Shown here: positions 1-64,000 of the stretch, piece by piece
Numbering within the stretch: the stretch's first letter is position 1
How the letters are laid out: each line of letters starts with the position of its first letter
Assembly (NCBI GenBank): GCA_963704725.1
Contig: OY969934.1
Location: 128,001-192,000 of the forward strand
Origin: an uncultured Actinomycetes bacterium
GTDB taxonomy: Bacteria > Actinomycetota > UBA4738 > HRBIN12
Length of the DNA stretch: 64,000 nt
Direction: 5' to 3'
Position numbers and translations under genes: made by a program
Notes under the pieces: generated by a model
The model's input: only the letters and a program-made list of their open reading frames with translations
Databases searched by the model: none
What the model was told of the DNA's origin: nothing

Positions 1-1
1 G

Positions 2-121
2 GACTTCGTCGCCGATCGGATCGGGAGGCACAAGGCGCCCCGCGAGCTCGAGATCGTGCCCGAGCTGCCGCGGACGGTCTCCGGCAAGCTCCGCCGGGCC
101 GCCCTCCCCGAGGTGGAATAG
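2..121 (+). CDS. C-terminal fragment of an AMP-binding acyl-CoA synthetase family protein (partial, runs off window start)
   Basis: Frame 2 reads ...HKAPRELEIVPELPRTVSGKLRR...TAG, the typical LPRTxSGK terminal motif of adenylate-forming enzymes. Confidence 0.75.
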   Translation, partial: DFVADRIGRHKAPRELEIVPELPRTVSGKLRRAALPEVE

Positions 122-153
122 GCGCGGGTTATCCTCGTTGGGAGGCCGTTGAG

Positions 154-1122
154 ATGACCGAGACGCGCGACGTGGTGATCCTGGGCTCGGGGCCGGCCGG
201 CTACACGGCGGCCCTGTACGCGGCCCGGGCCAACCTCCGGCCGCTCCTGCTGAAGGGGCTCGAGGCCGGGGGCCAGCTCATGCTCACCACCGACGTCGAG
301 AACTACCCGGGCTTCGCCGACGGCATCCTCGGCCCCGAGCTCATGGACGCGATGGAGAAGCAGGCGGCTCGGTTCGAGGCGGAGGTCGTGGCGCAGAGCG
401 CCACCCGGATCGACCTGTCCGAGCGTCCGTTCCGCGTCTGGGCCGGCGACGAGGAGTGGCGGGGCCGCACGCTGATCGTCGCCACCGGGGCGAGCGCGAA
501 GTGGCTCGGCGTCCCCGGCGAGGAGCGGCTCCGGGGCCGGGGCGTCTCGGCCTGTGCGACGTGCGACGGCTTCTTCTTCCGCGACCGGCGGCTCGTCGTG
601 GTCGGCGGAGGGGACACGGCGATGGAGGAAGCGACCTTCCTCACCAAGTTCGCCAGCGACGTCACGATCGTGCATCGGCGTGACGAGTTCCGCGCGTCGA
701 AGATCATGCAGGAGCGCGCCCTTTCCAACCCGAAGATCTCGGTCGTGTGGGACAGCGCCGTGCAGGAGATCCTCGGCGACGGCGCGGTGACGGGCGTTCG
801 GCTCGAGAACCTGCGGACCGGCGAGGTCCGCGGGGTGGACACCGACGGGGTGTTCGTGGCGATCGGCCACACGCCCAACACGTCCCTGCTCCAGGGACAG
901 CTCGAGCTCACCGAGAGCGGCTACCTCGTCGTCGAGGAGCCCACGACCCGGACGAGCGTTCCAGGCGTGTTCGCGGCGGGAGACGTCACCGACCGGATCT
1001 ATCGTCAGGCGGTGACGGCGGCGGGCCAGGGCTGCAAGGCAGCGATCGACGCCGAGCGGTTCCTCGAGGCCGAGGGTCACAGGGTCCCGGCCACCGAGTT
1101 GAGCCGCGAGGCGATCGGGTAA
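154..1122 (+). CDS. trxB: Thioredoxin-disulfide reductase
   Basis: GSGPAG FAD motif, CATC redox motif, GGGDTA NADPH motif, GGAGG RBS; next to trxA. Confidence 0.97.
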   Translation: MTETRDVVILGSGPAGYTAALYAARANLRPLLLKGLEAGGQLMLTTDVENYPGFADGILGPELMDAMEKQAARFEAEVVAQSATRIDLSERPFRVWAGDEEWRGRTLIVATGASAKWLGVPGEERLRGRGVSACATCDGFFFRDRRLVVVGGGDTAMEEATFLTKFASDVTIVHRRDEFRASKIMQERALSNPKISVVWDSAVQEILGDGAVTGVRLENLRTGEVRGVDTDGVFVAIGHTPNTSLLQGQLELTESGYLVVEEPTTRTSVPGVFAAGDVTDRIYRQAVTAAGQGCKAAIDAERFLEAEGHRVPATELSREAIG

Positions 1123-1159
1123 CGACACCATCGGATCGACGAGGGAAAGGACCGAGGAC

Positions 1160-1492
1160 GTGGCGCTGATGGGTGCGGTGACTGACGGGGACTTCGAGGA
1201 GCTGGTGCTCCGGTCGGACACGCCGGTGCTGGTGGACTTCTGGGCCGAGTGGTGCGTGCCCTGCCACATGGTCTCGCCGGTGGTCGAGGAGATCGGGCGC
1301 GACAAGGGCTCGACCCTGCAGGTGGCGAAGCTGAACATCGACGAGAACCCCGAGGTCACGCGGAAGTACGGCGTCATGAGTATCCCCACGCTGATGCTGT
1401 TCAAGGATGGCGCGGAGGCGGCCCGCGTGGTCGGCGCTCGCGGCAAGGACGCGCTCCTTCGCGAGATCGACCCGCACCTCGTGGCGGTCTGA
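1160..1492 (+). CDS. trxA: Thioredoxin
   Basis: VDFWAEWCVPC active site, SIPTL cis-Pro motif. Confidence 0.95.
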   Translation: MALMGAVTDGDFEELVLRSDTPVLVDFWAEWCVPCHMVSPVVEEIGRDKGSTLQVAKLNIDENPEVTRKYGVMSIPTLMLFKDGAEAARVVGARGKDALLREIDPHLVAV

Positions 1493-1541
1493 GCCCGACC
1501 GCCGGTTGCCGTCCCGGTTCGCCTGCCGGGACACTGCGTGC

Positions 1542-2630
1542 GTGGACCTGATCCGCAAGGGCAACCGGGGCGAGGCCGTGCGCGACGTCCAGCACCGACT
1601 CCTGGCGGCCGGGCTGCGCGTCGACGCCGACGAGCTCGACGGGACGTTCGGAGCCTCGACCGAGCGCGCGGTCCAGGAGTTCCAGCGCCGGCGCGGCCTT
1701 CCGCCGGACGGGCTGGTCGGCCTCGACACCTGGAACCAGCTCGTCGAGGCCGGCTACCGGATCGGCGACCGCACCCTGTACCTGCGCTCCCCCGCCTTCC
1801 GCGGCGACGACGTCCGGGAGCTGCAGCGCATGCTGAACGCCCTGGGATTCGACGCCGGCAAGGAGGACGGGATCCTCGGCGCCCAGACGTCGGGAGCGGT
1901 CCGGGACTTCCAGCACAACGTGGGAGCCAGGATCGACGGCATCGTCGGGCTCGACACCGTCCGCTCCCTGGAGGGCATGCGCCCGCCACTCGGAGCTCCC
2001 GGGCGGGCCGTGGTCCGCGAGGCAGAGGCGGCCCGCCACATGGGCGCCACCCTGTCGGGATCCGTGGTCGCGGTGGATCCGGGTCACGGCTCGGGCGACC
2101 CGGGGCTCGTCGCGAACGGGGTCGTCGAGTCCGAGCTGACGTGGCGCGTGAGCGAGGCACTCGCGGCGGAGCTGGGCCGGCGAGGCGCCCGCGCCCTCCT
2201 CCTGCGAGCGCGAGACGAGAACCCCGAGGTGAGCGACCGCGCTCGCCGCGCCAACGCCGCCGAGGCGATCCTGTGCGTCTCGATCCATCTCGGCGGGGGC
2301 GAGCTCACCCCGTCCGGCGGCGTGTGCTGCTACTACGGCACGCCCACGACCCACTCCCCCATGGGCCTGCACCTGGCCGAATCGATCCGCGCGGAGCTGG
2401 CCCGGATGGCCCTGCCCGACGGCGGCGTGCGGCCGCTCGCGATCGCGATCCTGCGCGAGACGCGCATGCCGGCCGTCCAGATCGAGCTCGCGGTGGTGGC
2501 CGATCCGAAGGAGGCCGCTCGGATCCGTGAACCGACCTTCGACCAACAAGCCGGGGGCGCGATCGCCGAGGGCATCGAGCGGTTCCTCGGCGCCGGGCGT
2601 CCCTCGCAGACGCGGGCCGCGTCAGGCTGA
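1542..2630 (+). CDS. cwlM: CwlM-like protein: two peptidoglycan-binding domains plus Amidase_3 domain
   Basis: Two DG.FG..T..AV..FQ PG-binding repeats; DPGHG, E, SIH and AVQIE amidase motifs; position after trxBA is the usual cwlM site. GTG start at 1542 inferred. Confidence 0.8.
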   Translation: MDLIRKGNRGEAVRDVQHRLLAAGLRVDADELDGTFGASTERAVQEFQRRRGLPPDGLVGLDTWNQLVEAGYRIGDRTLYLRSPAFRGDDVRELQRMLNALGFDAGKEDGILGAQTSGAVRDFQHNVGARIDGIVGLDTVRSLEGMRPPLGAPGRAVVREAEAARHMGATLSGSVVAVDPGHGSGDPGLVANGVVESELTWRVSEALAAELGRRGARALLLRARDENPEVSDRARRANAAEAILCVSIHLGGGELTPSGGVCCYYGTPTTHSPMGLHLAESIRAELARMALPDGGVRPLAIAILRETRMPAVQIELAVVADPKEAARIREPTFDQQAGGAIAEGIERFLGAGRPSQTRAASG

Positions 2631-2750
2631 GCGTCGGGTCGCCGGCGGGCGCGATCGGCGCGAGAGGAACAGGAGCAGCACCCCCAGGAGCGCGCCCAGG
2701 CCGACCGCCTTGCCGGCGCGCCGAACCTCGTCCGGGGAGAGGCGGTTCAC
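2622..2750 (-). CDS. Putative 42-aa single-TM small protein
   Basis: GTG start 6 nt after a TACGAT -10-like hexamer; hydrophobic AVGLGALLGVLLLFL followed by an Arg-rich tail; fills the intergenic gap. Confidence 0.4.
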   Translation of the reverse strand: MNRLSPDEVRRAGKAVGLGALLGVLLLFLSRRSRPPATRRSA

Positions 2751-2783
2751 CTCGGTATCGTAGCCAGCCCGACCCGGAGGGAG

Positions 2784-3737
2784 ATGCCCGTGCGGTTCAG
2801 CCTGATGCTGGAGGGGCAGGAGGGCGTGTCGTGGCCGCAGTGGCTCGCGATCGCGCAGGCCTGCGAGCGGCTCGGGTTCGAGGGCCTGTTCACCTCCGAC
2901 CACTACCTCTCGGTCGTGCCCGAGCCCGGCTCGAACGACGCGTGGACGCTGCTCGGCGCCCTGGCCGCGCGGACCCAGACGCTTCGCCTGGGCACGATGG
3001 TCTCCCCCGTGACGTTCCGGCTTCCGGCCGTCCTGGCCAAGGCCGCCACGACGGTCGACCGGATCTCGGGGGGCCGGGTGGACGTCGGGATGGGCGCGGG
3101 CTGGTGGGAGCAGGAGCACCGGACCCACGGCTTCCCGTTCCCCCCCGTCGGCGAGCGCCTGGAGATGCTCGAGGAGCAGCTGGAGATCGTCCACGGTCTG
3201 TGGACCGAGGAGGAGCTCTCCTTCGCCGGCCGCCACTACACGATCGAAGGGGGACGCTTCGAGCCCAAGCCGGTGCAGCGGCCGCACCCGCCGATCATCG
3301 TCGGCGGCAAGGGCGGACCGGCCATCGCCCGGCTCGCCGCCCGGTGGGCGGACGAGTTCAACCGGGTGGGCGGCACGCCCGAGGACGTGCGCGAGGCGTT
3401 CGAACGCGTTCGCGCGGCCGTCGGCGCAGCGGACCGGGATCAGGCGTCGTTCACGACGTCGTTCATGACCTGGGTCTTCGTGGGCCGGACGGAGGACGAA
3501 TGGCGTGCCCGGGCCGACCGCGCGCGTTCGCTCGACCCCACGGCGGGCCCGCTCGACGCGTACCTGGAGGACGTCTCGCGGGACTGCATCGTCGGCACCG
3601 TCGATCGGGCCATCGATCGCATGAACGCGTATGCCGACGCGGGCGTGCAACGCTTCGTCCTGAACCACGAGCTGTTCGACGACCTCGAGCACATCGAGCT
3701 CATCGCCACGGAGATCCTCCCCCACGTCGTGGCGTGA
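2784..3737 (+). CDS. LLM class (probably F420-dependent) oxidoreductase
   Basis: FTSDHY, LRLGTMVSPVTFR, GMGAGW and PIIVGG motifs; GGAGG RBS. Confidence 0.9.
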   Translation: MPVRFSLMLEGQEGVSWPQWLAIAQACERLGFEGLFTSDHYLSVVPEPGSNDAWTLLGALAARTQTLRLGTMVSPVTFRLPAVLAKAATTVDRISGGRVDVGMGAGWWEQEHRTHGFPFPPVGERLEMLEEQLEIVHGLWTEEELSFAGRHYTIEGGRFEPKPVQRPHPPIIVGGKGGPAIARLAARWADEFNRVGGTPEDVREAFERVRAAVGAADRDQASFTTSFMTWVFVGRTEDEWRARADRARSLDPTAGPLDAYLEDVSRDCIVGTVDRAIDRMNAYADAGVQRFVLNHELFDDLEHIELIATEILPHVVA

Positions 3738-3784
3738 GCTCGCCCGCGTGACCCAGGCCGAACACGCGATAGCATCGTCGGCCC

Positions 3785-5011
3785 ATGGCCGAGTTCAACG
3801 TCGACCCGTTCTCCGACCGCTACGCGCGCCGCGCGGCCGGGATGTCCGCGTCCGAGGTGCGCGCGCTGTTCGCGGTGGCCTCGCGACCCGACGTCGTGTC
3901 CCTGGCCGGCGGCATGCCGTTCGTGCAGGCCCTGCCCACCGAGCACGTGCTGGAGGTCGTGGAGGCGGTCCTGATGGAGCGGGCCGACGTCGCGCTGCAG
4001 TACGGCGCGGGGCAGGGGTCGCCCCACCTTCGCGAGCGGTTGGCGATGCTCATGGCCGAGGAGGTGACGCCGGCCGACCCGGAGGACCTCGTGGTCACGA
4101 CGGGGGCCCAGCAGGCACTCGACCTCGTCGGCAAGATCCTCATCGACCCCGGGGACACGATCGTGGTCGAGGCGCCGGCGTACGTGGGGGCCCTGTCGGC
4201 GTTCAGCGCCTACGAGCCCCGCTACCTCCAGATCGACCTGGACGACGACGGCATGGTCGTCGACCAGCTCGAGGAGGCGCTCCTGCACGGCGAGCGCCCG
4301 AAGTTCGTGTACACGGTCCCCAACTTCCACAACCCCGCCGGCGTGACGATGTCCCGACGCAGGCGCGAGCAGCTCGTCGCGCTCTGCCGAGAGGCCCGCG
4401 TCCCCATCGTCGAGGACAACCCGTACGGCCTCCTGCGCTTCGAGGGCGCGCCGGAGCCGACGCTCCGCTCGCTCGACCCGCACAACGTCATCTACCTCGG
4501 GACGGTGTCGAAGGTCTTCGCTCCGGGCGTTCGCGTCGGGTGGGCGGTGGCCGAACCCGGTGTGCTGCAACGGTTGGTGCTCGCGAAGGAGGCTGCCGAC
4601 CTGTGCGGCAGCCAGTTCACGATGCTCGTGACCGAGCGGTACTTCGACGGCGAGCTGTGGCGGAGCACCCTGGCGAAGCTGGTCGAGACCTACCGCAGCC
4701 GGCGCGACGTGATGCTCGCATCGCTGGCCGAGCGCTTCCCGACCGACGCCACGTGGACGAGTCCGTCGGGCGGCTTCTACGTCTGGGTGACCCTCCCCGA
4801 GTACTTCGACACGCCGACGTTGCTCGCCGCCGCGGTGGACCGCAAGGTCGCCTACGTTCCCGGAACCGCGTTCTACCCGGACGGCCGCGGCCGGCGGCAG
4901 ATGCGGCTGTCCTTCTGCTATCCGACGGAGGACCGCATCGAAGAGGGGGTGCGGCGTCTCGGCGAGCTCCTCGCGGATGAGGAGGAGCTGTACCGGTCGC
5001 TGTCCCAATGA
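3785..5011 (+). CDS. PLP-dependent aminotransferase, class I (LysN/ARO8-like)
   Basis: SLAGGMP, PNFHNPAG, EDNPY and SKVFAPGVRVGW motifs. Confidence 0.92.
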   Translation: MAEFNVDPFSDRYARRAAGMSASEVRALFAVASRPDVVSLAGGMPFVQALPTEHVLEVVEAVLMERADVALQYGAGQGSPHLRERLAMLMAEEVTPADPEDLVVTTGAQQALDLVGKILIDPGDTIVVEAPAYVGALSAFSAYEPRYLQIDLDDDGMVVDQLEEALLHGERPKFVYTVPNFHNPAGVTMSRRRREQLVALCREARVPIVEDNPYGLLRFEGAPEPTLRSLDPHNVIYLGTVSKVFAPGVRVGWAVAEPGVLQRLVLAKEAADLCGSQFTMLVTERYFDGELWRSTLAKLVETYRSRRDVMLASLAERFPTDATWTSPSGGFYVWVTLPEYFDTPTLLAAAVDRKVAYVPGTAFYPDGRGRRQMRLSFCYPTEDRIEEGVRRLGELLADEEELYRSLSQ

Positions 5012-5946
5012 GGCGGATCTCGGTCCTCGCCGGCGGTCGCTCCCCCGAGCGCGAGGTCTCCCTGCGCTCGGGCCATCGGGTCGCGTCGGCGCTGCAGGGG
5101 CGCGGCCTCGAGGCCGTGCTCCTCGACCCGTCGGAGGGGCCCTTCGTCGAGAACCTCTCCGCCGCAACGGTTTCGGCGTGTTACGTCGCGCTCCACGGGA
5201 AGGAGGGGGAGGACGGAACGGTCCAGCGGCTGCTCGATCTCCTGGGGATCGCGTACACGGGGAGCGAGCCCCGAGCCTGCCAGCTCGCATTCGACAAGGT
5301 GCTGGCGAAGGAATCCCTCGACGCGGCCGGGGTTCCGACGCCCGCCTGGGCCGGAATCCAGGCCTCGGCCCTTCGGGATCTCCAGGCGGGCCACGCCCTG
5401 CACTCGGTCGTCGAGCGGCTCGGACTCCCCCTGGTCGTGAAGCCGTCCCGCGCCGGGTCGGCCATGGGGCTGACCTTCGTCGGCCACGAGCGCGATCTTC
5501 CGGGCGCGGTCATGACTGCGCTGTCCTTCGCCGACACCGCCGTCATCGAGCGCCGGATCGAGGGCGTCGAGGTCGCGGCCGGACTCCTGGCGGGCGCCGA
5601 GGCCCTCCCCCTCGTCGAGATCGTCCCCAAGTCCGGGGTGTTCGACTACGCCGCGAGGTACACGGCCGGCTCGACGGAGTACTTCGCGCCGGCTCGAGTG
5701 GACCTCGACGTCGCGACGGCCGCGCAGGCCGCCGCGGCCCGAGCCTTCGAGGTCCTCGGGCTGCGCGACGTGGGGCGCGTCGACGTCATGATCGACGGAT
5801 CCGGTTCGCCCTGGGTGGTCGACGTCAACGTCTCGCCCGGGATGACCGACACCAGCCTGCTGCCGATGGCCGCCCTGGCGGCCGGCATCGCCTTCGACGA
5901 GCTGTGCGATCGCGTCCTGCAGCTGGCGCTCGAACGGGAGCCGTGA
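5008..5946 (+). CDS. ddl: D-alanine--D-alanine ligase
   Basis: GGRSPEREVSLRSG, LHGKEGEDG, VKP..GS and VNVSPGMT motifs; ATGA overlap with the upstream gene. Confidence 0.9.
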   Translation: MRRISVLAGGRSPEREVSLRSGHRVASALQGRGLEAVLLDPSEGPFVENLSAATVSACYVALHGKEGEDGTVQRLLDLLGIAYTGSEPRACQLAFDKVLAKESLDAAGVPTPAWAGIQASALRDLQAGHALHSVVERLGLPLVVKPSRAGSAMGLTFVGHERDLPGAVMTALSFADTAVIERRIEGVEVAAGLLAGAEALPLVEIVPKSGVFDYAARYTAGSTEYFAPARVDLDVATAAQAAAARAFEVLGLRDVGRVDVMIDGSGSPWVVDVNVSPGMTDTSLLPMAALAAGIAFDELCDRVLQLALEREP

Positions 5947-5991
5947 TCGCCTAAGAGCGTTGCACCACAAGGAGTTACGAGAGTCCGCTTG

Positions 5992-6885
5992 CTACTCTGG
6001 CGCGAGGCCCGGCCCGGACCCGATGATCTCCGAGACGATGCGGTCCAGATCGTCCGCCGAGCCGAACTCGATCACGACCTTGCCCCGACGCCGCCCCATC
6101 TGGATCGTGACCCGCGTCGCCAGCTGCTCCGAGAGCAGCTCCTCGACCTCGGCCAGCGGGTTGGCCGTGGGCTCGTCGGGAACGGCCTGGAGTGCCGCCT
6201 TCGGCGCAGCCCCGGCCGGATGCTCGAGGTAGTTCCGCACCAGCTCCTCGACCTCACGGACGGTGAGGTCCTCCGCGGCGATGCGCACGGCCAGGGTGCC
6301 CTGCGCCTCGCCGTCGGCGAGCGAGAGGAGGGCGCGCCCGTGCCCCGCCTGGATCCTCCCCTGCGCCAGGAGGCGCTGGACGTCGGGGGGGAGCTGCAGG
6401 AGCCGGATCGTGTTCGCGATGTGCGATCGCGACATGCCGAGGCGCTCGGCGAGGGTCTCCTGCTTCAACCCGAGCTCCTCGAGCAGCTCCCGGAACGCCT
6501 CGGCCAGCTCTACGGGGTTGAGGTCCTCACGGTGGATGTTCTCGATCAGCGCCTCGCGGAGGGACTCGGCATCGTCGCTGTCGCGGATCACGGCCGGGAT
6601 GGTGGCCAGGCCGGCCTTCTTGGCCGCCCGGAGCCGGCGTTCGCCGGCGATGAGCTCGAACCCGCTCGCCGCCTTGCGCACGACGATCGGCTGGAGCACG
6701 CCGACCTCTTGGATCGACAGCGCGAGGGCGTCCAGGGAGTCGTCCTCGAACGTCGTTCGAGGCTGCCTGGGATTGGGCGCCACCGCGTTCACGGGGATCT
6801 CGAGGAGCCCGGCCCCGGCTCCCTCCTCCACCGCTCCCGGGATCAGGGCCGAGAGCCCCCGCCCCAGCCCACCTCGCTTCGTCAT
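5992..6885 (-). CDS. parB: Chromosome partitioning protein ParB
   Basis: GLGRGLSALI N-terminus, NPRQPR, IAGERRLRA, ALIENIHREDL, HTH; ATG at 6885 overlaps the parA stop. Confidence 0.97.
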   Translation of the reverse strand: MTKRGGLGRGLSALIPGAVEEGAGAGLLEIPVNAVAPNPRQPRTTFEDDSLDALALSIQEVGVLQPIVVRKAASGFELIAGERRLRAAKKAGLATIPAVIRDSDDAESLREALIENIHREDLNPVELAEAFRELLEELGLKQETLAERLGMSRSHIANTIRLLQLPPDVQRLLAQGRIQAGHGRALLSLADGEAQGTLAVRIAAEDLTVREVEELVRNYLEHPAGAAPKAALQAVPDEPTANPLAEVEELLSEQLATRVTIQMGRRRGKVVIEFGSADDLDRIVSEIIGSGPGLAPE

Positions 6886-8393
6886 CGGTCCCCCCCTCGT
6901 CGGAACAGGCTCCACCGCTTCTTCGGGGTCGCCTCCGGCTCCGGTTGAACCGTCTCGGCGAGCTCCTCGGCGTCCGCGCTCGAGGCGTCCTCGATCACGA
7001 CCACCCGGCCGACGTCGAGGCCGGCCTCTTCCGCACGTTCACCGTCCGAGGCGGCATCCGACCTCCGCCGTGAGCCGTCGGCGTTGCCAAGGGTCTCCGA
7101 CTCTACGACGGGTCGACCCTGTTGGGTGCTCGACGGATCAGGGACCGGTTCGCCGGCATCCTCGACCTCAGCCTGCTCCTCCGTCTCGGTGGTCTCGATC
7201 AGCGGTTGGGCATCCTCCTGTGGCATCGTGCCCGGTGTCGGGTTCGGCTCCACCTTCGGTGCGACGTCGACCTCCGCCTCGGCCGGCGCTTCCGCTTCCG
7301 AAGACCCCCCGGAGTCCACCTCGAGGTCCGGGGGAGCGTCCGCCTCCTCGATCGTCTCCTCGAGGTCGGCCTCTTCGCGCACGAGAGGCCGAGGGGCGCG
7401 AACCGGCACCGGCTCGGGGGGCGGGATGACCACGGTGGGAAGGTCCTCGATCACCGGGAGCGGGCCCTCCTGCGGCAGCTTGTCGACGACCTCCTTGGCC
7501 AGGTCGCGATATCGCTGGGCCCCGCGCGAGCGGGGGTCGTACACGGTGATCGGTTGCCCGAAGCCCGGAGCCTCGGAGAGACGCACCGTGCGCGGGATGA
7601 TGGTGTCGTACACACGATCGCCGAAGTACCGCCGAACCTCCTGCACCACCTGCTCGGAGAGCCTCGTCCGGGGGTCGAACATCGTCATCACGATCCCGGT
7701 CAGCCTGAGCTGCTGGTTCACGTTCTGCTGGACGAGACGAACGTTCCGAAGGAGCTGTCCGAGGCCCTCCAGGGCGTAGTACTCGCACTGGATCGGGACG
7801 ATGAGCTCCTCGGCCGCCGCCAGAGCGTTCACCGTGAGCAGCCCGAGGGAGGGCGGGCAGTCCAGCAGGATGAAGTCGAACTCACCCTCCCTGAGGGGAT
7901 CCAGGGCCCGGCGGAGCCTCATCTCGCGTGAGAACTGGCTGACCAGCTCGATCTCGGCGCCGGCCAGGTCGATCGTGGACGGGATCGCGTACAGGTTCTC
8001 GATCGGCGTCTGGACGATAGCGCCCTCGATCGGTGCCTCCGCCGCCAGGACGTCGTACACGGTCACCTCGCGGGCCTCGTGTCGGATCCCCAGCCCGGTC
8101 GAGGCGTTGCCCTGCGGGTCGAGGTCCACGACCAGGACGCGCTTGCCGATCTCGGCCAGGGCGGCGCCCAGGCTCACCGCTGTGGTGCTCTTGCCGACGC
8201 CGCCCTTCTGGTTGGCGACCGCGATGACGCGCGCGTGGAGATTCGGCACGGTAGGGGTTCTGCGATTCCTCGTGTCGGGGTCCTGGACGGCCGATCCGGA
8301 CGGTCTCGAGGCCTTCCGAGCGCCCCGGCGCCTCCCGTTCGGGGCCTTGGAAGGGGTCGCGGGAGGTACCCGAGGTGCGGTGCGCTCGGCCAC
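6882..8393 (-). CDS. parA: ParA/Soj ATPase with a long acidic C-terminal extension
   Basis: NQKGGVGKST deviant Walker A, DLDPQGNAS, DCPPSLG, PIQCEYYALEG; lies between rsmG and parB. Confidence 0.95.
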   Translation of the reverse strand: MAERTAPRVPPATPSKAPNGRRRGARKASRPSGSAVQDPDTRNRRTPTVPNLHARVIAVANQKGGVGKSTTAVSLGAALAEIGKRVLVVDLDPQGNASTGLGIRHEAREVTVYDVLAAEAPIEGAIVQTPIENLYAIPSTIDLAGAEIELVSQFSREMRLRRALDPLREGEFDFILLDCPPSLGLLTVNALAAAEELIVPIQCEYYALEGLGQLLRNVRLVQQNVNQQLRLTGIVMTMFDPRTRLSEQVVQEVRRYFGDRVYDTIIPRTVRLSEAPGFGQPITVYDPRSRGAQRYRDLAKEVVDKLPQEGPLPVIEDLPTVVIPPPEPVPVRAPRPLVREEADLEETIEEADAPPDLEVDSGGSSEAEAPAEAEVDVAPKVEPNPTPGTMPQEDAQPLIETTETEEQAEVEDAGEPVPDPSSTQQGRPVVESETLGNADGSRRRSDAASDGERAEEAGLDVGRVVVIEDASSADAEELAETVQPEPEATPKKRWSLFRRGGDR

Positions 8394-9004
8394 TACCGGG
8401 TCATGATAGTGAGCGGACCGGAGCTTGCAAGCAAGGGTGTCTCGAGCACGCCGACCTTGGTCGCCCCCTCAAGCAGAGCAAGCGGTTCACGGGTCGGGCC
8501 GGAGAAGTACACCAGCCGCCCTCCGGGGCGAAGTCGGAGACGGGCCACCGACCACGCCGCGGGAAGGGGAGCGAACGCCCTCGCGAAGCACAGGTCGACG
8601 GGTTCTGCCACGTCCTCGATGCGGGAGTGCAGGACGAACGCGTTGGCGAGCTCGAGGCGCTCCACGACCAGCTCCAGGAAGGCGGCCCGGCTCCGCCGTG
8701 GCTCGACGAGCCGGACGACGAGCCCGGGCCTCGCCACAGCCACCACGACCCCGGGGAGTCCCGCCCCCGAGCCGATGTCGTAGGCATCGGCGTCCGAAGC
8801 ACTGACGGCGACAGCCGCTCGAAGACAATCGAGCACGTGACGGCGGCGGATCCGGGACAGATCCGAGGCAGCGACGATCCCAAGGGGCACGGCCCATTCC
8901 CGGAGCAGCCCCTCGAATGCCTCCAATCGGTCAGGCGCCTCTTCCGGCACCTCGACCCCGAAACGGGCGATCACAGGACGGATGGACGACTCCACGTGTT
9001 TCAC
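8393..9004 (-). CDS. rsmG: 16S rRNA m7G527 methyltransferase RsmG (GidB)
   Basis: RHVLD, DIGSGAGLPG and ARA motifs; canonical synteny; exact start uncertain. Confidence 0.93.
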   Translation of the reverse strand: MKHVESSIRPVIARFGVEVPEEAPDRLEAFEGLLREWAVPLGIVAASDLSRIRRRHVLDCLRAAVAVSASDADAYDIGSGAGLPGVVVAVARPGLVVRLVEPRRSRAAFLELVVERLELANAFVLHSRIEDVAEPVDLCFARAFAPLPAAWSVARLRLRPGGRLVYFSGPTREPLALLEGATKVGVLETPLLASSGPLTIMTR

Positions 9005-9012
9005 GTGAAACA
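8997..9012. promoter_or_regulatory. parS: parS centromere site
   Basis: Perfect 16-bp palindrome TGTTTCACGTGAAACA matching the universal parS consensus, upstream of parAB. Confidence 0.95.
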
Positions 9013-9124
9013 GAACCTTGAGGGATCTCGGATCACCGTCCGAGGATACCCCCGCGACGATCCCCCAGGAACACGGGCCGACGAGGGCGCCTCGAGACGA
9101 CCTGAGGTCGAGCTGAAGGGGGGG

Positions 9125-9787
9125 TCAGGAGGGGAAGATGACGACCCTGCGCTCGGGGTCCTCGCCTCGGCTCGAGCTCCGTGCTCCGCTGACGTTGGCC
9201 ACGGCATCGTGGACCACCTTGCGCTCGAACGGGTTCATCGGCTCGAGCTCCTCCTCGCGCCCCGATCGAGCCACCCGCTTGGCGATCTCACGGGCCCGGG
9301 CCTCGAGCCGCTCGCGTTGGCGCCGCTTGTACTCCTCGACGTCCACGACGATCCTCGCTCGCATCCCGGTCCGCTGCCCCACCGCCACGCGCGTCAGCTC
9401 CTGGAGGGCGTCGAGGGTCTGGCCGTGGCGCCCGATCAGCAGGCCCATGTCCTCGTCGTCGGGCCCCCGCCCCAGCACGTCCACGTACATGGTGCCGCCC
9501 TCCATCGTCGGCTCGACGTCCGCGGTGACTCCCATGCGCTCCAGCAGTCCCTCGAGGAACTCGGCCCCCACGTCCCCCTGCTCCTCGAGATCCTCCTCGG
9601 AGAGCTCCTCGGCTCGTCTGCGGACGCGCACCAGCACCTCGGCGGCCTGCGATCCGATCCCGAGGATCCCCTGACGCGGCTCCTGCAGGACGGTGACGTC
9701 CACCTCCTGCTCGCTCACGCCCAGCTCGGCGAGGGCCGCCTCGACGGCCTCCTCAACGCTTGGGGCGCTTCTTTGGATCTCCTCCAC
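9125..9787 (-). CDS. jag: RNA-binding protein Jag/EloR (Jag_N, KH, R3H)
   Basis: SVEEAVEAA Jag_N start, LIGRHGQTLDALQ KH motif, MNPFERKVVH R3H motif. Confidence 0.93.
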   Translation of the reverse strand: MEEIQRSAPSVEEAVEAALAELGVSEQEVDVTVLQEPRQGILGIGSQAAEVLVRVRRRAEELSEEDLEEQGDVGAEFLEGLLERMGVTADVEPTMEGGTMYVDVLGRGPDDEDMGLLIGRHGQTLDALQELTRVAVGQRTGMRARIVVDVEEYKRRQRERLEARAREIAKRVARSGREEELEPMNPFERKVVHDAVANVSGARSSSRGEDPERRVVIFPS

Positions 9788-10877
9788 CAGAGCCTCCGGA
9801 ACCGGGCTTCTTGGGCTGACCGGGACGCGTGCCCGGCTTGGGCGTGCCCGGCTTGGGCGTGCCCGGGCGCCGGGTGGCCGAACCGGGCCGAGTGGTCGCC
9901 CGGCGCTTCCGCTCCATCTCCGCTCGATCGGACATCGAGGCGAAGAACCCCTTCTTGGACGAGCTCTCGTCCTTCTTGCCGTCCGCGGCCGCGGCGGCCA
10001 GCGTCTCGGCGGTGGGGCGCGTGCGGAGCATGTAGTACTGCTGGCCGATCTGCCACGCGTTCGACGTCGTCCAGTAGATCACCAGACCCGCGGGGAAGAA
10101 GATCCCGAACACGCCGAACATGATCGGCATGACCTTCATCAGCGTCTGCTGCTGCGACGACGCCGCGCCCGGGGGGCTGGCCTTTTGCATCTGCCGCTGC
10201 TGGTAGAAGGTCGTGCCGAACATCAGCGCGGCGAAGACGTAGTAGGGCACCCGGTTGACCGCCTTGCCGCAGTCGACCTGGTACTGGGGGTTCTTCCCGT
10301 TCTGGAACTTGATGCGGGTGTCCGAGATGGTCGCATCCTGGTTGCCGGCCTGCATCGCCGAGCACAGCAGGTTCATCCCGAGGAAGGACGTCCCTCCGGA
10401 GTCGCCGGGACCCTGGGCGTCGATCTGCGCCTGCGAGGTGACCGGCTGACCGTCGATGCTCTGCGGGATCTGCGCCACGACCGCGGCGTACAGCTTCGTG
10501 TCCGTCGGGACGTGGATGGGGTGCTGGGGGAAGCGCACCACCGAGTACATCGCGATGAGGATCGGGAACTGAAGCAGGACCGGCCAGCAGCCGGAGAACG
10601 GGTTCACCCCGTACTCCTTGTACAGCTTCATGATCTCTTCCTGTTGACGCTGCTTGTTCCCCTTGAACTTCTGCTGGATCTGCTTCACCTTCGGCTGGAT
10701 GATCTGCATGTGCTGCATCGACCGAACCTGGCGGATCCCGAGCGGGAGCAACACGACTCGGATGAGGATCGTGAGCACGATGATCGTGACCCCGAAGTTG
10801 GGGATCACCTCGTAGAGCCGGCCGACGACCCATCCCAGTCCGTCGAGCAGCGCCTGCCAGGCGCCCAGCGCGATCAT
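9753..10877 (-). CDS. yidC: Membrane protein insertase YidC
   Basis: [34 protein letters not shown] and [12 protein letters not shown] motifs. Confidence 0.96.
9827..9866. repeat. 15-bp coding tandem repeat (GCGTGCCCGGCTTGG x2.7) in the yidC 3' end
   Basis: Units at 9827-9841, 9842-9856 and partial 9857-9866; encodes [13 protein letters not shown] in the basic YidC tail. Confidence 0.85.
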
Positions 10878-11179
10878 GACGCCGTACTCTGCTGTATGAC
10901 GTGGTCATACACGTCGCGCCGAGCTCGCGGCGGGACGTGATCGACGCCACCGGCGGTGAACGGGCCGCATCGGGCGATCCTCCATGCGGCCATGAGCGAA
11001 CCGCGAACCGCGCCGTGGATCCGGACCGCGTCCTCGGCGTAGTGAGAGCACGTTGGGTAGAAGCGGCACTGCCCGCCCAGCCACCCCGACAGGGACAGGC
11101 GATACAGGCGGATCAGGAAGACCAACGCGAGGCGTGCCGGCGCTCCGACCACCCAGACGGCGCGGCGGAGAGCGGTCAC
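10874..11179 (-). CDS. yidD: Membrane protein insertion efficiency factor YidD
   Basis: [11 protein letters not shown] ... [11 protein letters not shown] motifs; GTG overlaps the rnpA stop. Confidence 0.93.
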
Positions 11180-11460
11180 GACGGGATCACGTTCGCACGC
11201 GAGAGCAACCCCTCCACCTCCGGCACCAGGTCGGGCGTTCGGGCCCCGCGGATCGTTCCTCGGGCAACCAATGCGACGTCGTATCCCTCTCGGACCTTGG
11301 GCGCGAGCTCCCGCCACGCGGCCCGGAGGATCCGCCGGGCCCGGTTGCGGACAACCGCATCGCCGACACGGCGGCCGGCCACGAACGCGACCACCCCCGA
11401 GCCAGGCGCGACAAACACTACCATCCGGTCTCCATGGAATGCCCGGCCGGTGGACAGCAC
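11176..11460 (-). CDS. rnpA: Ribonuclease P protein component (start uncertain)
   Basis: [18 protein letters not shown] motif; lies between rpmH and yidD. Confidence 0.9.
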
Positions 11461-11490
11461 GCGACCGACGTCTTCCCTGCTCGTGGCCGG

Positions 11491-11628
11491 TTACGCCGAC
11501 AGCCGGGTGCGGCCCTTGGCCCGCCGGCGCGCCAGGATGGCGCGCCCCGCACGGGTCCGCATCCGGATGCGAAAACCGTGGCGCTTGGCCCGCCTGCGGT
11601 TGTTCGGCTGATAGGTCCGCTTCGACAT
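11491..11628 (-). CDS. rpmH: 50S ribosomal protein L34
   Basis: [45 protein letters not shown]. Confidence 0.98.
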
Positions 11629-11820
11629 CGCTCCGCCCTCGGTAGGCGATCGCCCGCTCGTCGCCGTGATCGTCTCGGGCCGACGAAAGCCGGCCGTTCG
11701 GCCGGCCGCGGAAGTATAGCGGGTGGCTCGGGGAGGGCGAGATTCGAGGACGGCGGTCGGTCCCCGCGATCCGAGCGGGGAAAGGAGAAAGTGCGCCAAA
11801 AGGCCTCGCTCCGCGAGCGA

Positions 11821-11938
11821 TGGGGAAAAGCCTGGTGCTATATTCCCGCCGCGCATCCCCCGGCGCCCGCACTCCCCGCGGGTGGCCTCCGCCCTTCCCC
11901 CAAGGGTTTCCACATATGTGGAAAGGTTCTGTGGATAG
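11821..11938. promoter_or_regulatory. DnaA boxes in the rpmH-dnaA intergenic region
   Basis: TGGGGAAAA 11821-11829; head-to-head boxes forming the palindrome TTTCCACATATGTGGAAA 11907-11924; TGTGGATAG 11930-11938. Confidence 0.8.
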
Positions 11939-11942
11939 AGGC

Positions 11943-13322
11943 ATGGCCGTCGCATCCTTCGAGGAAGCCGCCGCAACCACCTGGACACACGTCGTCGAGC
12001 GGGCGCGACGCGAGCTCTCGGAGAGCTCGTTCTCGATGTGGTTTCAGGAGGTCCGGGCCACCACCTTGCACGACGGCGTCCTCGAGGTCCTGGCGCCCTC
12101 CGAGTACGTCAAGGACTGGCTGGCCAAGCACTACCTCGGCCTGATCCAGTCGGCCGCCACCGAGGCCGCCGGCCTCCCAGTCCGGATCCGGCTCGACGCC
12201 GACCGCTCCGAGAACATTGCACCGCAACGCATTCCTGACACACCGCCACCGGAACGAGCTCCCATCGACCGGCCGGCCATGGGGGCTCCCGGCCTCCCGT
12301 TCCCGGCGTACACGTTCGAGGCGTTCGTCCCGGGCCCGTCCAATCGGTTCGCCCACGCCGCCGCCATGGCCGTGGCCGAGACCCCACCCTCCAAGGCGTA
12401 CAACCCGCTGTTCATCTACGGCGGCGTCGGGCTGGGCAAGACGCACCTCCTCGTGGCGATCGGGCACCACATGCACCGGCTCTCCCCGCGGCTCCACGTC
12501 AAGTACGTGACGAGCGAGAGCTTCATGGCGGAGTTCATCAAGGCGGTTCGTGAGCGCCAGGGCTACCAGTTCGCCGCCCGCTACCGAGACGTCGACGTGC
12601 TCCTCGTCGACGACATCCAGTTCCTGGCCAAACGCGAGGAGACGCAGACCGAGTTCTTCCACACGTTCAACGCGCTCCACGAGAAGGAGCGCCAGATCGT
12701 CATCGCGTCGGACCGCCCACCCCAGGAGCTCGGCATGGAGGAGCGCCTGCAGTCTCGCTTCCGGCTCGGCCTGTGCGTGGACGTCCAGCCTCCCGACCTG
12801 GAGACGCGCATCGCGATCCTGCAGCTCAAGGCCCAGCGCGAGCACGTCCACGTTCCCGACGACGTGATCGAGTTCATCGCGAGCAAGTTCGACCAGAACA
12901 TCCGCGAGCTGGAGGGCGCCCTGGTGCGCGTCGTCGCCTGGTCGGACCTCACCGGCCACCCCATCACGACCGAGCTCGCCGAGCACGCGCTCGAGGACCT
13001 CCTGCCCCAGGCGGAGGCGGAGATCCCACCCCTGCTGATCCTGGAGGAGAGCGCCAAGTACTTCGGGCTCTCGGTCGACGACCTGGTCAGCCCCAACCGC
13101 TCACGGCCGCTCACGACCGCCCGCCACGTCGCCATGTACCTCATGCGCGAGTGCAGCGGCCAGAGCCTGGTCAAGATCGGCGAGACCTTCGGGGGGCGTG
13201 ACCACACCACCGCGCGCCACGGGATCTTGAAGATCGAGCGCGACATCCGGGCCCGTACCACCACCTACCGCCAGGTCCAGGACCTCTCCCGCATCATCCG
13301 GGACCGGGCGAGGAGCGCATGA
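11943..13322 (+). CDS. dnaA: Chromosomal replication initiator DnaA
   Basis: [39 protein letters not shown] and GGRDHTT motifs. Confidence 0.98.
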
Positions 13323-13535
13323 CCGGCCCGGTGCAGACGCGTGGGACAACCCGGGAACGGGCTGGGAGCGAGAGGGACATCCGAGCGGGTCGTGCACCGT
13401 TTCCCACAGCCCGTCCCCATGTCCTAGGGGCACGGTACGCTCGGGTTTTGGGGGGGTTATCCCGTTTTCCCCAGCCCCTACCACTACTAAGAGAGATATA
13501 CGGAAGCCGGTAGAAGCAGTGAGGAGGGTGAAACC
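13323..13535. other. oriC: Replication origin oriC (dnaA-dnaN intergenic region)
   Basis: Boxes TTTCCCACA 13400-13408 and TTTTCCCCA 13465-13473, a GCCC spacer, then DnaA-trio-like CTA CCA CTA CTA 13478-13489 and an A/T-richer stretch; backbone gene orientation switches at rpmH/dnaA. Confidence 0.85.
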
Positions 13536-14639
13536 GTGAAGTTCCGGTGCGACCGCGATGCGCTCTCCGAGGCGCTCCAGACCGTCCAGCGAGGCGTCTC
13601 GTCCCGTCCCGGCATCCCGGCCCTGACCGGGGTGCTCATCGAGGCATCGACGGACGGAACGCTCACGCTCACGACCACCGATCTCGAGGTGTCGGCGCAG
13701 CTCTCGATCGAGGTCCAGGTGTCGGAGGAGGGGATCGCGCTGGTGCCGGCCCGGCTCCTCGGCGACACGGTCAAGAGCCTGTCGGACGCGCCGGTGGACC
13801 TCGAGGCGGACCGGGCCCAGGCGCGGATCCGCTGCGCGGCCTACGAGGGGGCCCTCCGACTGCTCCCGGCCGAGGACTTCCCGGCGTTGCAGCCGCCGAC
13901 CGGGACCCGCGTGGTGGTCGAGGCGGCGCGGTTCGCGGAGGCGGTGGGGCAGGTGGCGCGAGCGGCCTCGCGCGACGAGGCCCGGCCGGTGCTCACCGGC
14001 GTCCTCCTCGAGGTGAGCCGGGAGGGCCTGACGCTCGTCGCGACCGACTCGTACCGGCTGGCGGTGCGCGAGCTCGTCGCGACCGCCGGCGGGGAGTCGA
14101 AGGCGATCGTGCCGGAGCGGGCGCTGGCCGAGGCGGGCCGCGCCTCGCAGGCGATCGAGAAGGGTGACGTCGAGCTGTTCCTCGACGAGAGCCAGGTCTC
14201 GTTCCACCTGGGGGGCCTCACGCTGACCTCGCGCCTCATCGAGGGCGAGTTTCCCAACTACCGGGCGCTGCTGCCCGAGCAGTACGAGAGCCGGCTCACG
14301 GTCTCGAGACAGCAGCTCATGGACGCCGTCCGCCGGGTGGGGCTCCTGGCGCGGGACACGTCGCCCGTCCGGCTGGAGTTCAACGCGCTCGGTGTGAAGC
14401 TGTCCTCGTCGTCCCCGGACCTGGGGCAGGCCGTCGAAGCGGTCGAGGCACGGTTCGAGGGCGAGGACCTCACCGCCGCGTTCAACCCGACCTATCTGGC
14501 GGACGGGCTCGGGGCGGCGACGGGGGAGATGGTGCGCCTCGAGGTGCGGGACGGGCTGAAGCCGGGCATCGTGCGCGGTGACTCGGACGATTTCACCTAT
14601 CTCGTGATGCCGGTCCGGCTCCCCACGCCCGTCGGATAG
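13536..14639 (+). CDS. dnaN: DNA polymerase III beta sliding clamp
   Basis: TTTDLE, RPVLTGV, ATDSYRL, RLIEGEFPNY and YLVMPVR motifs. Confidence 0.98.
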   Translation: MKFRCDRDALSEALQTVQRGVSSRPGIPALTGVLIEASTDGTLTLTTTDLEVSAQLSIEVQVSEEGIALVPARLLGDTVKSLSDAPVDLEADRAQARIRCAAYEGALRLLPAEDFPALQPPTGTRVVVEAARFAEAVGQVARAASRDEARPVLTGVLLEVSREGLTLVATDSYRLAVRELVATAGGESKAIVPERALAEAGRASQAIEKGDVELFLDESQVSFHLGGLTLTSRLIEGEFPNYRALLPEQYESRLTVSRQQLMDAVRRVGLLARDTSPVRLEFNALGVKLSSSSPDLGQAVEAVEARFEGEDLTAAFNPTYLADGLGAATGEMVRLEVRDGLKPGIVRGDSDDFTYLVMPVRLPTPVG

Positions 14640-14649
14640 CGCCGACGGC

Positions 14650-15750
14650 GTGCGCCTGTCCTGGGTCGAGCTCCGGGACTTCCGCAACCACGCGGAGACG
14701 AGGCTCGAGGAGATCCCCGAAGGCCTCGTCGTGGCCGTGGGCCCGAACGGGGAGGGCAAGACCAACCTCCTCGAGGGGATCGCCTTCCTGTTCCTGCTCC
14801 AGTCGCCTCGTACGTCCTCGACCGAGCCGATCGTCCGCCGGAGCGCCGAGGCGGCCTACGCGCGCGGCGAGACCGAGACGGAGAACGGCCGGATGCTGGT
14901 GGAGGTCGAGATCCCCGGTCGAGGAGCCAACCGCGTACAGCTCAATCGGTCGCCCGTCCGGCGCAAGCGCGACGTCCGACGCCAGGTCCGCGGGGTGTTC
15001 TTCGGTCCGGACGACCTCGTCGTGGTGATCGGCGACCCGTCGCGCCGCCGAGACTTCATGGACGAGGCCGTGCGAACGCTGTGGCCGCTCAAGGAGGGCG
15101 CGATCACCGCCTACGACCGGGCCCTGCGCCAGCGGAACCGGCTGCTGAAGGAATGGGAGGGACGGGGCGCGCCGGCGGACCTCGAGGCGTGGGACGCCGA
15201 GCTCACCGAGGCGGGGTGCGCGCTGGTCCGGCTCCGCCGCGAAGCCATCGAGCGACTGGCGCCGCCCGCGAGCGAGGAGTACCGGCATCTGGCCGGATAC
15301 GGGCTCGCGTGCACGTACGCGCCCAACGTCGGCGAGGAGCCTCTCGAGGCGGCGTTCGCCGAACGGCTGGCGGCCCGCCGCGAGGACGAGGTCGTTCGCC
15401 GGACCACGCTGGTCGGTCCGCACCGAGACGACGTCGCGCTGGCGGTCCGCGACCTGGGCGCCCGGAGCTTCGCCAGTCACGGTGAGGGATGGGCGGCGGC
15501 GCTGTGCCTGCGCCTCGGGCTGGCCGCGGCCGTGACCGAGGAGGTCCGCGAGCGGCCGGTGCTGCTGCTCGACGACCCCTTCTCGGCGCTCGACCCCCGC
15601 CGGCAGCAACGGGTCGCGGAGCGGCTCGTGGATCGGGGTCAGGTGTTCGTCAGCGTGGCGGATGAGTCCCACGTCCCGCAGGACGCGGCTCGGGTGTGGG
15701 ACGTGGCCGGCGGGGCGGTCTCCGAGCGCGGAACCTCGGGGGCGCCCTGA
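14650..15750 (+). CDS. recF: DNA replication and repair protein RecF
   Basis: DFRN, GPNGEGKTNLLE, GPHRDD and LLLDD motifs. Confidence 0.96.
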   Translation: MRLSWVELRDFRNHAETRLEEIPEGLVVAVGPNGEGKTNLLEGIAFLFLLQSPRTSSTEPIVRRSAEAAYARGETETENGRMLVEVEIPGRGANRVQLNRSPVRRKRDVRRQVRGVFFGPDDLVVVIGDPSRRRDFMDEAVRTLWPLKEGAITAYDRALRQRNRLLKEWEGRGAPADLEAWDAELTEAGCALVRLRREAIERLAPPASEEYRHLAGYGLACTYAPNVGEEPLEAAFAERLAARREDEVVRRTTLVGPHRDDVALAVRDLGARSFASHGEGWAAALCLRLGLAAAVTEEVRERPVLLLDDPFSALDPRRQQRVAERLVDRGQVFVSVADESHVPQDAARVWDVAGGAVSERGTSGAP

Positions 15751-16103
15751 TGCCGCACAGCAAGGGATGGCGGGGCCGCAAGGACGAGCGCACGCTCCGA
15801 GAGACGACGATCGGAGACATCGTCGACGGCCTGATGCGCGAGCGAGCGTTCGCCCGAGGGGTCCCGATCGGCCAGCTCGCGGCCTCGTGGAGCGCGATCG
15901 TTGGGGAGCGCCTGGCCGGCGAGTCCGCGCCGCTCAGCCTGGAGGGAGGCGTGCTCGTGGTCGCCACGACCGACGGACCGTGGGGGGCGCAGGTCCGCTT
16001 CCTCGCCGCCGAGATCCGAAAGAAGGCCAACGAGGCGCTCGGCTCCGCCGCGGTTCGCCGCGTCCAGGTCGTCGTCCGCGAGCCTCGCTCGAGACCGTTG
16101 TAG
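15750..16103 (+). CDS. DUF721/DciA-family protein
   Basis: W..IVG..LA ... GVLVV ... W motif pattern; conserved slot between recF and gyrB. Confidence 0.85.
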   Translation: MPHSKGWRGRKDERTLRETTIGDIVDGLMRERAFARGVPIGQLAASWSAIVGERLAGESAPLSLEGGVLVVATTDGPWGAQVRFLAAEIRKKANEALGSAAVRRVQVVVREPRSRPL

Positions 16104-18221
<2,118 letters not shown>

Positions 18222-18235
18222 GCAGCGAGGCCTAG

Positions 18236-20683
18236 ATGTCGGAGAATCTCTTTCAGGGACGGATCGAGGACGTCCAGCTCGAGGACCAGATCCAGACCTC
18301 GTACCTCGACTACTCGATGTCCGTCATCGTCGGGCGCGCTCTGCCCGACGTCCGCGACGGATTGAAGCCCGTCCACCGCCGGATCCTGTGGTCGATGCTC
18401 GAGGGCGGCCTGCGCCCGGACCGCCCCCACCGCAAGTCGGCCTGGGCGGTCGGCGAGGTCGTGAAGAAGTACCACCCACACGGGCTCGAGGCCGTGTACG
18501 ACTCGTTGGTGCGGATGGCGCAGGACTTCTCGCTCCGGCATCCGCTGGTGGACCCGCACGGCAACTTCGGCTCGGTCGACGGCGACCCGCCTGCGGCCAT
18601 GCGGTATACCGAGGCGCGCCTGGCGCCCATCGCGCTCGAGCTCCTGCGCGACATCGACGCCGAGACGGTCGACTTCGTCCCCAACTACGACGGCTACGAG
18701 CAGCAGCCCACGGTGCTGCCGTCGCGCTTCCCCAACCTGCTCGTGAACGGCTCCGGCGGGATCGCCGTCGGCATGGCCACGAACATCCCCCCGCACAACC
18801 TCGGCGAGGTGATCGACGGCGTCGTGCACTTCATCGACCATCCCGAAGCCACGCCGGCGGACCTCATGAAGTTCATCAAGGGTCCGGACTTCCCGACCGG
18901 CGGCATCGTGATGGGCCGGGACGGGATCAAGGACGCCTTCGAGACCGGCCGAGGCTCCGTCAAGGTGCGGGCGGTGTGCACGATCGAGGAGTCCGCACGC
19001 GGGACCCAGCAGATCGTCGTGACCGAGCTGCCGTACCAGGTGAACAAGGCGCGGCTCGCGGCCAAGATCGCCGAGCTCTTCCACGCCGGTCGGGTGAAGG
19101 ACATCGCGAACATCAGCGACCATTCGAGCGGCCGCAACGGCATGCGGCTCGTGATCTCGTTGAAGCGGGGCGCCAACCCCCAGGTGGTCCTGAACCAGCT
19201 CTACAAGCACACCCAGCTGCAGGACAACTTCGGCGTCATCATGCTCTCGCTCGTCGACGGAGTCCCCCGGACGCTGAACCTGGCGGAGATGGTCGGGTAC
19301 TACGTCGACCACCAGGTCGACGTCGTGACCCGGCGCACGCGCTACCAGCTGAGGCGCGCCGAGGAGCGCGACCACATCGTCCTGGGGCTGCTGATCGCCC
19401 TGGACAACCTCGACGCCGTGATCCGGGTCATCCGCGGGTCGCAGGACGCCGAGGAGGCCCGGACCAAGCTGATGAAGCAGTTCAAGCTCAGCGAGATCCA
19501 GGCCAACCACATCCTGGACATGCCGCTGCGCCGCCTGACGAGGCTGGCGCGCGCCGAGCTCGACCAGGAGCACAAGGAGCTCCTGGCTCGGATCCGGTAC
19601 CTGAAGGGGCTGCTCCGCGACCCCAAGAAGATCCGCGGCGTCATCAAGGAGGAGCTCCTCGAGATCAAGCAGAGGTACGCGAACCCCCGTCGCTCCCAGC
19701 TCAAGGCGGACGAGGGCGAGCTCGACGTCGAGGATCTCATCGCCGAGGAGGACGTGGTCATCACGGTCAGCCGCGCCGGCTACGTGAAGCGCCAGCCGAT
19801 CGAGAACTTCCGGCGGCAGGGTCGGGGGGGCAAGGGCGTTCGGGGACAGAACCTGAAGGAGGAGGACGTCGTCCGCGGCGTCTTCACGACGACGACCCAC
19901 CACTGGCTGCTCTTCTTCACGAGCAAGGGCAAGGTGTACCGGGTCAAGGTCCACGAGGTCCCTGAGGCCTCGCGCACCGCGCGAGGGACCTACGCCGCCA
20001 ACCTTCCCGGCGTGGCGATCTCGGGCGACGAGCGCGTCCAGGCCGTCATCGACCTCAAGGAGTACGAGGACGGCCGGTACCTGCTCTTCGCCACGCGCAA
20101 GGGCATGGTCAAGAAGACCACGCTGCCCGAGTACGACTCGCCGCGCACGGGGTTGGCGGCGATCAACCTCCACCCGGGCGACGAGCTCATCGACGTCCGC
20201 CTGACCGACGGCAAGGACGACGTCCTCCTGATCTCGCGGAAGGGACAGACGATCCGGTTCCGCGAGGGCGCGGTTCGTCCCATGGGGCGCCAGACGGCCG
20301 GCGTGATCGGGATGCGGCTGGCCGAGGACGACGAGGTCATCGCGCTCGGCATCGCGTCCGAGGGCGAGGAGGTCATCAGCGTCACGCACCAGGGGTACGG
20401 CAAGCGGACGCCGTTGAGGGACTACCCGGTCAAGGGCCGCAGCGGCAAGGGCGTGATCGGTCACACGCTGACGCGCAAGACCGGGCTGCTGGCCGGGGCG
20501 TTCGTCGGCTCCAAGGACCAGGACATGTTCGTGATCTCCTCGTCGGGGATCGTGATCCGCGTGGCGGCCGGCGACATCCGCCGGGTGGGACGGGCCTCTC
20601 AGGGCGTGCGGACGATGCGCGTCGAGGAGGGCGCCACCGTCGTGGCGCTCGCGCCCGTCATCGCGCAGGCCGAGGAGGAGTAG
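18236..20683 (+). CDS. gyrA: DNA gyrase subunit A
   Basis: [20 protein letters not shown] catalytic Tyr, GyrA-box QGRGGKG, beta-pinwheel CTD. Confidence 0.97.
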
Positions 20684-21896
20684 CCGCCCCACCCTCCTCG
20701 GGCAGCGGGACGTGGCGGAAGGCCCGGAACAGCAGCAGGTCGTAGACCACCTTCAGCGTGCCCGCGATCACGAACGGCGCGCCGAGCGCCACCCGCTCCA
20801 TCACCACGCCTGCGCTCGCGGCGCCGAAGGGTCGCGCCACGTATCGGGCGGTGTTGGTGTACGCCGCGGCCGCGACGCGCTCCTGCGGATCGACCATCGA
20901 CACGACGTAGGCCTGCCGTGCGGGGACGTCCATCTGCGACAGGATCGAGCGCAGCAGCAGCATGGCGACGGCCGTTCCCAGCCCCGGCATGGCGGGGATC
21001 AGCGCGAGGAAGACGTTCGACGGCAGGTGGGTGAACACCATGGTGTTCAGCAGACCGATCCGGCCCGCGAGCCTCCCGGAGGCGATCGAGGATCCGGCCT
21101 GCAGGAGCCCCACGGCGAACAGGACGACCCCCATCGTCGCCGCGGTCGCGCCGAACCTTCGGGAGAACCAGAACGCGACGAACGTCGTCACCACGAACCC
21201 ACCCGCTCCCGCGTCCAGCCCGAAGAGGACGGCGAGCCGGGCGACGGTCGTTCGCGAGCGTTGCAGCGGGCGCCCGGGCGTGGTCGAGCCGTGCTCGACG
21301 GCGCTCGACAGGCGCCTCGCGATCGCCACGCAGGCCGCGGCGGCGAGGGGGAACACGAGCAGCCATCGCTGGTTCGGAGGGATCCACGGCAGCGACCGGC
21401 GGAGCAGGGCCGGCCCCCCGCCGGCGAGAGCACCGCACGCCCCGGCGACGTACGCCACGGCGTTGTACCTCCCGAACACCCTGGCACGGAGCGCCGGCGG
21501 CGAGCCCCCCATCATCGCCTGCTCGATCGACGTGATGGGACCGGACTCGTTCGGGTCGGTGGAGAGCGTCCCGCTGAGGGCCACGGCCATGAGCACCGGA
21601 AGGGCGTCGGCGTACGCGTAGACGAGCCCGGCGGCGCCCATCACGGCGAGGAGCAGGGCGTAGAGGTGCCGGCGCCCCGTGCGATCCGCGACGCTCCCCA
21701 CCGCCACCGAGACGAGCGCGTTGCCGGCGAGCATCGAGGTGAACACGAGCCCGACCTGTGTATCGGACAGCCCGCCGTCCGCGAGGGAGGTGCCCAGGAT
21801 CACGCTCGCGAAGCCGTACACGAAGGCGCGGATGGCCTGCACGGCCAGGATCGCGCGCAGGTCGTGCTCGGTGGCATCGGAGCCGCTCGGTCGCAT
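20658..21896 (-). CDS. MFS transporter
   Basis: About 12 hydrophobic segments; ADRTGRR motif A; QMDVPARQAY; start at 21896 inferred. Confidence 0.88.
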   Translation of the reverse strand: MRPSGSDATEHDLRAILAVQAIRAFVYGFASVILGTSLADGGLSDTQVGLVFTSMLAGNALVSVAVGSVADRTGRRHLYALLLAVMGAAGLVYAYADALPVLMAVALSGTLSTDPNESGPITSIEQAMMGGSPPALRARVFGRYNAVAYVAGACGALAGGGPALLRRSLPWIPPNQRWLLVFPLAAAACVAIARRLSSAVEHGSTTPGRPLQRSRTTVARLAVLFGLDAGAGGFVVTTFVAFWFSRRFGATAATMGVVLFAVGLLQAGSSIASGRLAGRIGLLNTMVFTHLPSNVFLALIPAMPGLGTAVAMLLLRSILSQMDVPARQAYVVSMVDPQERVAAAAYTNTARYVARPFGAASAGVVMERVALGAPFVIAGTLKVVYDLLLFRAFRHVPLPEEGGAATPPRPAR

Positions 21897-21918
21897 CAGC
21901 CTCGGCGATAATCCCATC

Positions 21919-22170
21919 GTGGGCGAGGGGATCGCGCTGATCGGCGGGGGAACCGTGCTCGGACTCGGCGTCGCTCTGTTGGCTTGGCGGCGCCTGTCCC
22001 CGGCGCTTGCCCTCGGCATGCTCGCCGCGGCCGGGGCGATCGTCGGCTCGGGCGCCCTGCTGGTCCAGGATCGGGCGAGCGGGGCCGATTGGGCCCTCAC
22101 GCTGGTGATGCTGGGAGGACTCACCCCGCTGCACGCGTGGCTGCTGTTCGGCCGCTCGCGAGAGCCCTGA
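21919..22170 (+). CDS. Small membrane protein (83 aa, about 3 TM)
   Basis: GTG 6 nt after a GATAAT -10-like hexamer; three hydrophobic stretches. Confidence 0.55.
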   Translation: MGEGIALIGGGTVLGLGVALLAWRRLSPALALGMLAAAGAIVGSGALLVQDRASGADWALTLVMLGGLTPLHAWLLFGRSREP

Positions 22171-22225
22171 TCAGCCGGGCATGGTTGCCGTGGCCTCCGC
22201 CGCCGCGTAGAAATGGGCGGAACCG

Positions 22226-22684
22226 ATGAGCGAGCCGGCAGGTCCGATCCCCGTGGCCACCACCCAGACGCGCCCGCGCGTCGAGGCCGACGCGCCGCAG
22301 AAGGCGCCGAAGCCCAAGCGCTTGCGCCGCCCGAAGGCTCGTCAGGCTCGGGTCGTCATCCGCAAGGTGGGCCCGTGGTCGGTGCTGAAGCTCTCGTTCC
22401 TGTTCTACCTCTGCGTCATGGTGGTGATCCTCGGCGCGCTGGTGATCCTGTACGGCGTGCTCGACGCGATCGGCGCCCTGAAGTCGGTGACGGACCTGAT
22501 CCGGGACCTGTTCGCGGACCAGCAGTTCGTCATCCACGGCGACTGGCTCTTCACGCGCGCGGTCCTGATCGGGCTGGCCATGGTCGTCATCTGGTCGCTC
22601 ATCAACGTGTTCGTCGCGTTCCTGTACAACCTGATCTCCGACATCGTCGGCGGAGTGGAGGTCACGCTCTCCGAGCGGCGGTGA
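22226..22684 (+). CDS. DUF3566 membrane protein
   Basis: PWSVLKLS ... FLYNLISDIVGGVEVTL; conserved position between gyrA and tRNA-Ile. Confidence 0.9.
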   Translation: MSEPAGPIPVATTQTRPRVEADAPQKAPKPKRLRRPKARQARVVIRKVGPWSVLKLSFLFYLCVMVVILGALVILYGVLDAIGALKSVTDLIRDLFADQQFVIHGDWLFTRAVLIGLAMVVIWSLINVFVAFLYNLISDIVGGVEVTLSERR

Positions 22685-22778
22685 CGTTTGTGCTGCTCAT
22701 CGACGTGATTGACACGGTTTCGAGGGCGCGCGTACGCTTGGCCGCGGGCCGGGTCGATGGCCCCCGCGGTTTCGTTCC

Positions 22779-22853
22779 GGGCCTGTAGCTCAGCTCGGTT
22801 AGAGCGCATCCCTGATAAGGATGAGGTCGTTGGTTCAAGTCCAACCAGGCCCA
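22779..22853 (+). tRNA. tRNA-Ile(GAT)
   Basis: GGGCCTG/CAGGCCC acceptor stem, CTGATAA anticodon loop, GTTCAAGTC T-loop; CCA not encoded. Confidence 0.97.
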
Positions 22854-22875
22854 CGCTGAGAAGAGGAGGGCGGCC

Positions 22876-23049
22876 ATGGCCGAGGACACTGCAGAGGGCA
22901 AGAAGAAGCGAGGGTTCTTCGGCAGACTCATGCGGTTCGCGTTCATCGCGGCGATCGTCGGCGCGGTCGTCGCCGTGTTCAAACGCCGGCGCGGCAAGGA
23001 TCTCGAAGAGGACGAGTGGCAGGAGATCCCGCCACCAGCGGGCGGCTGA
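22876..23049 (+). CDS. 57-aa DLW-39-like small membrane protein (absent from the ORF track)
   Basis: GAGGAGG RBS; MAEDTAEGKKKRGFFGRLMRFAFIAAIVGAVVAVFKRRRGKDLEEDEWQEIPPPAGG; sits directly after tRNA-Ile. Confidence 0.75.
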   Translation: MAEDTAEGKKKRGFFGRLMRFAFIAAIVGAVVAVFKRRRGKDLEEDEWQEIPPPAGG

Positions 23050-23136
23050 CCGACTGAGTCTCCGGATCCACCCGAGGGCCCGTGGCGACACGGGCTCTCG
23101 GCATGTTCCGACCCGTCCGGCGTTAGGCTCGCGGCC

Positions 23137-23961
23137 GTGAGCAGCGAAGCCTGGGCGCTCGCCAACCGGGCCGCCGCCGTTGCCGGCGTGACCCTGCGTG
23201 CCCTGTCCTCCCTGGAGGACGCCGATCGCATCGCGGGCGTCCTCGTCGCGACGTGGGGGGAGGAGCAGGTCGTGCCCCGCGAGATGCTCCGTGCCCTCGC
23301 CGAGAGCGGGAACGAGCCGTACGGAGCGTTCGCCGGTGAGGAGCTCGTCGGGTACGTCCTGGGCTGGGCGGGGGTGGACCCGGGAGAAGGCGTCCACGTC
23401 CACTCGCACATGCTCGCGGCGCTCCCGGCGTGCCGGCACCGAGGCGTGGGGTACGCGCTGAAGCTCGCCCAGCGAGCCCAGGCCCTCGAGCGAGGGATCC
23501 GCACCGTTCGGTGGACCTTCGACCCGCTCGTGGCGCGCAACGCCTACTTCAACCTGAGCAAGCTGGGCGCCGTCGCGGATCGGCTGGAGCGGAGCTTCTA
23601 CGGAGAGATGACCGACTCGGTCAACCGCGGCGACCGAAGCGACCGGCTCGTCGTGCGCTGGGACCTGGAGCGGGAGCCGGGATCTCGGGCGACCGGCGCG
23701 CCGGGATTCCAGGACGCGATCTCGATCGGACGGGAAGGCCCGCATCGCTCGGATCCCTCGGTCGACGGTGCCGCTCGCGTCTTCGTGCAGATCCCTGAGG
23801 AATACCACGCCCTGCGCGAGGCGGACCCGTCGGCCGCGGGCCGCTGGCGGGACGTGGTGGCCGAAGCCCTCGAGGCGTGCTTCGGCGCCGGCCTGCACGC
23901 GACGGGATTCCGTCGCACCGAGGCCGTGAGCGGCTACCTCATGACCCGAGACGCGTCGTGA
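23137..23961 (+). CDS. GNAT-family acyltransferase (putative D-amino acid N-succinyltransferase)
   Basis: HSHML, GVGYALKLAQR, WTFDPL..RNAYFNL and DRL motifs; coupled to the OSBS/NSAR gene. Confidence 0.8.
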   Translation: MSSEAWALANRAAAVAGVTLRALSSLEDADRIAGVLVATWGEEQVVPREMLRALAESGNEPYGAFAGEELVGYVLGWAGVDPGEGVHVHSHMLAALPACRHRGVGYALKLAQRAQALERGIRTVRWTFDPLVARNAYFNLSKLGAVADRLERSFYGEMTDSVNRGDRSDRLVVRWDLEREPGSRATGAPGFQDAISIGREGPHRSDPSVDGAARVFVQIPEEYHALREADPSAAGRWRDVVAEALEACFGAGLHATGFRRTEAVSGYLMTRDAS

Positions 23962-25070
23962 CGAGAGTCCGGTCGGTCGAGCTGCGGTTGGTCGGCCTCC
24001 CGCTCGTCCGTCCCTTCCGGACGAGCTTCGGCGAGATGACGCGCAAGGAGTGCGTCCTCGCGCGCGTGGAGACCGACGCGGCGGTCGGCTGGGGCGAGTG
24101 CGTCGCCGGGGTCGAGCCGGACTTCTCCGGCGAATGGAACGAGGGAGCCTGGCTCGTGCTGCGCGACTTCCTGATCCCCGCCCTGTTCGGCGCGGGGGAC
24201 GTTTCGCCGCACGATCTGGGGCCGGCGTTCGCGTTCGTGCGAGGTCACCCGATGGCCAAGGCGACCCTCGTCGACGCCTTCCTCGACGCGGCGTTGCGGG
24301 CCGAGGGCCGTTCCCTCGCGACGTTCCTCGGCGCCGAACGGGAGCGCGTGACGTGCGGCGTGTCGGTGGGCATCGCGCCGACGACGGAGCGGCTGCTCGA
24401 GCAGGTGGGTGGCTACCTCGCCGAGGGCTATCGCCGGATCAAGCTGAAGATCGAGCCCGGCACCGACGTCGAGCGCGTCCGCGCCGTCCGCGAGGCCCAC
24501 CCCGGCATCGTGCTCTCGGTCGACGCGAACGCCGCGTACACGCTGGAGGACGTGAAGGTCTTCCGGGACCTCGACGAGCTCGACCTGCTCATGGTGGAGC
24601 AGCCGCTCCACCATGAGGATCTGGTGCAGCACGCGAAGTTGCAGTCCGAGATCGAGACCGCGGTGTGCCTCGATGAGTCGATCCGCTCGCCGGCCGACGC
24701 CGCCGCCGCGATCGAGCTGGGCGCCTGCCGGATCGTCAACGTGAAGCAGGGGAGGGTGGGCGGCGTGCTCGAGGCCAGGCGTGTGCACGATGTGTGTGCG
24801 TCGCAGGGGGTGCCGGTGTGGTGCGGGGGCATGCTGGAGACCGGGATCGGTCGCGCCACGAACGTGGCGCTCTCGGCCATGCCGGGCTTCACGCTGCCCG
24901 GGGACACCAGCGCGAGCGCGCGGTACTTCCCCGAGGACCTCACGACGCCGTTCGAGCTCTCGCCGGACGGGACGATGGCGGTGCCCGGCGGTCCGGGCAT
25001 CGGGGTGGATCCGATCCCGGAGCGTCTCGAGGCCTGCACCCTGCGGCTCGAGCGGTTGGAGAAAGAGTGA
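23958..25070 (+). CDS. menC: o-succinylbenzoate synthase / N-succinylamino acid racemase (enolase superfamily)
   Basis: PFRTSFG, KLKI, DAN, EQP, LDES and WCGGMLE motifs. Confidence 0.88.
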   Translation: MTRVRSVELRLVGLPLVRPFRTSFGEMTRKECVLARVETDAAVGWGECVAGVEPDFSGEWNEGAWLVLRDFLIPALFGAGDVSPHDLGPAFAFVRGHPMAKATLVDAFLDAALRAEGRSLATFLGAERERVTCGVSVGIAPTTERLLEQVGGYLAEGYRRIKLKIEPGTDVERVRAVREAHPGIVLSVDANAAYTLEDVKVFRDLDELDLLMVEQPLHHEDLVQHAKLQSEIETAVCLDESIRSPADAAAAIELGACRIVNVKQGRVGGVLEARRVHDVCASQGVPVWCGGMLETGIGRATNVALSAMPGFTLPGDTSASARYFPEDLTTPFELSPDGTMAVPGGPGIGVDPIPERLEACTLRLERLEKE

Positions 25071-25089
25071 CAAAAGCGCGGGGTCCGGC

Positions 25090-25164
25090 TTGACCGCGGC
25101 CGGCGCGAGCCCGTACTGTGCGCGATGAGAGACCGCTGCGACCCTCGGGTTGCGGCGGTTTCTC
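25090..25164 (+). promoter_or_regulatory. Sigma70-like promoter followed by a 17-bp RNA hairpin
   Basis: TTGACC 25090-25095, 18-nt spacer, TACTGT 25114-25119; hairpin 25127-25164 with three G-U pairs that form only on the + strand. Confidence 0.55.
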
Positions 25165-25266
25165 GCATCTGGGGTGCAATCCAACGGTTCCCGTCTCCGC
25201 GGCACATCCGGCGCCGAATGACCGCGTCGGCGTGCCCGGCCGTCCTAGACTGCGCAAGGCACGCGC

Positions 25267-25983
25267 GTGAACGATGAGGGGCGGTCCATGAGGAAACGGG
25301 TCATCCGGGCGGGCGAGATCGAGATCGAGGACTCGGAGGGCAGGGTCCGCGCCCGCTTCGGGGTGACGAACGAGGACCTCCCGTTCCTGTCGTTCTACGG
25401 AGCGGACGAGAAGCTCCGGGCCCGGTACGGCGTCCAGCCGGACGGCTCGGCCGGGCTCGCCATCGCCGACGAGGAGGGAAAGGTCCGAGCCACCTTCGGG
25501 CTCTTCTCGGACGGCTCGGCCAGCATGGCGATGGTGGACCGCAACGGGAAGGTGCGTGCCAAGTTCGGCCTGGGCTCCGAGGGCTCGCCGACGCTGGCGC
25601 TGCGGAACAAGGACGGTGAGCTCGGCTTCGTGTACTCGCTTGCCCAGCAAGGGTCTCCGACGATCTCGCTGCAGGACGAGGACGGGAAGGTGCGCGCCCG
25701 GCTCGGCCTGGCGGCGGAGGGATCTCCGATCCTGCGGCTCCTGAACAAGGACGGCGAGCTCCGCGCCATCATGGGGCTCACCGGCGACGGCGCACCGGTC
25801 CTGCAGTTCCTCGGCAAGGACGGGGACCCCACGTGGACCGCCCCGAGCTCGTTCGCGGGCCCGGCCTCCGACGAGGGACCCGCCGCCAAGACCGGACGAT
25901 CGTCGAGGAAGGATCCCGTCACCGAGGATGCCCCCGCCGCGTCACCAGCCCCGGCCGAGCCGGAGGCCTCGGAGGGGAGCTGA
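25267..25983 (+). CDS. Hypothetical protein with about seven 23-aa beta-type repeats
   Basis: Repeats of D/N-x-x-G-K-V-R-A-x-F/L-G-L-x-x-D/E-G-S-P-x-L; low-complexity C-terminal tail; start may be ATG 25288. Confidence 0.85.
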   Translation: MNDEGRSMRKRVIRAGEIEIEDSEGRVRARFGVTNEDLPFLSFYGADEKLRARYGVQPDGSAGLAIADEEGKVRATFGLFSDGSASMAMVDRNGKVRAKFGLGSEGSPTLALRNKDGELGFVYSLAQQGSPTISLQDEDGKVRARLGLAAEGSPILRLLNKDGELRAIMGLTGDGAPVLQFLGKDGDPTWTAPSSFAGPASDEGPAAKTGRSSRKDPVTEDAPAASPAPAEPEASEGS

Positions 25984-25989
25984 AGCCGC

Positions 25990-26499
25990 CTGACGGGGTG
26001 GTGGGTCGCGGCCTTCGTCGTGCAGTGGATCCTGCTCGCGGTGCTCACCGTCGTCGTGGTGGCGCTGGCGCGGCAGATCGGCGTGCTGCACCTGCGGCTG
26101 GACCCGCTGGGGGCGCTCGAGGTGGACGACGAGGGCCCCCCGATCGGTGAGGCGCCGCCCGAACGCACCTCGCGGACCCGCGACGGCACGCCGGTGCTCG
26201 TTGGGGGACCGGGGCCGATGCGGCTCCTGGCCTTCGTCTCCGAGACGTGCCCCATCTGCGAGCGTGTGCTGCCCTCGCTGCCCGCGGCCGCCGCCGCCGC
26301 CGGGCTGATCCCCCAGGTGGTGTCGGACCCCGAGCTCGAGGCGGTCTACCGGGTGCCGGGCGTGCCGTTCCTGGTCGTGTTGGACGAGCTCGGCGTGGTG
26401 CGCTCGAAGGGGACCGTCAACTCGCTCGAGCAGATCGAGGGCCTCGTCGACACAGCGCGGCGGCGCATCGACGACGACGCGCGGGTTCGGACCGGCTGA
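25990..26499 (+). CDS. MauD-like membrane-anchored thioredoxin-fold protein
   Basis: N-terminal TM, LARQIGVLHLRL, GP.IGE.AP, CPIC, VPGVPF cis-Pro and KGTVNSLEQIE motifs; start is CTG 25990 or GTG 26020. Confidence 0.85.
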   Translation: MTGWWVAAFVVQWILLAVLTVVVVALARQIGVLHLRLDPLGALEVDDEGPPIGEAPPERTSRTRDGTPVLVGGPGPMRLLAFVSETCPICERVLPSLPAAAAAAGLIPQVVSDPELEAVYRVPGVPFLVVLDELGVVRSKGTVNSLEQIEGLVDTARRRIDDDARVRTG

Positions 26500-27023
26500 T
26501 GGGAGCGGTGGCCCGTGCGGAGACCGAGCTCGCCCGCCGGACGAGCCGGCGATCGTTCCTGGGGAAGGTGGGACGCGCCGTCGTCGCGCTCGCCGGCGGG
26601 CCCATGGTCGCGGTAGCGCTGGCGCCGGAGCGGGCCGAGGCCAACCACATCTGCGGGCACACGTACACGACGGGCTCCTGTCCCCACCCGTACGCGCCGC
26701 TCTCGCGGACCGACGCCTACGGCTTCCCGATCCATCCGCACTTCGGCTACCCGGTCGACGACAACGGCTTCATCTACCTCTCCTCGCGACAGCCGCGCCG
26801 CAAGGTGTGCCAGACCGTGGTGCCCGAGCACTACCCGTTCGTCCATCACCCCCGATACGGCGGTGGATGGAGCCGATGCTGCAACGGCCGGGTCCGTCAC
26901 ATCCAGGACTGCTGCTCGTCATCGCGGACGCGGATCAACGGCGACGGCTCGGTCCGGGGGTACTGCGCCCGGAGCCTCCGCGTGTTCTGCATCACGTACC
27001 GTGAGCTGGACGTCCGGTGCTGA
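26499..27023 (+). CDS. Tat-exported Cys-rich protein resembling the methylamine dehydrogenase light chain (MauA-like)
   Basis: ATG overlaps the upstream stop (TGATG); SRRSFL twin-arginine motif, AEA cleavage site, 10 Cys, GWSRCC ... IQDCCS ... YC ... FC pattern. Confidence 0.8.
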   Translation: MGAVARAETELARRTSRRSFLGKVGRAVVALAGGPMVAVALAPERAEANHICGHTYTTGSCPHPYAPLSRTDAYGFPIHPHFGYPVDDNGFIYLSSRQPRRKVCQTVVPEHYPFVHHPRYGGGWSRCCNGRVRHIQDCCSSSRTRINGDGSVRGYCARSLRVFCITYRELDVRC

Positions 27024-28234
27024 GCGAGCCGCTCGTCGCGGCGGTGGTCGCCGCGTCGGTCGTCGCCGGGATCACGGCGCTGTTCGGCCCCTGAGGGCTC
27101 TCGATGGTGGAGACCATCACCCCCGTGGTGCACGGGGGCCGGCGGAGCAGGTGGGCGACGTTCCTCGCCCTGCACGTCGCCGGCGCCACGCTGGCGGCCG
27201 TGGCGTTCGGCGCCCTGCTCGGCGAGGCCGGCGCGCTGCTCGGCGCGCCGTGGGGGAGTGCGGGCGTCGCGCTCGTCGCCGGGTCGGCGGTCCTGTACCT
27301 GGCGCGGGAGACGGTCGGCCTGCGGATCCCGGTTCCCCAGCTCCGCCGCCAGGTCCCCGACTGGTGGCGGACGTTCTTCGGGTTCGGGCCGGCGTCCTTC
27401 CTCTACGGGCTCGGGCTCGGGGTGGGGTTCCTCACGTTCCTGTCCGGCGGCACGCTCGTGGTGGTGGTGGTGGCGGCCGTCGCCGGGGGCCGGCCGGCGC
27501 TCGGGGCGATGCTGATGGGGCCCTTCGGGCTGGCGCGGGGGATGACCGCGCTGGTCGCGATGCGCGCCCGGACGCCGGAGGGCGGCTCCGAGCTCGTCGG
27601 GCGGATCGCCCGGTCTGCGGGCCGTCCCGGATGGCGGGTGGTGCGCTCGGCGGCGCTCGCGGCCGTCGCCGTCGCCGGGCTCGCGGCCGGAGGTCGGCTC
27701 GAGGGCCGGCAGCTGGGAGCCGTTGCGGCGGCGGTCGTCGCCGTGGCGTTCGCCGCGGCCGGCGTGGCCAAGCTGGCGGATCTTCGCTCGTGGCGTCGGG
27801 GCCTCGGCGCGTACGTGCTCCCCCGCCCCGTGGAGCGCGCCGCCTCGGTCGTGGTCCCGGGCGCCGAGCTCGTGGTGGCGACACTGCCGTTCCTCGGACT
27901 GCGCTCGACGGCGGGGCTCGTCGCCCTCGTGGCCCTGGCGGCCTTTTCCGCGGCGACGGTTCGCGCCCGGATCCGGGGCGGCAGCCGGCTTGCGTGCGGC
28001 TGCTTCGGATCGGCGACGCCGCGCGACTACCGGCTCCTGCTCCTTCGCAACGCGCTCCTGGCCGTGGCGGCGATCTCGGCCTGGCGAGGCGGGGGGGATG
28101 CGCCGGTCGCCGCGCTCCGGATGCCGGCGGGATCGGAGCTCCTGCCGGCTGCCATCGTCGCGACCGGGCTGGGGCTCGCCGTGTGGGCCGGGGCGCAGAC
28201 CGCGATCGCCGTTCGGCGCGGGGCCCGGCAATGA
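27017..28234 (+). CDS. MauF/CcdA-like + MauE fusion membrane protein; candidate selenoprotein (in-frame UGA at codon 26)
   Basis: GTG at 27017 overlaps the upstream gene end and is in frame with ORF 27104; reads MLSEPLVAAVVAASVVAGITALFGP-TGA-GLSMVETITP; RRQVPDWW and LYGLGLG.GF.T motifs; C-terminal AKL...AEL...CGCFG...LRN MauE motifs. Confidence 0.78.
27095..27122 (+). promoter_or_regulatory. Putative bacterial SECIS element
   Basis: Perfect stem GATGGT (27103-27108) / ACCATC (27113-27118) with G-initiated loop GGAG, plus possible lower GGG/CCC pairing, directly 3' of the in-frame TGA. Confidence 0.6.
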
Positions 28235-28827
28235 AGCGGATCGCGCTCGCGGTCGCCGGGATGGCCGCCGTAGCCGTGGCGGCCCTCGCGCTTCCGGCCG
28301 GGGCGACACACACGAACCAGACGGACCCGAACGATACGCCCGGCCGCCTCGACGTTCGCGGGGTCGTGCTGGCTCACGACGAGACGCCGCGGTGGCGCAT
28401 CTCCACGTTCGCCTCGTGGACGACGCGGCAGCTCTGGGACGCGGGCGGGCTCGTCGTCGAGCTCGACACGACGGGCGAGGCCGGGATCGACCACCTCATT
28501 GTCGTCCGATCGGACGGCCGGAAGCTCGTCGCCACCCTCTTCCGGGTTCGGGCCGACGGCTCCGAGCGCCGGGTCGCCAACCTGCACGCCGCCAAGGACG
28601 GCCGGGCGGGGGTCGCGGTCTCGGTCGCGCTGCACCGGCTGACGATCGGCTCCGAGCGAACCTCGTACTTCTGGTCGGTGCTCTCGATGTTCACGGGCGC
28701 GGCGTGTCCCCAGACCTGCCTCGACCACGTGCCCGACGAGGGCATGATCGAGCAGCCGCTGCCCGGGATCACGCCGTCGCCCACACCCACGACGACACCG
28801 AGCCCGACGCCCGGTCTCGGCGGTTGA
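28231..28827 (+). CDS. Secreted hypothetical protein with a Pro/Thr-rich tail
   Basis: MKRIALAVAG...AGA Sec-pathway signal peptide; ATGA overlap with the upstream gene; CPQTC pair; PSPTPTTTPSPTP tail. Confidence 0.8.
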   Translation: MKRIALAVAGMAAVAVAALALPAGATHTNQTDPNDTPGRLDVRGVVLAHDETPRWRISTFASWTTRQLWDAGGLVVELDTTGEAGIDHLIVVRSDGRKLVATLFRVRADGSERRVANLHAAKDGRAGVAVSVALHRLTIGSERTSYFWSVLSMFTGAACPQTCLDHVPDEGMIEQPLPGITPSPTPTTTPSPTPGLGG

Positions 28828-28879
28828 GGGGTCGGTCGCCCGCTTCCCAACCCTCCGGGGGCCGTGGGAGTATCCGTCC

Positions 28880-30745
28880 ATGTCCGCCGACGCCCTGATC
28901 ACCAACGCCAACGGGCGTCGCCCCGGGCTCGGCCGGGGGCGGGAGCCGGCGGCCGCGCTCACCGCGGTGGTCGAGGACCTCGCGGGCGAGCTGTCGCTCC
29001 GCCCGCTCCTCGAGCGGATCCTCCTGCACTCGACCGAGCTGCTCGGGTGCGACGCCGGATCGATCTGCCTCGTCGACGAGTCCGCCGGTGTCTACCGCAA
29101 GGAGGCGGACATCGGGGTGGCCTGCCAATCGGGACGCGTCTTCCCCCTGACGGAGGGCGTGACCGGCGCGGTCGTGAAGCGTCGGGGCCCGGTCATCTTC
29201 GCCGACTACGCCGAGGTGCCGGGCGGCCACGTCCGGCCGGAGGACCGCGCGTCGCTGCGCGGCGTGATCGGGGTCCCGATCTGGTGGCGTGGCGAGATCG
29301 TGGGGTCCTGCGTGGTGTTCTCCCGAGACCCCGGGCGCACGTTCTCCCTGCAGGACGCCGAGCTGCTCGGGCTGTTCGCGAAGCACGCCGCCATCGCCGT
29401 GACGAACGCGCGCCTGCACGAGGCCTCGGAGGCCAACGCGAGGGCGGAGGCGACCGCGGCCGAGAGGGAGCGCATCGCGCGGGAGGTGCACGACACCGTG
29501 GCGCAGGGGCTGGTTTCGGTCCTGCTCCAGCTCCGGGCCGCCGACGGCGCGGTCGCCGAGGGGCGGTCCGAGGACGCCGTGGCCGCGCTCCGCGAGGCGC
29601 GCGCGACCGCAGAGGCCGCCTTCGAGGAGACCCGCCGCAGCGTGCTCGGCCTGGCGCCGTCGCCGCTCGAGGGCCGCTCGCTGGAGGAGGCGCTGGAGCT
29701 CGAGGTCGACTGGGCGAACCGGATCGGCGTGGCGGACCTGCGGCTGGTGACGGCGGGACCGCAAGTACCGTTGCCGGCTGAGCTGGCGCTCACGCTCTTC
29801 CGCATCGCGCAGGAGGCGCTCACGAACGCGCTCCGCCACGCGCGGGCACGATCGGTGCGGTTCGGGCTCGTGTACGGGCCGGCCGACGTCACGCTGCTCG
29901 TCCAGGACGACGGGGCGGGGTTCGACCAAGCGCAGATCGATCAGGCCGGCGAGCTCGGGCACGGGGGCCTCCGGGGGATGGCCGAGCGGGCGCACCTTCT
30001 CGGAGGCACGCTCGAGCTCGACTCGACCCCAGGATGGGGAACGCGCGTCCGCGCCTCGATCCCCCTCCCGCTGGCTTCGCCCGCCGATGCCGAGCCGCTG
30101 GTCGGTCCCGTCCGGGTGCTCGTGGTCGACGACCACGCGATCGCCCGGGCGGGGATCGTCCGGCTCCTGTCCTCGGCGGGCGCGGCGGGGAGCGACCCCG
30201 CGCTTCGGATCGTCGGCGAGGCCTCCTCGGGCGAGGAGGCGGTGGCGGCCTGGCGCCAGCTTCGGCCGGACGTGGTCCTCATGGACCTCCGGATGCCGGG
30301 CGGTGACGGGATCGACGCGATCGCGCGGATCCGTCGCGAGGACCCGCAGGCTCGCATCGTGGCGCTCACGGCGTTCACGAACGACGATCTGGTCGCCGGC
30401 GCGATCCGAGCCGGCGCGCGCGGCTACGTCGGCAAGAGCGCAACGGTCGCGGAGCTCGTCGGCGCAGTGCTGAGCGCCTCGCGCGGCGACACAGTGCTGT
30501 CGGGTGCGGCGGCGGACCGTCTCCGCTCGCACCTGAATGGGTCGGGCGGCTACCTGGCCCTCACCGACCGCGAGCGCGAGGTGGTTCGCTACCTCGAACG
30601 CGGAACGCCAGATCGGGAGATCGCCGCGGCGCTGCATATCTCGATCAAAACGGTCGAGAAGCACGTCGGCTCCATCCTGCGCAAGACCGGCAGCCAGAAC
30701 CGCACGCAGGTTGCCGCGTTGGCGCGTGAGTACACTCGCGCCTAG
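28880..30745 (+). CDS. Hybrid GAF - HisKA_3 histidine kinase - REC - LuxR HTH regulator
   Basis: RERIAREVHD, QEALTNALRHA, DDGAGF, VDDH, VLMDLRMP and LTDREREV...TVEKHV motifs in one ORF. Confidence 0.9.
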   Translation: MSADALITNANGRRPGLGRGREPAAALTAVVEDLAGELSLRPLLERILLHSTELLGCDAGSICLVDESAGVYRKEADIGVACQSGRVFPLTEGVTGAVVKRRGPVIFADYAEVPGGHVRPEDRASLRGVIGVPIWWRGEIVGSCVVFSRDPGRTFSLQDAELLGLFAKHAAIAVTNARLHEASEANARAEATAAERERIAREVHDTVAQGLVSVLLQLRAADGAVAEGRSEDAVAALREARATAEAAFEETRRSVLGLAPSPLEGRSLEEALELEVDWANRIGVADLRLVTAGPQVPLPAELALTLFRIAQEALTNALRHARARSVRFGLVYGPADVTLLVQDDGAGFDQAQIDQAGELGHGGLRGMAERAHLLGGTLELDSTPGWGTRVRASIPLPLASPADAEPLVGPVRVLVVDDHAIARAGIVRLLSSAGAAGSDPALRIVGEASSGEEAVAAWRQLRPDVVLMDLRMPGGDGIDAIARIRREDPQARIVALTAFTNDDLVAGAIRAGARGYVGKSATVAELVGAVLSASRGDTVLSGAAADRLRSHLNGSGGYLALTDREREVVRYLERGTPDREIAAALHISIKTVEKHVGSILRKTGSQNRTQVAALAREYTRA

Positions 30746-30846
30746 GGGAAACCCCGGCCCTCGGGACGGGTGATCCCCCCGATGCCGGGGCATCGTCCAT
30801 CCACCTAGCCTGTGCTCGCGTTCGCGAGCCAACGGAGGTGATTGGG

Positions 30847-31707
30847 ATGCCCGTCGTCCCGTTCAAGGACATCATCGACCGCGCCTACAAGGACCGCTAC
30901 GGCGTCGCGGCCTTCAACATCGTCAACGACCTCACGCTCGAGGCCGTGCTGGCGGCGGCGGTGGAGCAGCGCGCGCCGCTGATCGTCCAGACCTCGGTCA
31001 AGACGGTGAAGTCGATCGGGCGAGACGTCCTGTTCGGGATGTGGAAGACGATGACGGCCGGGATCGAGGTCCCCGTCACCCTGCATCTCGACCACTGTCC
31101 CGAGCGCGAGGTCATCACCTCGTGCCTCGAGGCCGGCTGGAACTCCGTGCTGTTCGACGGGTCGTCGCTTCCCGTGCAGGAGAACCTGAAGCAGGCCAAG
31201 GAGGTCGTCGAGGAGGCGCGCCGCTACGGCGCCCACGTCGAGGGCGAGATCGAGCCGTTCAAGGGCGTGGAGGACGACCTGGGCTCGGATGAGGAGTCCG
31301 ACCGCCAGTCGCTCGAGGTGGCGCTCGACTTCATCCGGTCGACCGGGGTCGACTGCTACGCGCCGGCGATCGGGAACGCGCACGGGTGGTACTCGAGCGA
31401 GCCCAAGCTCGACGCGCAGCGCGTGTCGGACATCGAGGCCGCCGAGCCGATCCCGATCGCGCTGCACGGCGGGAGCGGGATGACCGACGCGCAGTTCACC
31501 GACCTGATCGCGCGCGGCTGCGCGAAGGTGAACATCTCGACCGCGCTCAAGCGGCGGTTCATGAAGTCCAACCTGGAGTTCCTGCGCGACGCGGAGGCCA
31601 AGGACAAATGGGATCCGCCGTCCCTCTTCAAGCACGTCCGGGCCGAGATCGTCGAGTTGACCGCGGATCACATCAAGCGTTTCGGCAGCGTGGGCAAGGC
31701 CTGGTGA
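30847..31707 (+). CDS. Class II fructose/tagatose-bisphosphate aldolase family protein
   Basis: AFN, LHLDH, VEGEI, IGNAHG, LHGGSG and KVNIST motifs. Confidence 0.92.
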   Translation: MPVVPFKDIIDRAYKDRYGVAAFNIVNDLTLEAVLAAAVEQRAPLIVQTSVKTVKSIGRDVLFGMWKTMTAGIEVPVTLHLDHCPEREVITSCLEAGWNSVLFDGSSLPVQENLKQAKEVVEEARRYGAHVEGEIEPFKGVEDDLGSDEESDRQSLEVALDFIRSTGVDCYAPAIGNAHGWYSSEPKLDAQRVSDIEAAEPIPIALHGGSGMTDAQFTDLIARGCAKVNISTALKRRFMKSNLEFLRDAEAKDKWDPPSLFKHVRAEIVELTADHIKRFGSVGKAW

Positions 31708-32477
31708 GCACCCTCATCTTCGACTGCGACGGCGTGCTGGCCGACACCGAGCGGTACGGCCACCTCGTCGCATTCAACCAGACGTTCGAGGAGTTCGGCC
31801 TGCCCGTGCGCTGGTCCGAGGAGGAATACGGCCGCAAGCTCGCGATCGCCGGCGGCAAGGAGCGCATGAAGAGCCTGCTCACCGAGGACTTCGTCGCGGA
31901 GGCGGGGCTCCCGGCCGATCCGGAGGGTCAGAAGGCGATGCTCGCCGACTGGCATCGCCGGAAGACCGCGATCTACACGGAGCTCGTGGCGGCGGGCAAG
32001 CTGCCGGGTCGGCCGGGCGTGGCCCGCGTCATCGGCGAGGCGCTCGACGCCGGCTGGGACCTCGCGGTGGCCTCGACCTCGGCGGAGGCGTCGGTACGCG
32101 CAGTGCTCGACCACGTGGTCGGGCCGGCGCAGGCCGCCCGCTTCGCGCTGGTGCTCGCCGGCGACGTGGTCGAGAAGAAGAAGCCGGCCCCGGACATCTA
32201 CCTCCTCGCCGTCGAGCGCCTCGGCGCCGACCCGGCGAACACGCTGGTGGTCGAGGACTCGCGCAACGGGTTGCTGGCGGCTGCCGGCGCCGGCCTCACC
32301 TGCCTGGTCACCGTCAACGGCTACACCGAGGACGAGGACTTCTCCGAGGCCGCCCTGGTCGTGACCTCGCTCGGCGACCCCGACGAGCCGGCGAAGGTGC
32401 TCGCCAACCGGAGCGCCGCCCATCCCGGCGACCGACTGGGCCTGGACGACCTCATCGCGTGCCTCGGCGCGCGCTGA
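31704..32477 (+). CDS. HAD-IA phosphatase (CbbY-like)
   Basis: FDCDGVLADTE..GH..AFN, GGKERM, KKPAPDIY and VEDSRNG motifs. Confidence 0.9.
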   Translation: MSTLIFDCDGVLADTERYGHLVAFNQTFEEFGLPVRWSEEEYGRKLAIAGGKERMKSLLTEDFVAEAGLPADPEGQKAMLADWHRRKTAIYTELVAAGKLPGRPGVARVIGEALDAGWDLAVASTSAEASVRAVLDHVVGPAQAARFALVLAGDVVEKKKPAPDIYLLAVERLGADPANTLVVEDSRNGLLAAAGAGLTCLVTVNGYTEDEDFSEAALVVTSLGDPDEPAKVLANRSAAHPGDRLGLDDLIACLGAR

Positions 32478-32507
32478 CCCTGCAGAACGACGAAGAAGGA
32501 GGTGCGG

Positions 32508-33149
32508 ATGGGGGGATCGAGCTTTGAGAATGTCGAGCTCGTCGTGCGCACGATCGCGGACACGGCCGTCGAGAACGAGAAGTACTTCGGCGACCTCGAC
32601 GCGGTCGTCGGGGACGGCGACTTCGGGTACTCGATGGCTCGCGGCTTCGAGATCGTGGTCGCGGACTGGGGCAACTTCGACCGGGCGGACATCGGCACCT
32701 TCCTGAAGAAGATCGCCGTGGTGATCACGGGCCGGATCGGCGGGAGCTCGGGCCCCATCTGGGGGACGGCATTCCTGCGGGCCGGGGCCGTTTCGGCCGG
32801 CAAGACGGAGCTCACGGTCGACGAGGTGATCGCGATGCTCCGGGCGGCGATCGATGGCATCAAGCAGCGCGGCCAGTCGGATCTTGGCGACAAGACGCTG
32901 CTCGACGCCCTCGTCCCGGCCGTCGACGTGCTCGAGGAGTCGCTTCGCGGGGGGGAAGGAGCGCGCGCCGCGATCGCGAAGGCGGCGGCCAAGGCCCGCG
33001 AGCAGGCCGAAGTCACGAAGGATCTGGTGGCCAGGAAGGGCCGCGCCGCATACACGGGCGAACGCAGCATCGGGACGCTCGACGCCGGAGCGGTCGCGGT
33101 CGCGGTCATGTTGGAGCGGCTCGCCGAGGTCTGGCCCGGCGAGGGCTGA
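32508..33149 (+). CDS. dhaL: Dihydroxyacetone kinase subunit L
   Basis: LDAVVGDGDFG, GGSSGP, GDKTLLDAL and KGRAAY.GERS motifs. Confidence 0.92.
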   Translation: MGGSSFENVELVVRTIADTAVENEKYFGDLDAVVGDGDFGYSMARGFEIVVADWGNFDRADIGTFLKKIAVVITGRIGGSSGPIWGTAFLRAGAVSAGKTELTVDEVIAMLRAAIDGIKQRGQSDLGDKTLLDALVPAVDVLEESLRGGEGARAAIAKAAAKAREQAEVTKDLVARKGRAAYTGERSIGTLDAGAVAVAVMLERLAEVWPGEG

Positions 33150-33169
33150 GCGAGAGAAGGGGGAACGAC

Positions 33170-34165
33170 GTGAAGAAGTTCGTGAACGACCCGAAGCAGT
33201 TCGTGCCCGAGATGCTGAAGGGCATCGCGCTCGCGAACCCCGGGATGGTCAAGTACGTGCCCGAGTACAACCTCATCATGCGGACGGACGCGCCGAGCGA
33301 CGACAAGGTGTCGATCGTCCAGGGCTCCGGATCCGGCCACGAGCCCGCGCACGTCATGATCGTCGGCAAAGGGATGCTCGACGCCGCCTGTCCCGGCGAC
33401 GTGTTCGCCGCGCCGCCGATGGACTACGTCCTGGAGACGACCAAGCTCCTGAACTCCGCCAAGGGCGTGCTGCACCTCATCAACAACTACAGCGGCGACC
33501 GCATGGCCTTCGACATGGGCCGCGAGATGGCCGAGGCCGAGGGCGTCCGGATCGGCACCGTCATCGTGGACGACGACGTGGCCGTCAAGGACTCGACGTA
33601 CACGGTCGGACGTCGCGGCGTCGCCGGGAACTTCTTCGTGATCAAGGCGGTCGGCGCGGCCTCGGAGAAGGGTGCCGAGCTGGACGACCTCATCAAGCTG
33701 GGGGAGCGGGTCAACTCGGTCACCCGGACGATGGGGATGGCACTCACGTCGTGCACGCCGCCGGCGAAGGGTTCGCCGCTGTTCGAGCTCGGCGAGGACG
33801 AGATGGAGATGGGCGTGGGGATCCACGGCGAGCCGGGACGGCGCCGCGAGAAGCTCGCCGACGCGAACGCCATCGTCGACGAGCTCGTCGAGGCCACCGC
33901 GTCGGATCTGCCTTTCAACCGGGGCGACAACATCGCGCTGATGATCAACGGGCTCGGCGGGACGCCGATCAGCGAGCTGTACCTGCTGTTCGGGCGGGCG
34001 CACGACCAGCTGACGGGCCGCGGGATCAACGTCGCCAAGAGCTACGTGGGCGAGTACTGCACCTCGCTCGACATGGCCGGGTGCTCGGTGACGCTCGTCA
34101 AGCTCGACGACGAGCTGGTCTCGCTGCTCGAGGCGCCTGCGGAGATCCCCAACCGCGTCTTCTAG
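33170..34165 (+). CDS. dhaK: Dihydroxyacetone kinase subunit K
   Basis: GSGHEPAH, NYSGD, RRGVAG, GIHGEPG and TSLDMAG motifs. Confidence 0.93.
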   Translation: MKKFVNDPKQFVPEMLKGIALANPGMVKYVPEYNLIMRTDAPSDDKVSIVQGSGSGHEPAHVMIVGKGMLDAACPGDVFAAPPMDYVLETTKLLNSAKGVLHLINNYSGDRMAFDMGREMAEAEGVRIGTVIVDDDVAVKDSTYTVGRRGVAGNFFVIKAVGAASEKGAELDDLIKLGERVNSVTRTMGMALTSCTPPAKGSPLFELGEDEMEMGVGIHGEPGRRREKLADANAIVDELVEATASDLPFNRGDNIALMINGLGGTPISELYLLFGRAHDQLTGRGINVAKSYVGEYCTSLDMAGCSVTLVKLDDELVSLLEAPAEIPNRVF

Positions 34166-34253
34166 TTGCTGTAGCCCGGCCAAGGGGTTGTGCGAGCGAG
34201 AAAGGCTCCGCTAGGTTCCTGGGCACGTCTCGTCGCGCCGAGGGAGGTGCCCC

Positions 34254-37046
34254 ATGGGAGGGATCGGCCGGGCTCGTTGGGTCACGCTGGGGGTCGCGCT
34301 GCTGCTCGCGGTGGGCCTGGTGCCCACCGCGAGCAGGCCCGGGACCGCCCAGGCCGATCCAGCAGATGCCGCGCTGGCGAGCCCCAGCGTGCGCAACCCG
34401 GTGGACGAGGTCTACTACTTCGTCCTGCCGGACCGGTTCTCCAACGGCGATCAGGGCAACGACACCGGTGAGCTTCCCGGCGGTCCGCTCCAGACCGGCT
34501 TCGATCCCACGAACCGGGGCTTCTTCCACGGCGGCGACCTGGCCGGGCTGACCCAGAAGCTCGACTACCTGCAGGGGCTCGGCGTCACAGCCATCTGGAT
34601 GGGGCCGGTCTTCAAGAACCGGCCGGTGCAGGGGCTCGGCACCCCGTTCGTGTCCGCGGGGTACCACGGGTACTGGACGACGGACTTCACCCGCGTCGAC
34701 CCGCACTTCGGCACGAACGGGGAGCTGCAGAACCTCCTCGACACGGCGCACGGGGACGGCCTGAAGCTCTTCTTCGACATCATCACCAACCACACCGCCG
34801 ACGTCATCGACTACCAGGAGCACGTGTACGACTACATCCCCAAGGCCGACGCCCCGTACCTGGATGCGAACGGCGTGCCCTTCGACGACCGGGACTACGC
34901 CGGCACCAACGACTTCCCGGCCCTCGACCCCGAGGTGAGCTTCCCCTACACCCCGGTGTTCAACTCGAACGCCGATCGCCACGTGAAGCGGCCGAAGTGG
35001 CTGAACGACGTCACGCTGTACCACAACCGCGGGAACACGACGTTCTCCGGCGAGAACTCGGTGTACGGCGACTTCTTCGGTCTCGACGACCTGTTCACGG
35101 AGCAGCCCCGGGTGGTGCGGGGCATGACCCAGATCTTCGGCCGGTGGGTGCGGTTCGGCGTCGACGGCTTCCGCGTGGACACCACCAAGCACGTCAACCT
35201 CGAGTTCTGGCAGCAGTGGGCGCCGGCGATGCTGGCCCAGGCCCACAAGATCCACAACGACGACTTCTTCATGTTCGGCGAGGTGTTCGACCCCAACCCG
35301 AACTTCCCCTCGATCTTCTCGACGGACGGCGACCTGCCGGCCGTCCTGGACTTCGGGTTCCAGAACCGGGCGCAGCGCTTCGCGGCCGAGTCGGCCCCTA
35401 CCGACCAACTCCAGCAGTTCTTCGCCTCCGACGACTGGTACACGGACGCGGACTCGAACGTGTACGCGCTCCCGACCTTCCTGGGCAACCACGACATGGG
35501 CCGGATCGGGATGTTCGTGAGCGACGCGAACCCCGGAGCGAGCGACGACGAGCTCCTGGCCCGGGACCTACTCGCGCACGAGCTCATGTTCTTCTCCCGC
35601 GGCGAGCCGGTCATCTACTCGGGTGACGAGCAGGGCTTCACCGGCGCCGGCGGCGACCAGCTGGCCCGCCAGGACATGTTCCCCAGCCTGACCGAGGAGT
35701 ACTGGGACGACGACCAGCTCGGGACCGACGCCAGCCCCCAGGACGACAACTTCGATCCCGATCACCCCATCTACCAGCAGGTGTCCGAGCTCGCCGCGCT
35801 GCTCCAGGAGAACGAGGCGCTGCGGACCGGGGCCCAGATCCACCGGTACGCGACCGATCAGGCCGGCATCTACGCGTTCAGCCGGGTGGGGCGCGACGAG
35901 CGGGTCGAGTACCTCGTCGCAGCGAACAACGCCGAGACCGAGCAGACCGCAACCTTCGCGGCGCTCACCCCGGATGCCGGGTTCTCGGCGGTGTGGCCCT
36001 CGGGGGCGCCGGGGTTCACCTCGGGCTCCGACGGCACCGTGACGATCACCGTGCCGCCGCTGAGCGCCGTGGTGTGGAAGGCCGACGGGCCGATCCCCGA
36101 CAGCGACTCCGCGCCGGCGATCACCCTGGGCGAGCCCCAGCCGTTCTTCCTGGACAAGGACGGGCACCATCGTGAGGGGCTGTGGCTCACCGCCGATCTC
36201 GACCGCGACCTGTACGCCGAGGTCACGTTCGCCGTCTCGGTCGACGGCGGCGAGTTCGCGCCGATCGGGACCGACGACAACGCCCCGTACCAGGTCTTCT
36301 ATTCCACCGAGGGCCTGGCCGAGGGAACGCCGCTGCAGATCAAGGCCGTCGTGAACGACCTGAACGGCCACTTCGCCTCGGCCGACCTGGCGAGCGAGGT
36401 CCCGCCGCCGCCGCCCCCGCCCGACCCCGGCGCCGACGAGCCCGACTCCGTGGTGGTGCCCGGAAGCCTGCAGTCCGAGCTCGGATGCGCATCCGACTGG
36501 GATCCAGCGTGCGCGAACACGGCCCTCACCTACGACGCGAACGGCGACATCTGGACCGGCACCTTCGACGTCCCGGCGGGGGACTGGGAGTACAAGGTCG
36601 CGCTGAACGGCTCGTGGACGGAGAACTATGGCGCGGGCGGCGTGCGCGACGGCGCGAACATCGCCCTGTCGCTCTCGGCCCCGACGACGGTGACGTTCTG
36701 GTACAAGACCGACACCCACTTCATCACCGACGACGTGAACTCGGAGATCGTGACGGCGCCCGGGAGCTACCAATCCGAGATCGGTTGCTCGTCCGACTGG
36801 GATCCCGCCTGCATGATGTCCTGGCTCCAGGACCTCAACGACGACGGGGTCTACACGTTCACGACGAACCGGATCCCCGCCGGCAGCTACGAGGTGAAGG
36901 TGGCCCATGACCGGTCGTGGACCGAGAACTACGGCGCCGGAGGCGTACCGAACGGGGCGAACATCCCGTTCGATGTCGCCGAGGGCGAGACGGTGTCCTT
37001 CCGGTACGACATCGTGACGCATCTGCTGACGATCTCGTCGGCCTGA
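34254..37046 (+). CDS. Secreted GH13 alpha-amylase/pullulanase with two C-terminal X25-like starch-binding repeats
   Basis: Signal peptide; DRFSNGD, YHGYW, GFRVDTTKH, GEV and NHD motifs; two PGS.QSE.GC..DWDP.C repeats. Confidence 0.92.
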   Translation: MGGIGRARWVTLGVALLLAVGLVPTASRPGTAQADPADAALASPSVRNPVDEVYYFVLPDRFSNGDQGNDTGELPGGPLQTGFDPTNRGFFHGGDLAGLTQKLDYLQGLGVTAIWMGPVFKNRPVQGLGTPFVSAGYHGYWTTDFTRVDPHFGTNGELQNLLDTAHGDGLKLFFDIITNHTADVIDYQEHVYDYIPKADAPYLDANGVPFDDRDYAGTNDFPALDPEVSFPYTPVFNSNADRHVKRPKWLNDVTLYHNRGNTTFSGENSVYGDFFGLDDLFTEQPRVVRGMTQIFGRWVRFGVDGFRVDTTKHVNLEFWQQWAPAMLAQAHKIHNDDFFMFGEVFDPNPNFPSIFSTDGDLPAVLDFGFQNRAQRFAAESAPTDQLQQFFASDDWYTDADSNVYALPTFLGNHDMGRIGMFVSDANPGASDDELLARDLLAHELMFFSRGEPVIYSGDEQGFTGAGGDQLARQDMFPSLTEEYWDDDQLGTDASPQDDNFDPDHPIYQQVSELAALLQENEALRTGAQIHRYATDQAGIYAFSRVGRDERVEYLVAANNAETEQTATFAALTPDAGFSAVWPSGAPGFTSGSDGTVTITVPPLSAVVWKADGPIPDSDSAPAITLGEPQPFFLDKDGHHREGLWLTADLDRDLYAEVTFAVSVDGGEFAPIGTDDNAPYQVFYSTEGLAEGTPLQIKAVVNDLNGHFASADLASEVPPPPPPPDPGADEPDSVVVPGSLQSELGCASDWDPACANTALTYDANGDIWTGTFDVPAGDWEYKVALNGSWTENYGAGGVRDGANIALSLSAPTTVTFWYKTDTHFITDDVNSEIVTAPGSYQSEIGCSSDWDPACMMSWLQDLNDDGVYTFTTNRIPAGSYEVKVAHDRSWTENYGAGGVPNGANIPFDVAEGETVSFRYDIVTHLLTISSA

Positions 37047-37057
37047 GCCGAGACGGG

Positions 37058-37086
37058 CGTCCGCCGCTCCGACGGCGCGGCGGACG
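37058..37086 (+). terminator. GC-rich hairpin after the amylase gene
   Basis: CGTCCGCCGC / GCGGCGGACG 10-bp inverted repeat. Confidence 0.55.
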
Positions 37087-37193
37087 TCAGCGCTTCCCCC
37101 GCCTTGCCCGGCAGGGGTCTCGTCGCGGACGTGCGTTGCTCGCGGGCAGGGGTGGGGCGTATCGTCGGTCAACTCGGACCGAAGGGGGCGGAC

Positions 37194-37865
37194 GTGGGCT
37201 CGTACGAGGACGCCGTCGACGTGCTCGACCGGGAGCTGCAGCGGGTGCTCGGCGTGTTCGAGAGCGTCTCATCCGAGGAGTGGTCCAGGCCAACGATGCT
37301 CCAGCCGCTCGATCCGGCCCTGCCGCACTGGACCGTGTTCGAGCTCGCCGGGCACTTCGACATCTCGATCGGACTCACGTGGATGCTCTCGGAGGAGCCC
37401 AAGCAGGGGCAGGTGGGCCGCGACCGGGTGAGCTTCTTCATCTTCCCTCGGTCGGACGTGGCGCCGGTCGTCTACGACTACGCGTTCACGATGGTGGAGG
37501 GGAAGAAGCCGGTCGATATGCCGGCCGTCCTTCGTGAGACCTTCAAACGGTCGGTCGACGGAGCGCGCGCGAACCCGCCGACGCTGGTGGGATCCGGCTA
37601 CTACGCGCTGATGGAGCTCGGCGAGTTCGTGCCGAGCCGCATCGTCGAGGCCGTCGTCCACGGGTTCGATCTGACCGATGCCCTGGGCCGCGAGACGGTC
37701 GCCAGCCCCGAGGCCGTCGCGATCACGGCCGGCATCCTGGACGACCTCCTGGCGCGGCGAACGGTGGCGGGGCGCCCCGCGGATCTCGCGGACGACCTCG
37801 CCTGGGTCCGGGCGGCGTCGGGACGAGCCCCCCACGACGATCCGCGCCTGCCCCTGATCGGTTGA
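37194..37865 (+). CDS. MDMPI / DinB-superfamily protein (mycothiol-dependent maleylpyruvate isomerase-like)
   Basis: WTVFELAGH and EAVVHGFDL metal-binding motifs; GTG start inferred. Confidence 0.8.
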   Translation: MGSYEDAVDVLDRELQRVLGVFESVSSEEWSRPTMLQPLDPALPHWTVFELAGHFDISIGLTWMLSEEPKQGQVGRDRVSFFIFPRSDVAPVVYDYAFTMVEGKKPVDMPAVLRETFKRSVDGARANPPTLVGSGYYALMELGEFVPSRIVEAVVHGFDLTDALGRETVASPEAVAITAGILDDLLARRTVAGRPADLADDLAWVRAASGRAPHDDPRLPLIG

Positions 37866-37940
37866 GCGCCGGGCCCGGCTCATCCCGTCCTAGACTGGCA
37901 GCGAGGGGTGCGGTGGCCACGGCCGCGCGGCATCACGCTC

Positions 37941-38013
37941 GGGGACGTAGCTCAGTCGGTAGAGCACCTGCTTTGCAAGCAGGGGGTCGGCGGTTCGAGT
38001 CCGCTCGTCTCCA
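37941..38013 (+). tRNA. tRNA-Ala(TGC)
   Basis: GGGGACG/CGTCTCC acceptor stem with G3-U70, TTTGCAA anticodon loop, GTTCGAGTC T-loop. Confidence 0.97.
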
Positions 38014-38084
38014 CGAACGACACGTACGTGTGAACCAGGCACCGGAGCGCGGACGTCCTCGCGTCTGCGCGCATGACCTCGAAA

Positions 38085-38414
38085 TCAGACTTCGCAGCCG
38101 ACCGCGATCTCGAGCGCTTCGCAGACCTGCCGCATCCGCTCGTCGCTGAGACGGCCGAGGCGCTCAACAAGTGTTCCGACCGACACGCTCTCGATGGAGT
38201 CGAGGTTGATGACCGAAGTCTGCGGGATCGGGTCCTCGCCGGGCTCGAGCATCACCTCGCTCGCGATACCACGGACGGTGGTCGTGCACGGTCCGATGAG
38301 TGCTCGTCGCAGCCGCGGGATCGCCGCGTCGCGCGACAGCACGAGGACCGGCCGGCGCCCCACCTCGGCGAGCTCACACCACCAGACCTCTCCCCGAGCA
38401 GGAAGGGCGGTCAT
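38085..38414 (-). CDS. mazF: PemK/MazF family toxin
   Basis: [24 protein letters not shown] and SVINLD motifs; ATGA coupling to the antitoxin. Confidence 0.9.
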
Positions 38415-38647
38415 GACGCGCCGGCGGCCCTTCGGAACGAGGCGAGATCTCCCCACTGGTCGCTCGCGTCCAGTGGGATGCGGTCGTACGCCGCATAGGC
38501 GGCGTCGATCTCGACGGCGCGGTTCCGGGCCAAGAGAGAAGCGAGCGCCTCATCGAGGAGCGCCGAATCCGCCAGCTCCGATCGAGCCCGGCGGGCTTCG
38601 GCGAGGAGCTGCTCATCGACCGTCGTGCTGACCCTCACCCGCGCCAT
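38411..38647 (-). CDS. mazE: MazE-type (MazE5-like, RHH) antitoxin
   Basis: [15 protein letters not shown]...[23 protein letters not shown]; 78 aa, directly upstream of the toxin. Confidence 0.85.
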
Positions 38648-38880
38648 GCCACTCTTATACCACATGCATGCCACTGAACGTCGGATCCAACAGGGTCGGG
38701 CAACGACGGGGAGTCGTGCGAGTCCGTTGTTTCGAGCAAATGGCCGGGCGTCTGCGAAGCCGGACGCGCGACTCGACCGACCGGGAGCGACACTGTCTCG
38801 GCAGTGATCAAGCCACCGCGGTTCGTGCACCGTTCGATCAAGACCGCGTTCGCGGCTCAGAGACCCCTTCGCTGGCGGCG

Positions 38881-38917
38881 AGCAGGGGGTCGGCGCTTCG
38901 AGTCCGCCCGTTTCCAC
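38881..38917 (+). repeat. Degenerate direct repeat of the tRNA-Ala 3' half (att-like)
   Basis: 34/37 identical to 37978-38014. Confidence 0.85.
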
Positions 38918-38940
38918 CGAGCTCGTCGTTTCTCCTTCCC

Positions 38941-40134
38941 TCAGCCGACGGGCACCGGCATCCGCTCGCCGATGAACGCCTCGAGGCTGGCAAAGCCCTT
39001 GGAGAAGGTCTGCACCGTGTCCAGGGTCGCGGGGTGATCGTTGAACTGCTCGAGCTCGAGCCCGTTGGGATCGAACGCCTGGACGCAGTAGGGGATCTGT
39101 TCCAGCTTGCGCAGCACGTCCCCCGGGACGGATTCGTCGATCCGCGGTCGGAACTCCAGCTCGTCGCCGAGCGCGAACAGCGGCTCCAGGACGTACGGCG
39201 GGCAGGTGTAGACGATGTCGCCACCCGCGATCAGCTCGACGTCCCAGAAGCGGCGCTTGCCGGCCACGAGCGGCCCGTCGCGTAGCGAGCAGGCGAGCAT
39301 CTTGCTCGCGTACCCGCCCTCGGACAGCATCCGGTACGCCCGGCGGAAGACCGCGATGCCGAACCAGTGCCGGTCCTGCCAGGTGAGCTGGATCCCGCGT
39401 CGCTCGGCCTGGAGGTCGAGCACCCGATTCTCGGTCAGGCGTCCGATCATCATCGTAATCACCGCCCGCCATCGGCCGAGGTCGACGCCGTCGCGCTGCG
39501 CGAGCGCGATGCCCTCCATGGCGGCCCGCGCCGACGCCAGGATCTGCGGAAGGGTGAAGCAGACCGTCGTGTTCGTCGAGATGCCCCTGGCGGTCAGCCG
39601 CTTCACGACCTCGATGCCCTGCATGCTGGCCGGCACCTTGATCATCACGTTCGGGTTCAGGCTGCTGAGCTCGACCGCGTCCTGGACCATCCGATCCGTC
39701 TCGGTGAGCAGCCGCGGATCGAGCTGGCCGGAGATGAATCCGAACCGGCCGCGGGACGTCTCGAACACGGGGAGGTACATCTCGGCCCCGCGCCGGACGA
39801 CCTCCTTGTACGTCAGCCAGGTGAGCTCGTCCACGTCCGATCGGGGAGTCTCGGCGATCAGCTCGTCGATCCAACGGGTCCAGGACGGCACGTCGGCCTC
39901 AACCGCCTGCCAGGACAGCGGTGGGTTCGTCGTGCATCCGCGGAACAGGCTGCGTCCCGGGTCGACCGAGTCGTAGAGGCGCGCGAACTGCTCCTCCAGG
40001 ACGGGCCGCCGCTCCGGGTCGGCGGCGCCCAGCATCGTGTCCACCCACGTTCGGTAGACCAGGGGGGACGAATCCCACCAGATCTCCAGATCGGGGTGGG
40101 TCTGCGCGAGACGTTCGACGGGGCTCGGGATCAT
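38941..40134 (-). CDS. Transaldolase-family protein
   Basis: WWDS, GCTTNP, SGQLDPR, NVMIKVP Schiff-base Lys and N.TV.FTL.Q motifs. Confidence 0.85.
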
Positions 40135-40305
40135 GGCGCCATCTCCAGACGGCCGGGTATCCGCGAGTTCGGCGCCGTCTCGCGGGCACCCGTGGGACGG
40201 TGCCGAGCGCTGGGACGAGCTTCCGCCCCGGGCGCCGTCCGCCGACAGGGCCGTCCGGCCCGCGCACCCCGGCCAAGCGGCGGGAGCCGACTGCCGCGCG
40301 CGCCG

Positions 40306-40977
40306 TCAGGTCCGCGCGCCGGGTTCGAGGGAATACCCGGCACCGTGGACGTTCAGGATCGTCAGCGGGATCCCGATCGAGCGGAGCCGGTTCCGCAGGC
40401 GATGGATGACCCGGCGGACGTCGTGAGCGGTGACCACCACGCTGCCGGGCCAGATGGTCCGGGCGAGAGCGGCCGAGCCGACCGGCCGGCCGGGGACGGC
40501 GGCGAGCGCGAGCATCGCCGACATCTCCCTGGGCGCCAGGTGCACCGATGTGCGTTCCCAGCCCAGCCGGTGCCGTGGGCCGTCGATCTCGACCCCCCAC
40601 AGGCTGAGGACGGGAGTCTCGGCGGGCGGGCTCGCCCCGCCGTCGCCGGGGATCCGGTTCGTCACGTAATGGTGCGCCGAGACCGAGACGAGGAGCTCCG
40701 CCTCGGCCTCCTCGAGCCGCGGGTGTTCCCAGTCCGGCCCGGCGAAGGCGGCGAGGGCCTCCCTCGTCCTCCAGTGCGTCTCCACCAGGTACTCGTCGGG
40801 CGAGGACTCCCAGGGCAGCCCCAGGGCGCAGTACGTGACGTCGGGATGGTTCCGCAGATGGGGCAGGAGATCGTCGTGCAGCTCACGCAGCAGTGCGTCG
40901 TGTGCGCCGAGCCGGATCACCCCACGGAACACCCGGATGAGCATCCTCGCACTATCCGGAATCTCCGCGCCGTGCAC
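40306..40977 (-). CDS. Regulator: ABM-like N-terminal domain plus OmpR-type winged-helix DNA-binding domain
   Basis: YLVETHW...ALAAFAGPDW ABM-like motif; LAPRE...IW...IHRLRNRL...VHGAGYSL wHTH; start uncertain. Confidence 0.7.
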   Translation of the reverse strand: MHGAEIPDSARMLIRVFRGVIRLGAHDALLRELHDDLLPHLRNHPDVTYCALGLPWESSPDEYLVETHWRTREALAAFAGPDWEHPRLEEAEAELLVSVSAHHYVTNRIPGDGGASPPAETPVLSLWGVEIDGPRHRLGWERTSVHLAPREMSAMLALAAVPGRPVGSAALARTIWPGSVVVTAHDVRRVIHRLRNRLRSIGIPLTILNVHGAGYSLEPGART

Positions 40978-40995
40978 AAGGGATCCCTCGCGGGC

Positions 40996-41964
40996 TCAGG
41001 CGTACCGGACCCGCGGGTCCAGGAAGGCGTAGACGACGTCGACGACGAGGTTCGCGATCGTGATGAAGAAGGCGGCGATGATGGTGACGTCGAGGATCGC
41101 GTAGAAGTCGCCCGAGAACACGGATCGCACCGCGTACTGGCCGATGCCGGGGATGTTGAACACGGTCTCGGTGATGATGGCGCCTCCCATGAGGGCGCCG
41201 AGATCGAGGCCGAGCATCGTGACGATGGGGGTGAGGCCCGATCGCAGGCCGTGCTTGATCACGACGCGGCCTTCGGACAGGCCCTTGGCTCTCGCCGTCC
41301 GGATGTAATCCTCGCTCAGCTTCTCGATGAGGTTCGCCCTCGACATGCGGGCGTAGTTGGCCGCGAAGGCCAGGGCCAGCACGATCCACGGCATGAGCAT
41401 GTGCAGGAACCACTGGGTGAGGCCGTCCTGCGCCACCGGGGAGAACCCGGTTCCCGGCAGCCAGTGCAGCTTGAACCAGAACAGGTACAGCGCGACCGGG
41501 CCGACGAAGAACACCGGCGCCGACACGCCGAAGAGCGCGAACACCATCGCCAGCCGGTCGAACACGGATCGAGGGCGGAGCGCGGACACGATCCCGATGG
41601 GGATCCCGATCGCCAGCCATACGAACGCCGCGCCCACAGCGAGTTGGGTGGTGACCAGCATGCGGTCGAGGATGATCGACCGGAGCTCCGAGCGGGTGCT
41701 GAACGAGAAGCCCAGACCCGGCCACCCGTACCGATCGCCGGCGACCAGGCGGCCGACGAACAGGCCGTACTGGACGACGAACGGCCTGTCCAGCCCGAAC
41801 TGGTGTCGGACCTGCGCGACCAACTCCTTCGTGGGTTGCTTCCCCGCGAAGTTGACCGCGGGATCGGTCGAGGGCATCACGAAGAAGATGACGTACGTGA
41901 AGAGGGCGACCAGCAACAGGGTCAACAGGACCCACAGGAGCCGCCGGACGACGTACCGGATCAT
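40996..41964 (-). CDS. Oligopeptide/dipeptide ABC transporter permease (DppB/OppB-like), orphan
   Basis: YVVRRL, GLDRP..VQY, DYIRTARAKGL EAA loop and ETVFNIPGIG motifs. Confidence 0.92.
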   Translation of the reverse strand: MIRYVVRRLLWVLLTLLLVALFTYVIFFVMPSTDPAVNFAGKQPTKELVAQVRHQFGLDRPFVVQYGLFVGRLVAGDRYGWPGLGFSFSTRSELRSIILDRMLVTTQLAVGAAFVWLAIGIPIGIVSALRPRSVFDRLAMVFALFGVSAPVFFVGPVALYLFWFKLHWLPGTGFSPVAQDGLTQWFLHMLMPWIVLALAFAANYARMSRANLIEKLSEDYIRTARAKGLSEGRVVIKHGLRSGLTPIVTMLGLDLGALMGGAIITETVFNIPGIGQYAVRSVFSGDFYAILDVTIIAAFFITIANLVVDVVYAFLDPRVRYA

Positions 41965-42057
41965 GGCCGCATCAGCGGTTCACGGTAGGCCAGGAGGGGC
42001 GCGAGGAGTGTCCTCGGTCTGTCCCAACTTCGGCGGCGGAGACGTCCGGAGGATGCG

Positions 42058-42279
42058 TCAGGGGCTGAGCGGCTCGGCGGACGGCAACCCCCAGCGGCGG
42101 CGGCCGCACGGGTGAGATTCCGCCCAGGCCCGGATCTCGGGGCCGCTCCACGCGGCCTCCCGGAAGCCGATGACGACCGGCCTGGGGAAGTCCTGGCGAT
42201 CACGCAGCTGATGGACGCGCTGAGGGGTGACGCCCAGGTACTCGGCAACCTGCCTGATCGAGAGGTCGTGCGGATCCAT
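42058..42279 (-). CDS. AlpA/excisionase-like small HTH protein
   Basis: QVAEYLGVTPQRVHQL...DFPRPV...W...EIRAW. Confidence 0.75.
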   Translation of the reverse strand: MDPHDLSIRQVAEYLGVTPQRVHQLRDRQDFPRPVVIGFREAAWSGPEIRAWAESHPCGRRRWGLPSAEPLSP

Positions 42280-42431
42280 GCGGTCGACTCCACGGGTTCG
42301 CGGGCGCGTGGGCCGAAGCATGCGACGGCGGCCCGCGGCGGTCGCGGGTCGACCGGCCCCCCGAGACCGGGCACGGCGGACCGTAACGCCGGCGTAACCA
42401 CGACGGCCTCGCGGATTCGCAGACTGAGCGC

Positions 42432-42959
42432 ATGAGCGTCACCGACGCCGTCGTCACGGCCGCGACCGCCGCCGATCTCGGCGGGATCAACGAGATCTAC
42501 AACCACTACGTCGAGGCCACCGCCGTCACGTTCGACGTGGAGCCGAAGTCGATGGCGTGGCGGCGGGAGTGGTTCGGCCAGTTCGGGGAGCGTGGGCACC
42601 ACCGGCTCCTCGTCGCCCGGAGCGACGGCGCGGTCCTCGGCTACGCCTGCAGCCACACCTTCCGGCCGAGGGCGGCCTACGGGTCGTCGGTCGAGACGAG
42701 CGTCTACCTCTCGGCCGACCACCTCGGACAGGGGATCGGGTCGGCGCTCTACGCCGCGCTGCTCGGCGAGCTCGACCGGGAGGACGTCCACCGCGCGTAC
42801 GGCGGCATCGCGATGCCGAACCCCGGGTCGGTACGGCTGCACGAGCGGTTCGGGTTCCGTCGCGTCGGCTACTTCTCCGAGCAGGGGAGGAAGTTCGACC
42901 GGTACTGGGACGTGGCCTGGTACGAGCTCCGGTTCCCCCGGCACTTACCTGCGTCTTGA
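42432..42959 (+). CDS. GNAT N-acetyltransferase (phosphinothricin/YncA-like)
   Basis: IYNHYV, VETSVYL, GQGIG, NPGS.RLHERFGF and GRKF..YWDV motifs. Confidence 0.9.
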   Translation: MSVTDAVVTAATAADLGGINEIYNHYVEATAVTFDVEPKSMAWRREWFGQFGERGHHRLLVARSDGAVLGYACSHTFRPRAAYGSSVETSVYLSADHLGQGIGSALYAALLGELDREDVHRAYGGIAMPNPGSVRLHERFGFRRVGYFSEQGRKFDRYWDVAWYELRFPRHLPAS

Positions 42960-43016
42960 GCGCGGCGCCCGTCCTGAGTGGACGTTCGCTATGCCGAACG
43001 TGGAGCATCACGGGAT

Positions 43017-44405
43017 GTGACCTCGCTCCTCGCCATCTCGAACCTCGAGGCGGGGCGGGCCCAGATGGCGGTCTCGCTCGGCTTCCACATCGTGTTCGCG
43101 GGTCTCGGCGTAGGGCTGCCCGTCCTGCTCCTCGTCGCCGAGTACCGCGCGAACCGCACCGGGGACCACGTCTGGATGGCGCTCGCGCGACGGTGGGCCA
43201 AGGGGTTCGGGATCCTGTTCGCGGTCGGCGCCGTGAGCGGCACGGTGCTGTCGTTCTCGCTCGGCCTGTTCTGGCCGGGGCTGATGGGCCGGTGGGGCGG
43301 CGTGATCGGCCTGCCGTTCGCGCTCGAGGCCTTCGCGTTCTTCTTCGAGGCGATCTTCCTCGGCATCTACCTCTACGGGTGGGATCGGCTCTCGCCGTGG
43401 GCGCACTGGTGGTCGGGCGTACCGGTGGCGGTCTCGGGCGCAGCGAGCGCGTGGTTCGTCGTCACGGCGAACGCGTGGATGCAGACGCCCGCCGGATTCC
43501 GGCTTCAGGACGGCACGCTCGTCGACGTCGATCCGATCGGGGCGATGCTGAACTCGTCGACGCCGGTGATGACCACCCACATGATGCTGGCCGCCTACAT
43601 GGCGACGGGGCTCTCCGTGGCCGCGGTCTACGCGTTCGCGATGCTGCGGGGCCGGCGCGACGCCTACCATCGCCGCGGACTGGCCCTCGGGCTGACGATC
43701 GGCCTGGCGCTCGCCCCGGTGCAGGTCGTGGTGGGAGACTGGGCGGCCCGCCACGTGGCCGAAACCCAGCCGGTCAAGCTCGCCGCGCTCGAGGGACAGT
43801 GGGTGACGCGGGCGAACGCGCCGCTGCGCATCGGCGGGATCCCGCTCCCCGGTCGCGAGGAGACGGTCTTCGCCATCGAGATCCCGAGCGGGCTGTCGTG
43901 GCTCGCGTACGGAGATCCGAACGCGGTGGTCCGCGGTCTGAAGGACGTGCCCGAGCAGGACCGGCCGAACACGCTCCTCGTACACCTCGCCTTCCAGGCC
44001 ATGGTCGGGATCGGGTTCGGTCTGCTCGCGCTGGGAGCGTGGGCCCTCGCCGCCCGGCTGCGACGCGGCCGGCTCCCCGAGGGACGGTGGTTCCTGCGGG
44101 CCGCCCTCGTCGCCGGGCCGGCCGCGTTCGTCGCGATCGAGGCGGGCTGGATCGTGACCGAGGTCGGGCGGCAACCGTGGATCGTGCAGAGCCTCCTGCG
44201 GACGGCCGATGCCGTCACGACCAGGCCGGGTATCGCGTGGCACCTGAGCGCGACGATCCTGATCTACACGCTGCTCGGTACGGCCTGCGCCGTGCTCCTG
44301 GTGCGCCTGGCGCGGAGTCCGCGCGAGGGCCCGCAGGCGCAGGGTGGTGACCCCACCGGCTCGGCCTCGGGGGCCGAGGCGCCGCTCCCCGCCGACGTCC
44401 GATGA
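43017..44405 (+). CDS. cydA: Cytochrome bd ubiquinol oxidase subunit I
   Basis: GFHIVF, FAVGAVSG, EAFAFFFE, ANAWMQTP, QPVKLAALEG and EVGRQPW motifs; start inferred. Confidence 0.95.
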   Translation: MTSLLAISNLEAGRAQMAVSLGFHIVFAGLGVGLPVLLLVAEYRANRTGDHVWMALARRWAKGFGILFAVGAVSGTVLSFSLGLFWPGLMGRWGGVIGLPFALEAFAFFFEAIFLGIYLYGWDRLSPWAHWWSGVPVAVSGAASAWFVVTANAWMQTPAGFRLQDGTLVDVDPIGAMLNSSTPVMTTHMMLAAYMATGLSVAAVYAFAMLRGRRDAYHRRGLALGLTIGLALAPVQVVVGDWAARHVAETQPVKLAALEGQWVTRANAPLRIGGIPLPGREETVFAIEIPSGLSWLAYGDPNAVVRGLKDVPEQDRPNTLLVHLAFQAMVGIGFGLLALGAWALAARLRRGRLPEGRWFLRAALVAGPAAFVAIEAGWIVTEVGRQPWIVQSLLRTADAVTTRPGIAWHLSATILIYTLLGTACAVLLVRLARSPREGPQAQGGDPTGSASGAEAPLPADVR

Positions 44406-45415
44406 GCGCCGAGCTGTACGTCCTCGGCATCCTGTGGATGGGTGCGACGCTGTATCTCCTGCTGGGCGGGGCCGATTTCGGCGGCGGCGTGTGGGACCTG
44501 GTCGCATCGGGCCCCCGCCGGGACCGCCAGCGGGCGCTGATCTCGGCCGCGATCGCGCCGGTCTGGGAGGCGAACCACGTCTGGCTGATCTTCGTGCTCA
44601 CCGGTCTCCTGGCCGCGTTCCCGGCCGTCTTCGCCGACCTGTCCGTCGCGCTGTACGTGCCGTTCAGCCTCGTGCTCCTCGGCATCGTGTTCCGGGGCGC
44701 CGCGTTCGCCTTCCGGGCCCACGGCGGGCGTAACTCGCCGTGGGTTCGCACGTGGACGCGGGTGTTCGGCATCGCGTCCCTTGTCTCGCCGTTCCTGCTG
44801 GGCGCCTCGGCCGCGTCGATCGCCGGCGGGCGGATCCGCGTGGTGGACGGCGACGTGCGGGCCGGACTGGTGTCCGCGTGGACGGCGCCGCTCTCGATGT
44901 TCGCCGGCCTGTTCGCCGTCGCGATCTGCGCGTACCTCGCGGCCACCTACCTGATCGTGGAGGCCACCGCGCGGGGCGATGCGGAGCTCGAGCGCGACTT
45001 CCGGGCGCGGGCCATCGGCGCCGGCGTCGTGGCCGGGCTCCTCGCCGCGGCCGGGCTGGTGGTCGTGCGCTCCCAGGCGCCCGTCCTGTGGGACGGGATG
45101 ATCGAGCGGGGGCTCCCGTTCGTCGTGCTCTCGGCGGCGGGCGGCGTGGTCTCGATCGGCGCCATCGCAGCACGACGCTCCGGCTGGGCGCGCGCCGCAG
45201 CCGCCGTCGCCGTGGGGTCCGTGCTGTGGGCGTGGGGAGCGGCGCAGTGGCCGTACCTCGTCGTGCCCGACGTCACGGCCGAGGCCTCCGCCGCCCCGGC
45301 CGACACGGTCCGGATCGTGGCGATCGGGTTCACGGTGGGCGGCCTGCTCCTGCTTCCTTCGCTGCTACTGCTGTTCCGGCTGTTCAAGGCGTCGACGGCC
45401 GGACCGGCGCACTGA
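44402..45415 (+). CDS. cydB: Cytochrome bd ubiquinol oxidase subunit II
   Basis: GADFGGG, PVWEANHVWLI and RGAAF.FR motifs. Confidence 0.95.
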   Translation: MSAELYVLGILWMGATLYLLLGGADFGGGVWDLVASGPRRDRQRALISAAIAPVWEANHVWLIFVLTGLLAAFPAVFADLSVALYVPFSLVLLGIVFRGAAFAFRAHGGRNSPWVRTWTRVFGIASLVSPFLLGASAASIAGGRIRVVDGDVRAGLVSAWTAPLSMFAGLFAVAICAYLAATYLIVEATARGDAELERDFRARAIGAGVVAGLLAAAGLVVVRSQAPVLWDGMIERGLPFVVLSAAGGVVSIGAIAARRSGWARAAAAVAVGSVLWAWGAAQWPYLVVPDVTAEASAAPADTVRIVAIGFTVGGLLLLPSLLLLFRLFKASTAGPAH

Positions 45416-45460
45416 CCGGTCGTTGCTGGTCTCGGCCTCACCGGTCAGACTTCGAGGGAG

Positions 45461-47767
45461 ATGAGCGGTCGCCGCCGGGACGTCGGAAGGTCGAGCCGTC
45501 TCGTGTGGGGTGGTGTCGGGATCCTGCTGGTACTCATGCTCGGCGGGTCCTTCCTCATGGCCGGGCAGGCGCGAGACCAGGCCGAGGCCGATGCCCAGGT
45601 GCGCGCCGAGCAGTACGTGGCCTCGGAGCTGATCCCGGACGTCACGCCCGAGCTCGTCGCGCGCGACATCCTCGGGTCCGCCTACCGGACCCTGCTGCCG
45701 CTGGTGCAGGCCGGCTTCACGGACACGGACATCGTCCGGGTGCGGATGTGGAAGGCGGGGGGCGACCTGATCTTCTCCACCGCGGCGCGCGATGACGTCG
45801 AGGAGTACGTCGCGACGAACGACCCGCAGATCCGGCTCGCGGCGCAGGGTCAGACGGTGAGCATCGTCGTCGACACGAGCCCGCCGCCGGCGGGTCTGGA
45901 GGGCTCCGACGAGACCCTCTACGCGACCTACGTCCCACTGCGCTTCGCGAACGACCCCGACTCCTCGGGGGTCGCCGAGATCGACCAGCGCTACGCGTCG
46001 ATCGGCCAGGAGGCGAACCGCATCTGGCGCCCGGTGCAGCTCGGGCTGGTGATCGCGCTCGTCGGCCTCGGGGTCCTGTTCGCGGTGTCGCAGCGGTCGT
46101 CCAGGGCGTCGAGGTCGCGCGACGCCCGGTGGGGCCCGAAGCCGCCGCGGGTGTCCCGGGACGAACGGACCCTGAAGGACGCGGAGGATCGGGCCTTCGC
46201 CGCCGAGCGCGCCGCCCGGGACGCCGAGGCCCGTCTCGCCGAGTCCGAACGCCGGCTGGAGGAGCTGACGAAGGCCGACCTGCCGCCCGAGGCGCGCGCC
46301 AAGCTCGAGGAGGCCGAGCTGAAGCTCCGCGCCGAGCGGGCCGAGCGCGAACAGCTCGCCGCCGAGGCCAAGCGTCTTCGAACAGCCCTGTCCGAGAAGG
46401 AGGCGGAGCTCGCGCTCGCCCGGGACGGGACCGCCTCGACGGAGGTCGAGCGCGCGCGCTCGATCGACGCGGTGGCGCGGGCGGAGCGCCAGGCCGCGGA
46501 CGCCGAGCAGCGGGCGGCCGCCGTCGGGACCCTCGCCGCCGCGGCCGAGGGACGCGCCACCGACGCGGAGACGAAGGTCCGCCGGCTCGAGGCCCAGCTC
46601 GTCGAGGCGGAACGCCGGATCACGGACGCGGTCGCCGAGGCCGAGCGGGCGAGCCTCAAGGCGCGCGCGGACGAGGACGCGAGGTCGGCGACCGAGCTGC
46701 GGACGGCGCACCTCCAGGTCAGCGAGCTGCAGCTCGCGCTGGCCGAGGCGCAGTCCGAGCTCAAGGACTCGCAGACCCGGCTCGCCGCGGTGGAGGGCGC
46801 CGCCGCCGAGCTGGAGCGCCTCCGCGCCGGGGCCGAGGCGGCCCGGTCGGAAGCGGAGGCGACGAAGCTGGAGCTGCAGCGGTCCCGCCTCGAGCTCGAC
46901 ACGGTCAGGGACGAGGCCGAGACCTCGACCATCGAGCTCACGACCGCAGGCGCCGAGCTGGCCACGGCCCGGACGGAGCTCGAGCAGCGGTTGGAGGATC
47001 TCGAGCACGCGCAGGCCGAGCTGGGGCGCAGGGGCGAGGAGACCGAGCTCGTTCGGGCGGAGCTCGAGCAGGCCCGGGCCGAGGTCGCGCAGGCGCGGGC
47101 GGATCACGAGCGGGAGCTCGCCGAGCTCCGGTCGGGCGAGGAGCAGCAGCTGCACCTGGCGGAACGTTCGCGATGGCAAGCCGAGCTCGAGCGGTCGAGC
47201 GCGGAGCTCACCGAGGCCCGCGCCGAGATCGAGCGCCGGAGCGCCGAGCTCGCCGCCTCCAAGACAGATCTCGCCCAGACGAGCGAGGCCCTCGAGCGCG
47301 CGCGCGCCGAGCTCGCGCAGGCCCGCGCCGCCGACCGCCCGGTCGCGGCCGCCGAGTCCGGGGACGGGGCCGAGCTCGTCGCCCGGCTGGAGCAGCTGGA
47401 GTCGCAGCGGCGGGGCGAGATCGTGGAGCTCCATCGTGCTCAGGAGACCCTCGCGAACACCCAGGTCGAGCTGATGGACGCCAACCGCAAGCTGCGATCG
47501 GCGGAGGAGCGGGTCCGCGCGCTGGAGGGCGCGAGCCGGGCCGCGCCGGCCGAGCCGGCACAGGAGCCGGCCCCGACCCCGGCCGAGCCGGCCCCCGAGC
47601 GGAGGCCGCGCGAACGGGTTCGGCCGCCGACCCCGGCGCCGGAGTCAGCTCCGGACGAAGAGGAGGCGGTGCAGGAGGAGGGCCCTCCGGAGGAGCCGCT
47701 CTCGCTCCGCGAGCGGCTGGCCCGTGCTGCGGCCGCCCGTCACCGCACCACGCAACCGCCGGAGTGA
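45461..47767 (+). CDS. Membrane protein: two TMs flanking an extracytoplasmic sensor-like domain, then a long cytoplasmic coiled coil
   Basis: Two hydrophobic segments about 160 aa apart; about 450 aa of E/A/R/L heptad-rich sequence; Pro/Glu tail. Confidence 0.8.
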   Translation: MSGRRRDVGRSSRLVWGGVGILLVLMLGGSFLMAGQARDQAEADAQVRAEQYVASELIPDVTPELVARDILGSAYRTLLPLVQAGFTDTDIVRVRMWKAGGDLIFSTAARDDVEEYVATNDPQIRLAAQGQTVSIVVDTSPPPAGLEGSDETLYATYVPLRFANDPDSSGVAEIDQRYASIGQEANRIWRPVQLGLVIALVGLGVLFAVSQRSSRASRSRDARWGPKPPRVSRDERTLKDAEDRAFAAERAARDAEARLAESERRLEELTKADLPPEARAKLEEAELKLRAERAEREQLAAEAKRLRTALSEKEAELALARDGTASTEVERARSIDAVARAERQAADAEQRAAAVGTLAAAAEGRATDAETKVRRLEAQLVEAERRITDAVAEAERASLKARADEDARSATELRTAHLQVSELQLALAEAQSELKDSQTRLAAVEGAAAELERLRAGAEAARSEAEATKLELQRSRLELDTVRDEAETSTIELTTAGAELATARTELEQRLEDLEHAQAELGRRGEETELVRAELEQARAEVAQARADHERELAELRSGEEQQLHLAERSRWQAELERSSAELTEARAEIERRSAELAASKTDLAQTSEALERARAELAQARAADRPVAAAESGDGAELVARLEQLESQRRGEIVELHRAQETLANTQVELMDANRKLRSAEERVRALEGASRAAPAEPAQEPAPTPAEPAPERRPRERVRPPTPAPESAPDEEEAVQEEGPPEEPLSLRERLARAAAARHRTTQPPE

Positions 47768-48354
47768 GGCGCGGCCCCCCGCCGCGCCGGCCGGAGCAGG
47801 TCGACCGCGTAGACGTCCAGGAGCGCGCGTTCCACCGGGGCGGCCTCGAGCGGCCGGCCCACGGGATAGCCGGAGCGCCGTGCCAGCTCCAGGTGCGGCG
47901 TGCAGAACGGCAGGAGGCGCCCCCCGCGCCGGCGGACGACCGCCTCGGGCGCCTGCGGCGACGCCGTCCCCCACTGCCAGAAGCACAGGGGGCAGATCAG
48001 CCCGAGCCGCTGGGGGTACCCGTGCTCGGCCCGGTAGCCGAGCTCGTGCTCGACGACCCGGCCCCACAGGGCGACCGTGCCGAGGACCGCCGGGTCGCGC
48101 GTCCGCCGAAGGGGATCCGGCTCGTGGGTGGCGTGGATCCCGCACGTGCAGTCGATCCCCGGGGCGAGGTGTCGCCGATGCCGGGCGCACTCGGCTCGGA
48201 CGGGCAGGCGCGGCGGCCAGGGGTGGCCCGTACCGGCGATCGGCAGGAGCCGGACCTGCGTGCCGTCTCGCGAGCCGCGCAGCGTCCACGTCCGCCAGGC
48301 GTCGATGGGATCCGACAGCGCCGTGCCGACCGGCGCGATCTCGGCGCCGGGCAT
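47740..48354 (-). CDS. Hypothetical Cys/His-rich (putative Zn-binding) protein
   Basis: WRTW, C-x5-H-x2-P-x3-CTCGIHA, VALWGRVVEH..GYRAE and CPLC...CTPH motifs. Confidence 0.75.
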   Translation of the reverse strand: MPGAEIAPVGTALSDPIDAWRTWTLRGSRDGTQVRLLPIAGTGHPWPPRLPVRAECARHRRHLAPGIDCTCGIHATHEPDPLRRTRDPAVLGTVALWGRVVEHELGYRAEHGYPQRLGLICPLCFWQWGTASPQAPEAVVRRRGGRLLPFCTPHLELARRSGYPVGRPLEAAPVERALLDVYAVDLLRPARRGAAPHSGGCVVR

Positions 48355-48357
48355 CCC

Positions 48358-48477
48358 CTACGTGGCCGGCTCGGCGGGCTGGGGCTCCTGCACCGGCTCG
48401 GCGTCCGGGAGTTCCTCGGGGATCGGGAGCGTCACGGGGTCCACCTCGATCACCCGCTTCAGAGGTCCGATGTCCAC
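48358..48477 (-). CDS. 39-aa acidic Pro/Glu-rich peptide (not called separately in the ORF track)
   Basis: GAGGAGGGA RBS, then GTG: MDIGPLKRVIEVDPVTLPIPEELPDAEPVQEPQPAEPAT; stop 3 nt before the next ATG. Confidence 0.7.
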   Translation of the reverse strand: MDIGPLKRVIEVDPVTLPIPEELPDAEPVQEPQPAEPAT

Positions 48478-48560
48478 GCGTCCCTCCTCGCGAGGATGTG
48501 TTCCGTACCTCCGAGGGTACCCCGACGAGCGCGAAGCATGCCAGGGAGGGACCGGGGCCC

Positions 48561-49634
48561 TCAGCCTCGCACGAGCTTGTAGATCCCTCCGAAGTCGCTG
48601 AAGAAGATCCGGCCGTTGGGCGCGACCTCGAAGGACAGGGTGCCGCCGCCGTGGTCCATGACCACGCTCCGCCGGACGATGCCCGTCCGCCGGGGGTTGA
48701 ACAGGAGTCGCGTGACGTCGCCGTTGTTGACGGCGCCGTGGAACGCCGCGCCCTCGCTCGGCGCGCCGAGGTGGCACCCGTGGCAGAACACGATCCCGGT
48801 GATGCCGATGACGGACCGGTAGAAGAGCCTGGGCCGGATGGGATGCGGGCCGTCCTGGTTCGTGTTGGCGGGCGACGATCCCCCGCAGGTCTCCGACGGC
48901 CCCCAGCCGTAGTTGCCTCCGCGCCGGATCCGGTTCACCTCGTCGTTGCACTGGGGCCCGTTCTCGGTCTCCCACAACGCGCCGGTCTCGGGGTCGAAGG
49001 CGAAGCCGAACGAGTTGCGGATCCCATACGCCCAGATGCGGTCGCCGAACGGGTTGGAATCCGGGACACCGCCGTCGGGGTCGATGCGGATGATCTTGCC
49101 CCGGTCGTTGTTCGAGAGGTCCTGGGCGTTCGAGGGGTCGTGCCCCTCGCCCACGATCGCGTAGAGCATGCCGTCGGGCCCGAACGCGATCCGTCCGCCG
49201 TTGTGGTACGGGCTCGAGCTCGCCGGCGCCGAGAAGAGCACGTTCTGCCCGGTCCCGCTCCCGCCGTCATCCCGGAACCGCAGGATCTCGTTGCGGAGCT
49301 CGCCTCCGTCCGTCCGGGTGGCGTAGACGTACACGAACGGCTGATCGGGATAGTCGGGGTGCAGCGCGATCCCGAGCATCCCTCTCTCACCCTGGTCGTT
49401 CACGCCGCCCACCGTGACGAACAGATCGTCCCGCCCCGTGTCGAGGTCGACCACCCGGACCTGGCCCGAGCTCTTCTCGACGTACCAGACCCGGTTCCCC
49501 GGACCGAAGGTGAACGCCACGGGCTCGTCGAGCCCGCCCACCACCCGGGTCGCGTGGATCGCGGAGGCCGCCGGGGCCGCCCACAGGACGAAGGCCGCCG
49601 CCGCGCACAGGACGATCCCCAGCCGTCCCCTCAT
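48561..49634 (-). CDS. Secreted PQQ-dependent sugar dehydrogenase (GSDH family)
   Basis: Signal peptide; GERGMLGIALHP, HNGGRIAFGPDG, YGIRN and GGNYGW motifs. Confidence 0.9.
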   Translation of the reverse strand: MRGRLGIVLCAAAAFVLWAAPAASAIHATRVVGGLDEPVAFTFGPGNRVWYVEKSSGQVRVVDLDTGRDDLFVTVGGVNDQGERGMLGIALHPDYPDQPFVYVYATRTDGGELRNEILRFRDDGGSGTGQNVLFSAPASSSPYHNGGRIAFGPDGMLYAIVGEGHDPSNAQDLSNNDRGKIIRIDPDGGVPDSNPFGDRIWAYGIRNSFGFAFDPETGALWETENGPQCNDEVNRIRRGGNYGWGPSETCGGSSPANTNQDGPHPIRPRLFYRSVIGITGIVFCHGCHLGAPSEGAAFHGAVNNGDVTRLLFNPRRTGIVRRSVVMDHGGGTLSFEVAPNGRIFFSDFGGIYKLVRG

Positions 49635-49681
49635 CCGTCGCTCCTCGTCTCGCCCATGGTCCGGTTACGATCCCGCCACCC

Positions 49682-51955
49682 ATGACCACGTCGATCTTCG
49701 GCGGCGCCGTGCGTCGCGTCGAGGACCCCCGATTCCTCACCGGGGAAGCCCGCTATGTCGACTCGATGCATCCCGAGGGCGCGCTGCACGCGGTGTTCGT
49801 CCGCTCCATCATGGCGCACGGGCGGATCTCGGGGATCGACGCCACCGCGGCAAGGGCGATGCCGGGGGTGGCGGCGGTCCTCGTGGCCTCGGACCTCGCC
49901 CTCGCGCCGCAGCCCCCGGCCGGCAACGTCATCGGTCCGTTCCATCGCCCGATCCCGGCGGCGGACGTCGTCCGGTACGCGGGCGAGCCGATCGCCCTGG
50001 TCCTGGCGGACCTCCCTGCGCTCGCGCTCGACGCCGCCGAGGCCGTGGTGGTCGAGCTCGACCCGCTCGAGCCGGTGCTCACCACCGAGGCCGCACTCGC
50101 CGCCGGCGCGCCGGAGCTGTTCCCGGGATCGGGCGGCAACCTCGCGCACGAGTTCGTCGAGGCGTGGGACGACGACGTGCTGGCCGGGTCGGAGGTCGTC
50201 GTCCGCGCCCGCGTCGTGCACCAGCGGCTGGCCCCCGCCCCGATGGAGACGAACGCGATCCTCGTCGAGCCGGCCGGCGACGCCCTGACGATCTGGGTCT
50301 CGACTCAGGTGCCGTTCGATGTGCGGAGCGACGTCGCCGAGTGGCTCGGGCTAGACCGTTCGAAGGTGCGGGTGGTGGCCCCCGACGTGGGCGGGGGGTT
50401 CGGCGCCAAGCTCCACGTCTATCCCGAGTACGTGATCTGCGCGGCGGCGGCGGCTCGGCTCGGACGTCCGGTGGCCTGGCAGGAGTCGAGGACGGAGAGC
50501 ATGGTGGGGCTCGGACACGGGCGGGCGCAGATCCACGACGTGGAGCTCGGAGCACGCCGGGACGGGACGCTCGTCGGCCTCCGGGTCGACATCCTGGCGG
50601 ACATGGGCGCGTATCCCGGCGCGGCGTACCTGCCCGCCACGACGAAGACGATGCTGCCCGGCGCCTACCGGATCCCGCGGGTCGCGGCGCGCGGACGGTC
50701 CGTCGTGACGAACACCGTGCCGACGTGCGAGTACCGCGGCGCGGGCCGCCCCGAGGCCGCCGCGACGATCGAGCGCGCGATGGACCTCCTGGCGTCCGAG
50801 CTGGCGATCGACCCGGTGGAGCTCCGGCGCCGCAACCTGATCCATCCCGACGAGCTCCCGTTCACCTCGGCGGTCGGCTCGATCTACGACGCGGCCGACT
50901 ACCCGGCGGCGCTCGAGCTCGCGCTCGGGACGGCGGGATACGAGGACCTTCGGGCGGCTCAGGCTCGCCGGCGGGAGCGGGGGGACACGCGGCAGCTCGG
51001 GATCGGGGTCGCGGTCTACGTCGAGGTGACCGGGTTCTCGCGCAAGGAGCTGGGCTCGGTCGAGATCCAGGGCGACGGTTCGGCGGTCGTGAGGGCCGGA
51101 ACGTCCTCGCACGGCCAAGGGCACGAGACCGCCTTCGCCCAGCTCGCGTCGGGCGTGCTCGGCCTGCCCATCAACCGCGTCCGCGTCGTCCACTCCGACA
51201 CGGCCGAGGTGCGCCGGGGCGAGGGGACGTTCGGCTCCCGGTCGCTGCAGATCGCCGGGACGTCCGTCTTCCGGGCGTCCGAGGAGGTCCTGGCGAAGGC
51301 GCGGGCCCTCGCCGCGCACCTGCTCGAGGCCTCGCCGGAGGACGTGGAGGCGATCGACGGCGGGTTCGCCGTCGCGGGCTCCCCCGAAACGTCGGTCTCG
51401 TGGGCCGACCTCGCGGCCGCGGCGAGCGACACCTCCTCGCTCCCCGAGGGGATGGAGCCGGGCCTGTTCGCCGAGGCCCGGCCGTTCCAGCGGGAGTACA
51501 CGTATCCGTTCGGCGCGCACGTCGCGGTGGTGGAGGTCGACGTCGAGACGGGGGACGTGCGCCTGCTCCGGCACGTCGCGGTCGACGACTGCGGGCGGAT
51601 CCTGAACCCCATGCTCGTCGAGGGTCAGGTGCACGGAGGGCTGGGGCAGGGGATCGCCCAGGCGCTGTACGAGGAGGTCCTCTACGACGAGCTCGGCAAC
51701 CCGCTCACGCCGAACCTCGCGACGTACGCGATGCCGGCCGCCTCAGAGCTCCCGTCGTTCGAGCGCGCGGTGATGGAGACGCCGACGCCGCTGAACCCCC
51801 TCGGCGCCAAGGGGATCGGCGAGTCGGCCACGGTCGGCTCGACGCCGGCCGTCGTGAACGCCGCGGTGGACGCGCTCGCCCCGTTCGGGGTTCGCCACAT
51901 CGACCCCCCGCTCACGCCCGAGCGCGTGTGGCGCGCGATCCGTGACGCACGATGA
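49682..51955 (+). CDS. Xanthine dehydrogenase-family molybdopterin-binding large subunit (CoxL form II-like)
   Basis: RVEDPRFLTG, DVGGGFGAK, YRGAGRPEA, GQGHET, VEGQVHGG and KGIGE motifs. Confidence 0.9.
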   Translation: MTTSIFGGAVRRVEDPRFLTGEARYVDSMHPEGALHAVFVRSIMAHGRISGIDATAARAMPGVAAVLVASDLALAPQPPAGNVIGPFHRPIPAADVVRYAGEPIALVLADLPALALDAAEAVVVELDPLEPVLTTEAALAAGAPELFPGSGGNLAHEFVEAWDDDVLAGSEVVVRARVVHQRLAPAPMETNAILVEPAGDALTIWVSTQVPFDVRSDVAEWLGLDRSKVRVVAPDVGGGFGAKLHVYPEYVICAAAAARLGRPVAWQESRTESMVGLGHGRAQIHDVELGARRDGTLVGLRVDILADMGAYPGAAYLPATTKTMLPGAYRIPRVAARGRSVVTNTVPTCEYRGAGRPEAAATIERAMDLLASELAIDPVELRRRNLIHPDELPFTSAVGSIYDAADYPAALELALGTAGYEDLRAAQARRRERGDTRQLGIGVAVYVEVTGFSRKELGSVEIQGDGSAVVRAGTSSHGQGHETAFAQLASGVLGLPINRVRVVHSDTAEVRRGEGTFGSRSLQIAGTSVFRASEEVLAKARALAAHLLEASPEDVEAIDGGFAVAGSPETSVSWADLAAAASDTSSLPEGMEPGLFAEARPFQREYTYPFGAHVAVVEVDVETGDVRLLRHVAVDDCGRILNPMLVEGQVHGGLGQGIAQALYEEVLYDELGNPLTPNLATYAMPAASELPSFERAVMETPTPLNPLGAKGIGESATVGSTPAVVNAAVDALAPFGVRHIDPPLTPERVWRAIRDAR

Positions 51956-52392
51956 GAGCCGTCCGGATGCTCGCGCTGACCGCGGCCTCGCTCTGCGCGG
52001 CGTGCTCGTCACCGGGGACGATCGGCGTGCCGGGACCCCTCGCACCCTCGGCGACCGAGACCCCCTCACCGGAGCCGAGCGCGACGAGCGGTGAGCGACC
52101 GGCGATCGCGGTGCGCACGCCGACGGCCGGCGACCAGCTCGTGTCCCCGATCACCGTCGCGGGGACGGCGGACGTGTCCGAGGCGCACGTGGGCGTCCGG
52201 GTCGTCGACGATCGGGGCGGCGAGCTGGCGGCCGTCGTCGCGACGACGGCGCAGGGGCGCTTCTCGGCCACGCTCGCGTTCTTCACGGACCGTCGGCAGC
52301 CCGGCGTGATCGAGGTCTTCGCAACTCGCGCCGAGGACGGCTCCGAGACCGACCTCGTCTCGGTCCCGGTGGTGCTCGTCCCCGGCTCCTGA
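51952..52392 (+). CDS. Lipoprotein with a Gmad2-like Ig domain
   Basis: Lipobox-like CAAC; P..GD...SPITVAGTA.V.EA motif. Confidence 0.7.
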   Translation: MRAVRMLALTAASLCAACSSPGTIGVPGPLAPSATETPSPEPSATSGERPAIAVRTPTAGDQLVSPITVAGTADVSEAHVGVRVVDDRGGELAAVVATTAQGRFSATLAFFTDRRQPGVIEVFATRAEDGSETDLVSVPVVLVPGS

Positions 52393-52413
52393 GCGGCTGC
52401 TAGGCTCCCCGGC

Positions 52414-54225
52414 ATGGCCGCGGACGGGGAAGCCCCGCTCTGGGAGCAGCGCTTCCGCGCTGCGACGCAGACGTTCCCGCACTGGTCCCGCGCCATGCCG
52501 GACCGCCTCGTCTACCTCTCGGACGAGGAGGGAGCTTCCCAGGTCTACGCGGCCGATCGGAGCGGCGAACTTCACCGCCGTTCTGACGAGTCCGTGGGCG
52601 TGAGCCTGGCGACGATCTCGGCGGACGGTGCGGAGGTGGTCTGGTTCTCCGATCCCACCGGCGACGAGTCGGGCCGGTGGGTCGCCGCGCCGTTCGAGGG
52701 TGGCGAGGTTCGAGACCTCCTGCCCGGCGCGCCGATCGGGTGGCCCGACGGGCTGGCCGTGGGGCGCGACCTCGCGCTCGGCGTCCTCGCCGACCGCGAT
52801 GGGTTCGCCGTCCACGTCTCGGAGAGGGGCGGGCCGGCGCGCGTCGTCATGCGAGATCTCGACCAGATCTCGTTCTCGGCGACCGACTACCACGTGGAGG
52901 GCCTCGACCGCGTTGGCCTCTGCCCGGACGAGACCCTCGCGTGCGTCGAGGTCGCGCAGGGCGGCGACAACATCCACCGCGCCCTCCGCGTGTTCGAGCC
53001 GAGGACGGGGTCGGTCGTGGCCGAGCTGGCGGACGGGCCTGGGTTCGGGCTCGGAGCGTTCGCGTGGTCTCCCGTGGCCGGGGACCGCCGGCTGCTGATC
53101 GGGCACGAGCTACAGGACCGCATGCGCCCGTCCATCTGGGACCCCGTCTCGGGGGAGCGTCTCGACCTGGCCGTCGATCTCCCCGGGGACGCGATCCCGG
53201 TCGACTGGTGGCCGGACGGGAGCGCGATCCTGCTGGACCACCTGTACCGGGGGCGCGACCGCCTCTACCGGTGCGATCTGGCCACGGGGGCGCTGACCGA
53301 GATCCTCCATCCTCGGGGAGAGATCCTGGGGGCGGCCGTCCGCCCGAACGGCGAGGTCTGGCTCCGCGTCGCGAGCGGCGAGCGCGCGTCGCGCGTCCTG
53401 GAGGAGCACGGGGAGGAGGTGCTCCCCACCCCGGTGGCCGGGATCCGGGAGGGGACGCCGTACCGCGAGTGGCTGTTCCGCAACCCGGCCGGCGACACGA
53501 TCCACGGGTGGCTCGTCGTCCCCGAGGGCCCGGGTCCGTTCCCCACGTACCTCAAGGTCCACGGCGGTCCCAACTGGCTCTACCTCGACACCTGGTTCCC
53601 GGACGTGCAGATGCTGCTCGACCACGGGTTCGCGGTGGCGATGGTCAACTACCGAGGCTCGATCGGCTACGGGCGAGCGTTCCGGGACCACATCGTCGGC
53701 AACATCGGCTTCCCCGAGGTCGAGGACGTCGTCGCCGGTCTCGACGACCTGATCGCCCGGGGCATCGCCGATCCGGCTCGCGCGGTGATCGGCGGCTGGT
53801 CGTGGGGCGGGTATGTCACCCTCCTCGCCGTCGGAACGCACCCCGACCGGTTCGTCGCCGGGGTCGCCGGCGTTCCGGTGGGCGACTACATGGGCTCGTA
53901 CGACGACTCGGCGCCGGCCCTGCAGGCCTACGACCGATCGTTGATCGGCGGGGTCGTCCACGACCTCGCGGAGTTCGTCGCGGAGCGATCGCCGATCACG
54001 TACGTGGACCGGGTGCGGACGCCGGTGCTCGTCCTGGTCGGTGAGCACGACAGCCGGTGCGTCCCGGCCCAGGTCCACGCGTACGTCGACGCGCTTCGGG
54101 CGGCCGGCGGCGACACCGAGCTCTACTCGTACGACGAGGGCCACAGCTCGTTCGTGCTCGACGAGGAGGTCCGCGAGTGGCGGACGGTCCTCGACTTCCT
54201 TCGCCGCCGCGTCCCGGGGACCTAG
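52414..54225 (+). CDS. S9 family prolyl oligopeptidase / acylaminoacyl peptidase
   Basis: HGGP, NYRGS.GYG, GWSWGG nucleophile, GEHDSRC and EGH motifs. Confidence 0.92.
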   Translation: MAADGEAPLWEQRFRAATQTFPHWSRAMPDRLVYLSDEEGASQVYAADRSGELHRRSDESVGVSLATISADGAEVVWFSDPTGDESGRWVAAPFEGGEVRDLLPGAPIGWPDGLAVGRDLALGVLADRDGFAVHVSERGGPARVVMRDLDQISFSATDYHVEGLDRVGLCPDETLACVEVAQGGDNIHRALRVFEPRTGSVVAELADGPGFGLGAFAWSPVAGDRRLLIGHELQDRMRPSIWDPVSGERLDLAVDLPGDAIPVDWWPDGSAILLDHLYRGRDRLYRCDLATGALTEILHPRGEILGAAVRPNGEVWLRVASGERASRVLEEHGEEVLPTPVAGIREGTPYREWLFRNPAGDTIHGWLVVPEGPGPFPTYLKVHGGPNWLYLDTWFPDVQMLLDHGFAVAMVNYRGSIGYGRAFRDHIVGNIGFPEVEDVVAGLDDLIARGIADPARAVIGGWSWGGYVTLLAVGTHPDRFVAGVAGVPVGDYMGSYDDSAPALQAYDRSLIGGVVHDLAEFVAERSPITYVDRVRTPVLVLVGEHDSRCVPAQVHAYVDALRAAGGDTELYSYDEGHSSFVLDEEVREWRTVLDFLRRRVPGT

Positions 54226-55559
54226 TCGCCGCCCGTTACGAGGTAGATCCAGGTTCCGTCCTCGGCGATCCCGAGACGCGGCCCGAGATAGCCGCCCGAG
54301 CTCGCCATCTGGTCGATCTGCTCGTCCGAGAACCCGAGCCCATGGAGCTGCGCTCGGTCGACGTCCGAGAGGTGCTCGAGCGCCCCCGGGCGCATGAACG
54401 CCGGGAACACGTAGGTGACGTTCGTGCCCTCGGTGTCGTTGACCCAGAACGGGAGCGCGAGCAGCTGCGCGATGGTGTCGAACATCGACGGATCCTCTCG
54501 GAGGGCTCGCGTGAACCGTCGGGCATCGCCGAAGTCGTAGGCGAAGCGGCTCGGATCGACGAGCGCGTCGAGAGCGGCGGCGTCGTGGTCGACCGCCGCG
54601 AGCTGGATGGCGTCGTGGGCGGCGATGACCGCAGCCGGCAGCGGGGTCTCGCCGGAGGCGGGCGGCGGGGTCTCGCCTGGGGCAGGCGTCTCGGGAGCGA
54701 CGAGCGACGAGAGGGGAGACGCCATCGCGCCGAGCGCGGCCCCGTGCTCGTCGACGGCCTGAACCCACAGGACGGCCGACTCGAGGTCGACCCCCGCGAT
54801 GCTCACGCTCGCGCCGTAGGCGCCGCCGCTGGGCGTGGCCGTCGCGGCGGACGAGCCGGACTCGGGGACCGCCCCGTTCAGGACCTCGATCTGAAGGGCG
54901 GCGCCGTCGGGCAGATCGGAGGGGTTCGTCTGTACGGCGACGTCGGTGCCGTTGACGAGCGCCACCCACGTCCAGGCCTCGTCGAGCAGAGGGCTCGATA
55001 CCTTCACCACGCTCCAGATCCCGTCCGGTCCGGTCCGACCGAGCTGGGCGAGGTCGACGGTGATGGGGGGCACGTCCTCGCCGAAGGTCCGGTTCCGGAG
55101 CTCGACGAACCGCTCGTCCTGAGCAACGGTCGTGCGGACCTGCACGTCGTCCGGTTGCCAGCCGAACAGGTTGGTCGCGAGCATGGCGGCCGTCTGAGCG
55201 GGGTCGAGGTACATGGGTTGGTGTCCGTCGTCCACCTCCGCTTGCAGCCGGGCACTCTGGTCCGCCGTCGTGGCGGGCCAGAGTCCGGGGAAGCTGTCGG
55301 ACGGGATCCGGATAGCCCCAGTCGGCGACGGCGTGGGCATGACGCCGGAGGCCGCGGGGTCGGCCGCCTCCGAGGGCGACGCGATGCGCAGGGCCGAGAC
55401 GCCGCCGACAACGACGGCGAGGACGGTGGTCGCGGACACGAGCACGGTGGTGAACCGCCGGGCTCGAGCCCGCCTCACCACACGACGGGTCGAAGGCTCC
55501 ATCTCGACGGGCATCTCGCCGGCGAGGTCGTGCAGCAGGGTGGGCAGCCGCTCGCTCAT
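54222..55559 (-). CDS. Putative anti-sigma factor (short N-terminus, one TM, large extracytoplasmic region)
   Basis: L..LA...RARARR-TM pattern; starts 1 nt after the ECF sigma stop. Confidence 0.7.
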   Translation of the reverse strand: MSERLPTLLHDLAGEMPVEMEPSTRRVVRRARARRFTTVLVSATTVLAVVVGGVSALRIASPSEAADPAASGVMPTPSPTGAIRIPSDSFPGLWPATTADQSARLQAEVDDGHQPMYLDPAQTAAMLATNLFGWQPDDVQVRTTVAQDERFVELRNRTFGEDVPPITVDLAQLGRTGPDGIWSVVKVSSPLLDEAWTWVALVNGTDVAVQTNPSDLPDGAALQIEVLNGAVPESGSSAATATPSGGAYGASVSIAGVDLESAVLWVQAVDEHGAALGAMASPLSSLVAPETPAPGETPPPASGETPLPAAVIAAHDAIQLAAVDHDAAALDALVDPSRFAYDFGDARRFTRALREDPSMFDTIAQLLALPFWVNDTEGTNVTYVFPAFMRPGALEHLSDVDRAQLHGLGFSDEQIDQMASSGGYLGPRLGIAEDGTWIYLVTGGD

Positions 55560-55560
55560 C

Positions 55561-56079
55561 TCACTCGTCCTCCGGTAGCTCGTGCCGCAGGCGTTCCATC
55601 CCGCGGGAGACCATGGACTTGACGGTTCCGACGGCCACGCCGAGCGCTTCGGCGGTGTCGGCCTCGGAGAGGTCCTCGTAGAAGCGGAGCACGATCGCCG
55701 CGCGCTGCTCGGCACGGAGCGTCATCAGCGCCCGCCTGAGCCGGTCCCGGTCGCCCCGGTCGGGATCGGTGGATGCCTCCTCGGGGTGCTGCCGCTCCAG
55801 CCACGCCCGCTCCACCCGTCGGCGGCGGAAGTGCGACCGGGACAGGTTCACCACCGTGCGCCGCAGGTACCACCAGAACGCGTCCCGGTTCCGCAGGTCG
55901 TGGAACCGCCCGAGCACCTTGACGAAGGCGTCCTGGGCCAGGTCCTGGGCCAGCTCGCGGTCGCCGGTCAGCAGGTAGGCGAGCCGGAGCGCGTCCGGCG
56001 CGTGCACGCGATAGAGCTGCTCCAGCCCTCGGGCGTCCGTGCGTTCGGGTGCCTGCTCGCGCTCCTCGGTCACGACCAT
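55561..56079 (-). CDS. ECF sigma-70 factor (SigE family)
   Basis: LRLAYLLTGD..LAQDLAQDAF, YLRRTVVN and VLRFYEDLSE...GTVKS motifs. Confidence 0.92.
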   Translation of the reverse strand: MVVTEEREQAPERTDARGLEQLYRVHAPDALRLAYLLTGDRELAQDLAQDAFVKVLGRFHDLRNRDAFWWYLRRTVVNLSRSHFRRRRVERAWLERQHPEEASTDPDRGDRDRLRRALMTLRAEQRAAIVLRFYEDLSEADTAEALGVAVGTVKSMVSRGMERLRHELPEDE

Positions 56080-56099
56080 CTCACCCTGCCACGACGCAG

Positions 56100-56132
56100 A
56101 GGGCCCCCGGGGGGTTCCACCCCGGGGGCCCT
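56100..56132. terminator. 13-bp GC hairpin between gdhA and the ECF sigma gene
   Basis: AGGGCCCCCGGGG / CCCCGGGGGCCCT inverted repeat. Confidence 0.6.
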
Positions 56133-56154
56133 TGGAGCCGCGTGAGGCCGGTGC

Positions 56155-57516
56155 CTAGACGATGCCCTGATCGAGCATCGCGTCGGCGACCTTCACGAAG
56201 CCGGCGATGTTGGCCCCGAGCACGTAGTTGCCCGGGACCCCGTACTCCTCGGCGGTCTCGCGAGCCTGCTTGTGGATCGCCTTCATGATGTCCTTGAGGC
56301 GCTTGTCGACCTCCTCGCGGGCCCAGGCCACGCGGAGCGAGTCCTGGGACATCTCCAGCCCGGAGACCGCGACGCCGCCGGCGTTGGCGGCCTTGCCGGG
56401 GCCGTAGAGGATGCCGGCCTGGAGGAACTGCTCGACGCCCTCTGGGATCGTCGGCATGTTCGCGCCCTCGCTCACGACGAAGACGCCGCCGTTCAGCAGG
56501 TTGGCCGCGTCCTTGGCGTTGATCTCGTTCTGCGTGGCGCTCGGGAACGCGCAGTCGGCGGGGATGCTCCACAGCGGGTTCGCGTCGGCCGTGGGGTCTA
56601 CGGGTGCGTAGGTCGAGCCGGGGAACCGCTCGACGTACTCGCTGATCCGGCCCCGGCGCACATTCTTCAGCTCCATCACCCAGGCCAGCTTCTCGTTGTC
56701 GATGCCGGCCGGATCGTGGACGAAGCCGCCGGAATCCGACAGCGTGACGGCCTTCGCGCCCATGTGCAGGAGCTTCTCGACCGTGTACTGCGCGACGTTG
56801 CCGCTCCCGGACACGAGGCAGGTCTTGCCCTCGAGGGAGTCATCGCGAGTGCCGAGCATCTCGTGCGCGAAGTACACCGCGCCGTAGCCGGTCGCCTCGG
56901 GACGGATCAGCGAGCCGCCCCAGTCGACGCCCTTGCCGGTCAGGACGCCGGTGAACTCGTTCCTGATCCGCTTGTACTGCCCGAAGAGGAAGCCGATCTC
57001 GCGGCCGCCCACGCCGATGTCGCCGGCCGGGACGTCCGTGTTCGGGCCGATGTGCCGCGCCAGCTCGGTCATGAACGATTGGCAGAACCTCATGACCTCG
57101 TTGTCGCTCTTGCCCTTGGGGTCGAAGTCCGCGCCGCCCTTGCCGCCGCCCATGGGCAGCGTGGTCAGGGCGTTCTTGAGGACCTGCTCGAACGCGAGGA
57201 ACTTCAGCAGTCCGAGGTAGACGGTGGGGTGGAAGCGCAGGCCGCCCTTGTACGGGCCGATCGCGCTGTTCATCTCGACCCGGTATCCCCGGTTGACCTG
57301 GACCTCGCCGTGGTCGTCCACCCACGGCACCCGGAACATGATCACGCGCTCGGGCTCGATGATGCGCTCGAGCACCTTCGCCTCGCGGTACCGGGGCTTC
57401 CGATCCAGGACCGGCTCCAGCGACTCGACGACTTCCCGAACCGCCTGATGGAACTCCGGCTCTCCCGGGTTCTTGGTTGTGACCTGCGCCAACAGGTCCT
57501 CGACGTACGCGCCCAT
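56155..57516 (-). CDS. gdhA: NADP-specific glutamate dehydrogenase
   Basis: EPEFHQAV, GPYKGGLRFHP, GGGKGG, DVPAGDIGVG, RPEATGYG and EGANMP motifs. Confidence 0.97.
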   Translation of the reverse strand: MGAYVEDLLAQVTTKNPGEPEFHQAVREVVESLEPVLDRKPRYREAKVLERIIEPERVIMFRVPWVDDHGEVQVNRGYRVEMNSAIGPYKGGLRFHPTVYLGLLKFLAFEQVLKNALTTLPMGGGKGGADFDPKGKSDNEVMRFCQSFMTELARHIGPNTDVPAGDIGVGGREIGFLFGQYKRIRNEFTGVLTGKGVDWGGSLIRPEATGYGAVYFAHEMLGTRDDSLEGKTCLVSGSGNVAQYTVEKLLHMGAKAVTLSDSGGFVHDPAGIDNEKLAWVMELKNVRRGRISEYVERFPGSTYAPVDPTADANPLWSIPADCAFPSATQNEINAKDAANLLNGGVFVVSEGANMPTIPEGVEQFLQAGILYGPGKAANAGGVAVSGLEMSQDSLRVAWAREEVDKRLKDIMKAIHKQARETAEEYGVPGNYVLGANIAGFVKVADAMLDQGIV

Positions 57517-57642
57517 GCCCTCCTCCTCACGCGGACTCTGCGGTGCCAGCGTGCCTCTCGGAGGCTACCTCCGTGCAGGTCGGAAGGCCCAGCGGCGGTG
57601 GGTCGGACGGCCCGGACCACGCGTACACTCGCGCCGAGCCCC

Positions 57643-57900
57643 ATGAGCATCTGGGTCGTCCTCACCGCCATCGCGATCGGGCTGGTCATCGCCTGGATCG
57701 GCATCACGGCGCTGCGGGCCGCCTCGGGGACCGGCGCGCCCCGCGGTCGCCCCGACGTGGAGGACGTCGAGGAGCTGGAGGTCTTCCTGGTCTGCCGCGA
57801 CTGCGGCACCGAGTTCCGGGTGACCCGGCTCGGCGAGCTGCAGATCCCCCGACACTGCGGCGAGCCGATGGAGGTCGTCCACCGCCCCGTTCCGGGCTGA
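57643..57900 (+). CDS. 85-aa membrane-anchored zinc-ribbon protein
   Basis: N-terminal TM, then CRDCG ... PRHCGEPM; divergent from gdhA. Confidence 0.75.
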   Translation: MSIWVVLTAIAIGLVIAWIGITALRAASGTGAPRGRPDVEDVEELEVFLVCRDCGTEFRVTRLGELQIPRHCGEPMEVVHRPVPG

Positions 57901-57902
57901 GC

Positions 57903-58068
57903 TTCTGCACGTTCTTCCCCACGTTCTCCCCATCGGACGGCCATGTTCCGGCCACATGTCCCGAGCTTGTCCCCAGCCCCGGCGGGGTTTCCCCAGCCGC
58001 GCGAACGCCCCATGAACCCGAGGAGACGGGGAGGGGGACATCCACACCTGTGGACGGGGTGGGGAAAA
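57903..58068. promoter_or_regulatory. DnaA-box cluster downstream of crgA
   Basis: TCTTCCCCA 57913, TTCTCCCCA 57924, TTGTCCCCA 57967, GTTTCCCCA 57987, ACATCCACA 58038, TGTGGACGG 58049, TGGGGAAAA 58060. Confidence 0.7.
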
Positions 58069-58083
58069 TCACACGGATGTGAT

Positions 58084-58329
58084 TCAGCGCCACTGCGTGG
58101 CTGCGGCGAACCCGGCGGCGATGAGCCCGAGGCCCACCCACAGCCAGTACTGCTGCGTCCCGCCGGGGATGAAGTCCATGTAGTTCAGGACGATGAGGGC
58201 CACCCCGAGCAGGATGAGCCCGAGGACGAGGAAGCCGTACCAGGTCGGGCTGGCCTTGGGTCGCGGCTTCGTGGGCGGTGTCGCGTAGGGCCGGGACGTT
58301 CGTCGCTGGCGTGAACGGGACTTCGGCAT
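58084..58329 (-). CDS. crgA: Cell division protein CrgA
   Basis: MPKSRSR N-terminus, SPTWY, two TMs, C-terminal TQWR. Confidence 0.9.
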   Translation of the reverse strand: MPKSRSRQRRTSRPYATPPTKPRPKASPTWYGFLVLGLILLGVALIVLNYMDFIPGGTQQYWLWVGLGLIAAGFAAATQWR

Positions 58330-58342
58330 GACGCGCCAGATG

Positions 58343-60649
58343 TTACCGGGCGGGCCGTAGCAGGAGACGGCGGCGGGCGGCGGCTTCGACCGCGGGGCGG
58401 GTCACAGGGGCCGGCCGCAGCTCGCCGGCGATCCACAGCGGGGCCTGGTCGTTCCAGTGCGGAGAGGCCGGGTTCCCGGACTGCCCGGTCGGAGCGACGG
58501 CCGCCGAGCGGTCGACGTCGCCGAGGTCGGCGACCAGCCGCCACGAGGGCACGACGGCCGGGTCGAAGCCCTCGCGCGCGTCGAACCCGCCCTGCAGGAC
58601 CGTCTGCTCGTCCCCGCCGAGCTCGTGCTCGGCCGCCACGAACAGCGGCGCGAGCCCGGGCATGCGGGCCAGCACGTGGGCGAAGCGCACCCGATGGAGA
58701 CCGCCCCACCGCCACGCGCCACGGTCGGGGCCGAGGCGCTCGGCGAGCAGGGCGATCGCCGCCCGGAGCGACTCGCCCAGGAGAACGTCCCATCCCGCGC
58801 CGTCGGTGGCGGCCCAGGCCGGGGGGTCGCGGCGAAGCAACTCGGGGAGCGCGACGCAGACGAACGCCTCGCGCCACGCGTGGTACCGGTCGAACGCCGC
58901 CCGGTCCCGCGAGACGCCGAGGAGGCGCCGGGCAAGGCTCGACAGCCAGGCGTTGTACAGGGCCGCCGCCGCCGAGTCGGCGCGCTGATCGCCGTCCCAC
59001 GCGCGGAGGATCTCGAGGGCCCACGTCTCGTCCGGTCCCTTCGGCTCGAGCGCCACGAGCCGCGGCAGGAGTGCGCGCGCGGGCAGGGAGATCGTGTCCA
59101 CCTGCATGCGGGCCACGGCCTCGACCGTGAGGGCGTCGCTCGCTGCCCCGATCATCTCGACGATCCGGCGAGCCCGGAACGGCGTGTGGAAGTCCCGGCC
59201 GATCAGGTGGGGATAGCCCGCGTCGTGGGTCCGGTTGTTGGCCGTGACCAGGTACCCCCGCCCGGGGTCCTTCGACCACGGGAGGTCCTCGTACGGGATC
59301 CAGCCGTCCCACTCGTGCTCGGAGGTCCATCCCGGGACCGGCGTCGTCCCGTCGCCCGCCCGGCGGAGCGGGTAGCGCCCCGTGAGCTGGTACCCGATCG
59401 TCCCGTCGACGTCCGCGTACACGACGTTCTGCCCGGGGCAGGCCACGCCCCGCAGCGCCTCCCGGAAGGCCTCGAATCTCGGCGCGGTCGCGGCCTCGAC
59501 CAGCGCGGCCGGCTCCAGGAGCCCGTCCGACGCCGTCCACCGGAGCGCGTAGGCTCGGTCGAGCGGCTCGTACGCGACGTCGGAGACCCCGACCGCCTCC
59601 GTCTCGAGCAGCGGTCCGTGCCGGGTCTCGCGCACGTCGAACGCGACGGGGTCGCCCCCCCGGACGGCGATCACCTCGCGACGGACGCGGAGCGGCTCCC
59701 ACGCCCCGTCGAACTCGGCCGCGGCGCCGTCGGGGCTCAGGCGCTCCTCGTACAGGTCCTGGACGTCGCCGGTCACGTTCGTGATGCCCCACGCGTGGTG
59801 CGGGGTGGTGCCCACGAGGACCCCCGGCGCGAAGGGGAAGGCGACGCCGCGCGCCTCGTAGCCCGGCGCCCGCAGGTGCAGCTCGAACCACGCACCCGGT
59901 TGCTGGACGAGCAGGTGGGGGTCGTTCGCGAGCAACGGCTTTCCGCTCGCCGTCCGCGACCCCGCCACGACCCAGTTGTTCGAGCCCTGGCCCCGGGCTC
60001 GGGGGAGCGCGTCGAGGAGCCCGCCGGCGAGCCCGCCGGCGGCCAGGCCCGGCGGATCCTCGGGGAGCGGGGGGAGCAGGTCGCGGACGGCATCCGGGCC
60101 GAGGCGCTCGGCCAGGTGCACGCGCAGCAGCTCCGAGTCCCAGTTGCCGGAGAGCCCCCACGCCGCCAGCGCGAACGCGGCGGCCCACGCCCCGAGGTCG
60201 GTCGGAAGGTCGACCGGGACGGCGAGGAGCGCGTACTCGACCGGCGGCGCCGGCATGACGGCGGTCCACGCCGCCGCGCCCTCCACGAACCGGCCCACCA
60301 TGGCGCGCGAGACCTCGGTCCACCGCTCGGCCTCGCGCGCGCCGATGACGTGCAATCCGACGACGCGCGCGAACCGGTCGGCGTCGAGCGTCAGCTCGGC
60401 GAACAGCTCCGAGAGCCGGCCGTTCGCGGCCCGAAGGGCCAGGTCGATCTGGAACAACCGCTCGGACGCCGTGACGAAGCCCTGCGCGAACCACAGGTCC
60501 TCGAGGGACCCGGCGCTCAGGTACGGGATCCCCCACCGGTCCCGCAGGACCTCGACCGGGGCGCGCAGGCCGGGGACGTCGAGCTCGCCTTCCAGCGGTG
60601 GGAGCGCCGCCTCGGCGGCGGCCCGGAGCTCCTCGACCCAGTCGTCCAT
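58343..60649 (-). CDS. Penicillin acylase family Ntn-hydrolase (S45); no obvious signal peptide
   Basis: RDRWGIP, AQGF..A.ERLFQ, GSNNW nucleophile, LANDPHL and GQSGNP.SPH motifs. Confidence 0.9.
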   Translation of the reverse strand: MDDWVEELRAAAEAALPPLEGELDVPGLRAPVEVLRDRWGIPYLSAGSLEDLWFAQGFVTASERLFQIDLALRAANGRLSELFAELTLDADRFARVVGLHVIGAREAERWTEVSRAMVGRFVEGAAAWTAVMPAPPVEYALLAVPVDLPTDLGAWAAAFALAAWGLSGNWDSELLRVHLAERLGPDAVRDLLPPLPEDPPGLAAGGLAGGLLDALPRARGQGSNNWVVAGSRTASGKPLLANDPHLLVQQPGAWFELHLRAPGYEARGVAFPFAPGVLVGTTPHHAWGITNVTGDVQDLYEERLSPDGAAAEFDGAWEPLRVRREVIAVRGGDPVAFDVRETRHGPLLETEAVGVSDVAYEPLDRAYALRWTASDGLLEPAALVEAATAPRFEAFREALRGVACPGQNVVYADVDGTIGYQLTGRYPLRRAGDGTTPVPGWTSEHEWDGWIPYEDLPWSKDPGRGYLVTANNRTHDAGYPHLIGRDFHTPFRARRIVEMIGAASDALTVEAVARMQVDTISLPARALLPRLVALEPKGPDETWALEILRAWDGDQRADSAAAALYNAWLSSLARRLLGVSRDRAAFDRYHAWREAFVCVALPELLRRDPPAWAATDGAGWDVLLGESLRAAIALLAERLGPDRGAWRWGGLHRVRFAHVLARMPGLAPLFVAAEHELGGDEQTVLQGGFDAREGFDPAVVPSWRLVADLGDVDRSAAVAPTGQSGNPASPHWNDQAPLWIAGELRPAPVTRPAVEAAARRRLLLRPAR

Positions 60650-60729
60650 CGTCGCCGAGCCTATCGACCGGGTAGGCCGCGCGGCCCTCCCCGGTTGAGC
60701 CGCCACGCCGGGGCTGGAATGATGCGCCC

Positions 60730-62454
60730 ATGACCGACCATCGGCCCTGGTTCCGCGGCTATCCGTCCGTCGTTCCGCGCACGCTCGAGCCGTACCCGGC
60801 GATCTCGGTCTTCGGGATGATGGAGGCGTCGGCCCGCACGTACCCCAGCCGCCCCGCACTCGCGTGGTTCGGTCGCAAGATGAGCTACCGGGACCTGCTC
60901 ACCGAGACCGAGCGCTGCTCGGCGGCGCTGGCCGGGCTCGGGGTGGCCAAGGGCGACCGCGTCGCACTGATCATGCCCAACTGTCCGCAGTACGTGATCG
61001 CGTACTACGCGACGACCAGGCTTGGCGCGATCGTCGTCGGCAACAACCCGCTCTACACGAAGCGGGAGATGGAGCACCAGCTCAAGGACTGCGGGGCCAA
61101 GGTCGTCGTCGTACTCGACCTCCTGTACTCGGACTTCGCCGACGTCTTCAAGACGCTCGCCCTCGAGCACGTCGTTGTCGCCGGACTGCAGGACTACATG
61201 CCGTTCCCGAAGAAGCAGCTCGCCCCGGCGCTGAAGTTCAAGAAGCTCCAGCGCGAGCAGGGCAAGCCGTGGCCCCCGGTCCCGAGCGGCGCGCCCGTGC
61301 TGCGGTGGGAGGCCTGGATGAAGGCGGCCGGCCCCGTCCCCGTCGCGCCGGAGATCGACCCCGTGCGCGACGCCGCCGGATTCATCTACACGGGGGGGAC
61401 GACCGGCATCAGCAAGGGCGCGATGCTCTCGCACCGCAACCTCGTGGCGAACGCGATGCAGGCCGCCGCCTACATCGAGCTCGGCGAGGGCGTCGAGGCG
61501 CTCCTCGGCTCCCTGCCGTTCTTCCACTCGTTCGGGATGCTCGTGATGAACGCCGGGATCGTGCAGGCCGGCAAGCTCATCCCGATCCCCAATCCTCGCG
61601 ACCTCCACCTCGTGATGGAGGAGATCGACAAGGAGAAGCCGACGTTCGTGCCGGGCGTGCCGCGCTTCTTCAACGCGCTGAACGAGTCCCCGCTGGTGAA
61701 GAAGTTCGACCTCACGTCGGTGCGCGCATGCATCTCGGGCGGTGCCCCCCTGCCCACCGCGATCGCCGAACGGTTCGCGGAGATCACGAACGGGGCGGTC
61801 CTCGTCGAGGGCTACGGTCTCACCGAGGCCTCGCCCGTCACCCACGCCAACCCGCTCCACGGGGTCCGCAAGCCCGCGTCGATCGGGCTGCCGCTGCCCG
61901 ACACCGACTGCAAGATCGTCGACCTCGAGAACCCCGACCACGAGCTCGGGCTCGGCGCGCGCGGCGAGCTGTGCGTCCGAGGTCCGCAGGTGATGCTGGG
62001 CTACTGGAACCGGCCCGAGGAGACCGCGCTCACGATCCGTAATGGGTGGCTCCACACCGGCGACGTGGCGATCATGGACGACGACGGCTACTTCCACATC
62101 GTCGACCGGCTCAAGGAGATGATCAACGTTTCCGGCTTCAACGTGTATCCCAACGAGGTCGAGGAGGCCCTGTACCGGCATCCGAAGATCTCGAAGGTCG
62201 CCGTGATCGGCGTCCCCGACCCCAAGACCGGCGAGGCCGTCAAGGCGTTCGTGGTGCTGAAGGAGGGGACCGCGGCCACGGCCGAGGAGATCGTCGCGTG
62301 GGGCCGGGACCCGGCGAACGGGCTCACCGCGTACCGCGCGCCGAAGCAGGTCGAGTTCCGCGACGCCCTTCCCGAGACGATGATCGGCAAGGTGCTCCGC
62401 CGGGTCCTGATGGAGGAGGAGCGCCAAAGGTCCTCGGCCGGCGTGCCGCGGTGA
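60730..62454 (+). CDS. Long-chain fatty acid--CoA ligase
   Basis: YTGGTTGISKG, EGYGLTE, WLHTGD and GFNVYPNEVE motifs. Confidence 0.93.
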   Translation: MTDHRPWFRGYPSVVPRTLEPYPAISVFGMMEASARTYPSRPALAWFGRKMSYRDLLTETERCSAALAGLGVAKGDRVALIMPNCPQYVIAYYATTRLGAIVVGNNPLYTKREMEHQLKDCGAKVVVVLDLLYSDFADVFKTLALEHVVVAGLQDYMPFPKKQLAPALKFKKLQREQGKPWPPVPSGAPVLRWEAWMKAAGPVPVAPEIDPVRDAAGFIYTGGTTGISKGAMLSHRNLVANAMQAAAYIELGEGVEALLGSLPFFHSFGMLVMNAGIVQAGKLIPIPNPRDLHLVMEEIDKEKPTFVPGVPRFFNALNESPLVKKFDLTSVRACISGGAPLPTAIAERFAEITNGAVLVEGYGLTEASPVTHANPLHGVRKPASIGLPLPDTDCKIVDLENPDHELGLGARGELCVRGPQVMLGYWNRPEETALTIRNGWLHTGDVAIMDDDGYFHIVDRLKEMINVSGFNVYPNEVEEALYRHPKISKVAVIGVPDPKTGEAVKAFVVLKEGTAATAEEIVAWGRDPANGLTAYRAPKQVEFRDALPETMIGKVLRRVLMEEERQRSSAGVPR

Positions 62455-62990
62455 GCCGGCCGTTCCTCGACCTCGGCGAGGGTGTCGAGCTCAGGCTGCT
62501 CGAGCCGTCGGACGCCGAGGAGATGTTCGCGCTCGTCGAACGCGACCGGCGCCGCCTCCGTGAGTGGATGCCGTGGGTCGACGGCACGACCTCGCCCAAG
62601 GACTCGCGGGCGTTCGTCGAGCACGCCCGCGACACGGAGCAGCTGGATGGCCTGGGCGTCTTCGTCGACGGCGCCTACGCGGGCGGCATCGGGCTGCGCG
62701 TCGACGCGATGAACCGCTGCGCCGAGATCGGCTACTGGATCGGATCGCCGTGGGAGGGCCGGGGTCTCGTGACCCGGGCGTGCCGGGCGCTGATCGGACA
62801 CGCCTTCGGCGACCTCGGGATGCATCGGGTGGAGATCCGGGCCGCCCAGGACAACCTCCGGAGCCGCGCCGTCCCCGAGCGCCTCGGCTTCACGCAGGAG
62901 GCGGCGCTCCGCGAGTCGGGCCGGGCCGACGCACGCGGGTACGTCGATCTCGTCGTGTACGGCCTGCTCGACCGGGAGTGGACCGCGTGA
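62451..62990 (+). CDS. GNAT acetyltransferase (RimL/RimJ-like)
   Basis: LREWMPW, EIGYWI, GRGLVT and N.RSRAVPERLGF motifs; GTGA overlap. Confidence 0.9.
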   Translation: MSRPFLDLGEGVELRLLEPSDAEEMFALVERDRRRLREWMPWVDGTTSPKDSRAFVEHARDTEQLDGLGVFVDGAYAGGIGLRVDAMNRCAEIGYWIGSPWEGRGLVTRACRALIGHAFGDLGMHRVEIRAAQDNLRSRAVPERLGFTQEAALRESGRADARGYVDLVVYGLLDREWTA

Positions 62991-63682
62991 GCCGGTTCCA
63001 CGCCGCCGTCTTCGACCTGTTCGGCACGCTCGTGTACGAGTTCCCGCGGGACGAGTGGGAGGGGTGGCTCGACACCGCGGCGGCCGTCCTCGAGGTCGAC
63101 CCGGAGGCGTTCCACGGGGCTTGGCGGGCCACCGCCATCGATCGGCAGACCGGCCGGGCCGGCGACATCGAGGAGAACCTGCGGACGGTGGCCGCTCGCG
63201 CCGGCGCGTGGCCGACCGACGCGCAGATCACCGAGATCCTCGAGTCCCGGGCCGAGCTCTACCGCAAGTGGTTCGTCCCCCGGCCGAGCGCCGAAGAGAC
63301 CCTGCGAGAGCTGCGCCGGCGACGGGTGCCCACCGCGCTCATCAGCATGTGCGCTCCAGACACGCCGTCGCTGTGGCGCGCCGGCCCCCTCGCCGGGCTG
63401 ATCGACGTCGAGGTCTTCTCGTGCGAGGTCATGCTCCGAAAGCCCGAACCCGAGATCTACCGGCTCGCCTGCGAGCGGCTCGGCGTGGACCCGGCCGGAT
63501 GCCTGTACGTGGGCGACGGCGCGTACGGCGAGCTGACCGGCGCCGCGGCGGTGGGCATGCACGCCGTCCTGATCCGCGATCCAGAGGACGCCGCGGTGGA
63601 GGTCCTGCGCCTGGAGGCCGAGGAGTGGTCCGGCCCGGCGATCCCCGACCTGATCGAGGTCCTCCGCCTGTTCGAGGGCTGA
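62987..63682 (+). CDS. HAD-family hydrolase
   Basis: FDLFGTL, RKPEPEIY and YVGDG motifs; GTGA overlap. Confidence 0.88.
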   Translation: MSRFHAAVFDLFGTLVYEFPRDEWEGWLDTAAAVLEVDPEAFHGAWRATAIDRQTGRAGDIEENLRTVAARAGAWPTDAQITEILESRAELYRKWFVPRPSAEETLRELRRRRVPTALISMCAPDTPSLWRAGPLAGLIDVEVFSCEVMLRKPEPEIYRLACERLGVDPAGCLYVGDGAYGELTGAAAVGMHAVLIRDPEDAAVEVLRLEAEEWSGPAIPDLIEVLRLFEG

Positions 63683-63718
63683 GGGAACCAGGGGGTCCCC
63701 AACCGGGTCTTGCCCGGT

Positions 63719-64000
63719 GTGCGTCGCTCGATCGCCGCGCTGTGCGTGACCGCGTCCCTCGTGGCCGCCTGTGACGCATCCGACCGCGCCACGACACCGT
63801 CGTCCCCGAGCCCCGCCGCCCGGGTCGCGGTGTCGGCCGCCCCGGTCGCCTCCGCCGATCCGTGGTTCGCCTATCCCATCGGGTGGACCAGGCTCCGCAC
63901 GCCTCCCCAGCATCGGAGCGGCGAGTCGTGGGTCTGGGTCGGTGACGAGTTGGTCGTCGCCGGTGGCTGCGACCCTGGCGTCCCTGATCACTGCCGCGAG
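63719..64000 (+). CDS. Putative lipoprotein, possibly Kelch-like (partial, runs off window end)
   Basis: MRRSIAALCVTASLVAAC lipobox; W..L..P...R....VWVGDELVVAGG. Confidence 0.55.
   Translation, partial: MRRSIAALCVTASLVAACDASDRATTPSSPSPAARVAVSAAPVASADPWFAYPIGWTRLRTPPQHRSGESWVWVGDELVVAGGCDPGVPDHCRE

Follow-up and report, generated by a model that had tools for sequence, protein, structure and literature searches.

We propose that a four-gene operon of an uncultured actinomycete serves as a dedicated extracytoplasmic maturation system for a new Cys-rich protein and draws its parts from relatives of three accessory proteins of the Mau system, a reading to which we assign a probability of roughly 0.6. 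The operon (g1 to g4) occupies positions 26020-28827 of the window, by which we mean the whole 64,000-nucleotide stretch of contig OY969934.1 (assembly GCA_963704725.1) that was analyzed.

Operon organization and synteny

Genes g1 to g4 are encoded on the forward strand and all four are translationally coupled, with the junction sequences TGATG (g1/g2), GTGCTGA (g2/g3) and ATGA (g3/g4). An earlier sequence-only reading had described these four genes and their overlapping junctions, and both were recovered when the window sequence was re-read. That reading began the operon at position 25990, where an in-frame CTG, a possible g1 start immediately past the stop codon of the preceding gene, does exist; g1 was taken here from the GTG at position 26020 instead. 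As a separate observation, g0 was found by PDB sequence search to be similar to engineered OspA hairpin repeats. Neither g0 nor g4 had a match in the canonical mau clusters.

Co-location of the genes was examined in 80 related loci, which were fetched and searched by tblastn. By this approach, g1 was detected in 73, g2 in 74 and g4 in 69 of the 80 loci. Where a gene was absent, a contig end cut the locus (as in the 6 loci without g2), save for L080, a short-form locus with its upstream DNA missing. The recurrence of g1, g2 and g4 indicates that the g1-g4 arrangement is beyond chance, and the operon is, as judged by these comparisons, conserved in soil Actinomycetota. The co-location of homologues that the sequence-only reading had proposed as a check was thus borne out in these loci, and in Thermoleophilia as well (see below).

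Relatives of MauD, MauF and MauE

The first gene (g1, 26020..26499, + strand, GTG start) codes for a predicted membrane-anchored, MauD-like thioredoxin with an N-terminal hydrophobic helix and a CPIC motif (26248-26259). Its product shared 31-38% identity with annotated MauD, with E values of 1e-24 to 1e-26 against five canonical clusters, and the best plasmid tblastn matches of g1 were annotated MauD within mau clusters. It scored 87.4 bits against the NCBIfam MauD model TIGR02661, whose equivalog cut-off (188.6 bits) it does not reach. By sequence, g1 is therefore a MauD homologue with a CxxC motif but not a TIGR02661 equivalog, in agreement with the MauD-type membrane thioredoxin suggested for it beforehand.

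The third gene (g3, 27017..28234, + strand) would encode a protein of 405 residues if an in-frame TGA is read as selenocysteine (Sec). Its N-terminal membrane domain (27017..27691, + strand, about residues 1-225) was aligned by hhalign to Paracoccus denitrificans MauF with a probability of 98.3 (E 1.2e-14, 179 columns), and g3 matched Indioceanicola MauF by tblastn at E 3e-7. Residues 233-355 (27713..28081, + strand) matched the Pfam MauE family PF07291 at 74.5 bits (cut-off 27); this DsbB-like domain carries a CGC motif (27995-28003), of which C327 and C329 were kept in at least 90% of sequences. Homology thus identifies g3 as a MauF-MauE fusion, in line with the Sec-MauF/MauE label of the sequence-only reading. 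The fusion is not obligatory, since the MauF-like domain with Sec occurs alone (about 225 aa), with no adjoining MauE domain, in five loci (L085, L087, L088, L091 and L093).

The MauF family is placed by profile comparison within the DsbD_2 superfamily: P0325, a Cys-form MauF-like relative, scored 34.4 bits against Pfam DsbD_2 (cut-off 24.9). The window g3 protein itself reached none of the Pfam DsbD models, and NCBIfam release 20 had no model that matched g3. An AF2 model of g3 had a mean pLDDT of 89 and, when compared to the PDB with Foldseek, gave weak matches to assorted transporters (E 0.04 or worse), with no solved MauF or MauE recognized. Arg was abundant in every loop of g3, which leaves the positive-inside rule uninformative for this protein.

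The in-frame UGA of g3

Codon 26 of g3 is TGA (27092..27094, + strand) and lies where the first membrane helix ends, within the motif FGP-U-GLSM, where U is the proposed selenocysteine (U26). This codon was TGA in 79 of 79 orthologous loci and never TAA or TAG, at a divergence reaching about 45% identity. The flanking peptide was conserved on both sides of the TGA (...VAG.S.L(F/Y/H)GP-U-GLSMVETITPVV(H/Y)GG), and the corresponding stretch of the window g3 reads ...ALFGP-U-GLSMVETITPVVHGGR. Between the TGA and the downstream ATG, Gly27 was an invariant amino acid with a third-base entropy of 1.64 bit, a pattern of invariant residue and free third base that points to translation of Gly27; Leu28, also between the two codons, was conserved as an amino acid with synonymous variation. 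The TGA aligned with the conserved Cys of P. denitrificans MauF ('sPCG'), and its column held Cys in 13 Cys-form cluster representatives, with WSPCG found in three Cys-form genomes. The Ser, Met and Glu next to U26 were conserved in the g3 homologue alignment.

The source genome was found to encode the Sec machinery, with selD (376 bits), selA (472 bits), selB (293 bits) and tRNA-Sec (75 bits) all above cut-offs; a genome-wide search for these genes had been put forward as a check, and each was present. A formate dehydrogenase gene of the same genome also has a TGA, within SCNRT*HAPSV (Sec type). Among genomes of the class, selA was present in 190 of 201, and the correlation of g2 with selA is uninformative because selA is nearly universal.

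A candidate SECIS element (27103..27138, + strand) is formed by two hairpins that begin 8 nt past the UGA, one of 5 bp with a 6-nt loop (27103-27118) and one of 7 bp (27120-27138). Third codon positions in the stems were frozen (entropy 0-0.2 bit) and loop positions varied; between 70 and 73 of the 73 distinct sequences preserved the stem pairs. The first hairpin was invariant and displayed no covariation; both-side changes in the second were detected in only 3 of the 73 sequences. The single-sequence fold z-score was only -1.26, and an Rfam search of the UGA region returned two chance-level matches and no SECIS family.

The lack of an Rfam SECIS match would suit an ordinary stop at the TGA, by which a 25-residue membrane peptide would be followed by a separate 376-residue protein starting at ATG 27104. 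Database annotation of g3 takes this form (376-378 aa from ATG 27104); the homologues listed (n=120) were all called at 355-385 aa, with 116 at 375-380 aa, and 108 of the best 150 cluster representatives begin exactly at the Met four codons past the TGA. This Met30 is invariant, but it is equally conserved within the Cys forms, where it is internal. Likewise, a stop is hard to reconcile with the lack of TAA and TAG in the 79 diverged loci, the amino acid conservation and synonymous variation of Gly27 and Leu28 and the full Sec machinery in the genome, and the shortened product would lack the one redox residue that the MauF family conserves. We consider a stop highly improbable and, on the codon, alignment and flanking-residue patterns that led the sequence-only reading to be upheld at this site, the TGA of g3 is very probably a selenocysteine codon.

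Distribution of Sec and Cys forms

When 301 Actinomycetota genomes were searched with read-through, TGA was detected in 50 of the 58 matches that covered the site (8 of the 50 from unpublished genomes). Sec-type MauF-like genes are, by these matches, widespread in Actinomycetota and annotated as truncated. No relatives of a distant truncated form, P0322, were found in genome or metagenome contigs. In the class of the source genome, g2 was found in 101 of 201 genomes, 7 of the 101 being unpublished.

Thermoleophilia have the triad of MauD, Cys-rich protein and MauF in a Cys form with other gene fusions. Directly upstream of Cys-form MauF, a MauD-like gene was detected in 44 and a g2-like gene in 45 of 80 loci; the fusion partner of MauE in Solirubrobacter soli is MauD. 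These Cys-form operons, together with the partner role of g4 described below, are additions to the sequence-only reading.

Other mau genes were sought with Pfam models. MauB (PF06433), MauG/CCP (PF03150) and MauA (PF02975) were each without a match across the entire single-contig genome (3.45 Mb, 95% complete), and the MauB model recovered 3 of 3 canonical mau records as a positive control. In the 201 class genomes, MauB gave 2 marginal partial matches and CCP_MauG 4, none of these beside g2, and MauA was not found beyond stray matches. The absence of mauB and mauG, noted at first for the window, thus extends to the genome and, apart from stray matches, to the 201 class genomes.

The exported Cys-rich protein and its predicted partner

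The second gene (g2, 26499..27023, + strand) encodes a 174-residue precursor with a predicted Tat signal. The twin-arginine motif TSRRSFLGK was recognized by TAT_signal_seq TIGR01409 (18.9 bits, cut-off 16.7), with R17 and R18 invariant in the homologue alignment, and the mature protein would begin at about residue 49. All 46 aligned homologues shared its 10 Cys, in accord with the twin-arginine 10-Cys protein of the sequence-only reading; W124 (the one invariant Trp), H54, H63 and H79 were also invariant.

A MauA fold had also been anticipated for this protein, and the mature domain failed to bear it out. No match was found to Pfam or NCBIfam, nor by PDB profile search at E up to 10. An AF2 model (pLDDT 82-96 over residues 61-174) gave a best Foldseek match in the PDB of E 0.78, with no MauA chain better, and hhalign of mature g2 to MauA gave a probability of 0.2% even with 67 sequences. 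By contrast, the g2 leader aligned with MauA leaders at a probability of 96.2 (E 2.7e-9, 29 columns, including the stretch before RR). The generic Tat signal accounts for part of this leader likeness. An ESM-Atlas feature match of g2 to a PF02975 cluster (0.76) is taken as a lead only. In a five-sequence alignment of light chains (MauA), W114 and W165, which we take to be the TTQ-forming Trp residues of methylamine dehydrogenase, were invariant together with 10 Cys. The TTQ light chain has 12 Cys in total. Compared to two conserved Trp and 12 Cys, g2 has one invariant Trp and 10 Cys, and its MauA likeness is, at the sequence level, confined to the leader peptide.

The fourth gene (g4, 28231..28827, + strand) encodes a predicted secreted protein with a signal-peptide-like N-terminus, a conserved CxxxC (C159, C163) and a Pro/Thr-rich tail. 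Its family was not recognized: searches of Pfam, NCBIfam and PDB sequences gave no useful match, the ESM Atlas returned unnamed Actinomycetota clusters only, and no relation was found to the C-terminal domain of Cys-form MauF fusions. A complex of mature g2 with g4, predicted with our own alignments, had a median ipSAE of 0.73 compared to 0.00 for the best of 3 controls; in calibration, 58 of 80 solved complexes attained the ipSAE mark, as did 2 of 110 mismatched pairs. The model runs shared at least 92% of their contacts, with a partner pLDDT of at least 76. This modelling supports binding of mature g2 to secreted g4.

Proposed pathway and alternative explanations

The homologies, Sec marks, synteny and fusions computed above are joined here into a pathway in which g2 would be exported by its MauA-like Tat leader and its ten Cys oxidized to disulfides by the MauD-like g1. 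The CGC of the g3 MauE domain would then re-oxidize g1 and pass electrons to the membrane quinone in the manner of DsbB. In the MauF-like domain (DsbD/CcdA superfamily), the single conserved redox residue would be U26, a position held by Cys in Paracoccus MauF and the Thermoleophilia operons. Its selenol may form a transient selenosulfide with MauD or with the CGC of MauE, and exchange of this selenosulfide may provide a fast exchange or a proof-reading (reducing or isomerizing) step for a knotted, five-disulfide protein. Mature g2 would then be bound to secreted g4. Which way electrons flow, what Sec does, the presence of five disulfides and the task of the g2-g4 pair are our inferences, and the relay order of Sec to MauE to MauD is presumed in the same way. 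A DsbD-type mechanism is not directly transferable, since MauF has one redox residue compared to the Cys pair of DsbD/CcdA. Thus, the stand-alone Mau-like maturation system of the sequence-only reading is retained in its Mau modules, Sec marks and lack of mauB and mauG, but not in its MauA-fold substrate.

Several other readings of the operon were weighed. The MauF-like domain may be a UreH/DsbD_2-type carrier for metal or selenium in which Sec acts as a ligand, and it would then load a His/Cys-rich g2-g4 metalloprotein. Putative nickel carriers similar to UreH also belong to the DsbD_2 superfamily, in which the MauF family is placed; a cofactor protein would be in keeping with the Tat export of g2 and its invariant His54, His63 and His79, and a carrier with the conserved Ser, Met and Glu beside U26. 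Nevertheless, canonical MauF serves methylamine dehydrogenase, an enzyme not known to contain a metal, searches of g2 and g4 with Pfam and NCBIfam found no metal-binding family, and the partners that consistently accompany the domain are a thioredoxin and a thiol oxidase, so we regard a carrier as quite improbable. Doubtful to a like degree is that g2 is a true, very divergent MauA-type subunit with a Trp-derived quinone made without MauG, and with g4 in place of the MauB heavy chain. The leader alignment, the position of g2 directly after mauD (as for mauA), the PF02975 cluster as best ESM-Atlas feature match and the predicted g4 binding would agree with such a subunit. Invariant motifs of the two are also collinear by eye (CPHP / CPPG, W..CC / W...C, DCC / DCC, NGD....GYC / ND..WC and FC / Y.C), a match that was picked after the fact. 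TTQ requires two Trp compared to the single invariant Trp of g2, and the family, profile and structure searches of the mature domain, as given above, speak against a MauA relative.

It is also unlikely that the operon is general oxidative-folding machinery equivalent to DsbA/DsbB, with g2 and g4 as neighbouring substrates or passengers. MauE is reported to substitute for DsbB in E. coli, and MauA to occur in only 10.2% of MauE-bearing species (10.64898/2026.03.05.709764); this case for MauE as a generalist oxidase weakens our claim of dedication. By contrast to what would be expected of housekeeping, g2 was found in only about half of the class genomes sampled (101/201), and it stays with MauD and MauF in two classes although their fusions have been rearranged. 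Dedication to g2 is argued from its presence in 74 of the 80 related loci, the MauD- and g2-like genes upstream of Thermoleophilia Cys-form MauF and the MauE-MauD fusion of S. soli. The dedicated maturation operon is thus our preferred reading. More speculatively, and with little likelihood in our estimate, MauF-type membrane proteins may be a large, so far unannotated Sec family of Actinomycetota, with the single Sec/Cys as a membrane-embedded catalyst of thiol exchange and the selenol needed for a new two-subunit exported redox protein (g2-g4), perhaps with a protein-derived cofactor in which the invariant Trp124 is joined to Tyr155 or to a nearby Cys without MauG. If so, the Sec/Cys pair would also identify the long-elusive catalytic residue that MauF uses in the biogenesis of classical methylamine dehydrogenase.

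Comparison with known systems

A recent bioRxiv preprint describes MauE as a membrane oxidase that forms disulfides as DsbB does and whose CGC active site is required by experiment, and it reports that MauE without MauA is common (10.64898/2026.03.05.709764). The g3 MauE domain is similar in its CGC between helices and its thioredoxin-fold partner, and MauE-thioredoxin fusions, here represented by S. soli, make up 8.2% of entries in that source. By contrast, the MauE of the operon shares a polypeptide with a MauF-like domain that contains Sec, and it is linked to a single substrate gene. The accessible text of the preprint has no mention of MauF, 'selen' or Actinobacteria/Actinomycetota. Reuse of the Mau modules, as proposed here, would extend its 2026 proposal of MauE as a general disulfide oxidase.

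Among selenoproteins, the DsbD-like membrane protein TsoB is a precedent, with Sec in place of a redox Cys and Cys-form orthologues; g3 is unlike TsoB in that the UxxxxU motif and rhodanese fusion belong to the latter. The selenoproteome papers that were examined had no mention of Mau, DoxX or CcdA, and most none of methylamine, although a supplementary Sec-MauF entry is possible; a 2026 selenoprotein review had no mention of PF13386, PF02683 or PF07291. The Sec-type MauF-like proteins are likely a new selenoprotein family, located inside the membrane and systematically mis-annotated as truncated "MauE/DoxX" or hypothetical. The DsbD, CcdA and DsbD_2 membrane transporters of the thiol-disulfide type resemble this family in a redox residue within a Pro-Cys-Gly-type motif at a break of the first helix, and differ in that the MauF family has one redox residue rather than a Cys pair, with Sec for Cys.

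To our knowledge, what MauF does during the biogenesis of methylamine dehydrogenase has been an open question since the 1990s, and the Sec/Cys pair points to the functional residue of MauF. The g2 and g4 proteins would add two new protein families in a predicted complex, and the system is testable at the bench, since a Cys-form operon is present in the cultured Solirubrobacter soli DSM 22325. Compared to the mau cluster (e.g., of P. denitrificans plasmid 1), all three modules are homologous, and in both the gene next to mauD encodes a small Cys-rich protein whose Tat leader is of the MauA kind. The operon differs in that it is without mauB, mauG, amicyanin and cytochrome c, its MauF and MauE are fused with Sec in place of the MauF Cys, the mature domain of g2 is not recognizably MauA and the secreted partner g4 is distinct. 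MauD, MauE and MauF may thus constitute a portable maturation kit, used here for a substrate other than a recognizable MauA.

Organization and conservation of the operon

The four genes lie on the + strand and overlap by their stop and start codons, with TGATG at g1/g2, GTGCTGA at g2/g3 and ATGA at g3/g4. The first, g1 (26020-26499), encodes a MauD-like thioredoxin with an N-terminal hydrophobic helix and CPIC motif; g2 (26499-27023) encodes a ten-Cys protein with a twin-arginine signal (TIGR01409, 18.9 bits versus a cut-off of 16.7); g3 (27017-28234) encodes a MauF-MauE fusion with an in-frame TGA (27092-27094), 25 codons past a GTG overlapping the stop codon of g2, and with a CGC motif (27995-28003); and g4 (28231-28827) encodes a secreted protein with a signal-peptide-like start and a Pro/Thr-rich tail. 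This layout bears out the coupled operon of CxxC, twin-arginine ten-Cys, UGA- and CGC-containing membrane and secreted proteins proposed in the sequence-only reading.

The window proteins were compared by tblastn to 80 related loci, obtained by scanning one genome per species and nearly all labelled uncultured Actinomycetota. By this approach, g1 was detected in 73, g2 in 74 and g4 in 69 of the loci. Loci without g2 (six) or g1 (seven) start less than 100 bases from the match to g3, except for one that starts 22 bases before g2. Of the 11 loci missing g4, 10 end within or just past g3; the eleventh (L080) is short-form with its upstream DNA missing. Sec-MauF stands alone as a protein of about 225 aa at five loci from the group to which the window belongs (L085, L087, L088, L091 and L093), and g4 lies upstream of it there, on the opposite strand. 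Within the window's class, g2 was single-copy in 101 of 201 genomes (7 of the 101 unpublished) and present in 60 of 109 high-quality genomes, with a patchy distribution across genera. Contigs labelled Gemmatimonadales, 'Candidatus Velamenicoccus archaeovorus' and Polyangia (L067, L078 and L112) also carried the operon or its Cys form; given how closely they match the loci of Actinomycetota, mis-binning would be a more probable cause than gene transfer.

Upstream of g1 is g0 (25267-25983, + strand; likely true start ATG 25288), which encodes about eight 22-residue beta-hairpin repeats (...DG.GKVRA.FGL..DGS...) without a signal peptide and has engineered OspA hairpin-repeat proteins as its closest PDB sequence matches (E 4e-7). 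It was found at this position in 62 of the 80 loci by tblastn, with identity between loci of up to 95%. An enolase-superfamily gene (23877-25070, + strand; MR_MLE_C, 162 bits) is a kept upstream neighbour in most of the 80 loci, and a tie to the operon, for example via quinone metabolism, is only a guess. Directly downstream, a hybrid GAF/HisKA_3/HATPase/receiver/LuxR-HTH protein is encoded (28880-30745, + strand); its weak partial matches (32-43% identity) in 8 of the 80 loci never directly followed g4, and its place beside the operon is not conserved.

P0357, a MauF protein with Cys in place of the TGA, was used as query and retrieved a further set of 80 loci, of which 55 were labelled Thermoleophilia (Solirubrobacterales, Gaiellaceae, Baekduia and kin) and most others further Actinomycetota. 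The Cys-form proteins are about 500 aa with an unrelated C-terminal domain. Of these loci, 45 carried a homologue of g2 (36-42% identity, E as low as 1e-41) and 44 a MauD-like gene directly upstream; g4 was not found in them, nor g0 in the Thermoleophilia operons, with the queries used. Cultured Solirubrobacter soli DSM 22325 encodes a fusion of the MauD-like protein with a MauE domain. Thus, the same four modules recur around g2, with other fusions and Cys for Sec, which lends independent support from another class. The proposal of a distinct system held up in that homologues are co-located in other genomes, both at the related loci and in the Thermoleophilia operons. The S. soli locus (L116) also encodes, upstream of the Cys-form operon, a protein of 710 aa (1393-3525) that combines cadherin/Ig-like domains with a putative copper-binding motif of MopE type; a gamma-glutamyltranspeptidase gene lies downstream.

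Probable selenocysteine in a MauF-like protein

The C-terminal half of g3 is a MauE domain (PF07291, 74.5 bits), and the N-terminal half (N-domain) had no match among Pfam or NCBIfam models. A profile built from 41 g3 orthologues, read through the TGA, aligned across 179 columns (probability 98.3, E 1.2e-14) to the MauF annotated in Paracoccus denitrificans, with the proposed selenocysteine, U26, on the Cys of the MauF motif 'wsPCGyss'. Plain tblastn of g3 was concordant (MauF, E 3e-7; MauE, E 1.7e-5). P0325, a MauF-like Cys form, scored above the Pfam DsbD_2 cut-off (34.4 versus 24.9 bits), which places MauF in the DsbD/CcdA superfamily.

The g3 stop was TGA in 79 of 79 cases (78 loci and the window; two further loci are without this part), within the conserved peptide ...VAG(L/W)S(T/A)L(F/Y/H)GP-*-GLSMVETITPVV(H/Y)GG. 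Gly27, located after the TGA and before the following ATG (Met30), is an invariant residue with a third-base entropy of 1.64 bit, and Leu28 has the same pattern. Such codons, kept as residues with a free third base, are translated, and this codon use argues that the ribosome reads through the TGA. Two hairpins, GAUGG-loop-CCAUC and CCCCGUG-loop-CACGGGG, begin 8 nt past the TGA. Third positions in their stems are frozen (Ser TCG 74/74, Thr ACC 73/73, Ile ATC 74/74, Pro CCC 73/74 and Gly GGG 72/74), whereas those in the loops are variable, and codons of equal conservation in other parts of g3 are free (entropy 1.0-1.7 bit). Stem pairs were retained in 70-73 of 73 distinct sequences, with changes on both sides in three sequences only. 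An Rfam search of the UGA region gave no SECIS family match, and the putative SECIS assignment is therefore based on position and conservation. The genome itself is equipped for Sec, with selD, selA, selB (adjoining selA) and tRNA-Sec all above curated cut-offs. Its classical selenoprotein is formate-dehydrogenase-alpha-like (G000:C1:1791321-1791731), with an in-frame TGA at 1791429 in SCNRT*HAPSV and a predicted stem-loop 3' of it. With these Sec marks, the PF07291 match and the MauF alignment at U26, the view of g3 as a Mau-type membrane protein was upheld, and Sec is very probable.

The Sec form is widespread. When the full library was searched with the N-domain, 1337 clusters were retrieved (E up to 0.001). 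Among the best 150, 108 start exactly at the Met four codons past the TGA, the outcome of a gene caller halting at a Sec codon; 13 span the site with Cys, one has Trp in a frame-shifted read and 28 are fragments outside the site. All 120 g3 homologues listed (of at least that number) were called with lengths of 355-385 aa (375-380 aa in 116 cases); the names given are 'MauE/DoxX family' or equivalent, and most are 'hypothetical protein' or unnamed. When 301 genomes of the phylum were searched with stops read through, 61 matches were found in 58 genomes: 50 with one TGA (8 from unpublished genomes), 8 spanning residue 26 without a stop and 3 not covering the site. The TGA matches include distant paralogues (27-38% identity), and some are in genomes without g2. 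A motif search matched 11 of 18 phylum regions (eight WSP*G.SML.SI.P, three WSPCG), and these counts cover the matched 11, as the remaining seven fell outside the pattern used. A second, distant MauF-like subfamily with TGA at the same site (WSP*G.SML.SI.P) was observed at L191, L192, L194, L195, L199 and L202-L204 (from G335, G016, G311, G015, G354, G289, G401 and G249), in open frames of about 230-570 aa with 27-38% identity to the g3 N-domain and in genomes without g2.

The g2 family, its predicted partner and the Mau proteins

With an E limit of 0.001, the g2 family comprises 611 proteins, and none of the 120 listed has a Pfam domain. Its invariant features are the ten Cys, W124, H54, H63, H79, RINGD and GYC. 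The sequence-only reading had assigned g2 a MauA fold, which was not sustained: the leader alone aligned to MauA (29 columns, probability 96.2, E 2.7e-9), the mature domain had no match among PDB sequences at E up to 10, and hhalign of the mature domains, using 67 sequences including 24 added Thermoleophilia homologues, gave a probability of 0.2%. A confident structural model (pLDDT 82-96, residues 61-174) gave no fold match in the PDB (best Foldseek E 0.78). Based on this leader-only alignment and a mature domain without sequence or fold match, g2 is treated as a new family occupying the place of MauA rather than as a MauA itself.

No family was found for g4 in family models, PDB sequences or the ESM Atlas; it has a conserved CxxxC. 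A complex model of mature g2 and g4 had a median ipSAE of 0.73, compared to 0.00 for the best of three controls. Of the solved complexes, 58 of 80 came up to this mark, as did 2 of 110 mismatched pairs; this calibration is rough since self-built alignments were used. Contact agreement between runs was at least 92% and partner pLDDT at least 76. The model supports binding of g2 to g4, with a predicted interface of g2 72-100 and 168-171 and g4 66-112 and 151-164.

MauB, MauG/CCP and MauA models had no match in the complete-looking own genome, and the MauB model recovered all three canonical mau records as positive control. In the 201-genome class sample, MauB had two marginal partial matches (21 bits) and CCP_MauG matched four genomes, three of them g2-positive with the match elsewhere in the genome. 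The operon thus stands, as initially proposed, without MauB or MauG, in its own genome and beside g2 in the class sample. g1 shared 31-38% identity with the MauD annotated in five canonical clusters (E 1e-24 to 1e-26) and scored under the MauD equivalog cut-off (87.4 versus 188.6 bits).

Proposed function and relation to known systems

According to a preprint (10.64898/2026.03.05.709764), MauE can substitute for DsbB in E. coli, needs its CGC for activity, is frequently fused to thioredoxin-fold proteins and has a far wider range than MauA. We consider g1-g3 most likely to be a unit dedicated to the oxidative folding of g2, in which electrons would move from the thiols of g2 to MauD (g1), then the MauE CGC (g3) and finally quinone; the MauF selenol may serve as a fast exchange or proof-reading site. 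The homologies alone are established; we infer the electron flow and the role of Sec.

Alternative explanations were weighed against the same data. A TGA acting as an ordinary stop would fit the gene calls that begin at Met30, yet with TGA in 79 of 79 cases and the free third bases of Gly27 and Leu28 it is most improbable. A true MauA-type quinoprotein is suggested by five invariant motifs collinear with true light chains by eye (a post hoc comparison of no statistical weight) and by an ESM-Atlas feature match of g2 to a PF02975 cluster (0.76, under the trust level of the tool); set beside the absent fold match, this identity is quite unlikely. Similarly doubtful is MauF as a metal carrier: its kinship to DsbD_2 speaks for this reading, and against it stand the lack of any metal-binding family match in g2 or g4 and constant partners that are a thioredoxin and a thiol oxidase. 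A housekeeping folding system, to which the wide range of MauE could point, is unlikely for an operon with so patchy a g2.

Regarding earlier descriptions, MauF, 'selen' and Actinobacteria/Actinomycetota had 0 mentions in the text of the preprint, and no Mau selenoprotein paper was among the best-ranked full-text matches for MauE, MauD, MauF or 'methylamine utilization'. The main texts of four selenoproteome papers (PMC13188914, PMC13326102, PMC12013277 and PMC9312934) do not mention Mau, DoxX or CcdA, nor the first three 'methylamine'; that of the 2026 review among them does not mention PF13386, PF02683 or PF07291 either, and NCBIfam release 20 has no model matching g3. Canonical mau clusters have MauB and MauG, whereas by profile searches the operon of the window is without either. 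What is new here is a putative Sec family inside a known superfamily, together with Mau modules apparently reused for a new substrate.

Follow-up and report, generated by a model that had tools for sequence, protein, structure and literature searches.

In the 64,000-nucleotide stretch of DNA analyzed here (the window), positions 27017..28234 of the forward strand very probably form a single gene for a polytopic membrane selenoprotein of 405 residues, in which an in-frame UGA would be decoded as selenocysteine (Sec26) with the guidance of two hairpins, and which would work in a relay with a MauD-like partner. The read-through gene (405 codons plus stop, translated with TGA as a residue) joins a putative DsbD_2/CcdA-like domain to a MauE domain. 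If the UGA at 27092 is read as Sec, gene callers drop the first membrane helix together with the likely redox-active residue of what is a conserved protein in Actinobacteria, and hundreds of public gene calls would lack both. The Sec reading, if true, also adds a new membrane-embedded selenoprotein family to a phylum that is not known to have rich selenoproteomes.

Results

An in-frame UGA within conserved coding sequence

The reading frame opens at GTG 27017-27019, which overlaps the stop codon of the upstream gene (TGA 27021-27023); no possible start lies between it and the preceding in-frame stop at 27002-27004. It runs through VLSEPLVAAVVAASVVAGITALFGP to TGA 27092-27094, continues with GLS to ATG 27104 and ends at the stop 28232-28234. 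The start, the overlap, the position of the TGA and the length of 405 aa had all been given in the original prediction and were borne out on re-translation. The position of the start codon holds ATG, GTG or TTG in 64 of the 75 loci with data there. The first 25 codons (27017..27091, + strand), absent from gene calls, encode the first half of transmembrane helix 1, a hydrophobic peptide conserved as ..A-S-x-x-A-G-[WILV]-[ST]-x-L-[FWYH]-G-P, with a mean entropy by codon position of 0.79/0.67/1.14. An open stretch of 25 codons is uninformative by itself in DNA of 72-78% G+C; the signal comes from comparison between loci.

The public protein call for this gene (P0003) is the 376-aa form that begins at ATG 27104. 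Nearly all public homologues likewise have query residue 30 as their first position, and their N-terminus (MVETITPVVHGG) hardly varies. Truncation of calls at a TGA should leave just this pattern, and it had been foreseen for standard callers. Calls of the family are typically 374-385 aa long and are named "MauE/DoxX family redox-associated membrane protein" or "hypothetical protein".

TGA occupies the codon of the proposed Sec26 (27092..27094, + strand) in 78/78 orthologous loci, all of which differ in sequence and share 63-87% nucleotide identity with the window, as well as in 20/20 distant paralogues. A sequencing error is implausible, as the codon recurs in 78 assemblies. A genome search at the level of the order gave an in-frame TGA in all 128 listed matches that span residue 26, and in none of the 22 listed matches that start at residue 50 or later; when genomes flagged as unpublished were left out, 116/116 spanning matches had the TGA and 16/16 later-starting ones lacked it.

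On both sides of the UGA the neighboring residues (Gly, Pro, Gly, Leu and Ser) are maintained while their codons vary synonymously at third positions. The Gly-Leu-Ser codons between the UGA and ATG 27104 (27095..27103, + strand) encode invariant or nearly invariant amino acids and vary almost only at third positions (entropy by codon position 0.11/0.00/1.01): across the 78 loci Gly27 is encoded by GGC (33), GGG (29), GGA (10) or GGT (6), and the following Leu by CTG (43), CTC (26) or others. We dropped one further argument, that the codon is always TGA and never TAA or TAG. The true terminator of the gene is also TGA in 70/71 loci, so the exclusivity of TGA is weak evidence.

Two continuous homologues, the only Cys forms found, have cysteine at the Sec26 column: P0260 (SSCGCSM; ..NWSSCGCSMVGTIAPVVY..), which matches the N-terminal domain in BLASTP with 39% identity (E 2e-21), and P0302 (SPCGFSM; ..TWSPCGFSMIETIGPV..). 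Both also keep the equivalents of Gly27 and Met30. Homologues had been expected to show either TGA or Cys here with conservation on both sides, and this is what the 78 loci, P0260 and P0302 display. With only two Cys forms seen, the family has an unusually strong preference for Sec over Cys.

These patterns bear on a reading as two genes, in which a transmembrane micropeptide of 25 residues ends at a real UGA stop and a separate MauE-family protein of 376 residues starts at ATG 27104. A restart there is mechanically possible, since UGA-GG makes a Shine-Dalgarno-like GAGG 6 nt upstream of an ATG that is invariant in 78/78 loci; every public gene call uses this start (such a product would begin with MVETITPVVHGGR), and TGA is the usual terminator of the gene, as noted above. 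However, the 9-nt "spacer" evolves like codons, with amino acids fixed and third positions free, the Met is kept in the continuous Cys forms, where no restart is necessary, and the conserved GG is accounted for by the Gly after the U/C column. The models, moreover, place the N-terminal helix with confidence as the first of the domain, and two genes would leave the frozen synonymous sites and compensatory hairpin changes described below without a role. We therefore consider two genes very unlikely.

A dual output from the locus seems somewhat less improbable, though still unlikely: full-length protein would be made with selenium, and without it termination at the UGA and re-initiation at ATG 27104 would yield a product devoid of helix 1 and the selenol. 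Stop, GAGG and ATG lie within 12 nt, a termination-reinitiation geometry, and decoding of UGA by SelB competes with release factor 2. Against this, the conserved residues Met30 and Gly27, both of which the Cys forms have as well, fully account for the ATG and the GG, and the loss of half of a kinked transmembrane helix, as modelled, would probably misfold the protein.

Selenocysteine machinery in the genome

The genome encodes a tRNA-Sec (75 bits, anticodon tca) together with SelA (472 bits), SelB (293 bits) and SelD (376 bits), each above its cut-off; the search for these four components, proposed along with the original prediction, thus recovered every one of them. The same genome has a second gene with a UGA, of FdhA type, with the motif SCNRTUHAPS.

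SelA is over cut-off in 178/201 genomes of the order. Co-occurrence with Sec machinery does not discriminate at such a frequency and was dropped as support for the Sec reading.

It could also be supposed that the UGA encodes an ordinary amino acid (Trp, Gly or Cys) through an altered code or near-cognate read-through, and one public protein, P0149, does have W at the Sec26 position. This entry is, however, a fused and frame-shifted call that continues from the upstream gene, and it fits a caller's TGA=W table. TGA serves as the terminator of this gene, of its upstream neighbor and of 70/71 orthologues, from which we take the genetic code to be standard; moreover, the Sec system is complete and the structure after the UGA is conserved. 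We regard this explanation as extremely improbable. Given the TGA in 78/78 loci, the Cys homologues, the Sec machinery and the conserved hairpins, comparative sequence evidence supports the original prediction that TGA 27092-27094 is best read as Sec26, and we infer Sec insertion on these grounds.

Two hairpins downstream of the UGA

Bacterial SECIS hairpins adjoin the UGA on its 3' side, with a spacing rule between the UGA and the loop. In the window, the hairpin GAUGGU-GGAG-ACCAUC (H1, 27103..27118, + strand) starts 8 nt after the TGA, and its parts are a stem GATGGT (27103-27108), a loop GGAG (27109-27112) that starts 17 nt from the U of the UGA, and a stem ACCATC (27113-27118). This SECIS candidate with its 6-bp stem is present exactly as originally described. 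A second perfect hairpin, CCCCCGUG-GUG-CACGGGGG (H2, 27120..27138, + strand), was absent from that description.

Both hairpins are conserved in 78/78 loci, and H1 is invariant in orthologues. Synonymous sites are frozen in both hairpins, at Ser29 (TCG 100%) and Thr33 (ACC 100%) in H1 and at Pro36 (CCC 98%) and Gly40 (GGG 98%) in H2, whereas elsewhere in the gene the entropy is 1-2 bits. Among amino acids with four or six codons, these four, all inside H1 or H2, are the only ones with codon-use entropy near zero.

Whether the hairpins covary depends on the sequences compared. Within 35 orthologues RNAalifold found 0/14 covarying pairs in H1 and H2, as follows from the invariance of both hairpins there. 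In a set of 40 sequences made of orthologues and two paralogous families, 2/6 pairs of H1 (98.7% of cells paired) and 5/8 pairs of H2 (94.2%) change on both sides. Jointly, 7/14 pairs do so and 96.2% of cells pair; this signal comes down to a few substitutions that separate three clades, and the peptide encoded there is conserved too. The covariation score of 0.329 compares with 0.103 for shuffles, 0/500 of which reach 0.329, and slid controls score at most 0.19. The covariation proposed as a check on the hairpin thus emerged once paralogues were included and not within orthologues. RNAfold energies of the hairpin region (z = -1.17 and -1.85) do not fall significantly below those of shuffles at this G+C, and an Rfam scan of the element gave no matching family, only a chance snoRNA row (E = 2).

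We propose H1 and H2 as a candidate two-hairpin SECIS under selection, to which SelB may bind. Such a covarying two-hairpin element would widen the range of bacterial SECIS shapes for prediction programs to accept.

Domain architecture

The N-terminal domain (residues 1-228; 27017..27700, + strand) has six helices. An AlphaFold model of the 405-aa protein has a pLDDT of 87.9 and a pTM of 0.75, with residues 1-30 at pLDDT 91-96, and a model of the N-terminal domain has a pLDDT of 89.8 and a pTM of 0.88. Helix 1 is predicted as two segments, 4-23 and 25-38, with a kink at G24-P25-U26.

The original prediction had pointed to a Pro-Cys-Gly redox motif of MauF/CcdA-type proteins at the end of the first transmembrane helix. 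The likeness to CcdA has indirect support: the homologue P0260 passes the Pfam model DsbD_2 (PF13386) with 34.4 bits against a cut-off of 24.9, and in an hhalign comparison of a 66-row alignment of family members (A3) with the genome's own CcdA, GPU lies opposite SPC in a sensible register, though with a probability of only 1.4%. The window protein itself reaches neither Pfam model: it has no match to DsbD_2 or DsbD_TM at E <= 0.1 and is not among the matches of a genome search with PF13386, and DsbD_TM is matched by 2 of the 66 members of A3 (best E 8.4e-6). In the same hhalign comparison the GWTPC of CcdA helix 4 faces GFLTF, and alignments A3 and A5 contain no conserved Cys in residues 100-230.

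Structural comparison gave little beyond this. Foldseek with the N-terminal domain model placed CcdA 5vkv sixth, as a weak match (E 0.37, TM 0.33, 22% identity), VIA-align reached a best Z of 6.6, with NqrE and RnfA/E at 5.3-5.9, which is background level, and Foldseek with the whole model returned meaningless matches (best E 0.088). Sequence searches of solved structures found no match for profile A3 and only chance-level rows for P0260. Homology to DsbD_2/CcdA is therefore supported transitively, through P0260, and at the level of the superfamily only. This indirect support suggests that the domain is a distant CcdA/DsbD_2 relative, with Sec26 at the place of the redox Cys of helix 1.

The C-terminal part is clear by comparison. 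The MauE domain (residues 233-355; 27713..28081, + strand) matches Pfam PF07291 with 74.5 bits (cut-off 27), as do 61/66 members of A3, and its best structural match is NACHO/TMEM35A (9h9e_C; Z 11.5, rmsd 2.4 Å, 116 residues aligned). It contains a Cys327-Gly-Cys329 motif (27995..28003, + strand) that is invariant in 24 homologues and at least 90% conserved in the 66-row alignment. The positive-inside count would place this loop on the cytoplasmic side.

Genomic neighborhood

The genes around the selenoprotein are on the same strand and travel with it. They comprise a conserved repeat protein (25267..25983, +; syntenic in 72/80 loci, 83-96% identity in the best rows), which matches no Pfam family at cut-off; a MauD-like membrane-anchored protein of thioredoxin fold with a CPIC motif (26020..26499, +; 72/80 loci), which TIGR02661 matches with E 7.9e-25 and 87.4 bits, below the equivalog cut-off of 188.6; a cysteine-rich secreted protein with a TAT signal (26496..27023, +; 74/80 loci; TIGR01409 19 bits, cut-off 16.7), whose stop overlaps the selenoprotein start; and a secreted protein (28231..28827, +; 72/80 loci) with a signal-peptide-like N-terminus and no Pfam or NCBIfam family, whose ATG overlaps the selenoprotein stop (ATGA).

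In the protein atlas, 23 of the 30 clusters nearest to the cysteine-rich upstream protein fall within a set, 17% of whose members have PF02975; we take its likeness to MauA as a lead. A sequence search against solved structures gave no match for this protein. The methylamine dehydrogenase light-chain model TIGR02659 reached 15.2 bits against a cut-off of 196.85, over the signal region only, and the heavy-chain model TIGR02658 had no match in the genome (95% complete, one contig). A tblastn search of the MauE domain against plasmids for an annotated mau cluster also returned no match.

The neighborhood speaks to the chemistry of the protein. It might be a selenoprotein but take no part in a disulfide relay, Sec26 forming with Met30, Glu32 and His39/His53 a site that binds or transports soft metals or chalcogens (Cu, Hg, selenium or sulfur species), as in the wider DsbD_2/TauE-like group. 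Some relatives of the N-terminal domain are indeed named "sulfite exporter TauE/SafE family" by their source, the second Cys of CcdA is absent, and Met30 is invariant and His53 nearly so in the 66-row alignment; in addition, several membrane selenoproteins in a 2026 review table are transporters or metal-handling proteins (PMC13188914). However, family scans of the cluster proteins revealed no metal-handling genes, and in three paralogous operon types a thioredoxin-fold gene is nearby and MauE is fused or adjacent. At the two paralogue loci examined, thioredoxin-like genes occur in both and a separate MauE gene in one. Since a thioredoxin fold and MauE are kept across the three operon types, thiol-disulfide chemistry fits better, and we judge a metal or chalcogen site to be rather unlikely, if the least improbable of the rival explanations.

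Discussion

Our findings argue for a membrane selenoprotein whose synthesis and function might proceed as follows. Translation would begin at GTG 27017, in coupling with termination of the upstream gene, and UGA 27092 would be decoded as Sec26 by SelB and tRNA-Sec, guided by H1 (27103-27118) and H2 (27120-27138). Transmembrane helix 1 of the six-helix domain would then be kinked halfway along at Gly-Pro-Sec-Gly, with Sec26 inside the kink. A selenol/thiol-disulfide relay across or within the membrane appears the most likely function, the direction and sidedness of electron flow being conjectural. Its partner would be the MauD-like thioredoxin with its CPIC motif, and the relay may form, reduce or isomerize disulfides of the TAT-exported cysteine-rich protein encoded upstream.

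MauE and CcdA-like proteins are poorly understood, and a single selenol at the kink of helix 1, fused to a Cys-Gly-Cys motif, offers a testable handle on both. A bolder proposal, which we put forward tentatively as possible rather than probable, is that these transmembrane redox proteins form a family that depends on selenium almost obligately, a CcdA-like transporter in which a single mid-membrane selenol replaces the two-cysteine shuttle and works with the Cys-Gly-Cys of MauE, and which is decoded by way of a novel two-hairpin SECIS. Its members would occur widely in one order of soil Actinomycetota, and the family would perhaps be a main reason why the Sec machinery is kept there. If true, this would give a concrete mechanism for MauE and its helpers.

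We found no report of this selenoprotein family in a literature search; the supplements of selenoproteome surveys lay outside its scope and could list it. The MauE-fusion family does not appear in the 2026 table of 119 prokaryotic selenoprotein families (PMC13188914).

The candidate SECIS resembles bacterial elements of the fdhF type in being a stem-loop structure directly 3' of the UGA and inside the coding sequence, but those consist of one long stem, whereas here two short hairpins are adjacent. The apical loop of H1 is G-rich and starts 17 nt from the U, in which H1 resembles the hairpin predicted for the FdhA-type gene of the same genome.

With CcdA/DsbD (PF02683, PF13386) the protein shares about six transmembrane helices, a helix 1 kinked at the Pro before the redox residue and association with a thioredoxin-fold partner of extracytoplasmic type. 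The Pro-redox motif reads SPC in the genome's CcdA, GPU in the window protein and SPCG in P0302. Unlike CcdA/DsbD, which have Cys at this place, the window protein would have Sec; it lacks the Pro-Cys of helix 4, is fused to MauE, and has no significant structural similarity to 5vkv.

As in the MauE/MauD pair of methylamine dehydrogenase clusters, a clear MauE domain, here C-terminal, goes with a MauD-like neighbor, and the position that MauA holds in mau clusters is filled by the TAT-exported cysteine-rich protein. Canonical MauE differs in being a separate protein of ~175 aa that has no Sec domain.

Among known selenoproteins, NqrE (PF02508), YeeE/YedE (PF04143), SaoP and MerT-like proteins have Sec in or next to membrane domains, as would be the case here, according to the same table (Table 1 of PMC13188914). 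TsoB (NF045694), a rhodanese/DsbD fusion-like bacterial selenoprotein, is listed there as DsbD-related (PMC13188914). An NCBIfam scan of the read-through protein gave no family at E <= 0.01, and it is therefore not a TsoB member; TsoB combines a UxxxxU motif with two Sec residues and a rhodanese domain, whereas the protein described here would combine GPUG, with one Sec, and MauE.

Conservation of the in-frame UGA

The read-through gene begins at GTG 27017, which on inspection of the sequence overlaps the end of the preceding gene (stop 27021-27023) and is the first possible start past an in-frame stop at 27002-27004. From there, 25 hydrophobic codons lead to TGA 27092-27094, proposed to be read as Sec26, followed by Gly-Leu-Ser, ATG 27104 and the stop at 28232-28234, for a total of 405 codons. 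A perfect hairpin (H1; stem GATGGT, loop GGAG, stem ACCATC; 27103-27118) starts 8 nt past the TGA, and a second perfect hairpin (H2; 27120-27138) comes next. This layout agrees with the original prediction at every coordinate it gave. The region has a G+C content of 72-78%, so neither a 25-codon open stretch nor a stable hairpin is remarkable alone, and the case for recoding therefore rests on comparison; folding z-scores of the hairpin region after the TGA are -1.17 and -1.85.

We compared 80 related loci at the DNA level, from MAGs labelled Actinomycetota or Actinomycetes. All 77 loci with upstream DNA have an in-frame stop exactly four codons before the Met, within conserved flanks (..A-S-x-x-A-G-[WILV]-[ST]-x-L-[FWYH]-G-P-*-G-L-S-M-V-E-T-I..). 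The codon is TGA in 78 of 78 rows, the window counted; these rows are all distinct and share 63-87% nucleotide identity with the window. The proposed start position holds ATG, GTG or TTG in 64 of the 75 loci with data. We also searched 201 genomes from the window's order in six frames: among the 150 matches listed, every match spanning residue 26 (128/128) holds at least one in-frame TGA and every match without a stop (22/22) starts at residue 50 or later; without genomes flagged unpublished, these counts are 116/116 and 16/16. Two or three in-frame TGAs occur in some six-frame matches; these may represent additional Sec codons or terminal stops.

Two homologues have Cys in this column, and together with the TGA rows and the two-sided conservation they form the pattern expected of a Sec codon by the original prediction. 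P0260 (273 aa; source organism of lower G+C) runs through the column without a break (..NWSSCGCSMVGTIAPVVY..), and in its 175-residue alignment (39% identity, E 2e-21) Cys faces residue 26; P0302 (470 aa) reads ..TWSPCGFSMIETIGPV.. there. A public 481-aa call, P0149, has W at the TGA column. It joins the upstream cysteine-rich protein, in a shifted frame, to the predicted selenoprotein, and we rejected this call, running on from the upstream gene, as evidence for Trp; its W is probably the product of the caller's TGA=W table. An altered genetic code was ruled out because TGA terminates both the predicted selenoprotein gene and its neighbours.

Truncated homologues and the possibility of two genes

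Standard callers had been predicted to truncate the gene at ATG 27104, and public databases bear this out. The read-through product matched 978 relatives, of which the best 120 are 355-385 aa long, with a query coverage of 80-93% (mostly 92-93%); none of these 120 reaches the first 29 query residues. When 1.84 billion cluster representatives were searched exhaustively with HMMER, residue 1 of nearly every full-length match fell on query residue 30. Among the names that these shortened calls bear are "MauE/DoxX family redox-associated membrane protein" and "hypothetical protein". Relatives of P0260 are mostly ~200 aa as well, starting MV[GSE]TI. The homologues' N-terminus, M-V-E-T-I-T-P-V-V-H-G-G, is almost invariant, against 56-78% overall identity, which would be odd for a true N-terminus.

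The same arrangement could be read as two genes, with a 25-residue micropeptide ending at the UGA and translation starting afresh at ATG 27104: this ATG is invariant and the GAGG within UGAGG is Shine-Dalgarno-like. However, the Met and Gly are kept in the Cys forms too, the hairpins would be left without a role, and the 9-nt "spacer" evolves as codons. Its Gly codon is GGC in 33 rows, GGG in 29, GGA in 10 and GGT in 6, its Leu codon is CTG in 43, CTC in 26 and others in the rest, and entropy by codon position is 0.11/0.00/1.01 over the three codons. We regard two genes as very improbable. A mixed output, with Sec insertion and a restart when selenium is short, also seems unlikely, though less so. 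Recoding of the UGA as Sec is the reading we retain.

A two-hairpin element downstream of the UGA

Within orthologues, RNAalifold detected no covariation in H1 or H2 because both hairpins are invariant there. Over 63 full-length genes, codon-use entropy at conserved residues of four- and six-codon amino acids is ~1-2 bits all along the gene, except at Ser29 (TCG 100%), Thr33 (ACC 100%), Pro36 (CCC 98%), Gly40 (GGG 98%) and Pro25 (89%), all in or beside the hairpins.

Twenty distant paralogues (31-39% identity, N-terminal domain only) all have TGA, in the context ..W-S-P-*-G-x-S-M-[LV]-G-[ST].., and retain both hairpins despite different sequences and encoded peptides: H1 as GAUGCU/AGCAUC or GCAUGGU/ACCAUGC, H2 as CCCCGCUC/GAGCGGGG or CCCCAUA/UAUGGGG. 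Once they are included, the covariation sought by the original prediction emerges, as a few changes among three clades rather than many independent events: in 40 sequences aligned without gaps, 96.2% of cells are paired and 7 of 14 pairs have changed on both sides. Covariation scores 0.329 here; shuffles give 0.103 (0/500 reach 0.329), and partners slid by 1-3 columns give at most 0.19. The H1 loop starts 17 nt from the U of the UGA, similar to the predicted hairpin of the FdhA-type gene of this genome. No Rfam family matched the two-hairpin element.

Selenocysteine machinery

The expected machinery is all encoded in the window's genome, a single contig of 3.45 Mb that is 95% complete, with every component over its cut-off: tRNA-Sec (75 bits; ARAGORN anticodon tca), SelA (472 bits), SelB (293 bits) and SelD (376 bits). 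Its second predicted selenoprotein gene is of the FdhA (formate-dehydrogenase) type; its TGA falls in frame within the classic ..SCNRTUHAPS.. motif (G000:C1:1791321-1791731; locus L103:1501-1911). Of the 201 genomes sampled from the order, 178 have SelA over cut-off, which would be unusually uniform Sec use for the phylum, and SelA matches in 103 of 105 high-quality genomes. Judged from these matches the whole lineage uses Sec, and co-occurrence of the family with the machinery is therefore uninformative.

Domains, fold and a possible relay

In Pfam the read-through protein matches MauE alone (residues 233-355, 74.5 bits), and no NCBIfam model matched. AlphaFold2, run on the 66-row family alignment, gave pLDDT 87.9 and pTM 0.75, with the N-terminal 30 residues at 91-96 and helices 4-23 and 25-38 broken at G24-P25-U26. 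The MauE domain model resembles NACHO/TMEM35A (9h9e_C; Z 11.5, rmsd 2.4 Å, 116 residues aligned), a DoxX-family protein, which would fit MauE/DoxX.

The N-terminal six-helix domain (residues 1-228; pLDDT 89.8 and pTM 0.88 alone) had no convincing structural match in fold searches: Foldseek places CcdA 5vkv sixth (E 0.37, TM 0.33), and NqrE and RnfA/E (Z 5.3-5.9) are within noise for helical proteins. The likeness to CcdA-type proteins named in the original prediction stands for P0260, which passes Pfam DsbD_2 (34.4 bits, cut-off 24.9), but not for the window's protein at the level of Pfam membership. In the family alignment, 2 of 66 members match DsbD_2 and 2 match DsbD_TM (best E 8.4e-6). Against the genome's own CcdA, hhalign places GPU on SPC and GFLTF on GWTPC, at a probability of only 1.4%. 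From these comparisons we conclude that the domain is probably a distant CcdA/DsbD_2 relative, assigned here to neither Pfam family, which would keep the helix-1 redox position as Sec and have lost the helix-4 cysteine.

By the positive-inside rule on the model helices, the N-terminus would lie outside and the loop with Cys-Gly-Cys, invariant in the MauE domain, in the cytoplasm, which would suit a reductive, CcdA-like direction. Sec26 may be a membrane-embedded nucleophile in a selenol/thiol-disulfide relay joining the MauE Cys-Gly-Cys, the CPIC of a MauD-like protein and the cysteines of an exported protein. The main functional rival, a metal- or chalcogen-handling role instead of a disulfide relay, we consider doubtful.

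Gene neighbourhood

An o-succinylbenzoate synthase-type enolase-superfamily gene (menC-like; 23877-25070, +; TIGR01928, 303 bits) precedes the cluster in 64 of 80 loci. The cluster's most conserved gene (25267-25983, +; 72/80 loci, 83-96% identity in the best of these syntenic loci) encodes a 238-aa protein of ~20-residue repeats (..DG.KVRA.FGL..) for which no family reaches cut-off. It is followed by a membrane-anchored MauD-like protein that has a thioredoxin fold and CPIC (26020-26499; 72/80; TIGR02661 at E 7.9e-25, short of the equivalog cut-off), a TAT-signal cysteine-rich protein (26496-27023; 74/80), MADH-light-chain-like as an Atlas lead only, and, past the read-through gene, a secreted protein (28231-28827; 72/80). 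Stop/start overlaps at ATGA 26496-26499, GTGCTGA 27017-27023 and ATGA 28231-28234 suggest that all genes from the MauD-like one to that of the secreted protein are translationally coupled. The gene at 28880-30745 (+), for a 621-aa hybrid protein that combines GAF, HisKA_3, HATPase_c, receiver and LuxR-type HTH domains, is not syntenic with the cluster (4/80 loci, weak matches).

Two paralogous N-domain-only families (..WSP-TGA-G.SM..; L109-L128; L129:4079-4750; L130:4266-4949 (-)) occur in related genomes, likewise truncated by callers. Among the genes beside them are an ECF sigma factor, thioredoxin-like genes and a separate MauE gene; a Redoxin/AhpC-TSA-type gene lies near both of two paralogue loci examined, and the separate MauE gene near one.

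Comparison with known systems

Our comparison establishes a conserved, probably recoded UGA with an RNA element, a candidate SECIS, and places the residue in its fold, domain fusion and operon. The MADH heavy chain of methylamine dehydrogenase clusters had no match in the window's genome; the cluster is therefore a mau-like maturation module and not a methylamine dehydrogenase cluster. Full-text literature searches, with supplementary tables of selenoproteome surveys left aside, gave no report of the family. The 119 prokaryotic selenoprotein families and subfamilies in Table 1 of a 2026 review (PMC13188914) include no MauE, CcdA, PF13386, PF02683 or PF07291 entry; the nearest is TsoB, rhodanese/DsbD fusion-like. 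Beside these, the present proteins would form a new, apparently Sec-dominated membrane protein family that combines an ordinary Sec-recoding mechanism with an unusual two-hairpin element.
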